A stretch of 64,000 nt of DNA from Adineta vaga (GCA_021613535.1 CP075494.1:13454001-13518000), one strand, 5' to 3'; counted from the first letter of the stretch, positions 1-64,000 are shown. The notes: generated from the letters alone by a model not told the origin. Program-made: numbers and translations.

Positions 1-587
1 GCCAGCCATCGGTCCCCTTCGTTGGGGTAGGTTAAAAATCAGTAATCTTGAAATATTATTAGGTTTGTTGAGCATTCTGAGTTACTCATCTGACATACAA
101 AATCAATATCATTTTTCTTTCTCAAGAGTTTAACAACAGACATAATTACGAAATTTTAATGTTTTTTCGTTTCTGTCAAAATAATGGTTAAAATTCTGAA
201 TGAAATTTTCAAAAGAAAACGAAAACGAAAACGAACTAATCGATTCATAGAAAACAATAAATTTAGTCAATACATGATAAAAGAAGTTAGATTTCATAAT
301 TGAAAGTGTCATAAAAATGGCACTAAACTGTCCTCCGTAGAAAATGAGAAAATTAGTGAAATTCCGCAACGAACGATGTTTTTTAAATAACTTCACTATG
401 GCTTGGGATAACTCAGTGGAATTTTCAGCGTTGGTAGAGCTAATTAATCTTCATATATGCCCGAAATTTCAGAAAGATCTCTCTTGTTATTGATGAGATA
501 AATATCTTACAAGTTGAAAAAAATGAAATTCCGTAACGCTTGGCCGTGCCGATATTCAAATTGGGAGGAATACTATCACGCCCTCTA
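1..587. mobile_element. Possible end of a non-autonomous DNA transposon/interspersed repeat, truncated by the window edge
   Basis: Non-coding stretch with GC-richer blocks (gccagccatcggtccccttcgttggggtagg; ...gggaggaatactatcacgccctc-ta) resembling rotifer interspersed repeats. The partner terminus is not in the window, so no TIR or TSD can be confirmed. Confidence 0.3.
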
Positions 588-3039
588 TCAACGGATTAAA
601 GCTTTATCAACAAAAATGATTTCACTTACTACTCACATCAATTAATCGAAATGCGTATCTATCTGTTCTTTTTTGATAGAAGATTAAAAGTAAATCTACT
701 CGTTCCATACAACTATTATTGTTGAATTTACACTACTTTAGATAAAAACGTCACAGTGCTTCTATAATACTTTTGGAAATTTAGAAAACATTTGTTGATC
801 TACGATTAGATAATTTCAACCGTCATAGGTAATTTCTTTACAATGAAAGGAGAGAACATAGTATAAAATCTGTTCTTTTTATACCCCAAGTTTATTCCTG
901 AACATCTGTCTATTTTCTATACATTTGATTCTTCGCCTCCCCAATAAAACCATTCAACCCTACAAATGCTTTTCAAGGTAAATTATGGTAGAAAAAAACA
1001 AACCACAATAACGCATCGTATAATGATAATAAAAACAATCAACAATGTTATTATTATTGCACAGGGAAAACGAATCACGTAGTTTGATTTGTTAATATTT
1101 CATCACCCGTCTAGTTATTTTATGATAATAAAAAATAAAAATCTTGTGAAATACGAGATCTTTTTCTGACTTATCATATTATTCATAATTAATCTAGTTA
1201 GATGAGTTGTTTTTTTCAATGTGAAAATCGATTTTTCGAACGCATGAAAAAAGAGACTCGGACCTTGAATAAGAATAGTACACTTACATGTTGCCGGTAA
1301 TATAAAGTAGAATGTCGTTCTCACGCCGATGCACGTTTTATTACAAATGGTATTGACTTGCACGCACTGCGTGCAAGCAAAAAAAATAAATAAAAGCTTC
1401 TAAAAAGAGAAGAAAAAAACCTATTAGTTATGAAAAGGATTTATACATTGTGATATGTGAATAATATATAAATGTATGCATATATATATACATATTCATC
1501 CAGGTAGATGAAGACGTCATAGAACATCGATAAATGTTGTATGGCATAGAATGTCTAGAAGATTGCAAGTGTTTTATTCTGATTGACGTGTAAATATCTG
1601 GAGTGAGTTGAAATACGTTTTTAATCGAATGGAGAATAAATATTCTTTTACTTGTTTTTCTTTCTGCGAACACTCCTTTTCTCATGTGACTATGTGAAGT
1701 AGAATATTCATCGAATTTTGCGGTTAGAATATTAGATGTGAGCCTATATTTCTTCTTCTTTTTTTCTTTCTTCTTTTCCCTTTAGAGCAAGAACAGACGA
1801 GAAAGAGGGAGAGAGAAAAATACGAACGTTAATTTTGTTTTTCTTATTCGAAACGTAAATATACACTTCATAAATGTATGAATATACATATATATAGCAT
1901 GTCAAATGGAATTATTTCCATAAAAAGAATAAAACAACTCTATCGTATAAAAGAGAGAAGAAAACGTGTTCATTGTAAAGTATACATTAAATATTAGAAA
2001 TGTGAAACCATCGACTTTTTCTTATCTAATGATAAATGTCACCTATTCTAAATAGTTCTCTTTCAAAGCTCATGTGATATTCTCTTATAATCAATCATTC
2101 GTTTCATTGACGTTTTCCGTGAATATTTCTAATCGGATTTGATGCTGAATTAGTCCTAATAAATAAATGTCAACTAATCGAAATATTATTCAAGGTGTCA
2201 TAAATAAATGATCATTTATCGTGATATTTAGATAAGAAAGAGAGAGAGAAAAAAACCCGTTTAATATCAAACGATCCTTTAAAGAATGAAGGTTTTATTT
2301 AGCATACGTTACATGTCTGAGATATTTCAGCTGTCGATCACAAAAAAACAACGTTTTTTTCCTAGGAAAATAAAAGATATAATCTGTCAAATGCATTCAA
2401 TGTGTATGCATTACTTGTGAATAAAGAATGAGTTTGTTAACTTACGTGGATTAAACATTTTGGACGGAGAAAAAAATTGACGTCAAGAAAAGATAGAGTT
2501 TTCTACCTACATGTAAATCTTTCATCGAGATGACGTCGACATTTCGGTTACTATGGAAATAGTGCAATTGAAATATGATCATTTTCTTTTAAAGACAATA
2601 TTTGACATCGATGTCAAATCATATGACATTAACATACGAATTTCTTATTTATCTGTAACTCTATAGTCATAAGAATACACTGATATATTCTCGATTATAT
2701 AAATAACATTGCCTTACTATTTCCAAATACGAATATATAACATACGCACACCAGATTACAAAAAGCAAACATTGATTTAATCATTAATCACACATACATC
2801 ACTCATTTTATTGATCAATAAGATCTCTCAATCTGTTTTATTTTTTTGTTTATTTCTCGAGTTTAGATAAAGTTGATACATAGAACTACAATGAAGTATT
2901 CTCGTTAAATGATTAATATAAAGCTGAACGAAATAAAAGGAGATAATTGAATTCACAAAAAGCAAAAGACAACACAAAAAATGATAGACTCTTATTTCTT
3001 TTTTTAGTGATTATATTTTATACATATTGATTTTCTTTT

Positions 3040-4270
3040 TTAACGATTATTGCTGTTCTTCTTTTGCTTATTTTCCGTCTAAATAAAAATAAAAACAAAG
3101 ATTAGTGATCGATAAGATAAAACACATACATTTTTCATTAAAATAATCAAAATTCGAATGAATAAATCCACCATATCAATAAATAAAAGAAGTGCATGTC
3201 TATAAAAGAAAATATATCATCTATATTTATCGATTTAATTTTAAAAAAAATCATCTACTTGACATAATTCATATCTCCATTGTTAGCTCGTTCAACAATC
3301 AATTGTGTATCAAAAAGAATATATCCGCATGCAATAGCCAAGCCAAGATAAAGATTAACCTAAATTGACAAAACATTTTTTTGTTTTGAGAAAATAAACT
3401 TGAAAAAGAAAATGATTGCGATTCATCGTTTACTGATTTGTGACACTCTTTTATCACGATGATAATTACAAATGACATACGTCAAAATTAATGACTATAA
3501 AAACCTAATTATCTACCGGTAATAAGACTTTTTCATGTCAGATACACAAGGTTGTTTCATGTAAAAACGTATCAATCTATAAACTTACATTAAAAATCAA
3601 TTGTGAACGTGCAAAGATGTTCATTAAACTTAAAACAAGTAAAATCGATGTGCCTGTACCAAGTAAACCTAAAAATGATCAAATTCAACGTGATATTCAC
3701 ATGATTTTCATTTCAAATCTTTACCTCCAAGATATAAATAAGTACGTTTTGTTGTTAACAATGCACTAAGACTAAAACAGACAAATATGACTGTTGTAAT
3801 TAAAAATGCTGTCATAACAATTTGTGGATCGACATGAATTGCTAAACTAATCAACGGACTTAAATATATGCCAGTAAATAGAGCTGTAGCAGACATTAAT
3901 GCAAAACATTGCTTTTGAGTACGTGCATTGAAATCCATTGAGGAAAGCCAAACACTGGTTATCATCGAAGCAAAAATTGCTAGACGAGGATAGTTGAGCC
4001 AACCATTCATGGATAAAAATATACCCAAAGTGGCACAAAATGTTGCGCCCATTAAACTAGTATAAACATTTTTTAAATGATTTTGAACTCTTGGTTGACT
4101 AGAGAGAATAAAGTTTCGTAAGTTGAAGAGAAAAAAAAAGAATAAAATACTTACAGAGTGGAAAAATCCAAAAGTGTTTTAAAATTGAATTTATTTGAGG
4201 TAGTTGATTTACCATTACCCCGAAATTGATTGATATTATCAAAGAATCCAAATGAGTTTGTTTGTGACAT
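3040..4270 (-). CDS. TMBIM6: Bax inhibitor-1 (TMBIM6 family), 6 exons
   Basis: Exons approx. 4270-4155, 4098-3725, 3668-3589, 3359-3259, 3199-3130, 3078-3040 with GT-AG ends. Motifs: HLKNVY, DPQIVMTAFLITTVIFVCFSLSAL, YLYLGG, YILFDTQLIVERA..GD.NYVKHAL.LFID.VDLF, and a Lys-rich tail. Confidence 0.93.
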
Positions 4271-4351
4271 GATTTGTCAGATTATCGATTAAAAAAAATC
4301 TCGAAATAAAATATCCTATTTATTTATTCGGTGCATATATATTAATAGTCG

Positions 4352-4366
4352 AGAAGGTTCGAGAAT
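4352..4366. promoter_or_regulatory. Heat-shock element (nGAAnnTTCnnGAAn) upstream of BI-1
   Basis: aGAAggTTCgaGAAt is a perfect three-unit HSE, ~80 bp upstream of the BI-1 ATG and next to a TATA-like run (~4336-4345). Confidence 0.6.
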
Positions 4367-4916
4367 TTATGAAAGAATATTGAATTTTTCTTTCGTTAAC
4401 CATTCTTTAGGATGAGTGATAAAAATATCTCTTTTGTCATATAAATGAGATGAAAAAAGATTAGAAAATAGAGGAAATTTGTCATATCTTACAGGTAATT
4501 GACTGAATGACGTAAAAACAAATTTATCCTATCTCATTTTAAAACGTGGAGAACAAGAAAATGAAAAAAATAACAACGATGTAATAGAAAATAAATCTTC
4601 CATTGGCCAATAAAGAACCAATCAGAATAAAACATCAACAAATTAGACTAAACGTAATTTAAATCTTTCCTATACATTTAAATAAAAATTACTTTTCGTA
4701 TATGAGAAGTAGAGAAAAAAAATCTCAAAAGAATACAATTATTGCAGACAATCAGTAACAGTGACATCTACAAACGAATACATAACCATGCGTATATGTA
4801 TATATTATTATAGAATAGTCATTTTCCATGTTTCTATGTTTTTTAATGAATACCTTCTTACATTCAATAAGAAGAAAAATGAAGATTTCATTAGGAAATA
4901 AAAATGATGGCTGTCA

Positions 4917-5950
4917 TTAAAACATCCTTAGATAAGGATGTCCTAGTAATTGTTGAGCAGAAGGTCGAACACTTGGATGCGAGGAAAGACTTCGTTTTAA
5001 ACAATCAGATAATGCACGGTCTCTCACTGGTGGAAATGGTATTGGTGCCATCGAAGAAATAGCCGCCACTTTTTGATTTCGATCCGTAATCCCGAAATAA
5101 GGTGGGCGACCATACGTCATTTCATAGAGAATTATACCAGCTGACCATACATCGGATTTATGACTTGTTTGATGTGAAAATACTTCAGGTGCCATATAAT
5201 CTAGAATATATGAAGTTATTTTAATTAATTAGATATCTTGTTTTTCATACCGAGAGTACCACGAACTCCTGTTCGTCGAACAGTCTGTCTTGGTGAAGTT
5301 ACACGAAAAGCAAGACCTAAATCAGTGACTTTGAGTACATTGTTTACTAAGATTAAATTATCCGGTTTAATATCAGCATGAACTTTAAAAGAAAATGAAA
5401 TCGATTGAATATATATTTAGAAAATTGTTTATCTTCAGATTTATTACCAACACGCATATCATGAAGATCTTTTAAAATAGTTACAATTTGTCTCCAATAC
5501 GATCGTTGAACTGCAGCATCTAATGGTATTCCATTTAGTTGTCGTCTGAAACTACCATCGCCTAATTCCATAATCATATAACCAATATTTTCTTGAGGTT
5601 TATATTCAAAATCGACTAACTGAACAAAATGTCTTGAGCGTCCAGAAAGAAGTCTTAAAAGACGTGCCTCTTTCTTGAAACTTTGGACTCGTTGTCGTAA
5701 ATCAGAAGGTGGATAGCGTGAAAAATAAAATACTTTTGCAGCATATTCAATAGCATTTTGATCTTCACATCTATATACAGTAGCTTCACTTCCTTGACCA
5801 ATTGTATCTAAGATACGATAGAAACGACCACCAACAGAAAATACTGGTGCTAAATATCAAATATATCATTGATTTTTTTTTCTTTTAATAGGAATAAACA
5901 AAAAAACATGTCATATATCTACCATCCTTCCTCGATGATCCAAGGCCCAT
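4917..5950 (-). CDS. Ser/Thr protein kinase, Mps1/TTK-like catalytic domain only, 4 exons
   Basis: Spliced product MGLGSSRKDAPVFSVGGRFYRILDTIGQGSEATVY...YAAK...MIMELG...VHADIKPDNLILVNNVLKVTDLGLA...GTLDYMAPE...KSDVWSAGIILYEMTYGRPPY...LLGHPYL. The subdomain VIb-IX pattern resembles TTK. Confidence 0.85.
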
Positions 5951-8830
5951 ATTGAGTTTCGATCTTACAAGAGTATCTTATATAAATAATTCGTAAAGAC
6001 CTTAATATTCGTCTTTGTTGTTGTTGTTGTTGTTGATGTTGTTGATGTTGGTAGTGATCACAGATACACAAGCTAAAATAGTTAAAAACCGATCACCTTG
6101 CTGATGAAAAACATTGTTTCATTTAGCTATATGGCTGTGGTTTTTCTTCTTTTCTTCGTAGATGGTTACAGTTTGATGCACACACCTATGTAACATGTCT
6201 GAAGTGATACCTTTACAGGTAAAAAAACCTGTCATCATATTGTTATTTTTTCATATATTGTCAGTAGAAATAAGAACTAATTTCTCATACATTTAACTGA
6301 TGGATCATCATTGACATCGAGAGAAAAAAAGAGTGAAGTATAAAAGTCATGTTTTGTACACGTCACAATTGAAGAAAAGAAAAAAATAAATCGATATGTT
6401 GATAATAATCATTGAATAATTTGATCTTAGTTGGATAAATATCAATAGAACGTATAAATGTGTCTATTTTAAAAAATATGAAAATTACTTTTTCTTCAAT
6501 TCAATTATTTCCTTCATATGGTTGTTTTTGCCGATCGAAAACAACTAATTATTGTTCTCACGAAATATTTTATTGATATACCGAACGATATGATTATATA
6601 AACATGAAAATTTTCAAGACATTCGACAGCTTATTCTTTTTTTGATAACTATCTAATGACTTAGCAATATCGATAGTTCGGTATCTATACATATGATATG
6701 CATAGTGAGAAGGACATTGATATAATTGCAATGAAACGATAATTAGAAATTCTAAATATCATAAACATGTTTATAGAAGGTTGACTCGTTGAGAAATAAA
6801 CTCCATTAGAGATCAAGGACAAAATCGAAAATCCTAAATCAAAAAATTTTGTTATTCAATAGTGAAATTATGTGTGTACAAGAAAAATAGTTTTGATGTT
6901 ATATATCAATCTCTCCTATACGAGTACTTTTCAAATAAATTCCAATTCGATTCGATACGATCTATTGTAATAGTTTTCATCAATGCAATATAAATGATCA
7001 TAAAAATGTATATATAAGAAATCATCATAGATGGCACGAATGGTCAGTATTAAAAGAATGACACTCTATCTGTTTGATATTATTGAACTGAACAGTTGTG
7101 TCTCTGTCTTCATATGAACCAATAGAAATGGATCCTTTGTTTTCCGATAACGATAACGGTGATCAATCGATATCACCTGGCAAAAAGTCTTTTCTTTTCT
7201 CTTCTTTTTTTCGGCCAAGTACGTTAATAATTTTCATTCATTTTATCATTTGCGCGTATGTTTTACTTTTTATAGTCTATTTATAATTCATTTATCCTTC
7301 ACGTATTCAATATAAGACAATTCTCTTAATAGGAATGTCTGTCTTTATTTATATAAAGATTTCGTCGTTCTTCTTTCATTGTTATTCGAGATATAAACGA
7401 ATGTGTATTAATTACGCTTCGAAAAAAAAAGAAAGAAAAGAGATTTCGTGATATGTCTAGATCTATAATGAATACTAAGACAGAAGGCAAGCTTTATTCA
7501 AGTATCATTATCTGAAAAAGAATAGATGCCTATATTAATGTACTACTACTACTAGATATTACAAGAATGTTTTATTTCTTATGCAAGTTTCTTTTATTCT
7601 TCGTCTTCTCTTCTTTCTCTTTTGAGGTCAGTTGGTCGTTGATAAAATTTGTAAAGTATGCATGTATGTATGTATGTATGTGATCTGTTCAACTTTATTA
7701 CATATTTCTTTTCTTCTTTCCCGTTCTTTAATGCTGCCTATGTAGGTAAGCATTGATCAAATCTCTGATCAAATAACCTACTCACATTGTCTCTAAGCAT
7801 ATACATACTTTTTCGGACTCTTTAACATGGAAGAACATTATCATACATCTCTTGTCAACAGCAAATATCCATATACTGTACGTAAGATGGAATGTTGAGT
7901 ACTCATTAGGTTTAACATTGTGTATGCGTGACTAGAGAAGATGTAGACAAGCTTAATCAGTAACGTTAGTACGTGTTTAGTGTTGTTTTTCTTTTGTGAA
8001 CAAATTCAATTCTCATTAGAAAAAAATCTAGTTCGTATTAAAATCTTATCAATGATTTGAACAAGATAACATATAGTCATTTTTTTATTTCGTGACAAAA
8101 TCATTGTACGAATCGGTAGAGCGATTCAATTCATCCAATATGATGATAGACCTATATACGTCTGTCTTCTTTATTTTTGCTTCATCGATCATTTTTTTTC
8201 TTCTTCATTTAATTGAGAAATGAGCCTTGAATTATTATTTTTCTCTTTCATTTTCTTCCTTGAATATAGGTTTCATTTTGAATGATCGGCTTGAATTATA
8301 CATTTATATATCAACATATGTATGATATTAATTGAACTTTAGTCTTTCTTCTTCGTCATTTTTTGACTAGAATACTCTACATACTGTTAATTGCCTCAAG
8401 CAATGAGTCGTCGGAGATAGGGAGACAGCGTGAAAAATAACGACGCTTCGAAAGACAATGAACAGAAGAAAGACGCATTGGTTAATATCATCGGCTTGAT
8501 ATAGACGGCGTTGAGTAGAAGAAGAAGCGAGAGAGAGAGAGAAGCTAAACAGTTGTTGGGTATCAAACGATAATAATGAGCAACCATCAAAAAGCGATGA
8601 TTACAACAAAAGCAGAATATGAGTTACTCTTAAACAAAAATGGGAATGCCGTAGAGAAACACTATTATGCGTCCGATATTTTGGTAAGTTCGTTCACTTC
8701 GAACAAGATATTGCGTATGCCGAGCCAATTAATTTACTATTGAATAGAATTTCTTTTGATTATATAAATCGATCATGCAATATGAATAAATCGATAATTT
8801 TAATGTAATCTGGTCTTTTTTATTTAGATT

Positions 8831-10669
8831 ATGGATCCAGATACTTATGGTGGTTCATTATCAAATGCTCTTCCTTCATCGTCATCGCATACAATTAGTA
8901 ATGAAACACGTTCATCATCTCGTCGCCATCAACATCATCATAAGAAACGAACAAATGATGGTACAATAACAATAGCACCTATTGCAACATCAACAGATAG
9001 TCAAGATGAACGTATTGAAGTTAAAATTCTTCCACAAGATGATAATTGGGGTGAAACAACAACGATTACTTGCAATGGTGGAAATGAAGATACATTAACC
9101 AATAATAATGATACAAGTTTACAATTGAATGAAAATAATCATCATGATCATTTACATGTCTTATCAAATAATCTTAACCGACGAACATTATCTTTAACAA
9201 TATCACAATTCGCTATCTATCTACTGTGTTTAATTGCTTTCATTACACCAATATTCTTTCTAACATTACCCTATACATTAGTAACATCAGATTCAATTTA
9301 TATCGAAGATTATTCGCCAATCTTAACAATTATTTTTAAACTTATTTTTTTACTCATGGGAACCTTTCTCTTATTATATCGACGTCGAAATAATACGTAT
9401 CTACCACGTATTCATCTACAAAAGACATGTCTAATATTTGTACTCTTATTTGTCCTTATTGTCTATTGGTTTTATTATATCTTTAAAATCTTACAACCAA
9501 AATTCGATTCTTACGAACGAGTTTTAACATTAACATCTACATATGAAGATTTACTTTTATTCATCTTGATTCTATCTATATTAATCGTAGAAGTGAAATG
9601 GTTATATCCAAAATGGATTGTTAAAGTTGTACGATCTCCTGATGGCCAAACAAGACAATATACAATTGGTAATAGATGATTGCTCATATATTTTGAAATA
9701 TTTCGTTTTCTTTTAAGGCTCAATGTCAATTCAAGAAGCAAGTGTTTATCTCATCGAACAATACTATAAAGATTTTCCTGTATTTAATCCCTGGTTGGAA
9801 AATGCTCAACAAACGCAAGGAAAACGTCACGGAGCATATTCAGCAAAATCAACTGGTTCACAATCCAATGCATCGACAGTTGTTGGAAATGGTTTAGATG
9901 GAACTATGGCACGATCAATGCGTGGCTTTAACGATAGGTAACATCATCATATTATTGATATTCGTGAGAGTATGAAATGAATAATGATATCGTATTTTAG
10001 ATTCTACGATGAACTTGATTATGAACGTCGTGTTCGTAAGAGACATATGAAATTATTAAGTTCGTGTGAAGATGCTTTTACACATGTTCGAAAATGTCTC
10101 AATGAAAAATATGGTTCCCATATACCAATGGATGCTCGAGAAGCAGCACAAGTAATTATTATGATTTTCTTTTATATTCTTCAAAAAATCAATTTGTTTT
10201 CTAGGCTGTATTTTCTTCAATGTCACGTTCTCTTCAAAAATATCTTCGATTAACTCGTCAACAACCTTATTTTACTCGTGAATCAATTATTTCTCATTTA
10301 TCAACATGTTTATCACATGATCTTTCTCCTCGAGCATTTCTTGAACGTTATGTTCAAACAGAATCCCAACCATTAGCAACATTACTTTTTCCTGCTCTTG
10401 CCTCGGTTACAAATAATCATCAAGAACAAACCTGGACATTGATTTGTGATCCTCAAACTGCAACAAATAATGAAGAAAGACAAGAAAAAGTTTCAATTAA
10501 TCAATCTATCTATCCAAATTTAACATTCGTCCTCAAACAACCACATGCAGAACATATTGCTTTGATATGTACATTTCATCAAATGCCACGAGTGAATTTA
10601 ATCGAAAAAATCTTCGATTCTAAACATAATAAGTTTGTTTTGAAATTAAATTCAGAAACATCTGTTTAA
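8831..10669 (+). CDS. Vang: Vang-like/Strabismus planar cell polarity protein, 4 coding exons
   Basis: ERIEVKILPQDDNWGETTT, four hydrophobic helices, VVRSPDGQTRQY, SIQEA..Y.KDFPVFNPWL, FYDELDYERRVRKR, MDAREAAQ, LQKYLR.TRQQP, and a C-terminal LNSETSV PDZ-binding motif. Confidence 0.95.
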
Positions 10670-10973
10670 TCTTAGCGTCCAAATTCACATAAAAGTCAGA
10701 TATATTTTTTACGAATTTCGTTTTGATGATGATTAGATCTCTCAAACAATTCAGATATATACATATCTTCAATGATCGTTGCATTTTCTTTTGTCTCCTG
10801 CATGTATATGTTTAATATACTTACTCTTTTCTTTTTTGCTTCTCTTCCTTTTCTATGTGTGTTCAATGTTAATTAATGAAAGAGAAGATATTGTGTATGT
10901 ACTATGAAATAAATCAATAAGAGATGTACGCCAATTTTATTATCATTAATTAGGAAAAAACAAAAGAACAAAT

Positions 10974-11999
10974 CTATTTGTTTTCATTTTTATCAGAATA
11001 AAATTGCAGAGCAACTCCATTGATACAATAGCGCATATAAGTAGGTTGTGGACCATCATCAAATACATGACCCAAATGAGCTTTACACTAAAATAGAATG
11101 ACAAAGATTTAGTTTTCTGATCATTTCCAATTAACAAATACGAACTTTTGAACAATGTACTTCTGTTCGAATCATTCCATACTTTTCATCAGTATGTGTT
11201 GCTACATTTTCTTCAATTTTTGATTGATAAAATGATGGCCATCCTGTACCACTATTGTATTTATGCTTTGAACTATTTGAGATCTTTTCATAAACAAACA
11301 AAGCTTCGAAATTTTATCAATTACCTGAATAATGTAGAATTACACACCGCACAAGTATATATACCTGATTGTTTATTTGTATATAATTCACTTGTAAATG
11401 CCTGAAATAAGATGAAAGTTATTATTGAAATCAATAAACATAAATTTACCTCTTCAGTACCACTTAATTGTGTTACTTTATACGCTAATAAACTTAGTTT
11501 ATCAATATTATGATACCATGAAGCTATTACAATATGAATACTTATGAATATATTTTATTAGAACATAAAACTTACGAGTTTCAATGACATTAATAATCAA
11601 ATGTTTTGCTTGTTTTTCTTTTTGCTCCGTAACTGGTACAGTTAGATCACCGATATAAGTTAAATTATTTTGACCTGTTAGAATTCTTGCGGAAAGCGTG
11701 TAAGTATTATGTGGATTGATTTCTGCCAATGGATATTTGAGTTTAAAGGGAAAATTAAACGATGAAACGGTGCGATTTGTATAAAGTTTGATTTTTATTC
11801 TTGCTATCGAGCGAGGACGATCATTACGAGTAAGACGAAGTTCAACTAATAAATGAGCATTTTTATCTCCATTTGGTAATGAACCATTTCCACGAACTTC
11901 ACCACGAATAATTGCATGAGTCAATCGTTTCGATGAGGAGATTGTTAGATGAAAAGAGAAAGTAATGAAAACATATACGAATAATTGATGATATTTCAT
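10974..11999 (-). CDS. Secreted fusion: signal peptide + YbaY/YscW-like domain + methionine-R-sulfoxide reductase B (MsrB/SelR), 5 exons
   Basis: Introns 11575-11524 and 11449-11402, plus two more, keep the frame. MsrB part: [47 protein letters not shown]...[36 protein letters not shown]-terminal part: [24 protein letters not shown]...LTYIGD..VPV, which resembles YbaY. Confidence 0.85.
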
Positions 12000-12379
12000 G
12001 ATTGAAAGAAAGAAGATTCTCAATGTAGTAAAATTGTTCTTTAAATAAAGAAATAAAAGATTGTCTTATCACAATGTGGGTAATATGATCAGTTCGTTTG
12101 TGGTTTGAATGCTTTGATGTTATCAATTTAAGAAGAAAATCGAGAAGATGAAGTAAGGTTAAAGGTTAGAAGTTTGCATCATGGACAAATATCATACTGT
12201 TAAAAGTAATTGATTTTTTACTTTCTTAAAGAACTTCTTCTTTAAATTTTATTCTGTTCGAAGTTTAGGATTTCACTAAATCTATTAGAACAAGAGAAAA
12301 ACAAAAGTGAATAAAATAAAATAAACAATCTATTCTAAAAGTTAGGAAGGATATCCGCAGAGGAATATTTTTGATCAAC

Positions 12380-13803
12380 TCATTGGAATCTTCGACGATG
12401 TTTTGAACGAATAGAAGTATTAATAATATGTTCATTTGATTGGAAGATTTCTGTTGAAATTGGTTTCTTATCAATTAAAGCACCCACCAAACGTAAAGCA
12501 CATTTATGTTTAAAACGATGGAATGTAAGTAAACTAAATGAGATCGAAAGAAAAAAACGTGACTTCTAATGAAGAAAATAACAAAGAATTGATTTACTGT
12601 TGATAGACATGAACAGGTGCTCGAGGTGTACATAATGTCACATTATGATGACGTTGAATTCCAAAAACATTCTCCTCTGTCAATGGACAATGGCCAAGAA
12701 ATGCACTTCGTGATTGAGAAAGAATATCAACTGATGACCATTTTGAAAAAATATTGATTGTAGTCACATCAATCGATTGATTTTCATAGGATGATAATGT
12801 TTGCATTATTATTTTAGCAACACTCGGTTTTAAACGATGATAAGTGATCAAATGATAATAACAACGACCGTATGTTAATGACGTGCAATTTTTCAATGAA
12901 TCACATGGCATACCAATTATATGATGATCAGTAGAGAAGCCAAATGCATTGGCAGATGATAATGGACATACATGATTAGGTAACTAGAATATCAAAGCTA
13001 AAAATAGAATATTTTGCACAAGAAAATCGAGAGTTAGTTTCGGAATCTTAACAAACGTTTGTTTAGGTAGAGCTTAGATTGCTATAGTCAAAATACTACA
13101 TATCAATGATCTATTACATACGTTAATTAACCATTTTGAATGAAGTGATAAATTCTTGGAATCAACATCATTTTGACAATCTAAAATAAACGAGATATTG
13201 ATTTCGTTTATTATATTAAAAAAATAGATTACCTGTAGGTAGTTTATTAATATGGGAATCAATGATTAGTTTTGTATTTTGTTTTTCTTTGCTTTGTTTC
13301 ATTTCATTTTGTTGTTTTAAAATTTGATCAATTTGAATTGGTAAAGAATTTTTTTCTTCATCTTCTTTTTTTATTCTAGCCAATTGTTTCGTATTTTTTT
13401 CATAATCATGCATTAATGTATGAAAATTTTGATTATCTAATTTATTTTCACAGATATTCACGAGAGAATCATGCATTTCATTCAGATGTTTCATTTCTCT
13501 TTCATAAAAATTATTTAATATCATTTGTTGCTGTTTAATATTATCGATTTGTTGTTGGATAGAAACGCGTTGATGATCGGCTTCAATGATCATTTGTGTG
13601 ATATCATGTTTCATCATATCATGATGTTGTTTCAAATGAATAAAACAACTTTCAAATTGAAATTATTCAATCATAAGAGGAAAAAAAAGAAGATAGATAC
13701 GGATGACTTACAGAAAACGACGGCAATGAGAACAGTAACTAAACATTGATTTAGTGCATTCATCTGAATGTTGGCATCGATCATCATCATTGATATGAAA
13801 CAT
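12380..13803 (-). CDS. B-box-like + coiled-coil protein with two CPL..C..HxxxxH repeats (uncharacterised)
   Basis: N-terminus CQHSDEC..YCSHCRRFLCFIHLKQHH, then a coiled coil (ORF 13216-13635), then CPLSSANAFG...PC...YYHLITYH and CPLTEENVFG...LC...YQHLLTFH. The last motif is completed by an intron at ~12596-12534. Confidence 0.7.
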
Positions 13804-14095
13804 GATTATTATTCGTTTAGAGAAATGTTATCAATCAATGATTTGAAAATGGATAAGGATGGATAAAAGAGTGATTTAATTAATCTATCTGATCAAACCA
13901 GTCTGCCTTTAAGAACTGATTAGTGAAGATGACGCTGAAATACGTCGAAACGATTCGTAGACACACGTCTACCATATTTACCTAACTTTAAACAGTATGC
14001 ATACTGCACGATAGTAAAATAGAAAGGATGGATATTGTAGAATCTCTTTTTATTTATTTTCTTAAAATTATATGTGGAAAAAATACATTATTAAC

Positions 14096-16231
14096 TTAGT
14101 GACAGTATTTATGACCATGTAGTATAGCATCGGCAGCACCACTAATTGTATTATCAACTGTAATATTAGTAAATCGATTTAAATAATTCTTCAGATAAGT
14201 TTCTGGTTGAAAGTTTTCATCAGGTGGACATTGTTGAAGGCTAAGCCAACGTTTCATATAATGAGACATAAGTTCCATTGGACCTAGAGCAAAACCATCA
14301 TCGATACCTGGAAAATATCGATGGGGTGGTACAAGTATCGTTGTATTTACATTCAAAATTCCTTCACGTTCAAAGCTTATTGGCATTTTAACTAATGTAT
14401 CAACACGAGTACGAATCAATAATTGATAACGAATATTAAATTTTTTTTCATATTCCTTCACAAGATCGTAACATTCATTAAGTGACCATAATTGTTGGAA
14501 ATAAGCAGGTACAGGTATAAGAGCATGATGAGGAAGTTGAAATTGAGCATTACAAGTAGAAGGAATACCAGGATCAATGATTCGATCTTCATAAAGAATA
14601 GTTACAGTCGAATTCATATATAAACGTGCTTGTTTAAGACGTGTATGTAGCGGAACAGGTCCTTGTTTGAATGATGAAGAGAGAAAAAGAAATGTATCGA
14701 TATCTCCACGAATTCGTCGACGAAGATTTATATGAGTAGTAGACCAAGCTTCCGGAACACATTCAGCAATACCAGTTACACATACAGCTGCACGTTTCTC
14801 TTTCGGCGCAGGGCGAGGAGAAGAAGAAGAAGAAGGAGGAGGAGCAGCAGCAGCAGCAGCAGAAGGAGATGATGCTACGATTGATGGAAATTTATAACCA
14901 ACAGAACGAAGATCATCAAGCCACGCATCCGTTATTTCCACTTCTTTCCATTTCCAAAATCCACCTTGACTTATGGCTCTTGCTAATTCACGAATTCTTC
15001 CAACTAACGAAGGATTTGATGATGACCATGATGCAAGAAAACGAACAAATGAAGCAGATTGATGATATAACTGATATTCATCATCCATATCTTCGATATA
15101 TGAATGACTATTTCGTATTTGCTGAACAGTTGATCGACCAAAAATTAAATGACCACCAATATCCCACAGAAGACGTTGGACCCAATATCCTCGCCAGATA
15201 TCACAAACACGAAATGTCGTTGTGACAGGAAGATATAAACCCCAGAATGCTTCATAGTATGTGACAGTATTTTGTGTATTGTATGGAGAAAATGTAAATG
15301 ATTCGAGAGCGATGGGTGGTTGATCACGATCGAATTGAACACGACCAATAGTCATTGGATGAGCCAAACGATACTATAAACAAACAAATAAATAAATGTA
15401 AGAGAGTTCTTTCTCAATACATAGTGAACAACTTACAATGGCATCAACATCAGGATCAAGATCAGCGAGATATTGTTGAATATAGGCATGTGTAATGTTT
15501 TGTTGATTCTGTCGAAGTGAATGCCATCCATCTTCGGTAAGATTTCTCAATTGATCAATAGGAAAACCTCGTGGCCAAATGTGTGGATGACCGAATGATG
15601 CATAAATATTGACAAAAAGTGATCGTTGTCGATGAAATGCAAACCAAGGAAGATGTTTTGGTTGTAGAAGTTTTGGTAGAAGATAAATATCATTGTTTTC
15701 GAGAAGATTATCATCATCTGATTCGAAAATAATTTGTGCACCACATTGAATAGCAATGAGATAGCCGAGATTTTTTCTTGCATAAGATCCTTGAGGTAGA
15801 AATTGTAGAATACGAAAGTGAAGAGAATGTTGTTGTTGTTGTTGAAGAGAAAGAAAGAGAAGACGAGAAGTGTTGTGAGAATTGAGATGTTTGAGCCAAT
15901 GAGTTGGTGTTTTTCGATCAGCAATAATGATAAGATTCCAAGGTGTAGTGAGATTGAGAAATTTGTAAATGGCTTGTGTTGGATAATGAATAGTTGTGAT
16001 AACAATCCATTTATCTCCTCGTATTGGACATACATATGTAGATGATTGTTTAGTATTCCACAATGAGAAAGATGATAAGTCAGAATCCGCACGTAACAAA
16101 AATAATTTTTCGACATTTTTATCAGAAAATAACTTGATCATTAATAAAAGAAAGATGGCACACATAATAATTAACAGAAGACTATTTTTGGAGCGAACCA
16201 TGATCTTAAAAAAGTAAATAAATTTTCCCAT
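14096..16231 (-). CDS. STELLO/DUF288-type putative glycosyltransferase fused to a second GT-like domain; type II membrane; one intron (15436-15374)
   Basis: KWIVITTIHYPT, IADRKTP, SYARKNLGYLIAIQCGAQIIFESDDDN, NIYASFG..IWPRGFP, IQQYLADLDPDVDAIYRL, FSPYNTQNT, LPVTTTFRVCDIWRGYWVQRLLW. After a Ser/Ala/Pro linker: RAAVCVTG...QQLWSLNECY...YQLLIRTRVD...GIDDGFALG...PETYL. The start may be 16201 instead. Confidence 0.85.
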
Positions 16232-16801
16232 TTGTTTAGCTAATGGAAAAGAATCTCTTATTTTAAAACATTTCAAGTTTAGTTCTTCTAGTCTTCTTGA
16301 AAATGTGAGTATAACTACTGATGATGACTAGGATTTAGATTAAGAATATAATTATAGATACATATCTAAATAGAACGACCGGGTATGCAATTCGATGGAA
16401 AAAATCGAAAAGAATAAATTCTACATTTCAAGAATATCTCGATGATTAATTCTGTTTTATAATGCCACGACTAAAAGTCCAAATAACTACACTTACTATG
16501 ACATATGTAGACAAGAAAGTTTTATTGAGAAATATCGTCGACGAATTGCATTGTATAAAAATCTGTATATGAAAAAATCACTTATTACATAAAAAATACC
16601 ATCTCATATGTTCTAGCATTGCTAATCGAAGAAGTGTATGTAATAGTCATAAAATCTTATACAGACTACTTACATAGTTAATCGACTTTTAATGATCATA
16701 TAGAATAATAATTAACAGGGTCCATATGAAAAGAAGGGAAAACGAATATGTATATAGCGCCATTTTCGATTATATGACTTATTATTCATTTATATTTTAC
16801 A

Positions 16802-18055
16802 ATGATCGATGAATGTTCCTTTCGTAGATATAATATTGACCAAAAGTTTGTATTCAAATTTCGATTCACTCTTAGTTATCGACGTTTATCACTTTGTATA
16901 ACTACATTTATATTCATATTTTTCTTATGGTTAAGTTATACTTCAACAGCAAACTATAAAAACAATGAAAAAGTAAAATTACTTCCAAAAAATTCAATGC
17001 CAACATTAGCTCGTGTTCTCTATTTATTTCTATGCGAAAATCAAGTTGAAATTGATACATATATGCAAATATTTCCAAGTATATCTGCAGATGCAGTATT
17101 CTATTGTTGGCGAGAAAACTGTAATTCATCTCGTTTTCGTTCTTCGAAACATATTTATGTCAATACATGGTCAAGTGAAACAAAAAGAAATGAAAAATTA
17201 ATATCTCTTGAGTCAATCTCAACTTATTACTATGTTCAATCTCGTATATTTATTATCAATGAAAAACAATTGAAAATCAAAGAAAAATTAACCTGGACAA
17301 CAGCACGAAATCAATTATATGAATTAGCTTTGAATGAAGAACGTAAACAAAACTGGCGATGGGCATATTATAATTTTGCTGATGGTGATGTTCATACTGC
17401 ATGTCCATTAGCAGATCAATTATTAACAAATAAAACAATTGTTGATTATGGAAAAAATGAAGAATATTTATTTGCGTCACATTTTTATTCATTTATAAGT
17501 TTAACTACGATGATAAGTGGAGAAGAAAAATGTTTTTTACTTTTTGATGCCTTTCTTCTTTCGATTTCACCAGCTATTGCAACTATATCAGGAACAAGTG
17601 GTCCTATGGCATATTCAGGACTTTTAACACAAATTGTTTATCATATTGATGCTATGTTTAATGCAATACACCGAGATGCATTACAATTTCTACTTCCATA
17701 TTGTCCAAGATATGATAGACGAAGTTGGTGGACAAGTCAAGCTATATTTGTCTATCGTTCATTATGTTTATATGGACATATTATCACCTTCGATGGTATT
17801 CACATCGTTCAACAAAATCATCGTTTATATCCTCGTATTGGTGATCCGTGGACAATGGATGACGACATGAATTTAGTTCCTAATTATCTACTTCCTCTAA
17901 AGCATTATATGAAACAATCCCGTTTTGTTAGTCCTTTAGTTTTACATCACTACGCAGGATGGAATCTTCGACTAGCAAGTGAAACATGTCGATATAATCA
18001 TACAGCTATGACAATTGATACATGCCTTGTACATGGTAATAATGTACCGAAATAG
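16802..18055 (+). CDS. Intronless type II membrane protein, putative GT-A-fold glycosyltransferase
   Basis: 417-aa ORF with an N-terminal TM anchor, TWTTARNQLY...YYNFADGD (DxD after a hydrophobic strand) and IDAMFNAIHRDA..LLPY...SWWTSQ. Confidence 0.65.
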   Translation: MIDECSFRRYNIDQKFVFKFRFTLSYRRLSLCITTFIFIFFLWLSYTSTANYKNNEKVKLLPKNSMPTLARVLYLFLCENQVEIDTYMQIFPSISADAVFYCWRENCNSSRFRSSKHIYVNTWSSETKRNEKLISLESISTYYYVQSRIFIINEKQLKIKEKLTWTTARNQLYELALNEERKQNWRWAYYNFADGDVHTACPLADQLLTNKTIVDYGKNEEYLFASHFYSFISLTTMISGEEKCFLLFDAFLLSISPAIATISGTSGPMAYSGLLTQIVYHIDAMFNAIHRDALQFLLPYCPRYDRRSWWTSQAIFVYRSLCLYGHIITFDGIHIVQQNHRLYPRIGDPWTMDDDMNLVPNYLLPLKHYMKQSRFVSPLVLHHYAGWNLRLASETCRYNHTAMTIDTCLVHGNNVPK

Positions 18056-18319
18056 TTTCTTTCGATTGAATAAAAACGAATGATGATGATGATGATGAAC
18101 AGAGTTTAACTTAATATAATATGTCTGTAAAGTACAGTATTTACTAAAAGCAGTCTGTGCGTTATTTTCACTTTATATTCAATTTATTCATACTTAATAT
18201 TATTTCAAATGAAAGCCACCATGCGACAAGCATTACATCGAATAGAATGTTTACTAGGCGTTTCCGAAGAATAATGAAAAAAAAGGCAAAAAGAAAAGCA
18301 AATGAAATCAGTCTCCTTT

Positions 18320-20327
18320 TTAATTGTATCTTCCACCACTTTGTGGCCCACCACGTGGATATACTTCTTGTCGACCTGTTCCACCATAGTTTGAACCGCT
18401 GCCATATGCATTTTGATTGACTGATCGATCATTTCCATATCTACCACCTCTTTCTTCTATTGTTTGACTGTATCGTGGCTTGAAATCAGGAAAATCTGTT
18501 TTCACACCACCAACGAATCGATTCTTCTTCGAATCATAAGTAGGAGCTGGTTGAGCAGATGCACCACCAGCAACACCAGCTGGAACTGGACCAGCAGCTA
18601 AAAACAATAAAATCAATCATCACATTCATCCATCAAAATACAATCTCTTCTCGTCATCTCGTACCTGGGACAGGTTGAACAAGTGGAGCAACATTCACAT
18701 TTGGTGGAGGAGGTGCACCCGAACTAACCAACGATGCATAACCCCATTTAATCAATTGAGCAACAGCAAAACGATGACCATAGAAGTTGATCAATGGTGG
18801 TAGAATATAGACTAAATTCAATACATGCACTTTCTCGATTAATCAAACTCATGATACTTACTACCACCAGTAGGTGAAAAAATGAATGTTTGATAAGTAA
18901 TTTTGTCATAGAAGATTGGAAGCCATGGAAAGATCGAAATGAGTGGTGGAAAGTTTCCTAACGAAAAGAAACGAGAAAAGATATGAGATAATGATAGATA
19001 TGACATGTAAGTAGTATACGGTGAGGAAATTTGCGAACATCTTTGTATTGACGAACAGGAAACTCGACACGTGAATATGAACGTTTGTTTTGATCATCTT
19101 TGCCGTTGTAATCTCGGTTTCTGCCATTGTAATCTCTGCCTTTGTCGTTGTAATCTCGGTTTCTGCCGTTGTAGTCTTTGTTTTTGTTATATTTGCTTCC
19201 ACCATATTTCTTGCGATTTCTTGTACTTTCCCAATCATCAGCAGCGCGAATCCAAACTGTCATCGATGCATACATATCTTCTTGATCGCTATACACAGGT
19301 CCGAAATCACCAACATCTTGTCCATATTCGCCCGGATGAACTCCATCACGACCAATAACTTCATATCGACTGTTGTCATATTCATCACTTCCATCATAAT
19401 TGTTGTCGTAACGTCCACCATAACGATTCTTACCATATCTGTCATTTTTTTTCGGATATTTATCCTGTTATGCATATCGAAAAATGAAATGAAATGAATA
19501 TTTTGGGTGAAGAACTTACTTCTTTGGGTTCATCTAAAAGAATACAGAGAAGAAGAAGAAGAAGGTGATGATGAGAATGGAATGAAAAGTGAAGTAGACT
19601 TACATGGTACGTGTGGATAATAATTGGTTGTTGTTGTTGTGAGTGGTCGTCTTGTTGATCGAGCTAATGTGATGAAAGTATAAATAAGATGAAAAGATGG
19701 TGAAGGGAAGAGAAACTTACATGTTGCCGGACGACGCGATGTCCATGTGGGATGATCCGTAGTAGGTGGACGACGCGATGTCCATGTAGGGTGATCCGTA
19801 GTGGGTGGACGACGCGATGTCCATGTGGGATGATCCGTGGTAGGTGGACGACGCGATGTCCATGTGGGATGATCCGTGGTAAGTGGACGACGAGTTATCC
19901 ATGTGGGATGATCCGTGGTAGGTGGACGACGAGTTATCCATGTGGGATGATCCGTGGTAGGTGGACGACGCGATGTCCATGTGGGATGATCCGTGGTAGG
20001 TGGACGACGCGATGTCCATGTGGGATGATCCGTGGTAGGTGGACGACGCGATGTCCATGTGGGATGATCCGTGGTAGGTGGACGACGAGTTATCCATGTG
20101 GAATGATTCGCAGTAGATGGATGGTCTGTAGTTGGTTTTCGATTTTCGAAAAATCGATCGGCTCTAAACGCTTCATTTTCCACTTCCTCTTCGTTGTCTG
20201 GTTGTGCTGATCCTTTTGAAAGAACAAAAAGCAACAAAATCGTGCTGTTCAAGAAAACAATCTATGGAAGAAGAAAAAGAGATCGTTGCGAAATACATTG
20301 AATCATTCATACTTTTCGACGCATCAT
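18320..20327 (-). CDS. Secreted low-complexity Thr/Pro-repeat and Tyr/Gly/Lys/Arg-rich protein, copy A
   Basis: Spliced N-terminus MMRRK|IVFLNSTILLLFVLSKGSA (signal peptide), 9x RRPPTTDHPTWTS, a Tyr/Asp/Asn-rich block, a hydrophobic core FPWLPIFYDKITYQTFIFSPTGG..YILPPLINFYG, and a Gly/Tyr tail. About 8 exons. Confidence 0.75.
18362..19720. repeat. Segmental duplication, copy 1 (pairs with 22804-24205)
   Basis: Near-identical over ~1.35 kb including introns. Differences are mainly one low-complexity block and a GAA microsatellite length. Confidence 0.95.
19728..20100 (-). repeat. 39-bp coding tandem repeat, ~9.5 copies
   Basis: Unit ggacgacgcgatgtccatgtgggatgatccgtggtaggt on +, encoding RRPPTTDHPTW(TS/IT) on -. 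Confidence 0.97.
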
Positions 20328-22696
20328 CGTTGGTAAATTTATATATTTCAACTGTACTGCTTTACATTTAGAATGATGGCTTTTATAGTTATCTAACTAT
20401 CCCTCTCTGCCTCTGGTTTTTTCTCTTAAAGGAACATACGTGTGTGTTGTCCTGAAATTACAAAAATATTGCATATATTAACAAGAAAAATTCCATTTGA
20501 TATACAGTAGAGCGGGAAAAATAATATTCCGTTTCTGGCATTTACAGAACAAATCGGTATGTAAGAAATAACTTTGAACTTATTCATACAAAACGCTTAA
20601 AAATTCACCATTCAAGTTACCACAATAAAGAACTATGATGGTTCTTATTTAGGAAAGATACAATAAGAGTGTAAATGTTGATTAGATACGTTTATTGAAG
20701 AAAATTCTTTCAAATGAGTAGTATGAAAGAAAGATTTGAAAATTAGTTCAAAGACAAATTTTTAATATGATTTACTGGAAGAGCTCTATTTGATTGTTTT
20801 AAGAAATAATGATACTTTTTACAATAGTAAAATCAGTCATTTCTGTGATGAAATTCATATCAAATTCTGATAAAAACGGATGGTACTGAAATTGATCGTT
20901 TATATTATTGTTCAGTTGCACGCATTGATACTATGTCCTATATTTTATTAGTTTATAAATATTGCCTATAGCCGATCAAAATTCTGATTAGTTTGTGTTA
21001 TTTACATGACAAGATTTTTCGATAGGCATCAGTTGATTGCAAACGAATTTTCATAAGAAAATGTATAAATTTCTGTACATCATATTTTTACTAATGTTTC
21101 TTTTTTTTCTAATATTCTCTCTAGCATTTGATTTGACTTCATATCTAAAATATTATGAAAGCTATTTATGATATGCATTGTTTTTGTACGTGATCATAGC
21201 AAATGAGCTAAGAGTGTAATTACGAGCGAAAGAAAGTACCAACATTCGCACAAGTACAAATCGAAATTCCAGATATGTATATTTTTCTTTTGGTTTCATA
21301 TGATAAATAATTGGATATAGATACTGTTATCCGTTTCAAACTTATCATATCTGTTTAGAAAACTGTCCAAGTTAAATCTAAACAACGTCTCTAAAATTGA
21401 ATTATGATAGAAGAGATGATTGGTACTTCATCATTCATAAAACAGAGAAGTAGTATATTTGAAATAAATGATTGTCATCGTTCTAAATTTTTCATATCCT
21501 TCCATGAAATTAAGTATATGAAACAATGCTTTACATTTTATTATTGAATTTTTAAAACTTATTCATCTTTGTTTTTTCTTTCATAGAATAAAAACAATTT
21601 TTTAAGATAGTTGTAAATCTTTTCTAGAAGATATACTAGTAGAAGTAAATAATCAATGTTCTTCTAAGCAAAACAAAGTAATGAATAGCACACTTTCAGT
21701 AAAACATCACTTAATCGATGCGTTTTTAAAATGTATCATTCTATTCGTCGTACTCGAAAAACTATTTTCTTCCATATAAATCATTTTGTACTCATTTTAA
21801 AACAATATACATACCATGACTGTAAAAATATTCATACATCACCTAGATAAGTTCTGATTCTATATCATGTATATATATAGTTATACAATGAATTACTTTT
21901 ATATGCGTTAGAGACGGATTATTTTAACGAATTATTCGTGATTTTCTTTCTTCATAATGATTTGATTTACTACACAACAAAACTATCTGTTCAAAGATTA
22001 ATAAATAAAGAAGTAATAAATTGAAACAGTTCTCACCTAGTATTTGTTGATATATTATTTAAAAACATCAAATAACTAATTTCTTTTTCTTCTATTATAC
22101 AAAGTAGAAGATAATAAGTTAAATTATAATGATAAATAATTTCGATGTAAATAATCGATCGTTATATCTGCTAAATGGTAACCAATCTCAGATCGGTTGT
22201 CGACATCGTAAGACATACTACATACATGATTATGATCACACTTCGTCAAATTCATTGGTAAAGTATACTATAAGTTGCGGTATAGTTTCAATATTCTTAA
22301 GTACGAAGATAGTTTATATATGATTTCATCATGATGTAATGAGTCTTCCTAACTATTCTTCTATTATTTATCCATCACTCGATAGAAACACTTTTTCCTG
22401 TCGTTTCTGTTTATCACTGTTGTATATATCAAACTTTTTTCAAAGTCACTTATTCTATATTAACGTTATTTGATCAACTGGAATGAGCAGCTAATAAAGT
22501 GCAAACTATGTTTCCTTACTCTAGAATTATTTCTAATCAGAATAGTTGTAATAAAGAGCACAGTAAATTGGTACATATTTATTAGAGATATGAAAAGATT
22601 AATAGTGAGGAAAAAGAAGAAAGAAAATGAAACGCTTGTGTATTTTTTCTTTCAGTATACATGCATGTAAAGGCACAAATCGAATCAGTTCCTATA

Positions 22697-24421
22697 TTAA
22701 TTATTTGCACCACCACTTTGTGGTCCACCGCGAGGATAAACTTCTTGTCGACCTGTACCGCCATAGTTGACATCGCCAGTTTGCGGTCCACCACGAGCAT
22801 ACACTTCTTGTCGACCTGTTCCACCGTAATTTGAACCACCGCCATATGCATTTTGATTGACTGATCGATCATTTCCATATCTACCACCTCTTTCTTCTAT
22901 TGTTTGACTGTATCGTGGCTTGAAATCAGGAAAATCTGTTTTCACACCACCAACGAATCGATTCTTCTTCGAATCATAAGTAGGAGCTGGTTGAGCAGAT
23001 GCACCACCGGCAACACCAGCTGGAACTGGACCAGCAGCTAAAAACAATAAAATCAATCATCACATTCATCCATCAAAATACAATCTCTTCTCGTCATCTC
23101 GTACCTGGGACAGGTTGAACAAGTGGAGCAACATTCACATTTGGTGGAGGAGGTGCACCCGAACTAACCAACGATGCATAACCCCATTTAATCAATTGAG
23201 CAACAGCAAAACGATGACCATAGAAGTTGATCAATGGTGGTAGAATATAGACTAAATTCAATACATGCACTTTCTCCTTTAATCAAACTCATGATACTTA
23301 CTACCACCAGTAGGTGAAAAAATGATTGTTTGATAAGTAATTTTGTCATAGAAGATTGGAAGCCATGGAAAGATCGAAATGAGTGGTGGAAAGTTTCCTA
23401 ATGAAAAGAAACGAGAAAAGATATGAGATAATGATAGATATGACATGTAAGTAGTATACGGTGAGGAAATTTGCGAACATCTTTGTATTGACGAACAGGA
23501 AACTCGACACGTGAATATGAACGTTTGTTTCGGTCATTTTTCTTATAATCATTGCCACCTTTATTAGAACTTTTTTTGTAGTCACTATCTTGGTAATTCT
23601 TATCCTTGTAGTCTTTCTTTTTGTTATAATTCTTATCGTTGTAGTCTTTGTTTTTGTTATATTTGCTTCCACCATATTTCTTGCGATTTCTTGTACTTTC
23701 CCAATCATCAGCAGCGCGAATCCAAACTGTCATCGATGCATACATATCTTCTTGATCGCTATACACAGGTCCGAAATCACCAACATCTTGTCCATATTCG
23801 CCCGGATGAACTCCATCACGACCAATAACTTCATATCGACTGTTGTCATATTCATCACTTCCATCATAATTGTTGTCGTAACGTCCACCATAACGATTCT
23901 TACCATATCTGTCATTTTTTTTCGGATATTTATCCTGTTATGCATATCGAAAAATGAAATGAAATGAATATTTTGGGTGAAGAACTTACTTCTTTGGGTT
24001 CATCTAAAAGAATACAGAGAAGAAGAAGAAGAAGAAGAAGAAGAGGAAGGTGATGATGAGAATGGAATGAAAAGTGAAGTAGACTTACATGGTACGTGTG
24101 GATAATAATTGGTTGTTGTTGTTGTGAGTGGTCGTCTTGTTGATCGAGCTAATGTGATGAAAGTATAAATAAGATGAAAAGATGGTGAGGGGAAGAGATG
24201 CTTACGCATTTTAGTTGTGCTTCTGGAAACGTTTTGTCTGGCGAATGCTTGGAATCCTTCGGTTTCATCACCTTCGCCTTCTGAATTCTCAGCACATTGA
24301 ATTAATGAAACAAAAAGCAAGAGAAGCAGACCACCGAATAAAGTAATCTTTAAAAACAATGAATGAAAATAATATATAATTTCCATTGAAGCAAATGGGT
24401 CCATACCTTTCGCGGCAACAT
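22697..24421 (-). CDS. Secreted Tyr/Gly/Lys/Arg-rich protein, copy B (no 13-aa repeats)
   Basis: MLPRK|ITLFGGLLLLLFVSLIQCA signal peptide, the same exon layout and core as copy A, and two copies of NYGGTGRQEVYxRGGPQxG at the C-terminus. Confidence 0.75.
22804..24205. repeat. Segmental duplication, copy 2
   Basis: Direct-orientation match to 18362-19720. Confidence 0.95.
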
Positions 24422-25752
24422 TTCTTTACAATAACTATCTTTCGACTGTATCGAGATACATAAAAACTGATCTTTTTTATAGACTTTTAAAACATTTTCT
24501 CTCTCTCTTTCTCTCTCACTGCTCTTATGGCATAGTGATCTACCTACAGAATATTGGAAATATTTCAGCGTGAAATGAATAAACTGATACGAGAGATACT
24601 TGCCTATTCTCATGGGCGTAGGTATGCATTGCATGAGAAAATGTCTTCGAAGATATATGCACAAAAGATATATGGCATAGTTTTAGATTCTGGCTAGGCG
24701 AAGATTATTCATATATAGATATTTTGAATACGTGATCATAATAAAGGTTTTAATAAACAAAATCTGTTTCGCAAGAATGGCTCGAGAATGTCGTTTTAAA
24801 TGCATTTATTTCGTCAAAAATTATCCTTTATCCAAGGAGAGATAAGTATCAGACGAGAAAATACACGTCAATATTCGTGTAAGTTTGAAATGCTCTATCC
24901 ACATTCGAAATGAACAAAAATATTGCTTTATACATAAGAACATGTTAAGAACGTGATTCAACCAGCACGCATAGTTGTAAGTATTTGGACATACTTGTAT
25001 ATAATTCTTATCTTCTTCACAAATAGTTCAAATATTTCTCTTAGTTTTTCGTTCAATCTACATACATTACATTGATTGATCATACTATTCTTCACTCATG
25101 CCTATTGAATAAGTAGACTATTTGATTTGATTGGTTACTATCAGAAACTAATTTATCTTCATATTGATATGAAATTAATATCTTGTGAAAAATTTTTGCG
25201 ATTCGGTGCAAAGATTCGATAATCATCATCGAACAACGGAAAAATGAAAGCGAATAATAATTGCATAACTACATACCAACATAGTTATAGGATAAAACGA
25301 GATTTGAATTTTTTTATATACTTTCATTTTCTTCCATTGAATAAAGAAATAGAATATAATAGACAAATAAGTAGACTTATTTTTCGATTTGAAAGAAATT
25401 TATATTATTTTCATTGTGTTCTGGTTCATCTACTCTTAACAATGACAATAATACACCCGCACACATGCACGTATCGAATAGAAAAAATGTGACAATAAAC
25501 GGAAAGCAAAGGAAAAAAAGAGAAACGCCAAGAAATGAAGTGTAAATTGAAGAAAAGTTTTAATAATCATAAACAACCAAAATTTATGTACAACGAAAAA
25601 TTGAAAACATATGAGGAAGAGAAAGGAAATCAGAAGGCAAATTTACTGATATATCAAGTCACAAGAAAAACAAAGTAAACGAATAGAAGAATGTCGAATA
25701 CATTCGAACAACGATAAGAAAATCAAATGATCAATGCATGTTTGAGATATCT

Positions 25753-27634
25753 TTACCATAAAGATGGTGGTGGTGGTTGTTGTTGTTGTTGTTGAATTTG
25801 TTTAGCTAATTGAACAGGTGGACGAAAACGATTTGCCACATTCTAAAAATAGAAAAAAAATACAAATCAAATCGCCATGACGTTCTTTCCTACCTTTTTC
25901 TTTTTCGATTTGAGAATATTTTCATCTCTTTCAAATAATCCCATTGATCTTCCATCAATAGTTCCTTGTTCATTACGTAAAGCAGATGCAATTCGTTTGG
26001 CAGCTGTTTTATTTAAATGATGTACATCACGTAAATGTCCAGTTAAATAACGTAATTTAACTGTTGATTGACATGGTGTATGTGGAATACGTTCTTGATG
26101 TGGTAAAACAGCATTATAATTACTCAATGGACAAGATACATAAGCTGTTTCATTTAAAACTTGTTCATCAGGTCGAAATAAAATACGTTGACTACTATTT
26201 TCATTTTTCATCATGGCTTTAACTAATTTCATTGCACTAGCACGATTTAATTGATGAAATGCAAGAAAATGATCATATAAAGCAAAATCTTGTTGTTCAG
26301 TTGTTGGTGTACATAAACGAATACCATGTATGGGTCCAAGACCAAAGACATTATGTTGTGTTAATGGACATGGTGCACGAAAAAATGATGGAAGAATGGA
26401 AACAATAGAAGATTCCGTTGCCGAAAAGAATAATGTAGGATGATCATCAAGATCACCAGATGAAACAAGACGAACAATTTGCATGGAGGCAGCATAATTT
26501 AAATAATGATATTGTTTTAAATGTTCAAATAGAGATATCTGAGAATTTGATCGACGAATACAAGGAATATGACGAACTTGATGACGACGTTCAATACCAT
26601 AGGTATTCGTTGTCAATGGACAATAGTCACATTTATAGGTTTTTAATTCTCGAACCTAAATGAAAATGAAATTACGATATGTTTGTTTCAATGATATTGA
26701 TTATTTCTTACAGTTAAAGAATTGTGTGGTTGATTGATATCACTAGAATTAAATAGAAAACTTAGTTCGAAAATTTCAATCTAGAAGAATATTTACGTGT
26801 CGGGAAGTTCATCATCCGTTTCAGTGGATTTTCCAACTAAAATAATATATGAAAATCGATTTCGTTATTACGTTATGTTCGCTACTTACTATTTGAAGAT
26901 GAGGATAGATCTTGATTAGAGTACGAAGAAATTTCTACAGATAAAATAATGCTTAGTATTTCACCTCGTAAATTCCTATTTTCTTTTCTTACGTAGATCT
27001 TGTTTGATATTTGACGTTGAAAACAATCTTGAATCTAAAATAATACCCCAAAATTATTCTTCTTTCTCTCTCTGTTAATCTCGTATACTAACCACCAAAT
27101 GTTCCATACACACTTTCATCATTAAATGGAGTATTACTGGAATTGGTTGCTAAAATTCACCATCAAAATTAACGTTTTTGTTTTTATTCACAACTTTTCA
27201 TACAAACCTGTTGCTGTTTCATGTTCACCAATCAGTTGTCCAATTTTATCAATAACAGGTAGAAAAGCCGCTGTTTGTTGTAATCTTGCTAGACATGAGC
27301 GCATATTTACAAAATCATCTGGTCCAATATTGTTCATTCCCGTTGTTTTTGATTGTACATACGCATTCAATTGTCGAAAATGTTCCATTTCACTATCCAA
27401 CACTTGATTTAATTTCAATCGTTGTTCAGTTAAACGTTTATCAAATGAAGCTAATTGTGCTTGTTGTCTTCGTGCATCATCTAATAATCGTTGAAAATCA
27501 CTTGGAAATTGTTGTTGATGTTCAGCTAAATGTCTGATACAAAGAAATAACTGACAATGACGACAAATAGTAAATTGATATGCATCACATTGTGAATGTT
27601 GACATAATGAAGGAGATGATAATGTTGTAGCCAT
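25753..27634 (-). CDS. B-box-like + coiled-coil protein with three CPL..C..HxxxxH repeats (paralog of 12380-13803)
   Basis: LCQHSQC..ICRHCQLFLCIRHLAEHQ, coiled coil, several small exons, then CPLTTNTYG..PC..LFEHLKQYH, CPLTQHNVFG..LC..LYDHFLAFH and CPLSNYN..PC..LTGHLRDVH. The last exon ends QQQQQQPPPPSLW*. Confidence 0.72.
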
Positions 27635-28044
27635 GTGTCTTTTTTTTGTAAAGAAAAAAAAAGAAGAAAAAAAAAAAGATTTTTCTCAGTTGTAATGACT
27701 AATTGACAAACTGATCGATCAAATCATAAATCAACTAGAGAAATGAAATAAATAAACAAAACGACTGGAGAAAAGAAAACGAAACAAACATAACAATGAC
27801 ATCTATTCGATGATTGAAATTTAACGACATCTGGAAGTTCTTTTTCGACAAAGAAATTTAGTTTTGATTTTAGAAATTTGTTTTTTAAAGATTTATTAAA
27901 ATATTCATATTTCTTTTTTTTTTATAGAGGTCGGTATTGAATGATTATCATTCGATTGGCTTAAATGGATAGCAAACAAATGAATATATATATTCGAGTC
28001 GAAATAGAAAAATCTACTTTTTCATTTATTATAAAGCTTGCGTA

Positions 28045-28527
28045 ATGCCGAAAAAATCTCGTTCAAAAAATAAAAGTCATAGTGGTGTGGATAAAAAGGG
28101 TAAAATATTAAAAACCAAACGAAAAACCAAAGATCTCGATGAAATTCAAGGACATATGGCTGCTGATACAGCTCGTCATTTATTAAATCAACCAATTGAT
28201 TATGATATACCTGGTGCTGGACAACATTACTGTCTTTATTGCGCGTAAGAGGAGACAATTTCTTTAGATAATCAATACGACTTTCTTTCATCTAGACGAT
28301 ATTTTATCGATGATCATAATTTACAACATCATTTGAAAAGTAAAGTTCATAAAAAACGAGTAAAAGATTTAAAAACAGAAGCATATACATTGGAAGAAGC
28401 TGAACGAGCAGCTGGTAAAGGACAATATCGAGCACCAAAACCCGTTCATGTGCCAATGGATCAAAACAATCTTTACAAAATGGAAACTGATTTTACTGAT
28501 GAGATTGTTTTGTCTGAAAATAAATAA
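28045..28527 (+). CDS. ZNF593: Zinc finger protein 593 / Bud20 ribosome-biogenesis factor, 2 exons
   Basis: [34 protein letters not shown]...HLKSKVHKKRVKDLK.EAYTLEEAERAAGKG; intron ~28245-28294. Confidence 0.95.
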
Positions 28528-29110
28528 TATCCTTGTTTTGATTTGTTAAATCCTTATGTTATGTGTGAGAGACTACTTATAAAACTATATCGAACGATTC
28601 GAGCACGAAAATGAATGATTAGTTTTATAAATTGATTAGTCGACAATCGATTTCAATCTGAAATTTTTACACTTCATATATTTTGTAGGAGAAAACGATC
28701 ACTGAACTTAAGAAATCAGTTTTTTGGAATCTAAAATACAGTTGATAATATCTGATGTTTTTCTGTAGATTTCTATCGGAATCAAGACCATTAGAAAGGT
28801 TGAAAGTTAATTTCTTTGCTTCCCGTTACTGAAACATGATTTAATACAATGTGATACGTCTAAAAATGAATTGCATTATGAAGTCTTACATTCTATCAAT
28901 GTTTAGAGTGAGAATTGCAACCATTGATAGTTCTGATTAAAAAGATAATTGTATGATGCATACTGAAGTTACTTAACGGCTTGCCAAAGTCTATAGACTC
29001 TATCTAACATTAAGAACTATACGACATAGTTTTCAAGTGTTTTCTCAAAAACGAAAAATAGTTCGTTTCGTTATTCTCAGTTATGCTACTTTTCGAAACA
29101 GCATCTTTAG

Positions 29111-29507
29111 TAGGGAACTGCAAAATGGTCCCGGTCCCGCGGGACTGGGACCGGGACCAAATTTCTCTTAGTTACCGGGACCGGGACCAAGGCTAAAATT
29201 GTCAGCTAATTCCTCAATGTTTTTATCAAGTATGAGACTAGATATTTGCTTATTTATTTATTTTTCTTTAATTAAGAATTGACAAATGTGTTATTTTATA
29301 GTTCAAGAAAAATCGTATAGATCGAATTTACAATCGAAAAAGCGAGAATTTTCGTGAACTTCATATTTTTTTTGCATAGATGAAGACAACACCTGAATTA
29401 TTCTTAAGCTTTTATCAAGACCGGGACCAGCGGGACCGGGACCAAAAAGATTTTACCGGGACCGGGACGGGACCGGGACCGAAAAAAAGTGATTTTGCAG
29501 TTCCCTA
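29111..29507. mobile_element. hAT-type MITE, 397 bp
   Basis: 16-bp perfect TIR TAGGGAACTGCAAAAT / ATTTTGCAGTTCCCTA; perfect 8-bp TSD ATCTTTAG (29103-29110 and 29508-29515); subterminal CCGGGA/GGGACC repeats at both ends; no ORF. Confidence 0.93.
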
Positions 29508-31282
29508 ATCTTTAGTCTTATCAAATATCACAAATGCTTGGTTGATATCAATACTATCGCAGTTAAATCGTTGAGAACTGCAGTAAAACTTATAGTTAAT
29601 TCTTATAGTGTATTATACACTTCATTACATTCATCTGGCGAATTGTTTGTTAATATATTGATCAATTTCGGTTACTAGTTGTTGTCTGGTGTATAGTCAT
29701 CTCTATGTATATCAAAAGATTTCGAGTTTTCGGATATAGTTCTATTAAAGTTATCTTCTATTTCGAGAACATTCTTGGGAATGCTTTTTTATTCACAAAA
29801 AACATGTGTTCAAATAATGTCAGAGCAAAAGTTCATTAAATTACGAAGAAAGATATCTTTCGCCAGATAAAAACTCAAAATGCTTGTACAAATTTTTGAA
29901 AAATATTTGTCAAAAGGAAACTTTATTACGATAGGGGTTTTGTAATGCTAGTTTTGAACTTTTCAATAAGAAGAAGAATTCTAATGAAGGAAGATTTATA
30001 ATAGAAAAAGGATATTAATGAGACTAGATCTTATTGAACTAAAATTTCACAATCACAAGATATAGAATAAACTACCGCCATAGCAATAGTGTATGACATT
30101 AACCTTTACCATAAAACTAAATACTATCGTCCGCAACTCTTAAACGATTATATGATTTCGCTTTTAACTTCCTTCAAGTCAATCTTGACGCCTGTCACAG
30201 TAATACATGTTGTAGTATTAACTAAAATTCCCAATTCTCTTCGATCTGTGTTCTATCTATTTTGCGAACTTTTCAATATAGAATGCTTCAACCTCTGCAA
30301 CGGTCATTTTTGTGCACCGTCGCTCGTTACAAACTGTGACTTCATCATTGAAACTAGATTAATCATTTCATATATTATTTTTCAAATATCACGTTATCTA
30401 TTAATAATGATTCAACGTTATTTTGCTTTAATTCTCCATAATACCCAAATGAAAAAACAATGGATTGATCAGCATTATCTTGCACTGACCTTTTAACTAT
30501 CAATAACAAACTGACGGTTATTTCGATGGAACATATTTCTTCAAGAACTTCGTACATGTTGTTTCGATAGTAACGTGTTTTACCTACTCTAAACACTCTC
30601 TCCTATACTTTCAATTTATCTATATTCTGTATGCTTGTACGTATGAAGAATCATAAACAACAACAAAAGCAGTGGAGAATGACAGAGGAGTTGCTATCTC
30701 GCACGAATTCCAACTCTTATTGCCTGCATGCCGATAAACATATATGATTTTTGAGTGAACACCATATGGTGTACATTCTGTTTTACCTTGAATAGATATT
30801 ATTTATTTCTTGTCAATATATTATATACCACAAATATTTAATGAAAGAATATTAGATCGTTATTTATTTGTTGACCATAATTCAACACTTCATCGCAATT
30901 TCCACACAAATATTTGCATCTTCGTCGTCATCCGAAACAATGAATTCTCCATTATAATGGAGAGTGCTCTTCCGCAAACGTATAACATGCTATAAGTTTC
31001 TATAAACATTTGAGTGATACTTTCACTTCGAAATAGAAATATAAACCAGCTCCCGAAGAATCATTTACACACGGCACTATAAAACAATGAGACTCCATCC
31101 TTCGATCTTTTATTTTCATTTAAACGCATACAAACTAGGTGGTATACCGTACGCCACAGAAAATCTGAGAGCCAACACGACTCTTCCAAATTTTATTTAC
31201 ACCCACAAATAGCAGCATCTATATTTATTGGCTTACCTCAAACTCAAAGTTGATAGTTAATGGAATGATCAACAATAATATT

Positions 31283-32344
31283 ATACATGAACAGTGCTGA
31301 CGAAAGTTCTATTCATCTGTTCTATACACATCGAAATTGACAACGATTGCAAAACAGATCATCCACAATACTACCATACATGAGCAGTTCTAATCAAAGT
31401 TCTATTCATCTGTTCTATACACATCAAACCTAACAACGATTGCAAAACAGATCATCCACAATACTATCATACGTGAACAGTGCTGACGAAAGTTCTATTC
31501 ATCTATTAAATACACATAAAACCTGACAACGATTGCAAAACAGATCATCCACAGTACTATCATACGTGAACAATTCTCATAAAGGTTCAATTCATCTAAC
31601 AAATACACATCAAACCTGACAACGATTGCAAAACAGATCATCCACAGTACTATCATACATGAACAGTTCTAAAAAGAGTTCAATTCATCTATTAAATACA
31701 CATCAAACCTAACAACGATTGCAAAACAGATCATCCACAATACTATCATACGTGAACAGTGCTGACGAAAGTTCTATTCATCTGTTCTATACACATCGAA
31801 ATTGACAACGATTGCAAAACAGATCATCCACAATACTACCATACATGAACAGTTCTAATCAAAGTTCTATTCATCTGTTCTATACACATCAAACCTAACA
31901 ACGATTGCAAAACAGATCATCCACAATACTACCATACATGAACAGTTCTAATCAAAGTTCTATTCATCTGTTCTATACACATCAAACCTAACAACGATTG
32001 CAAAACAGATCATCCACAATACTATCATACATGAACAGTTCTAATGAAAGTTCTATTCATCTGTTCTATACACATCGAACCTAACAACGATTGCAAAACA
32101 GATCATCCACAGTACTATCATACATGAACAGTTCTAAAAAGAGTTCAATTCATCTATTAAATACACATCAAACCTAACAACGATTGCAAAACAGATCATC
32201 CACAGTACTATCATACATGAACAGTTCTAAAAAGAGTTCAATTCATCTATTAAATACACATCAAACCTAACAACGATTGCAAAACAGATCATCCACAATA
32301 CTATCATACGTGAACAGTGCTGACGAAAGTTCTATTCATCTATT
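31283..32344. repeat. 93-bp minisatellite, ~11.5 copies
   Basis: The core gattgcaaaacagatcatccaca recurs at 31345, 31438, 31531, 31624... in 93-bp steps. The unit I translated has stops in all six frames and the ORF track lists nothing here. Confidence 0.96.
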
Positions 32345-34198
32345 TTATCTGGTAAAAGCGGTTCAATACTACATGGTCGTTGTCACGAAAAATATGGTAA
32401 ATGATTGATGTCAATTGCAGGTGTAAAAAGACGATTCAAAAATGGTTATTCGTATGAAATAGCCATAAAGAACGGGTTTATAATTTAGAATTAGAGGATA
32501 AGTGAATAGGTTACACCATTTCTCTGTTCTATAATCTTGTTGGAATTGACATAATATTTTATGTTTTAAAAATGTTTGAAGAATTCATCATAACGACACA
32601 ATAACAAGGAAGTATTCATTGAGTTACAGTATCAACGAAGAACAAGAGTTACATAATATTTAATCCATTGAAAACGCTGTACCAAATGAATACGATAAAT
32701 GAGAGTCTTGTCGGATATTGTGATAATCTTCAACGAAAAATACTTTCAGCAAACAGATTATTGAAAATTCTTTGATAAGTGAATAAATTCAACGCAGTAT
32801 AGATCTGTATATCATATATACAGTTTCTGACAGATGAATACTTTGTACTTGATGGATTGCTATGAATCTTGAGAACGATTCTTTTCCAATGGGTCTGTTT
32901 CATTATATTGAGTTGAATAGATTCAATATTGTAACATTATGGTTGATTTAATATTATGGATTATGTCAATGACTATCACCGTCTTTATCAAAATTTGGTT
33001 CAAATACTACACAAAGTGCAGCCCATAGCTGAAGGTTTACTATATGATGGGAGTGAGCAAGAAAACATGATAGGTACAACAACTGGTTTGTTCATTATTC
33101 TAACATGATTGTGAAAGTATTTCGTAACTGAAAGGCAATCGAATTCAGTACGTACTCAATGAATATATACAATACCAATAAGTGTATTCATCTACTATGT
33201 AGAAATTAAACGCATATGTGACATTTGATTATTCGTTGACAGCTGTATTGTAGGCAAATATATGGAATCAACATGTTATTCAAATATCTTCATCATATTC
33301 ATTTCAATAGTAACTCTATATAAACAATTTCAAAGGTCGTATGGTAAACGTATAGTTCTGACTACATTTGCCAAAGTCTTATTCATCAATTTTCATTGTG
33401 CAATCAAAAGGTTATAGACAAGTGACAGTTAAAAACTGCAGTTGAAATGAATGATTATCACATTTATCACAAACACGACCTTTATGAATTTGCTCATTTA
33501 TCGAGTAATCTAATGCTAATAAATACTTTTCATTCCTTCTAACACTAAAGATTACATCGAGGATGAATATTCAAACACCAGAGCTTCTCTCGGACAGGTA
33601 TTGAAGGGACTGGTACTACTTCTAAATTACAAAAATATGATTTCAAATTGAAATGAAAAAGACAGTCTACTGTACATTTTAGAATAAAAAGATATCAAAG
33701 TTTAACATATCAACTTTTTACGTAAGAACTTCACAGAGAAGAGTAGTTTAGATTTCATTGTGGTAACCGAAAACAGATTTTGATTTCAGGAAATCTAAGA
33801 AACATCTAACAAATCTCGTAGTGATTGATCAATCGGGAAAATATGCGTATTTTTGCGAAACATCATGGAATTGGTTTCCAACAATATCGCAATATTTTCG
33901 AGTGTTGGACATCAAATTTTAGAAATATCGAAATATGCATATATTCCAAAACAGAAGTTCTTCAATTTCTTCTTATCAAATTTCATTTTTTTATGATGTG
34001 ATTGATAGTTCGATCTAATATGACAACTTGCCAGTATTTTCGTAGACGAGACATGTCATATGTGAACATAACATGTACCCAATGGATGGATGTATTTATG
34101 AAGCAGTAGTTTTTAATCGAAAAAATATAATAAATTGCCAGAATTCTCATTTTGAGTAAAATGAAACATGAAAGTTATCTCAAAAGAGAAAATAACTA

Positions 34199-34759
34199 TT
34201 AACTGAGGAGCTTACCAATGCGTGGTTGAAATTTCTGTTCTTCGACATAAATAAGACGCTGCCAATCTATTTTATTGCTTTGCTCTGTATGAAGTTTAAT
34301 CGTAGCTGGTTGCGTTGATTGTCGTAAGGCCGTTTTAAAATCATTGATCCTCTGAGTCAGCCGTGTTAAATCTTTTTCAACATAATTTTCACTTTCTTTC
34401 AAATGTGCTATCTCATTGGAAAAATCTCTGAATTCACTATTTATTTGTGTTTTTCTGAAATTTAATAGATGGATCACTTGTTGATGGACATTCGCAGCAA
34501 TTTGTTTCACTTTTTCAATAGTATTATCGCGCCATTGTTCGATCTCTCTAAGTAAAGGACTTTGGTGTTCCTTATGCTGCTCCACGGTGTTGATCTGCTC
34601 TTGCAGAAGATTTCGTTCTTCAATAACTTTATCGATTTCAGTAAGCATTCCTTCGCGATGAGCTCGAAAATCTTTCCAACAAAAATAATTCTCACATCCC
34701 GTGCAGAACATTTGTCCGAGTTCTTTGGTGCATAACGAACATCGTTTTGCAGTTGCCAT
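34199..34759 (-). CDS. B-box-like zinc finger + coiled-coil protein (3' end uncertain; splice donor at ~34215)
   Basis: MATAKRCSLCTKELGQMFCTGCENYFCWKDFRAHR followed by a long heptad-rich region. Confidence 0.75.
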   Translation of the reverse strand: MATAKRCSLCTKELGQMFCTGCENYFCWKDFRAHREGMLTEIDKVIEERNLLQEQINTVEQHKEHQSPLLREIEQWRDNTIEKVKQIAANVHQQVIHLLNFRKTQINSEFRDFSNEIAHLKESENYVEKDLTRLTQRINDFKTALRQSTQPATIKLHTEQSNKIDWQRLIYVEEQKFQPRIGKLLS

Positions 34760-35910
34760 CTCTGAAAATATAAATGAAAGTAAGTATAAGTGTACAAAAC
34801 AAAACAAAACAGATCCATCTGTCAATCTCAACAAAAAATACAGATATTATCTGACACAAACTTATGAAAGCTAATATAAAGCAAATAAATATGAACTGTT
34901 TTCGCGTACAAATCGATTGCAGTATTAAACTCAATTCATCCTAGAAACTAACTGAATATTCATATTTTATTCGAAAACATGTAGTTTCAAAAGTTACTTA
35001 TGACATATACTTCCCTCTCGGTTAATGAATCTCAGCTACCTTTTTCAGTCCGATGAATTTTTTCTTCACTTGCACACAACAGAAGAAAATGAAAAGTGAG
35101 TTTATATAGCGTTCACTGCTTTCTCTCGCACACTAGGAAGAAGGAAAAAAGAAAAAAGCATCTTGAATTTCGTGTTGTTGATACAGGGTAAACATATTTA
35201 TCATACAAAGGATGATAATAAGTGAAGAGCGAGCAATCTTTTTCACATACGGCACACGTATTCAACACAAATATATTTTTGAATAAAATAGCGCTGAGAT
35301 ACAAATACTTTGACTAAAATCTAGTGTAGGACGAAAAATTACACTGTAATACATCAATACACATTCAGAATTCTGTCATAATCGGATGTACTCTGATTCG
35401 CTAAATAGTCATACATGAGTAAAAGTGAAGGAGAGGATGTTCTCCACAGTTGTTTTAATATTAAAGATATACCTGACTGAAAAATAAAATATATTGTTTT
35501 TCATTTCAACTAAATATACAGAACGTAGAAAAATTTGAATTCTTTTGCTATATTAGTTGCACGTTTGTAATACTTTTTTAAAATATCTGAATTAACATAC
35601 CATACGAAAATGAATACACTAAACGATGTTGATAAAACAATACATTGTTGAATGCGACTAATAGAGACCTCTTTTGAGTAAGTTGAGTATTGAGTAGTCT
35701 TTTCATCGATTAGAAAAGACTCATTCTTCCTTCATCTTCCTTGCTTGACTTGTTTGCGTAATTACTCCGAACGAGTGTGATAATTATTTTTGTTGGTTTA
35801 GTTCTTTGGTGTGACTCAAAACAATAGTTCATTTTGTGATCAGTTTACAATTAAATAATAAATAAATTTATTATAATTCTTTCTCTTTTTTGTTTTGCTG
35901 TAATTCAACA

Positions 35911-37181
35911 ATGTTTATACGTGTAGCTGAACATCCTAAACATTATGAAGATAGTATTGAAATTCCAATTGATGGAGGTGCTGATGGATCAGTTTCGTTG
36001 AGTACACTTGCTGCTCAATTTCATGGTGTGAGTGCATTGAAATATCGCCATTCTGAGACGAGTGTGTGGAGAGGGTGAGTGAATGTGTTTGTTGTTCTCA
36101 ATTCAATGTATGTGGAGTGAAAATGTGTGGTGGTTTCTAAACCTCCTCATTTTGCGCTCATTCAACTTTGATATTCAATCGAACTTTTTATTTATTTATG
36201 TACATTATTGTTTTTCTCTCAGTGTGCGTGTAGTAGACGGCAAACTTTATCATCCAGATGGTGTGTGGAATTTAGATACTATTTATGTTCCTGTCTATTC
36301 AAAACGTGAGTGTAGATTTTTAGTGTATGATCGTGGTTATGGGTTGTTTTATTCGATTAGCTAATCCAGTAGATGTTAAACGAAAAGGTTTTGATGAACA
36401 AGATGATACTACAGTTACATATACGGAACAATGTAAAACGCAGAAAGTTGATAATAGATCAGAGATAGGTGAAAGCGTTAGTGATCCAAATCGTCGTTGT
36501 GTTGATTTAATTGTTCTGGGAATAAGTTATCAAAGTGTCGAAGCTGATGTTCGAAAATGTTTCGAAATATTTGGTGAATTAGAATTATGTGAAGTAATTA
36601 TTAACAAACAAGAACTTAATCTATTTTTCTTCTTTAATAAATTATTTTTAGATCAAACGTGATGCAAATGGACAATCGCGAGGTTTTGGTTTTATTCGTT
36701 ATAAAAATTATGAATCTCAAGTAACTGTGATAAATAAACGACATTTTATTGACGGAAGATATGTAGATGTCAAATTGCCTGATTCAAAAGTAAGATAAGT
36801 TTGTTTAGATTTTCATCATATATATATATATATTTTCTATTTGAAATTCTACAGATTAGCATTCATGAACCCGAATGTGCACGAAAAATTTTTGTTACTC
36901 GTTTATCTGATAATACTACTGAAGATGATCTAAAACAATATTTTTCAAAATATGGTACTATTCAAGATGTATATATACCAAAACCACCACGTTCATTCGG
37001 TTTTGTTACATTTCATGATTCTAATATTGTTCGAACATTATTCGGCAGTCATATTATCAATGGTAAATTATGCATATTTCAAATGTTTTATTCTATTTCT
37101 TTGTTTCTTTCTTTCAGGTCGAAATGTAACTGTTGGTTTAGCAGAACCAAAACAAAGACCTATTAGTATAGCTGATTACTC

Positions 37182-37217
<36 letters not shown>

Positions 37218-37452
37218 TAAACGTGCTAAAGCAAGTCATGCTAGTTTACATTCGATGACAACCTATAATACTTCAACACCATACACATATTATCCTCCGA
37301 CATACGGTCAATCACCCACTGCTGATAGAGTTTATTCATATTATCCACCATACAATGCTGATACCAGCAGTTCATCTAAAGATCAATATTCGAGTTCTTC
37401 ACAATTCTATTGGAATGATACTCATAATGAAACAACTGGTATTTGGCAATAA
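35911..37452 (+). CDS. TARDBP: TAR DNA-binding protein 43 homolog, 6 exons
   Basis: N-terminal domain FIRVAE...IEIP..DGSVSLSTLAAQFHGVSALKYR...WRGVRVVDGKLY; RRM1 DLIVLG...RGFGFIRY...RHFIDGR; RRM2 RKIFVTRL...DVYIPKPPRSFGFVTF. Confidence 0.92.
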
Positions 37453-37737
37453 GAACTTTACTGATACTTATATTTGGCAGTACTTTTTCAATTAAAAACT
37501 GTGTTTGCTAAATACACAAAGTACAACAATAAAGCAGATTCTTCTTTTCTTTTCTTTTCTTTTCTTGTCTATTCGACGTTAGATAGAACTAATTGTTAAC
37601 AACTTGAAAAAAATAAAATCTACTAATTCTATTGAAAGATATATGGTTTTAATTCTGCACTAATTATATTTTACAGAAAGAAAAAAAAATTTCGTTACTG
37701 TAAAAAGTTTAGAAAAAAAAGAAGCCTATGTTGAAGT

Positions 37738-38871
37738 TCAAACCCATTTGAGCGTTGTCGATTGTAATGGCATTTCTGTTAATGACCAAGATTTCGAATT
37801 TTTTTGTCGTTCAGTTATAACCATTTGTAAATAGCCAATATTTAATGAGAGAGTAAACAAATCATAAACATTAGGTTGACGTCCAACTAAATCCCATGTT
37901 AGTGTTTCAGGTGAGGTAGCATGACCAACAATAAGAATATTGAATGTTGAAGGCGAAGATGAATTACTATGTGTTTGTTCAATTTGACGAATAATAAATT
38001 TCGAACGAAGATAATAAGCACTTTCACGTTCCAATGGATCAATATTTTGCATAATAGGTTGATAAGATAGATCAACATTAATACCATAATTATACCAATC
38101 AATGGGTTTGAGAAAAAAACTCATACCAAATCGTGCTGCACCTAATTCTAATAGGCCAGGTTCAATACGAATTGATAGCTTATTTTCTAAACCAAGACCT
38201 TTCAATATTTGATACGTCGTAAAAATGCATCGCATAGCTGGTGAAGAATAAACATAAGCTGGTTCAAATTGATTCAATCCAAGTACTCGACCAACATTTT
38301 GTGCAGCATTTAAACCATCACGTGTTAATGGTGTATCAAGTGCCCAAAAATATTTATTTGGACGTGATGGTAATTCTGGTGGATAATTTATATGATACGG
38401 TCGATATTGCCCTAGATGATCGAAGGCTAGCATAAACCAATTTGAACCAAAATATCGATCGACTCGTTCACCATGTCGTATAATAAAAAATCGCATATCA
38501 CAACCATCAGGCAATGATTGACCTTGCGAAAATAATTGTTCATGCGAGCAATGATGATGTTGGTGTTGATGATGACGATACTGATGTTGATAAATATCCT
38601 TTTCATAATACTCGGATGGTGGTTGTATTAATGATTCAGAACGTGATGGAGCTCGTGGATAAATATATCGAGTGAGAGTTTTTTTTCTCGATAATGTTTT
38701 AGATTTATGTCGTGAACGAACAGTACAATTAAGAGATTCAGTTGATTTAATTGGTATTCGAACTGTTGATGAAGCTGATTTTATAAATACATGGCGTTTA
38801 ATTGTTCCACAGCCTAAATCCAAATCTTCATCTATATGAAGTGAATCTGTATCATCACCTGTCTTGGTCAT
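37738..38871 (-). CDS. Histidine phosphatase (phosphoglycerate-mutase superfamily), UBASH3/Sts-like domain
   Basis: FFIIRHGERVD, DTPLTRDG, VYSSPAMRCIFT, IRIEPGLLE, ILIVGHA; single long ORF. Confidence 0.88.
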   Translation of the reverse strand: MTKTGDDTDSLHIDEDLDLGCGTIKRHVFIKSASSTVRIPIKSTESLNCTVRSRHKSKTLSRKKTLTRYIYPRAPSRSESLIQPPSEYYEKDIYQHQYRHHQHQHHHCSHEQLFSQGQSLPDGCDMRFFIIRHGERVDRYFGSNWFMLAFDHLGQYRPYHINYPPELPSRPNKYFWALDTPLTRDGLNAAQNVGRVLGLNQFEPAYVYSSPAMRCIFTTYQILKGLGLENKLSIRIEPGLLELGAARFGMSFFLKPIDWYNYGINVDLSYQPIMQNIDPLERESAYYLRSKFIIRQIEQTHSNSSSPSTFNILIVGHATSPETLTWDLVGRQPNVYDLFTLSLNIGYLQMVITERQKNSKSWSLTEMPLQSTTLKWV

Positions 38872-39183
38872 TGTCACTTTCTTTTTCTTCTAGTAGATCA
38901 AATAGTCGTATCAAGCTTATGCCTTGACTACTCTTCTTCTTCTTCTTCTCTCTCGTTCGTTTATTTCTATATACACATCAAAACACCTATATCTACGTCA
39001 AGCATGGCCTCTCTTCTTTCTGATTTCGATAAAGCAGACAGGTTTGAATAAGAGCGAAGGTTGTCTCTATTACTATTTCATGGTCAGATACAATAGATAT
39101 AGTTTATGATATATTCCCCTTTCTTTCTTTTTTTTTCTTATATGAATGTCTGCAAGTTTTTTTTTTCTTCTTCTTCTTCTTCT

Positions 39184-40086
39184 TCAAACAGAGGCCATAA
39201 TAGGTCGCATGTACCACGTGCGATCTGTTGCATTACGTTCAATAACAAGTGTATGAAGAAAACCGATGTTGCCGCATTGTTGTCCAAATACTTCAGCATT
39301 GAATGGTTGTCGAAAAGCCATATGTTGAAAGACTAATGGTGTTGCTGCATGACCAACAATAAGTACATTGGAACGTCGTCCTCGATTAAATCCACGACCC
39401 ATACCTGGTACTCCGCCTCCATGACGTCGTTCAATTGTCTGAAAAAATTGTTGACTTCGATTATAGAAATCATATTCTGTTTCTAGTGGATTCAAATAAT
39501 CATTAAGACGATGATAATGTCGATCGACATTGTAACCAGCTTGTAACCAATCACGTGATGACATAAATGGTGAAATTGTTTCTAACATTTGTAAAGGTTG
39601 ATTCCAACCCATCGGCTCGAATAGATAAGGTTCAAGACGAATTGGAATAGAAGATCGATTCATTCCTTCTAGGACACCATTTGCTGTAAGAACACTTCGA
39701 CATGCAGGTGAAGAATAACAATGATCAATTCCAATACCGTATCTAGCTAATTCTTGTCCTTTCATATACGATTTCTGTTCACCATTTCTTGTTATTGGTG
39801 GATCGAACACATAGAGTAAAGTATTTATACGATGTGGTAGTGATTGTGGTAAAATAGCATGTTGATAACTTTGTGGTGGTGCTGATGGTACACCACCAAA
39901 AACATGATCATACCAATTTTCACCTAAAGCTAAATCAACACGTTCTGCATGTCGAAGAATAATTAAACGAAGATCATAGGTTTGACCGGGGTTATTCGCA
40001 CGTTTATCATATCTTTTGTAAAATTTTTTCTTTCGATGATAATTTACATTATCATTAAGATATACAGGAGGTTTGATCACAAACAT
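39184..40086 (-). CDS. Second UBASH3/Sts-like histidine phosphatase (tandem paralog)
   Basis: IILRHAERVD, DPPITRNG, YSSPACRSVLT, IRLEPYLFE, VLIVGHA; intronless. Confidence 0.88.
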   Translation of the reverse strand: MFVIKPPVYLNDNVNYHRKKKFYKRYDKRANNPGQTYDLRLIILRHAERVDLALGENWYDHVFGGVPSAPPQSYQHAILPQSLPHRINTLLYVFDPPITRNGEQKSYMKGQELARYGIGIDHCYSSPACRSVLTANGVLEGMNRSSIPIRLEPYLFEPMGWNQPLQMLETISPFMSSRDWLQAGYNVDRHYHRLNDYLNPLETEYDFYNRSQQFFQTIERRHGGGVPGMGRGFNRGRRSNVLIVGHAATPLVFQHMAFRQPFNAEVFGQQCGNIGFLHTLVIERNATDRTWYMRPIMASV

Positions 40087-40867
40087 CAAAATATGTAAAT
40101 GTAACAGGTACACTCTTGTCTGAGAAGAAGCGGAGAAGAAGGAATGAAAAGAACAAGAAATAATAATCGAAGGTGAGCGATCATGCGTGCTAAACAAAAG
40201 AGGAGACGTCGGATAGGTATCATATTCATATGATCATCAAATAAATAACTTGTAATCATCTAAAATCATATGAAAAAAGTGACATCAAGGTTCATTAATC
40301 TTTTTAGCCTTGTATATCCATTTGATAAACATAGTTAAATATAATTTATCATGAAAAATTTCATTCTTTACCTCTCCATCATTCTTTTCTATCTATGCAT
40401 AATAATAAGAAAATGAAGAAGAAAAAAAAATAGCTCTTCAATGACAAATATATATTAATTGATTGGCTTACATATCGGTACGAGGACATCAATGTTGTTG
40501 TTATTATTATCATTCAAAGATATAAACAGCAACAACATCAAATGAAATGGCCTCATTAAACCGTCATAGAAAACTTAAGTATATAAATTATATTTTTCCA
40601 TTTAAACGACTATTTCATCAAGTTATATGGTAGATACGCCTTACACATCGTTACGTATATATATTCAACGAAAGTGTATTGAAATCAATAAAAGATTTTA
40701 TGACTCTATCATTGTTACGGAATGATCATCAATGAAATCAAATACAAGAGAAAAAGACGCGCTTCATCAATTTTTCTATCGTTTTCATCATGTTTTTTCT
40801 TCTTCTTCACAATATGATCTATTTAAATACAGAATAATCTAAATGTTTATGAATATTTGTTCTGAAT

Positions 40868-41854
40868 ATGGATGAATGTGAACCAAATAATTATTGTTCT
40901 GATATTGATGATTATCGTCCAATTCAATCGACTTTATTAACACGTTTTACTTTAGCTGATGATTGTTCAGATCTATGGCGAACAACAAATCAAGATTATG
41001 GAGCTTTCTATTATCAAAATATATCTCAATATTGTACTCCTGATAGTCTTAAAGCCAAAACTCATCGACGATTGAATCGTTTTCAAGATTGGATGTTATA
41101 TCAAACAAAATGTCAAAAACTTCTTTCACCAATAACACGAAATTTTTCCACGAATAATAATAATAATAATAACAATCAAACAATTCGTATAACACATCGA
41201 AAACGATTCGTACCGAGATGTGATAATGATCAGAATCGAAATACATTTTCACCATGTGGTGAAGATGGATTAGTAAATAAGTTCTTTTTTTTTTTGAGGA
41301 AGTTTTGCTTCCTGTCGATTCATATTCTAGATTACTGAACATATTGTCAAGAAAATTATGCATCAATTACAATGTTTGATCAATCCAAATGAATATCATG
41401 ATGTAGTACAATGTGCACAAATGCTTACAAGTGAAATTCTAAGTCAAGAAGTAACTTAATGAGAATCATTTGGTATTTATTTGTATTTCAATTAATTGAT
41501 TTAGCCATCTTTATGTGTCAATGCAATTATTGATCGAGTTATTACCATAATGATTACTCCTCCAAATACTATTCCTCAAACATGTACAAATCCTTGTCCT
41601 TCTCTGCAATCAATCAATGATAATAATCTTATGACAAAATCAATAAAAATCAATAATGATGAACTACCATTATCTACTTCTGTCACTATATCCAAACCAT
41701 TTATCGAATACAATCAATCTCTACCTATATCTAATGTCTTCAATAAATTAACTGATCTTGAAGTAAATTTATATATATTTAACTATTTGATTAATTTTAT
41801 CTGTTCAATTAGGATGCCATTTCAAAAATTTCCCATCAGTTTGTTAAAGCATAA
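40868..41854 (+). CDS. Uncharacterised protein, 4 exons; WRTTNQDYG motif reminiscent of ciliary microtubule inner proteins (PIERCE-like)
   Basis: Three phase-0 introns join ORF 40868, a ~41331-41451 exon, ORF 41550 and a last exon DAISKISHQFVKA*. The family guess rests on one short motif. Confidence 0.55.
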
Positions 41855-41951
41855 ATTCGCGCAAGTTTATTGTGTAGAAGTGGCATGATACAACATGAAA
41901 TATAGAGGAGATTTTTAATTGTCTTTTTTTTATAGATAGTTTGATTGCAGT

Positions 41952-44851
41952 TTAATGACCACTGAATGGACAACCACCACCACCACCTGGTTTTGATGTA
42001 TTATTAATTGTCGTTGATAATCGATGTGATGGACTTGAATGATGATGAGAATGACGATCCTCTGCAGGACTTCTTGTATGATGATGTCCAGATACAGAAT
42101 GACGTTCTTCATTGAGAAGAAATGGATCTAATTCAATGGCAGCTGTATAAGTGGATTTTGGACCAACTAACCAATATGTTTCAATAATACCTCGACCCTA
42201 TTATTTTCATTTGAATAAACAAAATTTATTCTTTTGATTAACAATTTTTACTTTTAATTCTGTTGGACCTTTATTTTGAACTTCAAAGTAAGGTGATCCT
42301 TTGAGAAGTAGATAGGCTGTGTCACTGATATGAATTCGTCCCGGCTAAAAAAGATCAAAATAATCATGGTCAAATCATATTCTAAGAAAAATCTATTTCA
42401 TAATTACTTCACCAGTTGTTGTGATTCGACTAGCCTGAAATATCATAGAACTTTTTTTTTCTCATTATTTATCAACACATGAAAAGGAAATAACTCGAGA
42501 TCAAATTATTCTCACTTGAATAACATCACGAGGAAATCCTGTTCGAAATCATTTTTACCGTATTGACAGTATCACCAAATAGACAATACTGAACATTTTT
42601 TGCTCCAACAATACCACCGACAGCTGGACCCGAATGAAAACCTATTCAATATGTGATGAGATAGTCGATGAATAAATAAAAATTTCGAATTTGTTTTTTC
42701 TACCAATTTTGATTCGAAATGACTGTTGGGTCATAGGATTGATAACACTTTTTGCACTTGAAAGCATTTCTATTGCAAGACCAGCAATAAGCTCAGCTTG
42801 ATTAAGTCCCAATGGATTTTTCAAGTCACTATTGAGTTCATCTGAAAATGCCACACTATTTACTGATGATCCGCTCTATGAGTTCAAAACAAACAATAAA
42901 TCAGACATTTTTCTAGGAGAAAACTGTACCGCCGTTGATGGACGCCGTTGATTTGTCGAACCTCGATCTTGTATACCAGATACGACCATATAAGATGAGT
43001 CTGCTTTAGTTTCAACTTTGAATACATCAAAATGTTCCGAACAAGTATCAAATGCATTAACAATTGCATTGATTGATTCTACAATTTGTTGTGGTGCTAA
43101 TTTTTGAACAACATCTTTAAAATCAATTGAATATGCAAATAGAACTGTTATTAATTTATGTGACTAAAATAATCAAATTTGAATCTTTATTCTTCAATTA
43201 TTTTTCTTGTTACTTACTTCACAAATTGAATTCGCTAGAACACCTTCTTGTAACATTTGTGCAATATGTCTTGGCATAATATTATAAAGAAGACGTTTGC
43301 CTTTACGACGCCATTCATTTAATTCATGTTTTGAACCTTGTAATTTTGTTATCCATGCTTGTTGTTTATCAATAGCTGCTTGCAGTGTTCGAGCATGTTG
43401 CATACCAGCAATGAGAATTTCACTACTACCATCATAGAAATTAATATCATGTAAAAATAAACCAACAGAAAGCATTTCTTCTGCTGTTGTTAATCTAAAT
43501 TATGCAAAGCAAAAACTGACAATCAATTTCAAGATTAGATTTATTAGAAATGAAATCTACTCAGGATGACAAAGAAAAGCGATCATATTCCAAGCTGTTA
43601 TTAATTTCATTTGACCTTTAAGTCGAAGATGAGCCTGACCAGATGCTTCCGATTGTTTTGCAGTTATCAATAAATTCGTTTGTAATGCAATACGACTTTC
43701 AATAACAAAAACGATATGACGACCATAAGAAAGAACCTGAGAAAAAACTCAATAGTTTGTTTTCTTTCAAAGATTTCAAAATTAACAAACTCGATTCCAT
43801 TCAAGTAAGATATCAGGTCGCAATAGACGAAAGATATCATCAAGATGTCGACCAATTATTTGAGTATTTGGTGGGAAAACTTTTTTTACTGATTGTCCAG
43901 CATGATATATACGCATTTGAGGATCAATAAGAAGAGCAAATGGAAAAACCTGAATTGAAAAAACATCAAAACATTGATGAAGTCTGATTTCTTTTCTAGA
44001 TCTTTTGTTATTTATTCATCTAATCAAACTTACTTTGAAAAATGTTGCACTTGTAACATCAGGTAATGTTGGATTTTGAATAAAACGTTTTCCAATTGTT
44101 TTCAATTTATAATTATGAAAATCAACACGAAAAACAATATGTGTATCTAATAGAAGAAAAACAAAATTTTGTATTCTATTTTCATCTAACTATCAAGTTT
44201 TCTTACACTCATTGGATGAAACATCATCTTGAATACGAACCGATATATCTTCTTTGAAAAACCTTGTACCACATTCTTTTAATTGACCTATAATATATCG
44301 TTGGAAGCCTCGACGTTTTGATCTAAATTTTCGAAATAAATTCTAATAGATACTATGAAGATATTTGTTTACTTATAATGTAAAACAGCGCCATTTTCAT
44401 CTTCATCTGTGACGTGAAATAATGGTGATTGCATTTTTGGAAAACTAAATCGATTTGAATCATGAAGTTGATCAATTGATAAAAGAAAATCACGAAAATG
44501 ACGACCAGCGACACGTAAAATTTTATCATAACCATAGTTTGTAAAAAATTTCACAAAACATTCACCAAAAAATTGCATGTATATTTCTGGGGCACCTTCA
44601 TGCAAGATTTCTGCAAGACCTAGAACAAAGAAGAAGAAAAAAACACGAAACTTTTCATGAAAAGATTAATTCGTTCGATTGTATATTTTACATTCAGCAA
44701 CTCGTTCAATAATATTAGCTTCATAACGACCAAGTATAGCGAATGATTCATGTTCAAAATTCAAATCTTGAACAATACGTTTCCATGTCGCTGTTCCATA
44801 TGTTTCACAAACGCCATCACGACAGCTCTCAAGTAAAATTCCATAGATCAT
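41952..44851 (-). CDS. Atypical soluble guanylyl cyclase subunit (H-NOX + PAS/coiled coil + cyclase), Gyc-89D/GCY-33-like
   Basis: [129 protein letters not shown]. Confidence 0.92.
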
Positions 44852-45279
44852 TGTTGATTTTTCAATTCTTCATTCTATTTTCAAGCTTTTCTCATCTTTA
44901 TATACCAACGTAAGCATGCAATAATTGTGCATATATGCTTGAAAAAGCATCTATATATTTCCTCCTATTATTACTTTAGATTTTCTATTTTATTAAAAAA
45001 TCATTTTCCACTCGTGTTAATCCATCAATTTAAATATAGTGCAAAAAAGACGGAATGAAAATATTCGATGAAATACTTGTCAAGTTTAATATTCAAAAAA
45101 TTACATGTCATGTGAATATGAATGTAAGAGATAGAACGATTTTATTTGTATATTATAGAAAATGAAGACCAATATGAATATCTATGAATGAATAAGAATA
45201 AAAAGAAAAAGAAAAAGGGAATTTAGTTTGTTTTTTCGAGGTTTTTGATCGACTATTCATGTTTTTGTATGATACCATT

Positions 45280-46451
45280 TTAAATAAAGTGCCATTCGAC
45301 ATTAGTATGTCCATTACCAAGTTCGCCGGCAACAGCAATGAAAGCATCTTGTGTTAATGCAACATCACCTATATTGAAGGAAAAAAAGTTTAATCAATCA
45401 ATGATAGTTCTTCGTCTTTTCTTACCTTCTTTACAATCGAAACATCGATCAACGAAACGAACTGTAATTTCACCTTTTGAACCTTTTACTATGGCTTTCT
45501 TCTGACAAATTGGATTGTTGCTTGGAATACCATTGATAGTGTATGGATCGAATTGAATTGAATTAAGAGCAGCAACATAAACGACTTCATTATCTTCATT
45601 TAATGATCGACCTCGTTCAATACCGCATGTTGAATATTGTGAACTAACTTTAGTTTCATTATAATATGTTGCTTCACCTGTAAATTCACCTTGAAGTGAA
45701 GCGGCTTGACTTTCACTTGATGATCGTTTGAATGCACAATATACGTTCACTGTTCCACAACTAAAATAAACACAATCATGTAATTATGAAATAAAATTAA
45801 ACTGAATTCTATCTACATACTATCCATATGGTGTACAGCAAAGACCAGAACCACATGAAGTAGCACCACAATTACCATAAGAAGTTACACCACAATGAGC
45901 AGCTGAATTTCCGCAACTATGTATAAAATAATCAAACATGTATATATTCAGAGTCAGTCATGAAACTTACTATCCATATTGTGAACAACATGAACCAGCG
46001 GGACAACCAGTAAGACGACATTGACCTGCTGCTGGTGCAGGTGCAACAACAACAACAGGAGTACCACAATAATCAGCACTATTTCCACAACTATTCATAT
46101 ATATATATATATATATATACTAGAACATATTTTCTCTGATCAAAGACACTCACTAGCCATAAGGTGAACAACAATAGCCAGCTCCACATCCTAAAACACG
46201 ACAATCACCGCCAACATAGGGTGTACCTGACCATCCTGGATAAACAGCAGCTGTTGAACTACAATATTGTACACCAGCTCCACAAGAACCATATGCTGAA
46301 CAACAAAGACCTGAACCACAACCACCACTTACCAAACAATTACTTGCTAGAAAAGAATTATTTTAGATGAATATATATATATATATATATACGTACCAAC
46401 ACTATTGACAAATGAAAGTAGAACAAGACCAACACAAGCAATGGCAACCAT
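45280..46451 (-). CDS. Secreted protein: 4 hevein (CBM18) chitin-binding domains + RlpA-like/expansin-like double-psi beta-barrel, 6 exons
   Basis: Signal MVAIACVGLVLLSFVNSVA; CCSAYGSCG, CCSPYGYCG, CCSQYGYCG, CCTPYGYCG; then FTGEATYY..TCG..VAALN..F..SNNPIC..ITVRFVDRCFDCKEGDVAL..AF..VEWHFI*. Confidence 0.88.
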
Positions 46452-47423
46452 GATGATGTCGATGTGAATATGTGATTTCGATGTATTGAGTTTGAATGTA
46501 AAATTCAGATGATACTTATTGATACGAAGATGATGGGCTTTTACTCTTATCGTACGCTTAAATAAATCTCTAATCCATAAATAAATATTCGTGCATTGAA
46601 TTATATATAACAAGGGAAAAAAACCAATGGCCTTGACGTCTACTTATTCAGTGACATTTTAGATACTTGAATATACGACTTTAGAAGGTTGGTATCTTTT
46701 GGTTTATGCTTAATACAAGTTCAAACCTGACTTTTTTCTTATTCAAATTCAAATAGTTATCTTTCGATCAAACACAACAAAAAAACCACAAGACGTAGGC
46801 AGACGAGATAAAACATTGCGCTTAATCCAAGTTATTCAAAAGAATAAGCGGGATTTTCATTTTAAATAATAGACTATTATATTTATTTAGATTAATTTAC
46901 AGAAGTTCACTAGGTTGTAATCAATTATCAATCAAACGATATTTTTGTTATTTTTCTACGAACGTTTGATAACGAAAATATTTTTCACTAAGGTTAGAAT
47001 ATACTGTTCTTTTACCTTGAATTTTAATCTCATCAATAACAATCGGATTCATAGAAAATTTCATATGAATTCATGATTGATTATTCGTTTTCTTAATTTT
47101 TAAACAAAGATTCAATAAAAAGAATTATTACACAAGTCAATGAATCGAATAGAGCGAGAATGATCGATTTAAAACACATGTATAAAACATTCTACAAATC
47201 TTTTGTTGCTCTTCTGCGGCATCTTTTGTTTATTTATCGATTGATATTTTTTTCTTCATTGTTGCACTGCAACACAAATCAAAGTAGCGACGCAAATGGC
47301 AGCACTGAAATTCTTTCTTTTTCTCGTTCTGTTTCGATTGTCATTTAACAATACAGAGTATGATTTACTTGTGTACAAAATGTAAATCGAACAAACTCTA
47401 AAGTACATAAATCAAATCTGAAA

Positions 47424-49784
47424 ATGAACGAACAATTTTTACAAGAACCAACATTGACTTTTCTTGAATCATATCAAAATCATTTACATATTTCATCTGC
47501 ATCGGAGATATTTGTGTTATCATTATCGAAATTAAAATTCAGTTCAATTGGCGATATTGGACAATTTAGTTATATAAAAATATGTGATTTAAGTTCGAAT
47601 TTTATTCAATCAATTGATAATCTTCTTCTCCATTGTCGACAATTGATTAAACTTGATTTACATTCGAATCGAGTGAGAATAACTTGATTAAAAAGTCTTT
47701 TTTTTATCAATATTGTCTTCTTCTTGTTTGTTTTTAGATTAGTAAACTACCTGATGAAGAACTTTGGACAGAAATGAAACAACTAAAAATTCTTTATCTA
47801 CATGATAATCTTTTATCATCATATGATGATATCAAACATCTTTCTTATGCACCTACTCTAGAAATTTTAACTCTTTATGATTCACCGTTGAGTTTAAAGA
47901 AAAATTATCGACATCATGTTGTTAATAGTATTTGGACATTGAAAGTAAAATTAATAACAATTCTGTTATCCTTCAGAGGAGATTTTGGTCTTTTTCATCG
48001 ATTAATATAGGCTTTAGATTCACATGTGGTTGCGGATGATGAAATTATTGAAAAAACTCATTTTCGTGAACCATTTACTGCATGTACAAATGCATTCAAA
48101 CTAAATGTTTACATTCCAACTACTAAGGTAGACAAATCGATCTAAAAAAGTCAATGTCATTCGTAGCTCTCTCTCTCTCTTCTCCGTATAGAATTCAACT
48201 CTGAAAACAGAATGGCAATTGATCAATCAACTCTATAAACAAATTAATCAAATTCAATCACATTGTTGTCCAGTACTTATTCTACAAAAAAACGTTCGAA
48301 TGTGGCTTGTGCATATACGATTGAAAAAGATGATTGCTTCTAAACAGAAGTAAAATTATAACATACATGTCGAAAATATACTTCAAACATTGTTTTGTTT
48401 AGAGTTATTCCTGAATTTCTTCGACGAAGAATTCTTTCACCATTAACTGCTTCATCAGGTAGATTTTCAATGTTTCCGAAACAATCTCGAGTATCAATGA
48501 TAACTGAACCAGTATCTCAAATTGAAGTTTGTTTTAACAATCTTTCGAAAAACAAAATCATTTAACTTCGATTTTTTTCTTCAGGCAAATAAACCTGCTG
48601 AACTATCTCAAAATAAACGTCATATTCGAATTCAAATGGATCAGATAATGAACATTCGAACTGATAAAATCAAAAGTGCAAAACATCTATCAACGAAAAA
48701 AGATTCATCAAAATCTGGTGTTGTTGATGATGATGATGATGATGATAAAACAACGTCAATTCTTCGTGGTAAAAAATCTCAAATTGTTGTTCATGAACCA
48801 ATCGAAGATCTTAACGATGAAATACGTGCAGCAAGACAATACGTTCAAAATATAAAAGATGAATCACATCTAAAACAACGTAAACGTCTTGACGAAATAA
48901 AAGAAAACAATACAGCAAATCGACAACCAATTAAATATCAAACAGCAGACGATCGACTCTTACGAACAATACATGGAAGTATGGCATTAGGATGTTTAGT
49001 AGCAATTGATAAAGCTTATACTGATCGAGCAAAGATTGAACGACGAAAATATCTTGTACAAGATGTTGAACAAATCAAACAAGATCATAATTTAAATAAT
49101 GCTTATATACAAGTAATATTGACGAAATCTGATTGTTTATTCACTTTTTGGTTGTCTTTCTAGCATATAAACGATGAACGTCTTACTGGAATCTATCGTG
49201 TGAAAGATCAAGATCGTAAGAAACAAGTTTATAATCGTCATCGTCTTGAACATACTCAAAATGAATTACATGATACTGTTCAAGAGCATCGTCTTCAACT
49301 TCTTGAACAACAAGAAAAACGTCGAGCACAAATTGCATTTTCTCAAACTTTCAATTCTCAACATATATCTATTTCGAATGCATTAAAACATCATGAAACT
49401 ACTGTACGAAATCAACGGCACGCACGACAAGCTCGTGAATCTGTTGCAAACAAGAAACAGAACACAGAAGAACAAGGACGATTAATTGAAAAATATTTAA
49501 CTCAACGTAAACATGCTCGACGTGCTCTATCCAATATTGAACGTAAACATTTGGATTTTCAAACAATGCGAGATGCAAGTGACCGTCTTTTACAAGCCCA
49601 ACAACGTGTTGCACATATACGTGCAAGAGATTCAAATATTCGACAATTTGGTATTATGAAAATGACACCACACACAGATGATACACGACCAAACGTACAG
49701 AGTTTAGCCGAATCGATGGCTGAACGTGGATCTCTCTTCGATACTATTACTGATCATATGGCTACTCAACAAACAGTTCAATAG
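47424..49784 (+). CDS. LRRIQ3: Leucine-rich repeat and IQ domain-containing protein 3-like
   Basis: LRRs (ICDLSSNFI, KLDLHSNR, ILYLHDNLL), LRR cap YRHHVVNSIWTLKALDSHVVADDEIIE, IQ-like ILQKNVRMWL, and a long C-terminal coiled coil. Confidence 0.85.
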
Positions 49785-52144
49785 ATAGTTGATATATTAT
49801 ACATAAAAAGTTTTCCATTCATGTTTTTCCTATTTTTTTATGCACAAAAAAAGCCTAATAAAACGATGCTTATTTTCAGCAATAAATGCATGAAAGATGC
49901 CTCCTCTTCTTCTTTTTTTTCTTTATATTATAAGAAACGAGAAAATAAGCGATAATTGAATCTGTTTTCTTCTATCTTCCCAAGAAATCTCTTTCTGTTC
50001 GGATTGATTGATATGTCATATCTTCGTTCCAATATATAATTTCTCAAGAGAATTAACTACTAAAAATAAAGAATCTATTATTGATGAAGAGGATTGTTTA
50101 TTGACAGAATATACTATTGATAACTTTGATCATCATCACATCTGTCTTTGTCATGCTAGATGTCTGAATGAAGAAGAACTTTCGCTGTTAATTCAATCTC
50201 AAAGACGATAAGAACATATTTACATATCGAGATATATATGTATATATATTTCTTTGACGATTATGATCATCGAAACCCGACTGACATTAGATCTACAAGT
50301 AACAACATTACAATTGCTGTCAATTTTTTCCAACCAAGTCAATGACAAAGACATGTATGTATAAAATTCGAAAGGTTCAGATTACTTAATCTTGAATGTC
50401 AATATAAAAATCTTTTTCATTCATCAAATCTTTCGTCTTGATATAATGAAGAAAGAAAGAAGGAAAGAAAGAGAAGAAAAAAAAATACTCAAATTCAATC
50501 AAGCTTTATTTCGATTGTATTGAATTTTTCTTTTGATCTATTAACAGAGCAAAAACAATCTATAATATATTTAATCTTCAAAGTGCTTGCATTCATTGAT
50601 GCTAAGTGTGCATTCTCTTTGTTTTCCACGATGAAAGAAAAGGAAAAAAAATATTGAATTGATATAATGAAAGTCAGATTTCATTTGTTGGTGTGTTTAT
50701 AGTGCGACTCTGACCTCATTGTTGTTGTTGTTGTAGTTTTTCTTCGTAATTCTTATCTTCTCAATTTCCTTAACAGAAGTTAGAAGTATCGTATTTTAAG
50801 TCTCATTTTTATATCTATTTCGTTTTGTTTTCGACATAGTTATGCAAGTTGGTAATAATATGAAGAAATTCTTCTGAATGGATTGAGAAGACCGATTAGT
50901 GCGTGATTATCACGCAGGTATTGCATGTATAAAAGCAAGAAAGAAAATGACACATATTTTGTTCGTTATTTCTAACTTATTGGATTCTTTTCTTTAACAT
51001 ATATTTTTCTTTTCTCTAATTCTCTCCTAAAAATACAAATACATGTAACGATTTTCTTTCTTTCTTTCTTTTTCTTCTATACAAAAAACATAATGAAAAT
51101 AATAACAACAACATCTCAGACAAAAACATTTCTCTGCAAATATAAGAAGATCATGCTCATTTTTTTTCTTCTCTTCAATTCACTTTATACCTCATTTCCT
51201 TCTCTATTCGATTCATCAAACAACACACATGCACAGTTTTTCTTTCTCTTCGTTCTCTTCGAGTGACAATAACAACAACAGAAAACTAGAGTCGCATGCG
51301 TTCAGTATAGAAAACGAAGAATTATTTTTGTCGTCATCGTTTCCATCGTTTATGTATCTAAGTAATGGGTGTGCACTACATTTTGAAAGGCTGATGATGA
51401 TGATGATGATGTTGATGATGATTGAAATAAAGAAAGGAGAGAAGAGACGAGAGAAAAAAGAGTTTTGTTATGTATATATAAAGGACATTTATAAACAAAT
51501 AATGTATTTCAGTGCAAAGAGTTGATTCTTTAAGACATGGAATTGGAATCTTGTATATCCTCATCGAATTGATTTGAAAGAGAAAGAAAAGAGTAAGTTA
51601 TTTATTAATTATCAACGGGAAATAGCCTATTAATATTTAATAAAAGTAATAAAAAAGAAAAATGAGAAAGAGATTTTTCTTTTCTATTTCATTCTTCTAA
51701 TCAATAAAGAAAAACGTGATTGAAAAGATTTTTTCTTCCTTCCTCTGAACTCTTACCTATTCTCTCGTACTCACACTTTCAATATTATTTTATCTCAACA
51801 AATTTCATATTTCAAAGGTTTCAGTACATATATTTGCATATATCGAAATAATAAGAATTCTCAATAGATATACGAAAGAAAAACATACTCGAATTTCTCA
51901 ATGAAAGTATTCATTGATATTTCGTTCACTTTCACAAAATCTGCAAGCGATAAACCACTTAAGATTTGACATATCCGATACATTTTGCGTGACAGAAATT
52001 TCGCTTTTACTTAAGAAACTCAAATGTCACTAGCTGTCATATTCTTCTGACGTCTTTCCTTTTGTGATTGTTCATGATTTTTCTTCTTCATTCCTATACT
52101 CTGTTATTTTTAGTGTTGTTCAATTCATTTATCGAAATTTTCAC

Positions 52145-53850
52145 ATGGCTTCGATTCGTTCGATTAACTCAGCTAAACCGCCTGATCGGTTATTAAATTC
52201 ACGAGTTGCACGAGCATCATCTTCTATTGCATCCCTTTCTCCTAAAAAACTTAGTCTCACAAAAACAACTCCCATTGCTGTAGCAACTACAAAACGAAGA
52301 AAATCTTCCCGAATGTCTTCGAAAAAAACTTTATCAACATCAAAAACATCCCCAGGTCGTCTTGATTTATCATCAACTTTTCCTAGTACTACTACTACTA
52401 CTACTACTACATCACAATCAGATGAAATAGTCAATAAAATGGCATCGACAACAATCAATGATATTCCTAGTCCTAGCAACACCGATTTACTCAGTGCAAC
52501 TTCAACAGCATCCACTATGTTCGAATTCGACAATAGCCTACTAGATAATAGACCAAGTGAAGAACCTCAGTACGATCTTTCTGCTTCAGCTAATCTAAAT
52601 GAAACAATTACATCGACGTCATCTTCAAGAAAGTCTTCAACACAAGATATACAATTTACAATCAATTCATTCGATATTATTCGAACAGTTGGCACGGGTA
52701 CGATTTGTTTTGTTTTTCAATTCAAAATACAAAATATTCTATTTTGATCATGTGTATATAGGAACATTCGGTCGAGTACAACTTGTTTGTCATCGAGAAA
52801 CAAATACATTCTATGCACTAAAACTAATGAGTATACGACAAGTTGTCGAATCAAAACAAGTTGAACATGTTCGAAATGAAAAAAAGATTCTTACAATGAC
52901 TGATCATCCATTTCTTGTACGTCTTCAATGGACAACACATACCAATAGTCTTCTATATCTTCTCTTCGAATATCTACCAGGTGGTGAACTTTTTCAAATG
53001 ATGAGAAAACGCGAAAAATTTGATCCAAAAATAGGAATATTCTATGCAAGTGAAGTTTTACTTGCACTCGATTATCTTCATCATTTAGATATACTTTATC
53101 GAGATTTAAAACCAGTATGTTTTATGGTTTAATTATTTCTCAACTTTTTTATTCTATTAATTCTTAGGAAAACATTATATTGGACATTGAAGGTCATATT
53201 CGTCTGGTCGATTTTGGTTTCGCTAAACAAACTAAAGAACGAACATTCACCCTTTGTGGTACTGTTGATTATCTTGCTCCAGGTTTATTTCATAATTCAA
53301 TTCATCATTCTTTTCTTTTTAAAACATCCTTCCTTTATTTCATAGAAGTTATTCAAAATCGTGGTCATCATAAAGCATCTGATTGGTGGGCATTCGGTAT
53401 ACTAATCTATGAAATGCTTGCTGGTAATGATTTATTATCGAAGGGAAAAAAGAATTGAACTTTAAACAAAAATTTTTTTGTTAATTTCTAGGTTATCCAC
53501 CATTCTATGATAGTGATCAATTTGCAGCATATCAAAAGATTCTTTCAGGCAAAATCGTATTTCCTCGCCATTTCGATTATGCTGCAAAACAACTTCTTCG
53601 TAAATTATTGAATACGGATCAATCTCAACGAATTGGTTCGGCGAAAAATGGTGGTGATGAAATTAAACGTGAACAGTGGTTTGTGGGTATTTCATGGAAT
53701 GATGTTTATGATCGAAAAGTAGAACCACCAATAAAACCTGTAGTTACATCACCAGGTGATGCAACGAATTTCGATTCATACGATGAATGTGACATGAAAC
53801 AATTACCAGCAGCAGCAAGATATGAAGTGCAACTATTTAAAGATTTCTAA
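52145..53850 (+). CDS. PRKX: cAMP-dependent kinase catalytic subunit, PRKX/PKA-C3-like, with Ser/Thr-rich N-terminal extension
   Basis: [78 protein letters not shown]-terminal FKDF. Confidence 0.88.
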
Positions 53851-56043
53851 AGGAATATCAAACAAACATGTTTATATTAGAATGTTCAATGCTGTTTCAT
53901 CATTTTGTTTTTTCATTATTTTTGCACGTTGGTTTTTTCAATATTTCTCGTGAATTTTCTTATTATTTGTCCTTTCGGTGAATGTATATTAATGTAATTC
54001 GTGTCCTAGACAAAAGTATGTGCAGCAAAATAAAAAGAAAACAAACTTTGATAAACCACAAATTGTATAAAAGCATCGATGTTTGCTCTCCCTTTTTCAC
54101 TAGTTATTATTATCATCTATAGAATTATTCATAAAATACATATATACAACTCATTTATATTTATAGGAAGAGTTCCAAATATAGAAAGCTTTGAAAACAA
54201 AATCGTATTATTTCGTTTATTTTTAGCATATGACATTAGTCGGATTTATTTCAAAATAGAAATCTCGAGTTGCATTTTTATTTGATATAAATTGTGAGAA
54301 ATGATGAGAATAGCTTAATGCAAATCAAATCCAATTAATTTTTCTTAGAAATAATTATAACTAATTATGGAAACTTGAAACACAACTACCTTTATCTCTT
54401 ATGTATGACAATGAAAAACGAATAATATGATTGAAGTTTAAATTAGCGTGTTATAATTAGAAATGTACCAACGCATATTTTTTTTATGCTGTTTACGTTA
54501 ACCTACTCAATTTTTTGAAAGAAAAAAAAATATCTTTCGTCGGCGAAAAGCTTCTTACTATTGTCCGATCTAAAATTTATATTAATATCAGGAAATTTTA
54601 TTGTTTATTACCAATAATCATAAAGCTTTATAAAAATTACTACGGAAACGATATTTAGAGTTTATCAATGACACTCTACTTCGTCTTTCAATCAACATCA
54701 TTACACAAGCATCGCTCAAGTAGAGTCATGTCTTGGAATAATTTTATACATTCAATATAATATGTCAAGTTGAAACAATAGTTTGCTTTGAATAACTGAA
54801 TATGAATATTAGAATTAAAATTTAATTGAACGAAACAATTTTTCAATTGTAAACATGTGTGATAACAAAAAAGGTCACATAGTCATCTTTAACAAAGTAT
54901 TTTTACTTAAGTATGAATAGAATATGTTACGATCGTCGTCTTAACTTATAGAAACTTCGATATGTATATGACATGCACTGTTCCTACTGTCGAAATAAAC
55001 TACTTCTTTCTAGTAAAGAATAGCAGGATTCATCTGACAATGACCTTCATTGGTAGCTATTGTACTAAATATTAACTAACAATATTTCTATTTCTATAGA
55101 AATATAATTACACGAGGGCGTTCATATCAAAGTTTGTAGTCATATGAATTTGTTTTTGACTTTATCGTCATCGATTTGATCTGTTTCTGGATAAGATGCA
55201 GATGGAAAAATCACTCCGCTCGTCTATTTTCGACCATTACGAACGATAAATATCTGATAAAAACTAATAAAAAACGAACTTTCATCCAGATGATAGTCAT
55301 ACTAAAGGTCGATCGGAATCAACTTTGTATTATTTTATTTTATAATGTTAGTTAAACAATGCCGCTGAGCTTTGAGTTTCATAATAAATCATAATTTTAG
55401 ATGATAATACGAACAAATGCGTTCTTTTTAGGAAGATGATATGTTTAAAAACAGACATCCCGATCATTATCTTAACGGTGTACGATGCATAGTCAGTTTT
55501 GAACACGATGATTGCCTGTTACAGTAAGTTTGAGTTCAAATAAGGTTATTGAGTTTTTCTATGTCGAAAATGAAAGAATTGAGAGCAAAGCATCCGACTG
55601 ATGCACTTTTATGTCGTGAACGTGTTTTTATTCTATTAAAATTCAGCAAAATATAGTTATTATTTACAAAAATTATACATTAGTCAATATTCATAATGAA
55701 TATGTATGTCGCGAATGCCAAAGTAGACTAAATCGAATAATTTTCTGAAATATTTTATTGAGAAAAAATTTTTTCTATCTTACAATTTTGTAAACACACG
55801 TCGATGTTAGAAACTACTTTAGTCATATTTTCATTGTAAAATATGAAGTTAAGATTTGTTGTGCACACTTTCAAAACAACAATCATGTACTTCGAATTAT
55901 TCACAAAAAATAACCAATTTTCACATCGTACTAGAAACAAAAAGAGGACATTTTCGAAAGTACACATGACATTTTTTGTAAAACAAATACAGAGAAATAA
56001 AATCAACAGAAAAAAAAGAAAGAAATTTTTTTACAAGTAGTGC

Positions 56044-57877
56044 TCAAGGACTGTCTTTTCCTTGTGTGATACCGTTGGTTCCTGATTTTTTCTTTGTAAA
56101 TCGTCGTTTCCTTTCCCATTCAACTGTTTCAATTTGAAGTTTAGTTAATTGTGCTAGTTTGTTTAAAATATCTTGAGGACAATTAGTAAATGGATCAGAA
56201 TATTCAAAAAGATCTAAAGATAAAAATAAATTTCACTTAAAAAATGATTATATATGCAAATTAGTTATGAATTTTTAAATAACTTGAAGATCTTTCGTCT
56301 ATTTCCAATGAAAATAATTCAGCTATTTTCTTACCTTTCGAATTCATTGATTTATCTGTTTGATTACGTGATCTTATATTTTGACTGGTATTTCGTTGTA
56401 ATTGTTGAGATGTCATATATGTGGACGGCATCGTTGTTGTTGATGATTGTCTTGCTGGACGCATTGATGAAGGTATTTGTGATTTAAATCTTTCACTTGT
56501 AATTAATAAACTATTCGTTGCTGTTTCAGCTAATGCTCTTTGTCGAACACTACTACTACTACTACTACTTGTTATTGTACTTCCGTAAGCATAGAGGGAT
56601 GGATTGGATGATGGATGACTTGTTGTACTAGTCGCCATATTAGATAGATCGAGATTGCCTGATGTAATTACAGGCGAATCATGAGTTGTACGACGTTCTT
56701 AAAGAACAAATAGTATACGAATATAAATAGATATGCAAACAACACTTAATGTTAAAAAAGAAGAAAAAAAAAGGAATTTTTTTTCTGTTACTGCTTGCCG
56801 TGTTGGGCGTGTTTTATTTCAACATTTGATGTTGTCAATTCTCTTCTTCTTCTTTTTCACTCGTTTGCATTTGATTACCTTTCGTCAAGTCGTTCTCTTT
56901 TTTTTTCTTTTACAGTAACCAACCTATTTCTTCTGTCCTTCTTTCTTGGATAGAAACGTACTGTAATCAAGACACAAAGAACAAAAATGTGAATGTAGTT
57001 TTTGATTCAATATATATATATATGTTGAACTTAAAAGTTATTAATAGAAATATCGTATGTTGACGTACTTAGTCCCTCTGCTTTATATGTTAAACTTGAT
57101 TTGCATGTAGAAGAAGTAGAAGAAGAATAGTTTAGTGATTGTTTGGAAGGAGGTGGTGTTGAACTACGTGTTGTTGTTGTTGATGATGATGTTCCCAAAG
57201 ATAGAGAGGAATGTTTCATAGATAATCTTAAACCACCATCGTTGTTTTCTTTGGTATCTATTCGTTTAAAAAAATGATACAAGTTCATTTCAATGAATTT
57301 CTCTATTTGTTCACTCACTTTCTTTGGTTAATTTAAAGATAACCATGTGGTCATTAGAAGAATTTGTTTGTTGAATTGATTTTTTATTTAATGGAGTGGA
57401 AATTGTTTTAAATGACGAAACGTATCGTCTTGCAGATGTAGTCACTGTGATAAATGTAGGGTAAAATATAAATTAGATCAGATTGAAAAAGAAACGGAAT
57501 GAAAGCCTTGACTTTTCTTTTTGCTGTATATACCTTGACGAGAAATGTCTATTGATGATTGAGCAATACTTGATGAAAGTGAAGTCGACAATGTAGGTAT
57601 AAATGAATCATCGATCAGATGATTTTTCGGTAATATTAAACGTTCTGGTTTTCTTACTGAAGAAGAATATTGACCTGTTGATGGTCGACGAGCATCATAT
57701 TTCGATGAAAGTCTATGAAAATAAACAGGAATATAATCGATAAGTACTCGAATACTCAAATAACCCTTTATGAACTTCTCTTGTGGTTAATTTGGATAAA
57801 AGTTTTTGCCATTCAACTAAGGGAGTATAAACTGTATTACTCCAAATAAGATTTTCACAACTACTGGTACAAGTCAT
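56044..57877 (-). CDS. Ser/Thr-rich multi-exon protein with C8orf89-like C-terminal motif
   Basis: Last exon DLFEYSDPFTNCPQDILNKLAQLTKLQIETVEWERKRR resembles the remembered C8orf89 motif (Y.DP..G.P...L..L.....L...T...E). Upstream Ser-rich exons lie in ORFs 56261, 57031 and 57478. The start is uncertain. Confidence 0.55.
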
Positions 57878-60297
57878 TTGTATTTTAAAAAAAAGTACCG
57901 TATTATAAAACTCGTACGTGTTTATGCAAACTTTTCTCCTCTCATTGACGGTTGTCTTTCTAAATAATGAAATACTTACAAAAGAGAAAATAAGCTACTT
58001 TAAGTTATTTTTTCATTAAATGTCTTGCTATTTATTATCTTAAGTGATCGATGAGTAGGTTTCACATTTGTTTTCAATAATGAAAATAAAAATAACTGTG
58101 TCAGTAACCACCGTCAGCAGAATAGTTCTCAAATAGAGACGGTCATTACCTAGCATTTGTTCTTTTCATCTAGAATTATAATATGATTTAAGAGTAAGTG
58201 TTTTGATCTAGATTTCAATAGTATAGATACTGCAGTCTGTTGTATGTGTGACATGTGGTTGTTACATGGATGGAACAAAATCTTTCAATTAAAATTTAAT
58301 CAGATTTATTTCGAAATTATTCACTTGCTTCTAAACGTTTATTTCATTAATCTATAGCTAATCTCTTACTTTACGAATAATTAAAATAAATAAAGATGCA
58401 TTATGTCACAATTTTATTAGTTTATTTAGGTACGATTTCGACTTATTCTCGTGATATCAGCTAACTGTTATCTTATCTATAGAAGAGGTTGAAAAGTCTT
58501 TCATTGACGTATGTTATGAATCAAACACTGAGTTAGAAAGTACATTCATAAAATTCGATTGTCTGCTCTCCTAGATTTCCTTTTTCATTTCGACAAAATC
58601 GAACTCACTGATCAATAGTCATTTGTCTAGAGAAAGTAATAGATTTTCCTTGATGTCACACTCCTATCGAAAACTTTCATTGGACTCACTTCGTTGACGA
58701 ATTGAAGACAAAACCAAGGGATGCAGCAAACATTCTTCATACAATTTGTAGATAATTTGTCAATATATTTTTTATTAAAATATCCAAAGTGTTCGATGTA
58801 TAAATGTGGTTTTCAAACAAAAGAATAATATGCCTTCGGTTTATTAAACCTCTGGCATTAAAGAAGAAGAAATAGAAGGAGATTCTCACTTTTATGTTTG
58901 AATTGAAAAGAAATGAATAAAATATGGCATTGATTAAAGAAGGACGTTTCTAACAGAAAAATAGCAAAAGAGACAATATTGTAACCGTTGTTATTGACAT
59001 TCACTGATTCTTCTCCGTCTAGAATGTTTCTTTTTGAAAGCGATTAGTCGAAGTTGTCTTCAACTAATCGGTAAATTCCTTCTTTTGATAAGCGATTAAA
59101 GAGTATGATCAAATTGATAAAAAGATTGACGATTTTATAGGAACTAAAAATATATCTAATAACATTTCTTTTCAAAAGAAAGTAGAGCAGAATAAAAATA
59201 CTTCTTTATTGGTCTTTCTTCTGACATTTGATCAGAATCTTATGTATATATATATATATTTTTACATATAAGTTAAATATTTCATTTATATTAATGTCTA
59301 ACAAACACAGCATTTCAATCCGAGTGATGTTTTTTTTTGCAGAGCAATTCATATAAAAAGACTTGGATGATTCTTTTTTTAAATCAATAATCAGCATAGC
59401 TCATATAGATTGGTGAATTTAGTTGACATAAACACGATTTTAATTTATAACAGAAAATATTTTCCATGTCTATCACTATTCAATGGCACCGAGATCATTA
59501 TAGACAATGCGTAAACTAATACTATATTCTTATTTCTTTTTGTTTGACAATGAAAGAAAGAATTGGATAGACAGACAACAAATATATTTATGAAACACAA
59601 AGTAAAGTGAAGTGAAGTATTAAATGACAAAAGAGTGAAGGTGTCGATGATAGTAACAGTACAAATAGAAGTATTCATGTGATTTCTCAGTCAACGGTAG
59701 TCTAATTTCGATGTTTTTGTTGAAGTCACCTTCAAACTATATATACTCTCTACTTTATGTAACTGCTCGCCGTCAGACAATCTAAATTTAGTTACAAAAT
59801 TTGTAGGATTATTCATAACAACAGAAAATGAGTGTCTGAGTGCGAAACTGTCGTTTTTGAAAGCATATGTTGTTTAATATGAAAAGGAACAGAACAATTA
59901 TATGATTATCAGACTTGAAAATCATAGATGTCGCACATAGTCATATCCTAGTTATCAAAGCTCAAAAGATATGTTTGTTTTTGTTTATTGGTATCGATTG
60001 AAGCGCGATAAAGTCAGTTGGAAGAAAACTGAATGAAATCTATTTTCAATTAATTAATCTATCTATTCGAATATTTGATTTTTCTGGTTAACAATCAAGC
60101 CAATCCAAAATTCCCTCGTATAGAAGAGAATAGAAAGAAAGAAGGAAAGAAAAAGAAAAAAGAGAGATAAACATGATAAATAATAACTTCTATAATTACA
60201 TGTAAGTGAGATGCCAATGTAATTTTCAATAGTTTATTATTAATCTCTCGGAAGAAAAAAACATGTAGTTTAATTGTGCATAAGACAATAAATAGCG

Positions 60298-60783
60298 ATG
60301 GGTAATATGGTAACATCAATACCAACTGCTGTTTCGTTACCAATTTTTGGAGTTGGTTTAACTACACTCTGCTTAAGTTTATGTTTTTGTTGTTATTTAT
60401 GGCGGTAAGTTATTGTGTTTTTTTTGTCAAATAAAAATCTTCCTTATTTATTTGTATATCGCTTTAGACTGAGAAGAGATACATTTCGAGAAAAAGGATA
60501 TCGAAAAGATCAATACATGCGATGTAAAGTTAAAAACTCCGTACGTACTATCCTATAGGATTAAACAAAGAATGCATATAAATCGAATTGTTATCTTTAG
60601 AGTTGTGTGATCTGTTTTGATGATTTTTATGAAGATGAAGAAATTGCCGTTTGTCCGTGTGAACATGCATTTCATAAACGTTGTTTATCACCATGGTTAC
60701 AACAAAATTGTACATGTCCAATGTGTAATATGTGTATCAAACCGGAAATATCTGGTTCTTGTCAATTACCCGATATGCTTTAG
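60298..60783 (+). CDS. Transmembrane RING-H2 E3 ligase, RNF24/RNF122-like, 3 exons
   Basis: Not in the ORF track. Splices to MGNMVTSIPTAVSLPIFGVGLTTLCLSLCFCCYLWRLRR...GY...CVICFDDFYEDEEIAVCPCEHAFHKRCLSPWLQQNCTCPMCN. Confidence 0.88.
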
Positions 60784-61474
60784 ATAGATCTTTTCCTCAA
60801 CTTAGATTATTTGAATAATCTATTTTTCTCTTTAAACCATAAGCATTTTGTCAGTTACAACTGAGAAAAGGAAAGAAACCTACATTCATATATATGTAAA
60901 TACTCAAATGCTTTTTCTATTTTATTACACAAGTCAGTGGAAATCTTCTTTATTGTTGTTATTGTATTTATCTTTAATTTCTAAGAACAGTTTATTTATT
61001 TCAATCTTACTCTCCTATTGACATATGTTCTTTCTATATATATATATGATTTTATTTAATGGTAAAATAAAATGCTCAAATGATTTTCATCCATTGAAAA
61101 GAAAGTGTTTCTATTTTCAAGCAAGTACAAAATTGAAAGCAACATTTAAATGTATAATATTTATTTTACACAGATGACAATATTTTTCAGAAACATAGAC
61201 AAGCGAATGATAATTTATACAGCTGTAAAAAAGATTGTTTTTGTTATCAGGCAAATTTAAACAAAAGTAGTTTCAATTAATTGTATTTATTGAATACATA
61301 AGTCCCTATAGTTCACAATGTTGAAAAAAAAACAATCATTTATTAACTCAATGCATAATTCCTGTATATTATTTAATGTCATATCAAAAAAAAAGTAAAT
61401 TAATAGTATATACAAAATAACCGATTGTCTAATCAAAAAAAATTTAAAAAAAAAAGAAACCTGTATTAGTCATT

Positions 61475-63516
61475 CTACGCAGGACTTTTTTTCACAGGAA
61501 TTTGTTTATTCTTTTGAGCTGAAGATTTTGCTCCTGCAACACGTGGATCTTGCATAAATGTTCTCATATAGGATCGATGGATTTCACGTAATTCATCGCG
61601 TACACGCATACGTGCTTTCGCATCATTCGCTAGGTGTTGACTGAAACAATTGGCAATTAATGGACGAACTTGTGCTTCACTTGGTCGATGATCAAATGAA
61701 GTACGAGATTTATCACGAAGAAATTCACATAAAGCGGGATAACGTGGTATTTGTAAGAGATAAGATTTATCTTTTTTATTTCGTTTGGCTTTTCTTCGAA
61801 TAACTTGTTGTAATGGTAATGGCAAATGATTCATACCACTCTCTTCATCATTACTTTCATCAACTAAAAGAGTCAAAAGAATTATTCAAAGAAAAGAAAA
61901 AGCCTCTCCGGATATTATTAGCTATTGTTCTATTATAATATCTACAGATAGACAAAAAATTGCATAGACATATCCGTTTTTTGTAGAGATACGTGGGTTA
62001 TATATTAAGTCATGACTATCAAGTTTAGCTGTTGCTATTATCGTATAAGAAATATGATTATGAAGAATCTATTTTCAATATTTACGCAGGGATGAAAGAA
62101 AATAAGATACTAAAATGCCTACGGCATCTTGACTTCCAAGTACTTTTCTAGCAAGCCCTTGACAAAAAAGAAAAATCTTTTCTACTATACAGGAGAAAAC
62201 TTTTGTTGTTCATCTAGTTAGTAGTGTTTTTTTTTATCAACAGAATATTAAACATGGATAATATAAGTCATAAACTTTAAAATAAACAACTTTGAAGAAC
62301 AAAAGTTTCTTTTTGTTCCGAGTAATTCTATTTTCAGATGTGTTGTAACACTTGTTATGTATTCTACGAATGCAAATGATATTTTAGGTGATTCTTCTGT
62401 CATATATTCAAAGCAGAAACTAAAGATTGATATGAAATTTGCTTTTTTCCGCGAAAGAACTGAGACGAGGAATAGAAACTCACCTTGTGCTGCCCATGAC
62501 CATAGTACTGCCATATCTAAATGAAATATAGAGATTTTTCTTATATTTCATTGATTAGCAACAAAAGAGTCTGAGAAAATGAGATTTTTTTATTCCCTAT
62601 TCTATTGATACATAAATGTAGCTTGCATCGTCCTGACTATACGAGTAATTTTTATAGTGCATACAGAAGATTATCAACATCAAGATGTTTTTTCGGCTCA
62701 TGAATAAAATGTATATAAATATCGGTATATTTACCTTCTTCTTCACTTCCATCACCTGATTCACTATTCTTTTTCGGTGTTGTTTTGCGTCGATTTCTGG
62801 TCGTATCCATGGATTTACCATCTTCGTCATCCTCATCATCATCATCATCATCATCAAATTCATTACCTAATGTGAATATTTGCAATATTTTTGTATTACT
62901 AAATTAATTCTAAACTTACGAACAAATCGACTATCGTTAACATCAAAATTTTGTGTATCTTCGATATCAGATATAATAAAAGCTAAAAAGATGAACAATT
63001 GATAAAGAAAACAAATGAATTGATCGATAAATTTCAAAACTAACGATTAGGTTTTTTGCTTCGTGTTATAACAGAATCGGTAGTTGATGATGTTAAAATT
63101 AAATCTTTTCTTTGTTTATAATCGTCATCGTTGTCTTCATGATCGTCAATGTCCTCAGATGATTCATCACTTTTATCGTCATTGACTACTTCCGCGTTAT
63201 TTTCCGACTGCATCGTACATTTACAACCAATACAATGATGATGATTAAATTGTTCTTTTAATTTTCTATTCACATCCTGTAATTGTTTATATTTTCGATA
63301 GATTTGATTGATATATTTCTCATTGATTTCATTGTATGCATTAATAATTTCATCAGTTAGTTCATATAGTTCTTCGATACGTTTACGTGCTTTCACATCG
63401 ATTGATTTCGAAGCTAAAGACATAGAAATCTATAAATAAATAAGTGAGATCTAATAAAATACACCACCTGATAGAGTAGCAGACGACAATCGTTTTGGAC
63501 TCGTACGTTTTCCCAT
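61475..63516 (-). CDS. Uncharacterised acidic/coiled-coil nuclear-type protein, multi-exon
   Basis: Start MGKRTSPKR; coiled-coil exon (63040-63423); Asp/Glu-rich exons; basic helical last exon (61475-61863). The phase-1 junction 62735/61863 keeps the frame. Confidence 0.55.
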
Positions 63517-64000
63517 AGTATGATTCTATTCAAATGAATTCAAATGTCAACAAATATCTTTGTGTGAGATTGTCGACAGATGCCACTGTAGTTTGCTAAC
63601 GATATTTCAAACAATGATGTATTGTTATTGAACAAAAACTTAAATTTTAATTTTAAAGAGAATTTTTTTTTTAATTTTATTTTTGATTTATTATGTTGAT
63701 ATGACAACAGAATGATCTGCGAAAAGACATGATGGCGCTTTTTGATCGTCTTCATCTTTTATAAACCGCAAAATGAAGTATCAAGTAAGATGTGAAAAAA
63801 GATGCAGCGAAACGAAGCTTTTCTTATGGACATTTAGACTGAATATCAACGAAACTATCAAAAACGAACACCGAGAAAATTTCATGAACTTCCAATTGAA
63901 GAGAGAAAATTAAGCGAAGGTTTTTCTTCTAACTTATTTTTATGTGATTTTATTATTCTCTATTATCAGTATCGGCTCGACGTTCGGCATCATCACCATC

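What the first reader, a model, noticed from the sequence alone, without database searches (positions are those of the whole stretch)
10974..11999. Secreted YbaY/YscW-MsrB fusion: a candidate extracellular protein-oxidation repair enzyme built on a bacterial envelope domain
Seen: the ORF track shows only fragments, but four short in-frame introns join a signal peptide, a ~115-aa beta-rich domain and a complete MsrB. The MsrB keeps both Zn CxxC pairs (CAVC, CSKC), GWPSF, HLGHVF and the catalytic RYCIN. The usual resolving-Cys position is Thr (SGTGWPSF). There is no lipobox Cys and no KDEL-type end (...DKNENK*). Known: YbaY/YscW are bacterial lipoprotein/pilotin-like domains, and animal MsrBs are cytosolic, mitochondrial or ER-retained. 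Inference: a horizontally acquired domain was fused to MsrB to target Met-sulfoxide repair to the secretory or extracellular space, which would suit a desiccation- and radiation-tolerant animal. I know of no description of this architecture.
Basis: partly seen in the sequence, partly recalled or inferred. Interest (0 to 1): 0.88.

Follow-up and report, generated by a model that had tools for sequence, protein, structure and literature searches.

The report
Secreted pilotin-domain MsrB fusion in bdelloids
The gene is real: a bdelloid-rotifer protein that joins a signal peptide, a bacterial-type "pilotin" beta-domain and a methionine-sulfoxide repair enzyme; it is conserved across bdelloids, and its sequence is already public but unstudied.

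Summary
On the minus strand, 10974-11999 holds a five-exon, 271-codon gene with four GT-AG introns of 52, 48, 52 and 58 nt. It encodes a signal peptide, a PF09619 (YscW/YbaY) beta-domain and a complete 1-Cys, zinc-type MsrB.

The window is Adineta vaga: it is 100% identical over 17 kb to CP075494.1. The exact 271-aa model is already public as UJR23256.1, "hypothetical protein". An older, mis-spliced 252-aa model (ACD88941.1 / B3G3X0) is named methionine sulfoxide reductase.

The same fusion, with the same intron positions and the same neighbours (a STELLO-like glycosyltransferase and Strabismus), occurs in Adineta steineri and four Rotaria species. A Philodina roseola CDS crosses the exon 1/2 junction, and many metagenome fragments carry exon 1. 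I found it nowhere outside rotifers. Both halves are under purifying selection.

An AlphaFold model of the N-terminal domain best matches bacterial secretin pilotins (5wec, 2yjl). The rotifer domain has no cysteine and is strongly basic (pI about 10).

Horizontal origin of the N-terminal domain is plausible but no donor is identifiable. The MsrB half also looks non-metazoan, so "bacterial domain grafted onto the animal's own MsrB" is not supported as stated. Secretion is inferred, not shown. I found no paper describing this architecture.

The parts
11931..11999 (-). Start codon and predicted cleavable signal peptide (residues 1 to about 23)
   Evidence: Short n-region, then a hydrophobic core of 11-15 residues (KD11 2.3-3.1 in all orthologs), then a small polar c-region. 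There is no 19-residue window of TM strength in most orthologs and no other hydrophobic segment. The region is modelled as a lone N-terminal helix. No SignalP-type tool was available.
11577..11921 (-). PF09619 (YscW/YbaY, pilotin-like) beta-domain, residues about 27-141, entirely within exon 1
   Evidence: Pfam 30.1 bits against a cut-off of 22.6. A profile of the family hits PDB 5wec at E 8.6e-26. The AF2 model has pLDDT 84.8 and seven strands. Foldseek top hits are 5wec (TM 0.74-0.75) and 2yjl ExsB (TM 0.64-0.68). The domain has no Cys, net charge +10 and pI 10.3.
11576..11999 (-). Exon 1 (141 codons plus 1 nt)
11524..11575 (-). Intron 1, 52 nt, GTAAGT..AG, phase 1; it joins the pilotin-like domain to MsrB
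   Evidence: The same position and phase, and the same C|GTAAGT...AG|CT junction, occur in Rotaria and A. steineri and in L011. The Philodina GenBank CDS P0037 crosses this junction.
11450..11523 (-). Exon 2 (start of the MsrB fold)
   Evidence: It contains no ATG, so the MsrB exons cannot be translated on their own.
11402..11449 (-). Intron 2, 48 nt, phase 0
   Evidence: It has no in-frame stop, but the orthologous introns are 47 and 50 nt, so it is a real intron.
11325..11401 (-). Exon 3, with the first zinc CxxC (CAVC)
11273..11324 (-). Intron 3, 52 nt, phase 2
   Evidence: This intron is absent in the divergent rotifer contig L012, where exons 3 and 4 are contiguous, which confirms the junction.
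11146..11272 (-). Exon 4, with SGTGWPSF and the first Cys of the second zinc pair
   Evidence: SelR 50.0 bits on this exon alone.
11088..11145 (-). Intron 4, 58 nt, phase 0; it splits CSK|C
10974..11087 (-). Exon 5, with HLGHVF, the catalytic Cys of RYCIN (codon 11025-11027) and the stop TAG
   Evidence: SelR 46.3 bits on this exon alone.
8831..10669 (+). Downstream convergent neighbour: Strabismus/Van Gogh (a metazoan planar-polarity gene), seen as ORF fragments
   Evidence: Pfam PF06638 at 151 and 109 bits. It is the same neighbour in Rotaria, A. steineri, L011, L012 and the A. vaga record.
14096..16276 (-). Upstream neighbour: STELLO-like glycosyltransferase
   Evidence: Pfam PF03385 at 67 bits. 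Synteny is conserved.

Best explanation
This is a bdelloid-specific, single-copy-locus gene for a secretory-pathway methionine-R-sulfoxide reductase. Its domain order is: a cleavable signal peptide; a cysteine-free, strongly basic beta-sandwich of the bacterial YscW/YbaY/pilotin family (PF09619); then, with almost no linker, a zinc-containing MsrB. Shown here: the gene model, both domain identities, conservation of the fusion, its intron positions and its synteny across bdelloid genera, and purifying selection on both halves. Inferred: the protein enters the ER and, lacking a retention signal, a TM segment or a GPI-type end, is secreted or delivered to a luminal compartment. There the MsrB reduces protein Met-R-sulfoxide through the Cys of RYCIN. 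The mature protein has only the four zinc cysteines and this one catalytic cysteine, so the sulfenic acid must be reduced directly by an external thiol (1-Cys mechanism). The pilotin-like domain cannot be a redox partner. Its conserved net charge of +8 to +14 suggests it tethers the enzyme to an anionic surface or client such as membrane, matrix or glycan. In evolutionary terms, the domain combination arose before the Adineta/Rotaria/Philodina split. The PF09619 module is most simply explained as bacterial in origin, but no close donor exists. The MsrB half also looks non-metazoan.
For: Gene model: and its identity to public P0270. Whole-protein Pfam on stored P0270: SelR 157.9 bits, YscW 27.8 bits. 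Fold. Fusion conserved with identical intron phases in Rotaria sp., A. steineri, L011 and L012, with synteny. dN/dS is 0.23-0.46 for exon 1 and 0.14 for exons 2-5. Only bdelloid proteins match over both domains, and the score falls from 396 to 218 bits below them. In the exhaustive phmmer search, only 26 of 1.84 billion representatives reach E<=0.001, and none of the non-rotifer ones carries SelR. Signal-peptide shape, the five-cysteine inventory and three sequons conserved in all orthologs (NGS/T, N-x-T, NST). Basic charge in 24 of 24 rotifer domains. The host is a genuine animal genome: spliceosomal introns, 30% GC like the rest of the window, and a flanking Strabismus gene. Precedent for an ER-targeted MsrB: human MsrB3 (PMC7475093).
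Against: I examined no transcript or protein data, so the splice junctions rest on conservation, on independent public annotations and on one natural intron loss. I ran no dedicated signal-peptide or localisation predictor. No reductant for a 1-Cys MsrB is known outside the cell, so an ER or other luminal location is equally possible. In the full-length AF2 model of the Rotaria ortholog, pTM is 0.67, so the geometry between the two domains is uncertain. The charge-tether idea is pure inference. For most orthologs the YscW Pfam score sits only just above the cut-off (22.6-25.7 bits). Without metazoan MsrB sequences in the tree, the origin of the MsrB half is not tested rigorously.
Confidence: 0.62

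Rival explanations
1. The whole fusion was acquired ready-made from a bacterium, as an exported YbaY-like-MsrB envelope protein. Only the signal peptide and the introns are rotifer innovations.
For: Both halves have prokaryotic nearest relatives. About a third (37 of 119) of the closest bacterial MsrBs are themselves exported 1-Cys enzymes with Sec, lipoprotein or Tat signals. Bacterial PF09619 domains are modular and are fused to other envelope modules such as MliC and fasciclin.
Against: I found no bacterial protein with both domains. The full-length search drops to single-domain scores straight after the bdelloids, and none of the non-rotifer PF09619 hits has SelR. In the MsrB tree the rotifer clade does not sit inside the exported group; its nearest rows are signal-less prokaryotic MsrBs with weak support (SH-aLRT 79-82). 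Search sensitivity was limited: one single-sequence phmmer run and the word index.
Confidence: 0.15
2. One reading: a horizontally acquired bacterial domain was fused to the animal's own (MsrB2/B3-type) MsrB.
For: Against solved structures, human MsrB3 scores almost as well as E. coli-type MsrB (128.8 versus 131.6 bits). MsrB3 also has a signal peptide and Ser at the resolving position (PMC7475093). The three introns lie in the MsrB half, while the PF09619 domain is a single exon.
Against: No named metazoan MsrB appears among the best 120 of 8000 scored hits (all at 148 bits or more). Those that carry a name or whose context I checked are bacterial. The published literature treats this gene as non-metazoan (PMC5371997). 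The N-terminal resolving cysteines of MsrB3 are absent.
Confidence: 0.2
3. Exon 1 and the MsrB exons are two separate genes or an annotation chimera, or the locus is bacterial contamination.
For: I inspected no transcript data here. Prokaryote-style gene callers report exon 1 as a 'standalone YbaY lipoprotein' in many metagenomes.
Against: Those standalone entries all end by reading through the GT-AAG donor (...TRK...TRR), so they are exon-1 fragments. The MsrB exons have no start codon before the first zinc motif. The junction position, phase and flanking bases are conserved in five lineages. Six independent public models join the two halves. Composition, introns and the metazoan neighbour exclude contamination.
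Confidence: 0.03

Closest known systems
Mammalian MsrB3 (ER form, MsrB3A)
   Same: An animal MsrB with an N-terminal signal sequence for the secretory pathway, two zinc CxxC pairs, Ser or Thr instead of Cys in the G-x-GWP motif, and a catalytic Cys in RYCIN. It scores 128.8 bits against the rotifer MsrB half (PMC7475093).
   Different: MsrB3 carries an N-terminal pair of resolving cysteines that shuttle the oxidising equivalents (PMC7475093), plus an ER-retention tetrapeptide (my own knowledge). The rotifer protein has neither. Instead it carries a 115-aa pilotin-like domain.
Bacterial PF09619 lipoproteins: secretin pilotins (YscW, ExsB 2yjl, the V. cholerae alternative pilotin 5wec) and YbaY
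   Same: Sequence-profile membership and fold. The location is extracytoplasmic.
   Different: The rotifer domain has no lipobox cysteine, a eukaryotic signal peptide, strongly basic charge instead of mostly acidic, conserved N-glycosylation sequons, and fusion to an enzyme. Animals have no secretin for it to pilot.
Exported bacterial methionine sulfoxide reductases, e.g. Neisseria PilB (Trx-MsrA-MsrB), and the Sec-, Tat- and lipoprotein-signal 1-Cys MsrBs seen here (P0039, P0045, P0063, P0072)
   Same: MsrB working outside the cytoplasm, preceded by a signal and sometimes by an accessory N-terminal module (PilB from my own knowledge).
   Different: The accessory domain of PilB is a thioredoxin-like reductant relay. 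The rotifer accessory domain has no cysteine and cannot relay electrons.
Bdelloid horizontally acquired genes (Gladyshev, Meselson and Arkhipova 2008; Hespeels et al. 2014)
   Same: This very MsrB gene (GenBank EU637017, protein ACD88941.1) belongs to that data set and is cited as non-metazoan (PMC5371997).
   Different: Those reports, as far as I could read them second-hand, treat it as an MsrB. The PF09619 domain and the secretory architecture are not mentioned in any paper I could search.

Membership tests
MsrB / SelR (PF01641) | Profile match over the whole domain above the curated cut-off | tested here: met
   Exon by exon, the hits are collinear at profile positions 17-41, 43-84 and 85-115, with exons 4 and 5 each above the cut-off. 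Stored full-length P0270 scores 157.9 bits against a cut-off of 24.9, profile 3-115 of 116.
MsrB / SelR (PF01641) | Catalytic Cys in the RYC(I/V)N motif, plus the conserved His (HLGHVF) and Trp (GWPSF) | tested here: met
   These residues are aligned to solved MsrBs.
MsrB / SelR (PF01641) | Structural zinc site made of two CxxC pairs (zinc-type MsrB) | tested here: met
   CAVC is in exon 3 and CSK|C spans intron 4. Both are conserved in all orthologs.
MsrB / SelR (PF01641) | Resolving Cys in G-C-GWP (2-Cys subclass) | tested here: not met
   The residue is Thr, and there is no other free Cys anywhere in the mature protein. It therefore belongs to the 1-Cys subclass.
MsrB / SelR (PF01641) | Met-R-sulfoxide reductase activity | not testable with these tools
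   This needs a recombinant enzyme assay.
YscW/YbaY pilotin-like lipoproteins (PF09619) | Profile match above the curated cut-off | tested here: met
   30.1 bits against 22.6 for exon 1. Orthologs score 22.6-27.8 bits, just above the cut-off.
YscW/YbaY pilotin-like lipoproteins (PF09619) | Beta-sandwich fold of solved members | tested here: met
   AF2 pLDDT is 84.8. Foldseek gives 5wec at E 1.7e-06 with TM 0.74-0.75, and 2yjl at E 1e-04 with TM 0.64-0.68; the next hits are generic Ig-like folds.
YscW/YbaY pilotin-like lipoproteins (PF09619) | Lipoprotein signal with a lipobox Cys | tested here: not met
   Exon 1 has no Cys at all. The N-terminus is a eukaryote-type signal peptide.
YscW/YbaY pilotin-like lipoproteins (PF09619) | Pilotin function: binding and outer-membrane targeting of a secretin | not testable with these tools
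   No secretin is expected in an animal, so the function must differ. This is inference.
Horizontally transferred gene in bdelloids | Nested within a non-metazoan clade in a supported tree, with a metazoan genomic context | tested here: inconclusive
   The metazoan context is shown. In the PF09619 tree the rotifers form one clade on a long stem (1.27 substitutions per site), with no donor resolved. The MsrB tree lacks metazoan sequences, and the nearest rows are prokaryotic with weak support.

The most novel reading that the evidence does not exclude
Bdelloids export a methionine-sulfoxide repair enzyme. A cationic, bacterial-derived pilotin-fold domain pins it to anionic extracellular or luminal surfaces, giving these desiccation- and radiation-tolerant animals an extracellular protein-oxidation repair system with no described counterpart in other animals. 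This would also imply an unknown extracellular or luminal reductant for a 1-Cys MsrB.
Probability: 0.2. Interest if true: 0.75.

Novelty: new variant of a known kind. Interest (0 to 1): 0.45.

Why it matters
MsrB enzymes and ER-targeted MsrB3 are well known, and this gene's sequence has been public since 2008. What seems undescribed is the architecture: a pilotin/YbaY-fold module, otherwise a bacterial envelope building block, welded to a secreted 1-Cys MsrB. The fusion has been kept under purifying selection throughout the sampled bdelloid genera and was not found in any other organism. If the protein really acts outside the cell or in a secretory compartment, it would be a concrete and testable piece of the bdelloid anti-oxidation toolkit, which is thought to underlie their desiccation and radiation tolerance. 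It would also be a clean example of domain-level co-option of prokaryote-like parts. If it is simply an ER-lumen MsrB with a decorative domain, it is a modest lineage-specific variant.

Tried and rejected
- The 'standalone YbaY lipoprotein' hits at 55-70% identity looked like a bacterial donor. I rejected them: all end by reading through the GT-AAG donor, and where long contigs exist the MsrB exons and the Strabismus neighbour follow.
- P0180 (162 aa on a 675-nt contig) looked like a possible spliced transcript. It is a soil-metagenome tandem partial MsrB and is irrelevant.
- I tested the idea that the rotifer MsrB descends specifically from exported bacterial MsrBs. Such enzymes are common among the nearest hits, but the tree does not place the rotifers among them.
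- phmmer of exon 1 alone against the PDB found nothing. Only the profile and the fold search found the pilotins.
- NCBIfam has no model that matches exon 1.
- I found no paper for the locus tag prefix I4U23 or for A. vaga plus HGT plus methionine sulfoxide.
They were searched exon by exon by reference. Whole-protein steps used only stored public proteins that the tools returned (P0270, P0001, P0019 and others).
- Nothing in the window or the fetched loci looked human, and no step needed referral.

Full report
**What is in the sequence**

The finding lies on the minus strand. Reading 12300-10700 in reverse complement shows an ATG at 11999-11997 and five coding blocks separated by four short introns.

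| Exon | Window coordinates | Note |
|---|---|---|
| 1 | 11999-11576 | 141 codons plus one base |
| 2 | 11523-11450 | |
| 3 | 11401-11325 | |
| 4 | 11272-11146 | |
| 5 | 11087-10974 | stop TAG at 10976-10974 |

- The introns are 52, 48, 52 and 58 nt, all GT..AG, in phases 1, 0, 2 and 0.
- The five whole-codon pieces translate without stops.
- The coding length is 816 nt, which is 271 residues plus the stop.
- Only intron 2 has a length divisible by three. It has no in-frame stop, but the orthologous introns are 47 and 50 nt, so it is a true intron.

**How I handled the spliced model**

Each was searched by reference. Exon 1 matches Pfam YscW (PF09619) at 30.1 bits against a cut-off of 22.6, over residues 32-131. 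Exons 3, 4 and 5 match SelR/MsrB at the collinear profile positions 17-41, 43-84 and 85-115. NCBIfam gives the same MsrB result and has nothing for exon 1. Whole-protein statements below use only stored public proteins that the tools returned.

**Identity of the window, and prior public status**

- A search with exon 1 returned UniProt B3G3X0 / GenBank ACD88941.1, 'methionine sulfoxide reductase [Adineta vaga]', 252 aa.
- That protein equals the window's pieces except that it lacks 19 residues of exon 1 (window 11619-11675).
- The skipped stretch is one of the best-conserved strands of the domain. It contains the nearly invariant Pro122 and aligns with the bacterial family. The 2008 model is therefore most likely mis-spliced.
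- The same 90% cluster also holds UJR23256.1, 'hypothetical protein I4U23_026276 [Adineta vaga]', 271 aa.
- All five exon pieces are exact, consecutive substrings of that protein, and its residues 142 (Pro) and 192 (Ser) are what the two split codons encode.
- Its locus on chromosome record CP075494.1 (assembly GCA_021613535.1) is identical to the window over all 17,026 fetched bases.

**Is the fusion real?**

Six independent public models join the two halves: A. vaga, A. steineri, Rotaria magnacalcarata, R. sordida, and Rotaria sp. Silwood1 and Silwood2. The Philodina roseola GenBank CDS starts inside exon 1 and crosses the exon 1/2 junction.

I mapped the window's exon pieces onto four further loci: Rotaria sp. 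(L002), A. steineri (L004), an unnamed 2.2-Mb ENA contig (L011) and a Logan contig (L012).

- The same five blocks are present, with the same junction phases.
- Where I printed the exon 1/2 junction in full (Rotaria, A. steineri), it reads C|GTAAGT ... AG|CT, as in the window. L011 has the same position and phase with donor C|GTAGGT.
- In L012 intron 3 is absent and exons 3 and 4 are contiguous. This is a natural confirmation of that splice junction.
- The MsrB exons have no ATG before the first zinc motif, so they cannot be expressed alone.
- Nei-Gojobori counts, summed exon by exon, give dN/dS of 0.23-0.46 for exon 1 and 0.14 for exons 2-5 in all three pairwise comparisons. Both halves are under purifying selection.

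I inspected no transcript data, and that remains the one missing piece of direct evidence.

**Genomic context**

The gene sits between a STELLO-like glycosyltransferase (14096-16276, minus strand) and a convergent Strabismus/Van Gogh gene (8831-10669, plus strand), which is a typical metazoan gene. The same three-gene order is found in Rotaria, A. steineri, L011, L012 and the A. vaga record. GC content is about 30% throughout the window. Contamination and assembly chimerism are excluded.

**The 'standalone YbaY' hits are not bacterial**

About thirty proteins of 145-195 aa at 53-70% identity, some labelled 'uncharacterized lipoprotein YbaY', all end in ...TRK...TRR or ...TREF. That ending is exon 1 read through the GT-AAG donor into the intron. 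Where flanks exist, the MsrB exons follow. They are bdelloid DNA in environmental assemblies.

**The N-terminal domain**

- An exhaustive phmmer of exon 1 against 1.84 billion representatives gave only 26 hits at E<=0.001.
- Apart from rotifers, these are bacterial-type proteins with two to five tandem PF09619 repeats. Some are fused to MliC, fasciclin or glucodextranase-B modules. There are also three short signal-peptide proteins. None has a SelR domain.
- The alignment with these relatives runs end to end.
- A profile of that alignment hits one solved structure, 5wec, at E 8.6e-26.
- An AlphaFold2 model has pLDDT 84.8 and pTM 0.72, with an N-terminal helix followed by seven strands.
- By Foldseek, that model is closest to 5wec, the 'alternative pilotin from the type II secretion system of Vibrio cholerae' (TM 0.74-0.75), and then to 2yjl, the P. 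aeruginosa T3SS secretin pilotin ExsB (TM 0.64-0.68). After those come only generic Ig-like folds.

The rotifer version differs from the bacterial ones in three ways:

- It has no cysteine, and hence no lipobox.
- It has two N-x-S/T sequons conserved in all orthologs.
- It has a net charge of +8 to +14 and pI of about 10 in all 24 rotifer sequences, whereas most of the bacterial repeats are acidic.

**The MsrB half**

- Stored P0270 scores 157.9 bits on SelR.
- Against solved structures, the best matches are an E. coli-type MsrB (6sym, 131.6 bits) and human MsrB3 (6q9v, 128.8 bits), which are essentially tied.
- In the 5.8-billion-protein index, the best non-rotifer hits are 53-62% identical. 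The best 120 all score 148 bits or more, and none carries a metazoan name. The named ones are bacterial MAGs.
- Two hits I checked by context, P0039 and P0085, lie on clearly prokaryotic contigs.
- In a quick ML tree of 112 MsrB cores, the seven rotifer sequences form one clade (SH-aLRT 99). Their nearest rows are signal-less prokaryotic MsrBs, with weak support of 79-82.

I could not bring metazoan MsrB sequences into the tree by reference, so the origin is not rigorously tested.

**Enzyme type and mechanism**

The mature protein has exactly five cysteines in every ortholog: four for zinc and the catalytic one in RYCIN.

- Thr at the G-x-GWP position is ordinary. 110 of 112 nearest relatives have Thr or Ser (this is partly a word-index bias), and human MsrB3 has Ser.
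- Human MsrB3 compensates with an N-terminal resolving cysteine pair (PMC7475093). The rotifer protein has none.
- It is therefore a strict 1-Cys MsrB, whose sulfenic acid must be reduced by an external thiol.
- The pilotin-like domain, being cysteine-free, cannot play the role that the thioredoxin-like domain plays in Neisseria PilB (my own knowledge).

**Targeting**

- The N-terminus has a short charged start, an 11-15-residue hydrophobic core (KD11 of 2.3-3.1) and a small polar c-region.
- In most orthologs no 19-residue window reaches TM strength, and there is no other hydrophobic segment.
- The C-termini vary (...NENK...NEMK...HDRK...KELK) and never end in a KDEL-type motif.
- Three sequons are conserved in all orthologs, including NST directly after the first CxxC.

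This fits a cleaved signal peptide and passage through the secretory pathway. Whether the end point is the ER lumen, a vesicle or the exterior cannot be decided here. I had no SignalP-type tool.

**Full-length fold**

An AlphaFold2 model of the stored Rotaria ortholog P0019, using a mixed alignment, has pLDDT 87.9 but pTM 0.67. This means two confident domains joined by a very short linker, with uncertain mutual orientation.

**Origin of the PF09619 domain**

- In a careful ML tree, the 24 rotifer domains form one clade (100/99) on a long stem of 1.27 changes per site. The bacterial repeats and the short singles lie on the other side, and no donor is resolved.
- The closest non-rotifer sequences are only 27-32% identical.
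- One of them, P0175, lies on a contig where a GT..AG intron splits a potato-inhibitor-I domain. So at least one other, unidentified eukaryote also carries a secreted PF09619 domain.

Horizontal acquisition from bacteria remains the simplest reading, given the bacterial make-up of the family. It is old, predating the Adineta/Rotaria/Philodina split, and it is not proven.

**Literature**

Searches for bdelloid or rotifer or Adineta together with MsrB or methionine sulfoxide reductase, for YscW/YbaY together with MsrB, and for the accession and locus tag, found no description of this architecture. The 2008 Science paper and the 2014 book chapter were not readable.

**Verdict**

The gene is an ancient, conserved, bdelloid-restricted variant of MsrB with a secretory signal and a cationic pilotin-fold module. 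Its sequence and gene model are already public, and the MsrB part has been noted before as a probable foreign gene. The fusion itself, its conservation and its likely secretory location appear undescribed. Extracellular repair and a role in desiccation tolerance are attractive but untested.

Noticed in passing
L001:241-992 (ENA metagenome contig, 1,249 nt): An unidentified eukaryote encodes a signal peptide, a PF09619 domain and a potato-inhibitor-I domain. A GT..AG intron of about 50 nt splits the inhibitor domain. So PF09619 is not confined to bacteria and bdelloids, and here it is again fused to a secreted effector-type module. P0174 is its close relative.
   Followed up: partly
window 11619-11675 (minus strand): The 2008 public A. 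vaga model (ACD88941.1 / B3G3X0, 252 aa) removes these 57 nt as an intron (GT..AG, in frame). They encode a conserved strand of the domain. The later public model UJR23256.1 keeps them.
   Followed up: yes
L012:647-847: In this divergent rotifer contig (47% identity in exon 1, GC 38%), intron 3 is missing and exons 3 and 4 are fused. This is an intron loss or gain inside the family. Its exon-5 frame shows one stop (printed as X) near the C-terminal tail.
   Followed up: partly
window 14096-16276 (minus strand): A STELLO-like glycosyltransferase (PF03385 plus DUF7796) is the conserved upstream neighbour in every bdelloid locus I examined. This family is unusual for an animal and may be another foreign-origin gene.
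   Followed up: no
P0039, P0040, P0045, P0048, P0063, P0072, P0078 and others: About a third (37 of 119) of the closest bacterial MsrBs are 1-Cys enzymes with Sec, lipoprotein or twin-arginine signals. Exported bacterial MsrBs appear common in metagenomes.
   Followed up: partly
window exon 1 compared with L004 and L002: Exon 1 of A. vaga is no closer to A. steineri (67%) than to Rotaria (68%). It also lacks the 8-9-residue segment after the signal peptide that carries a sequon in most orthologs. This hints at paralogy (ohnologs) or fast evolution in this copy.
   Followed up: no
P0179 (Rotaria sordida, 321 aa): This public model has an N-terminal extension of about 40 aa that replaces the start of the signal peptide. 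It is probably an annotation artefact from an upstream exon.
   Followed up: no
window 37738-40197 (minus strand): Two adjacent long ORFs both match histidine phosphatase superfamily branch 1 (PF00300). They look like a tandem pair.
   Followed up: no
window 16802-18055 (+), 19530-20252 (-), 25867-26616 (-), 52064-52747 (+): These long ORFs (227-417 aa) have no Pfam match. The one at 16802-18055 corresponds to an annotated 417-aa protein without domains in the public record.
   Followed up: no
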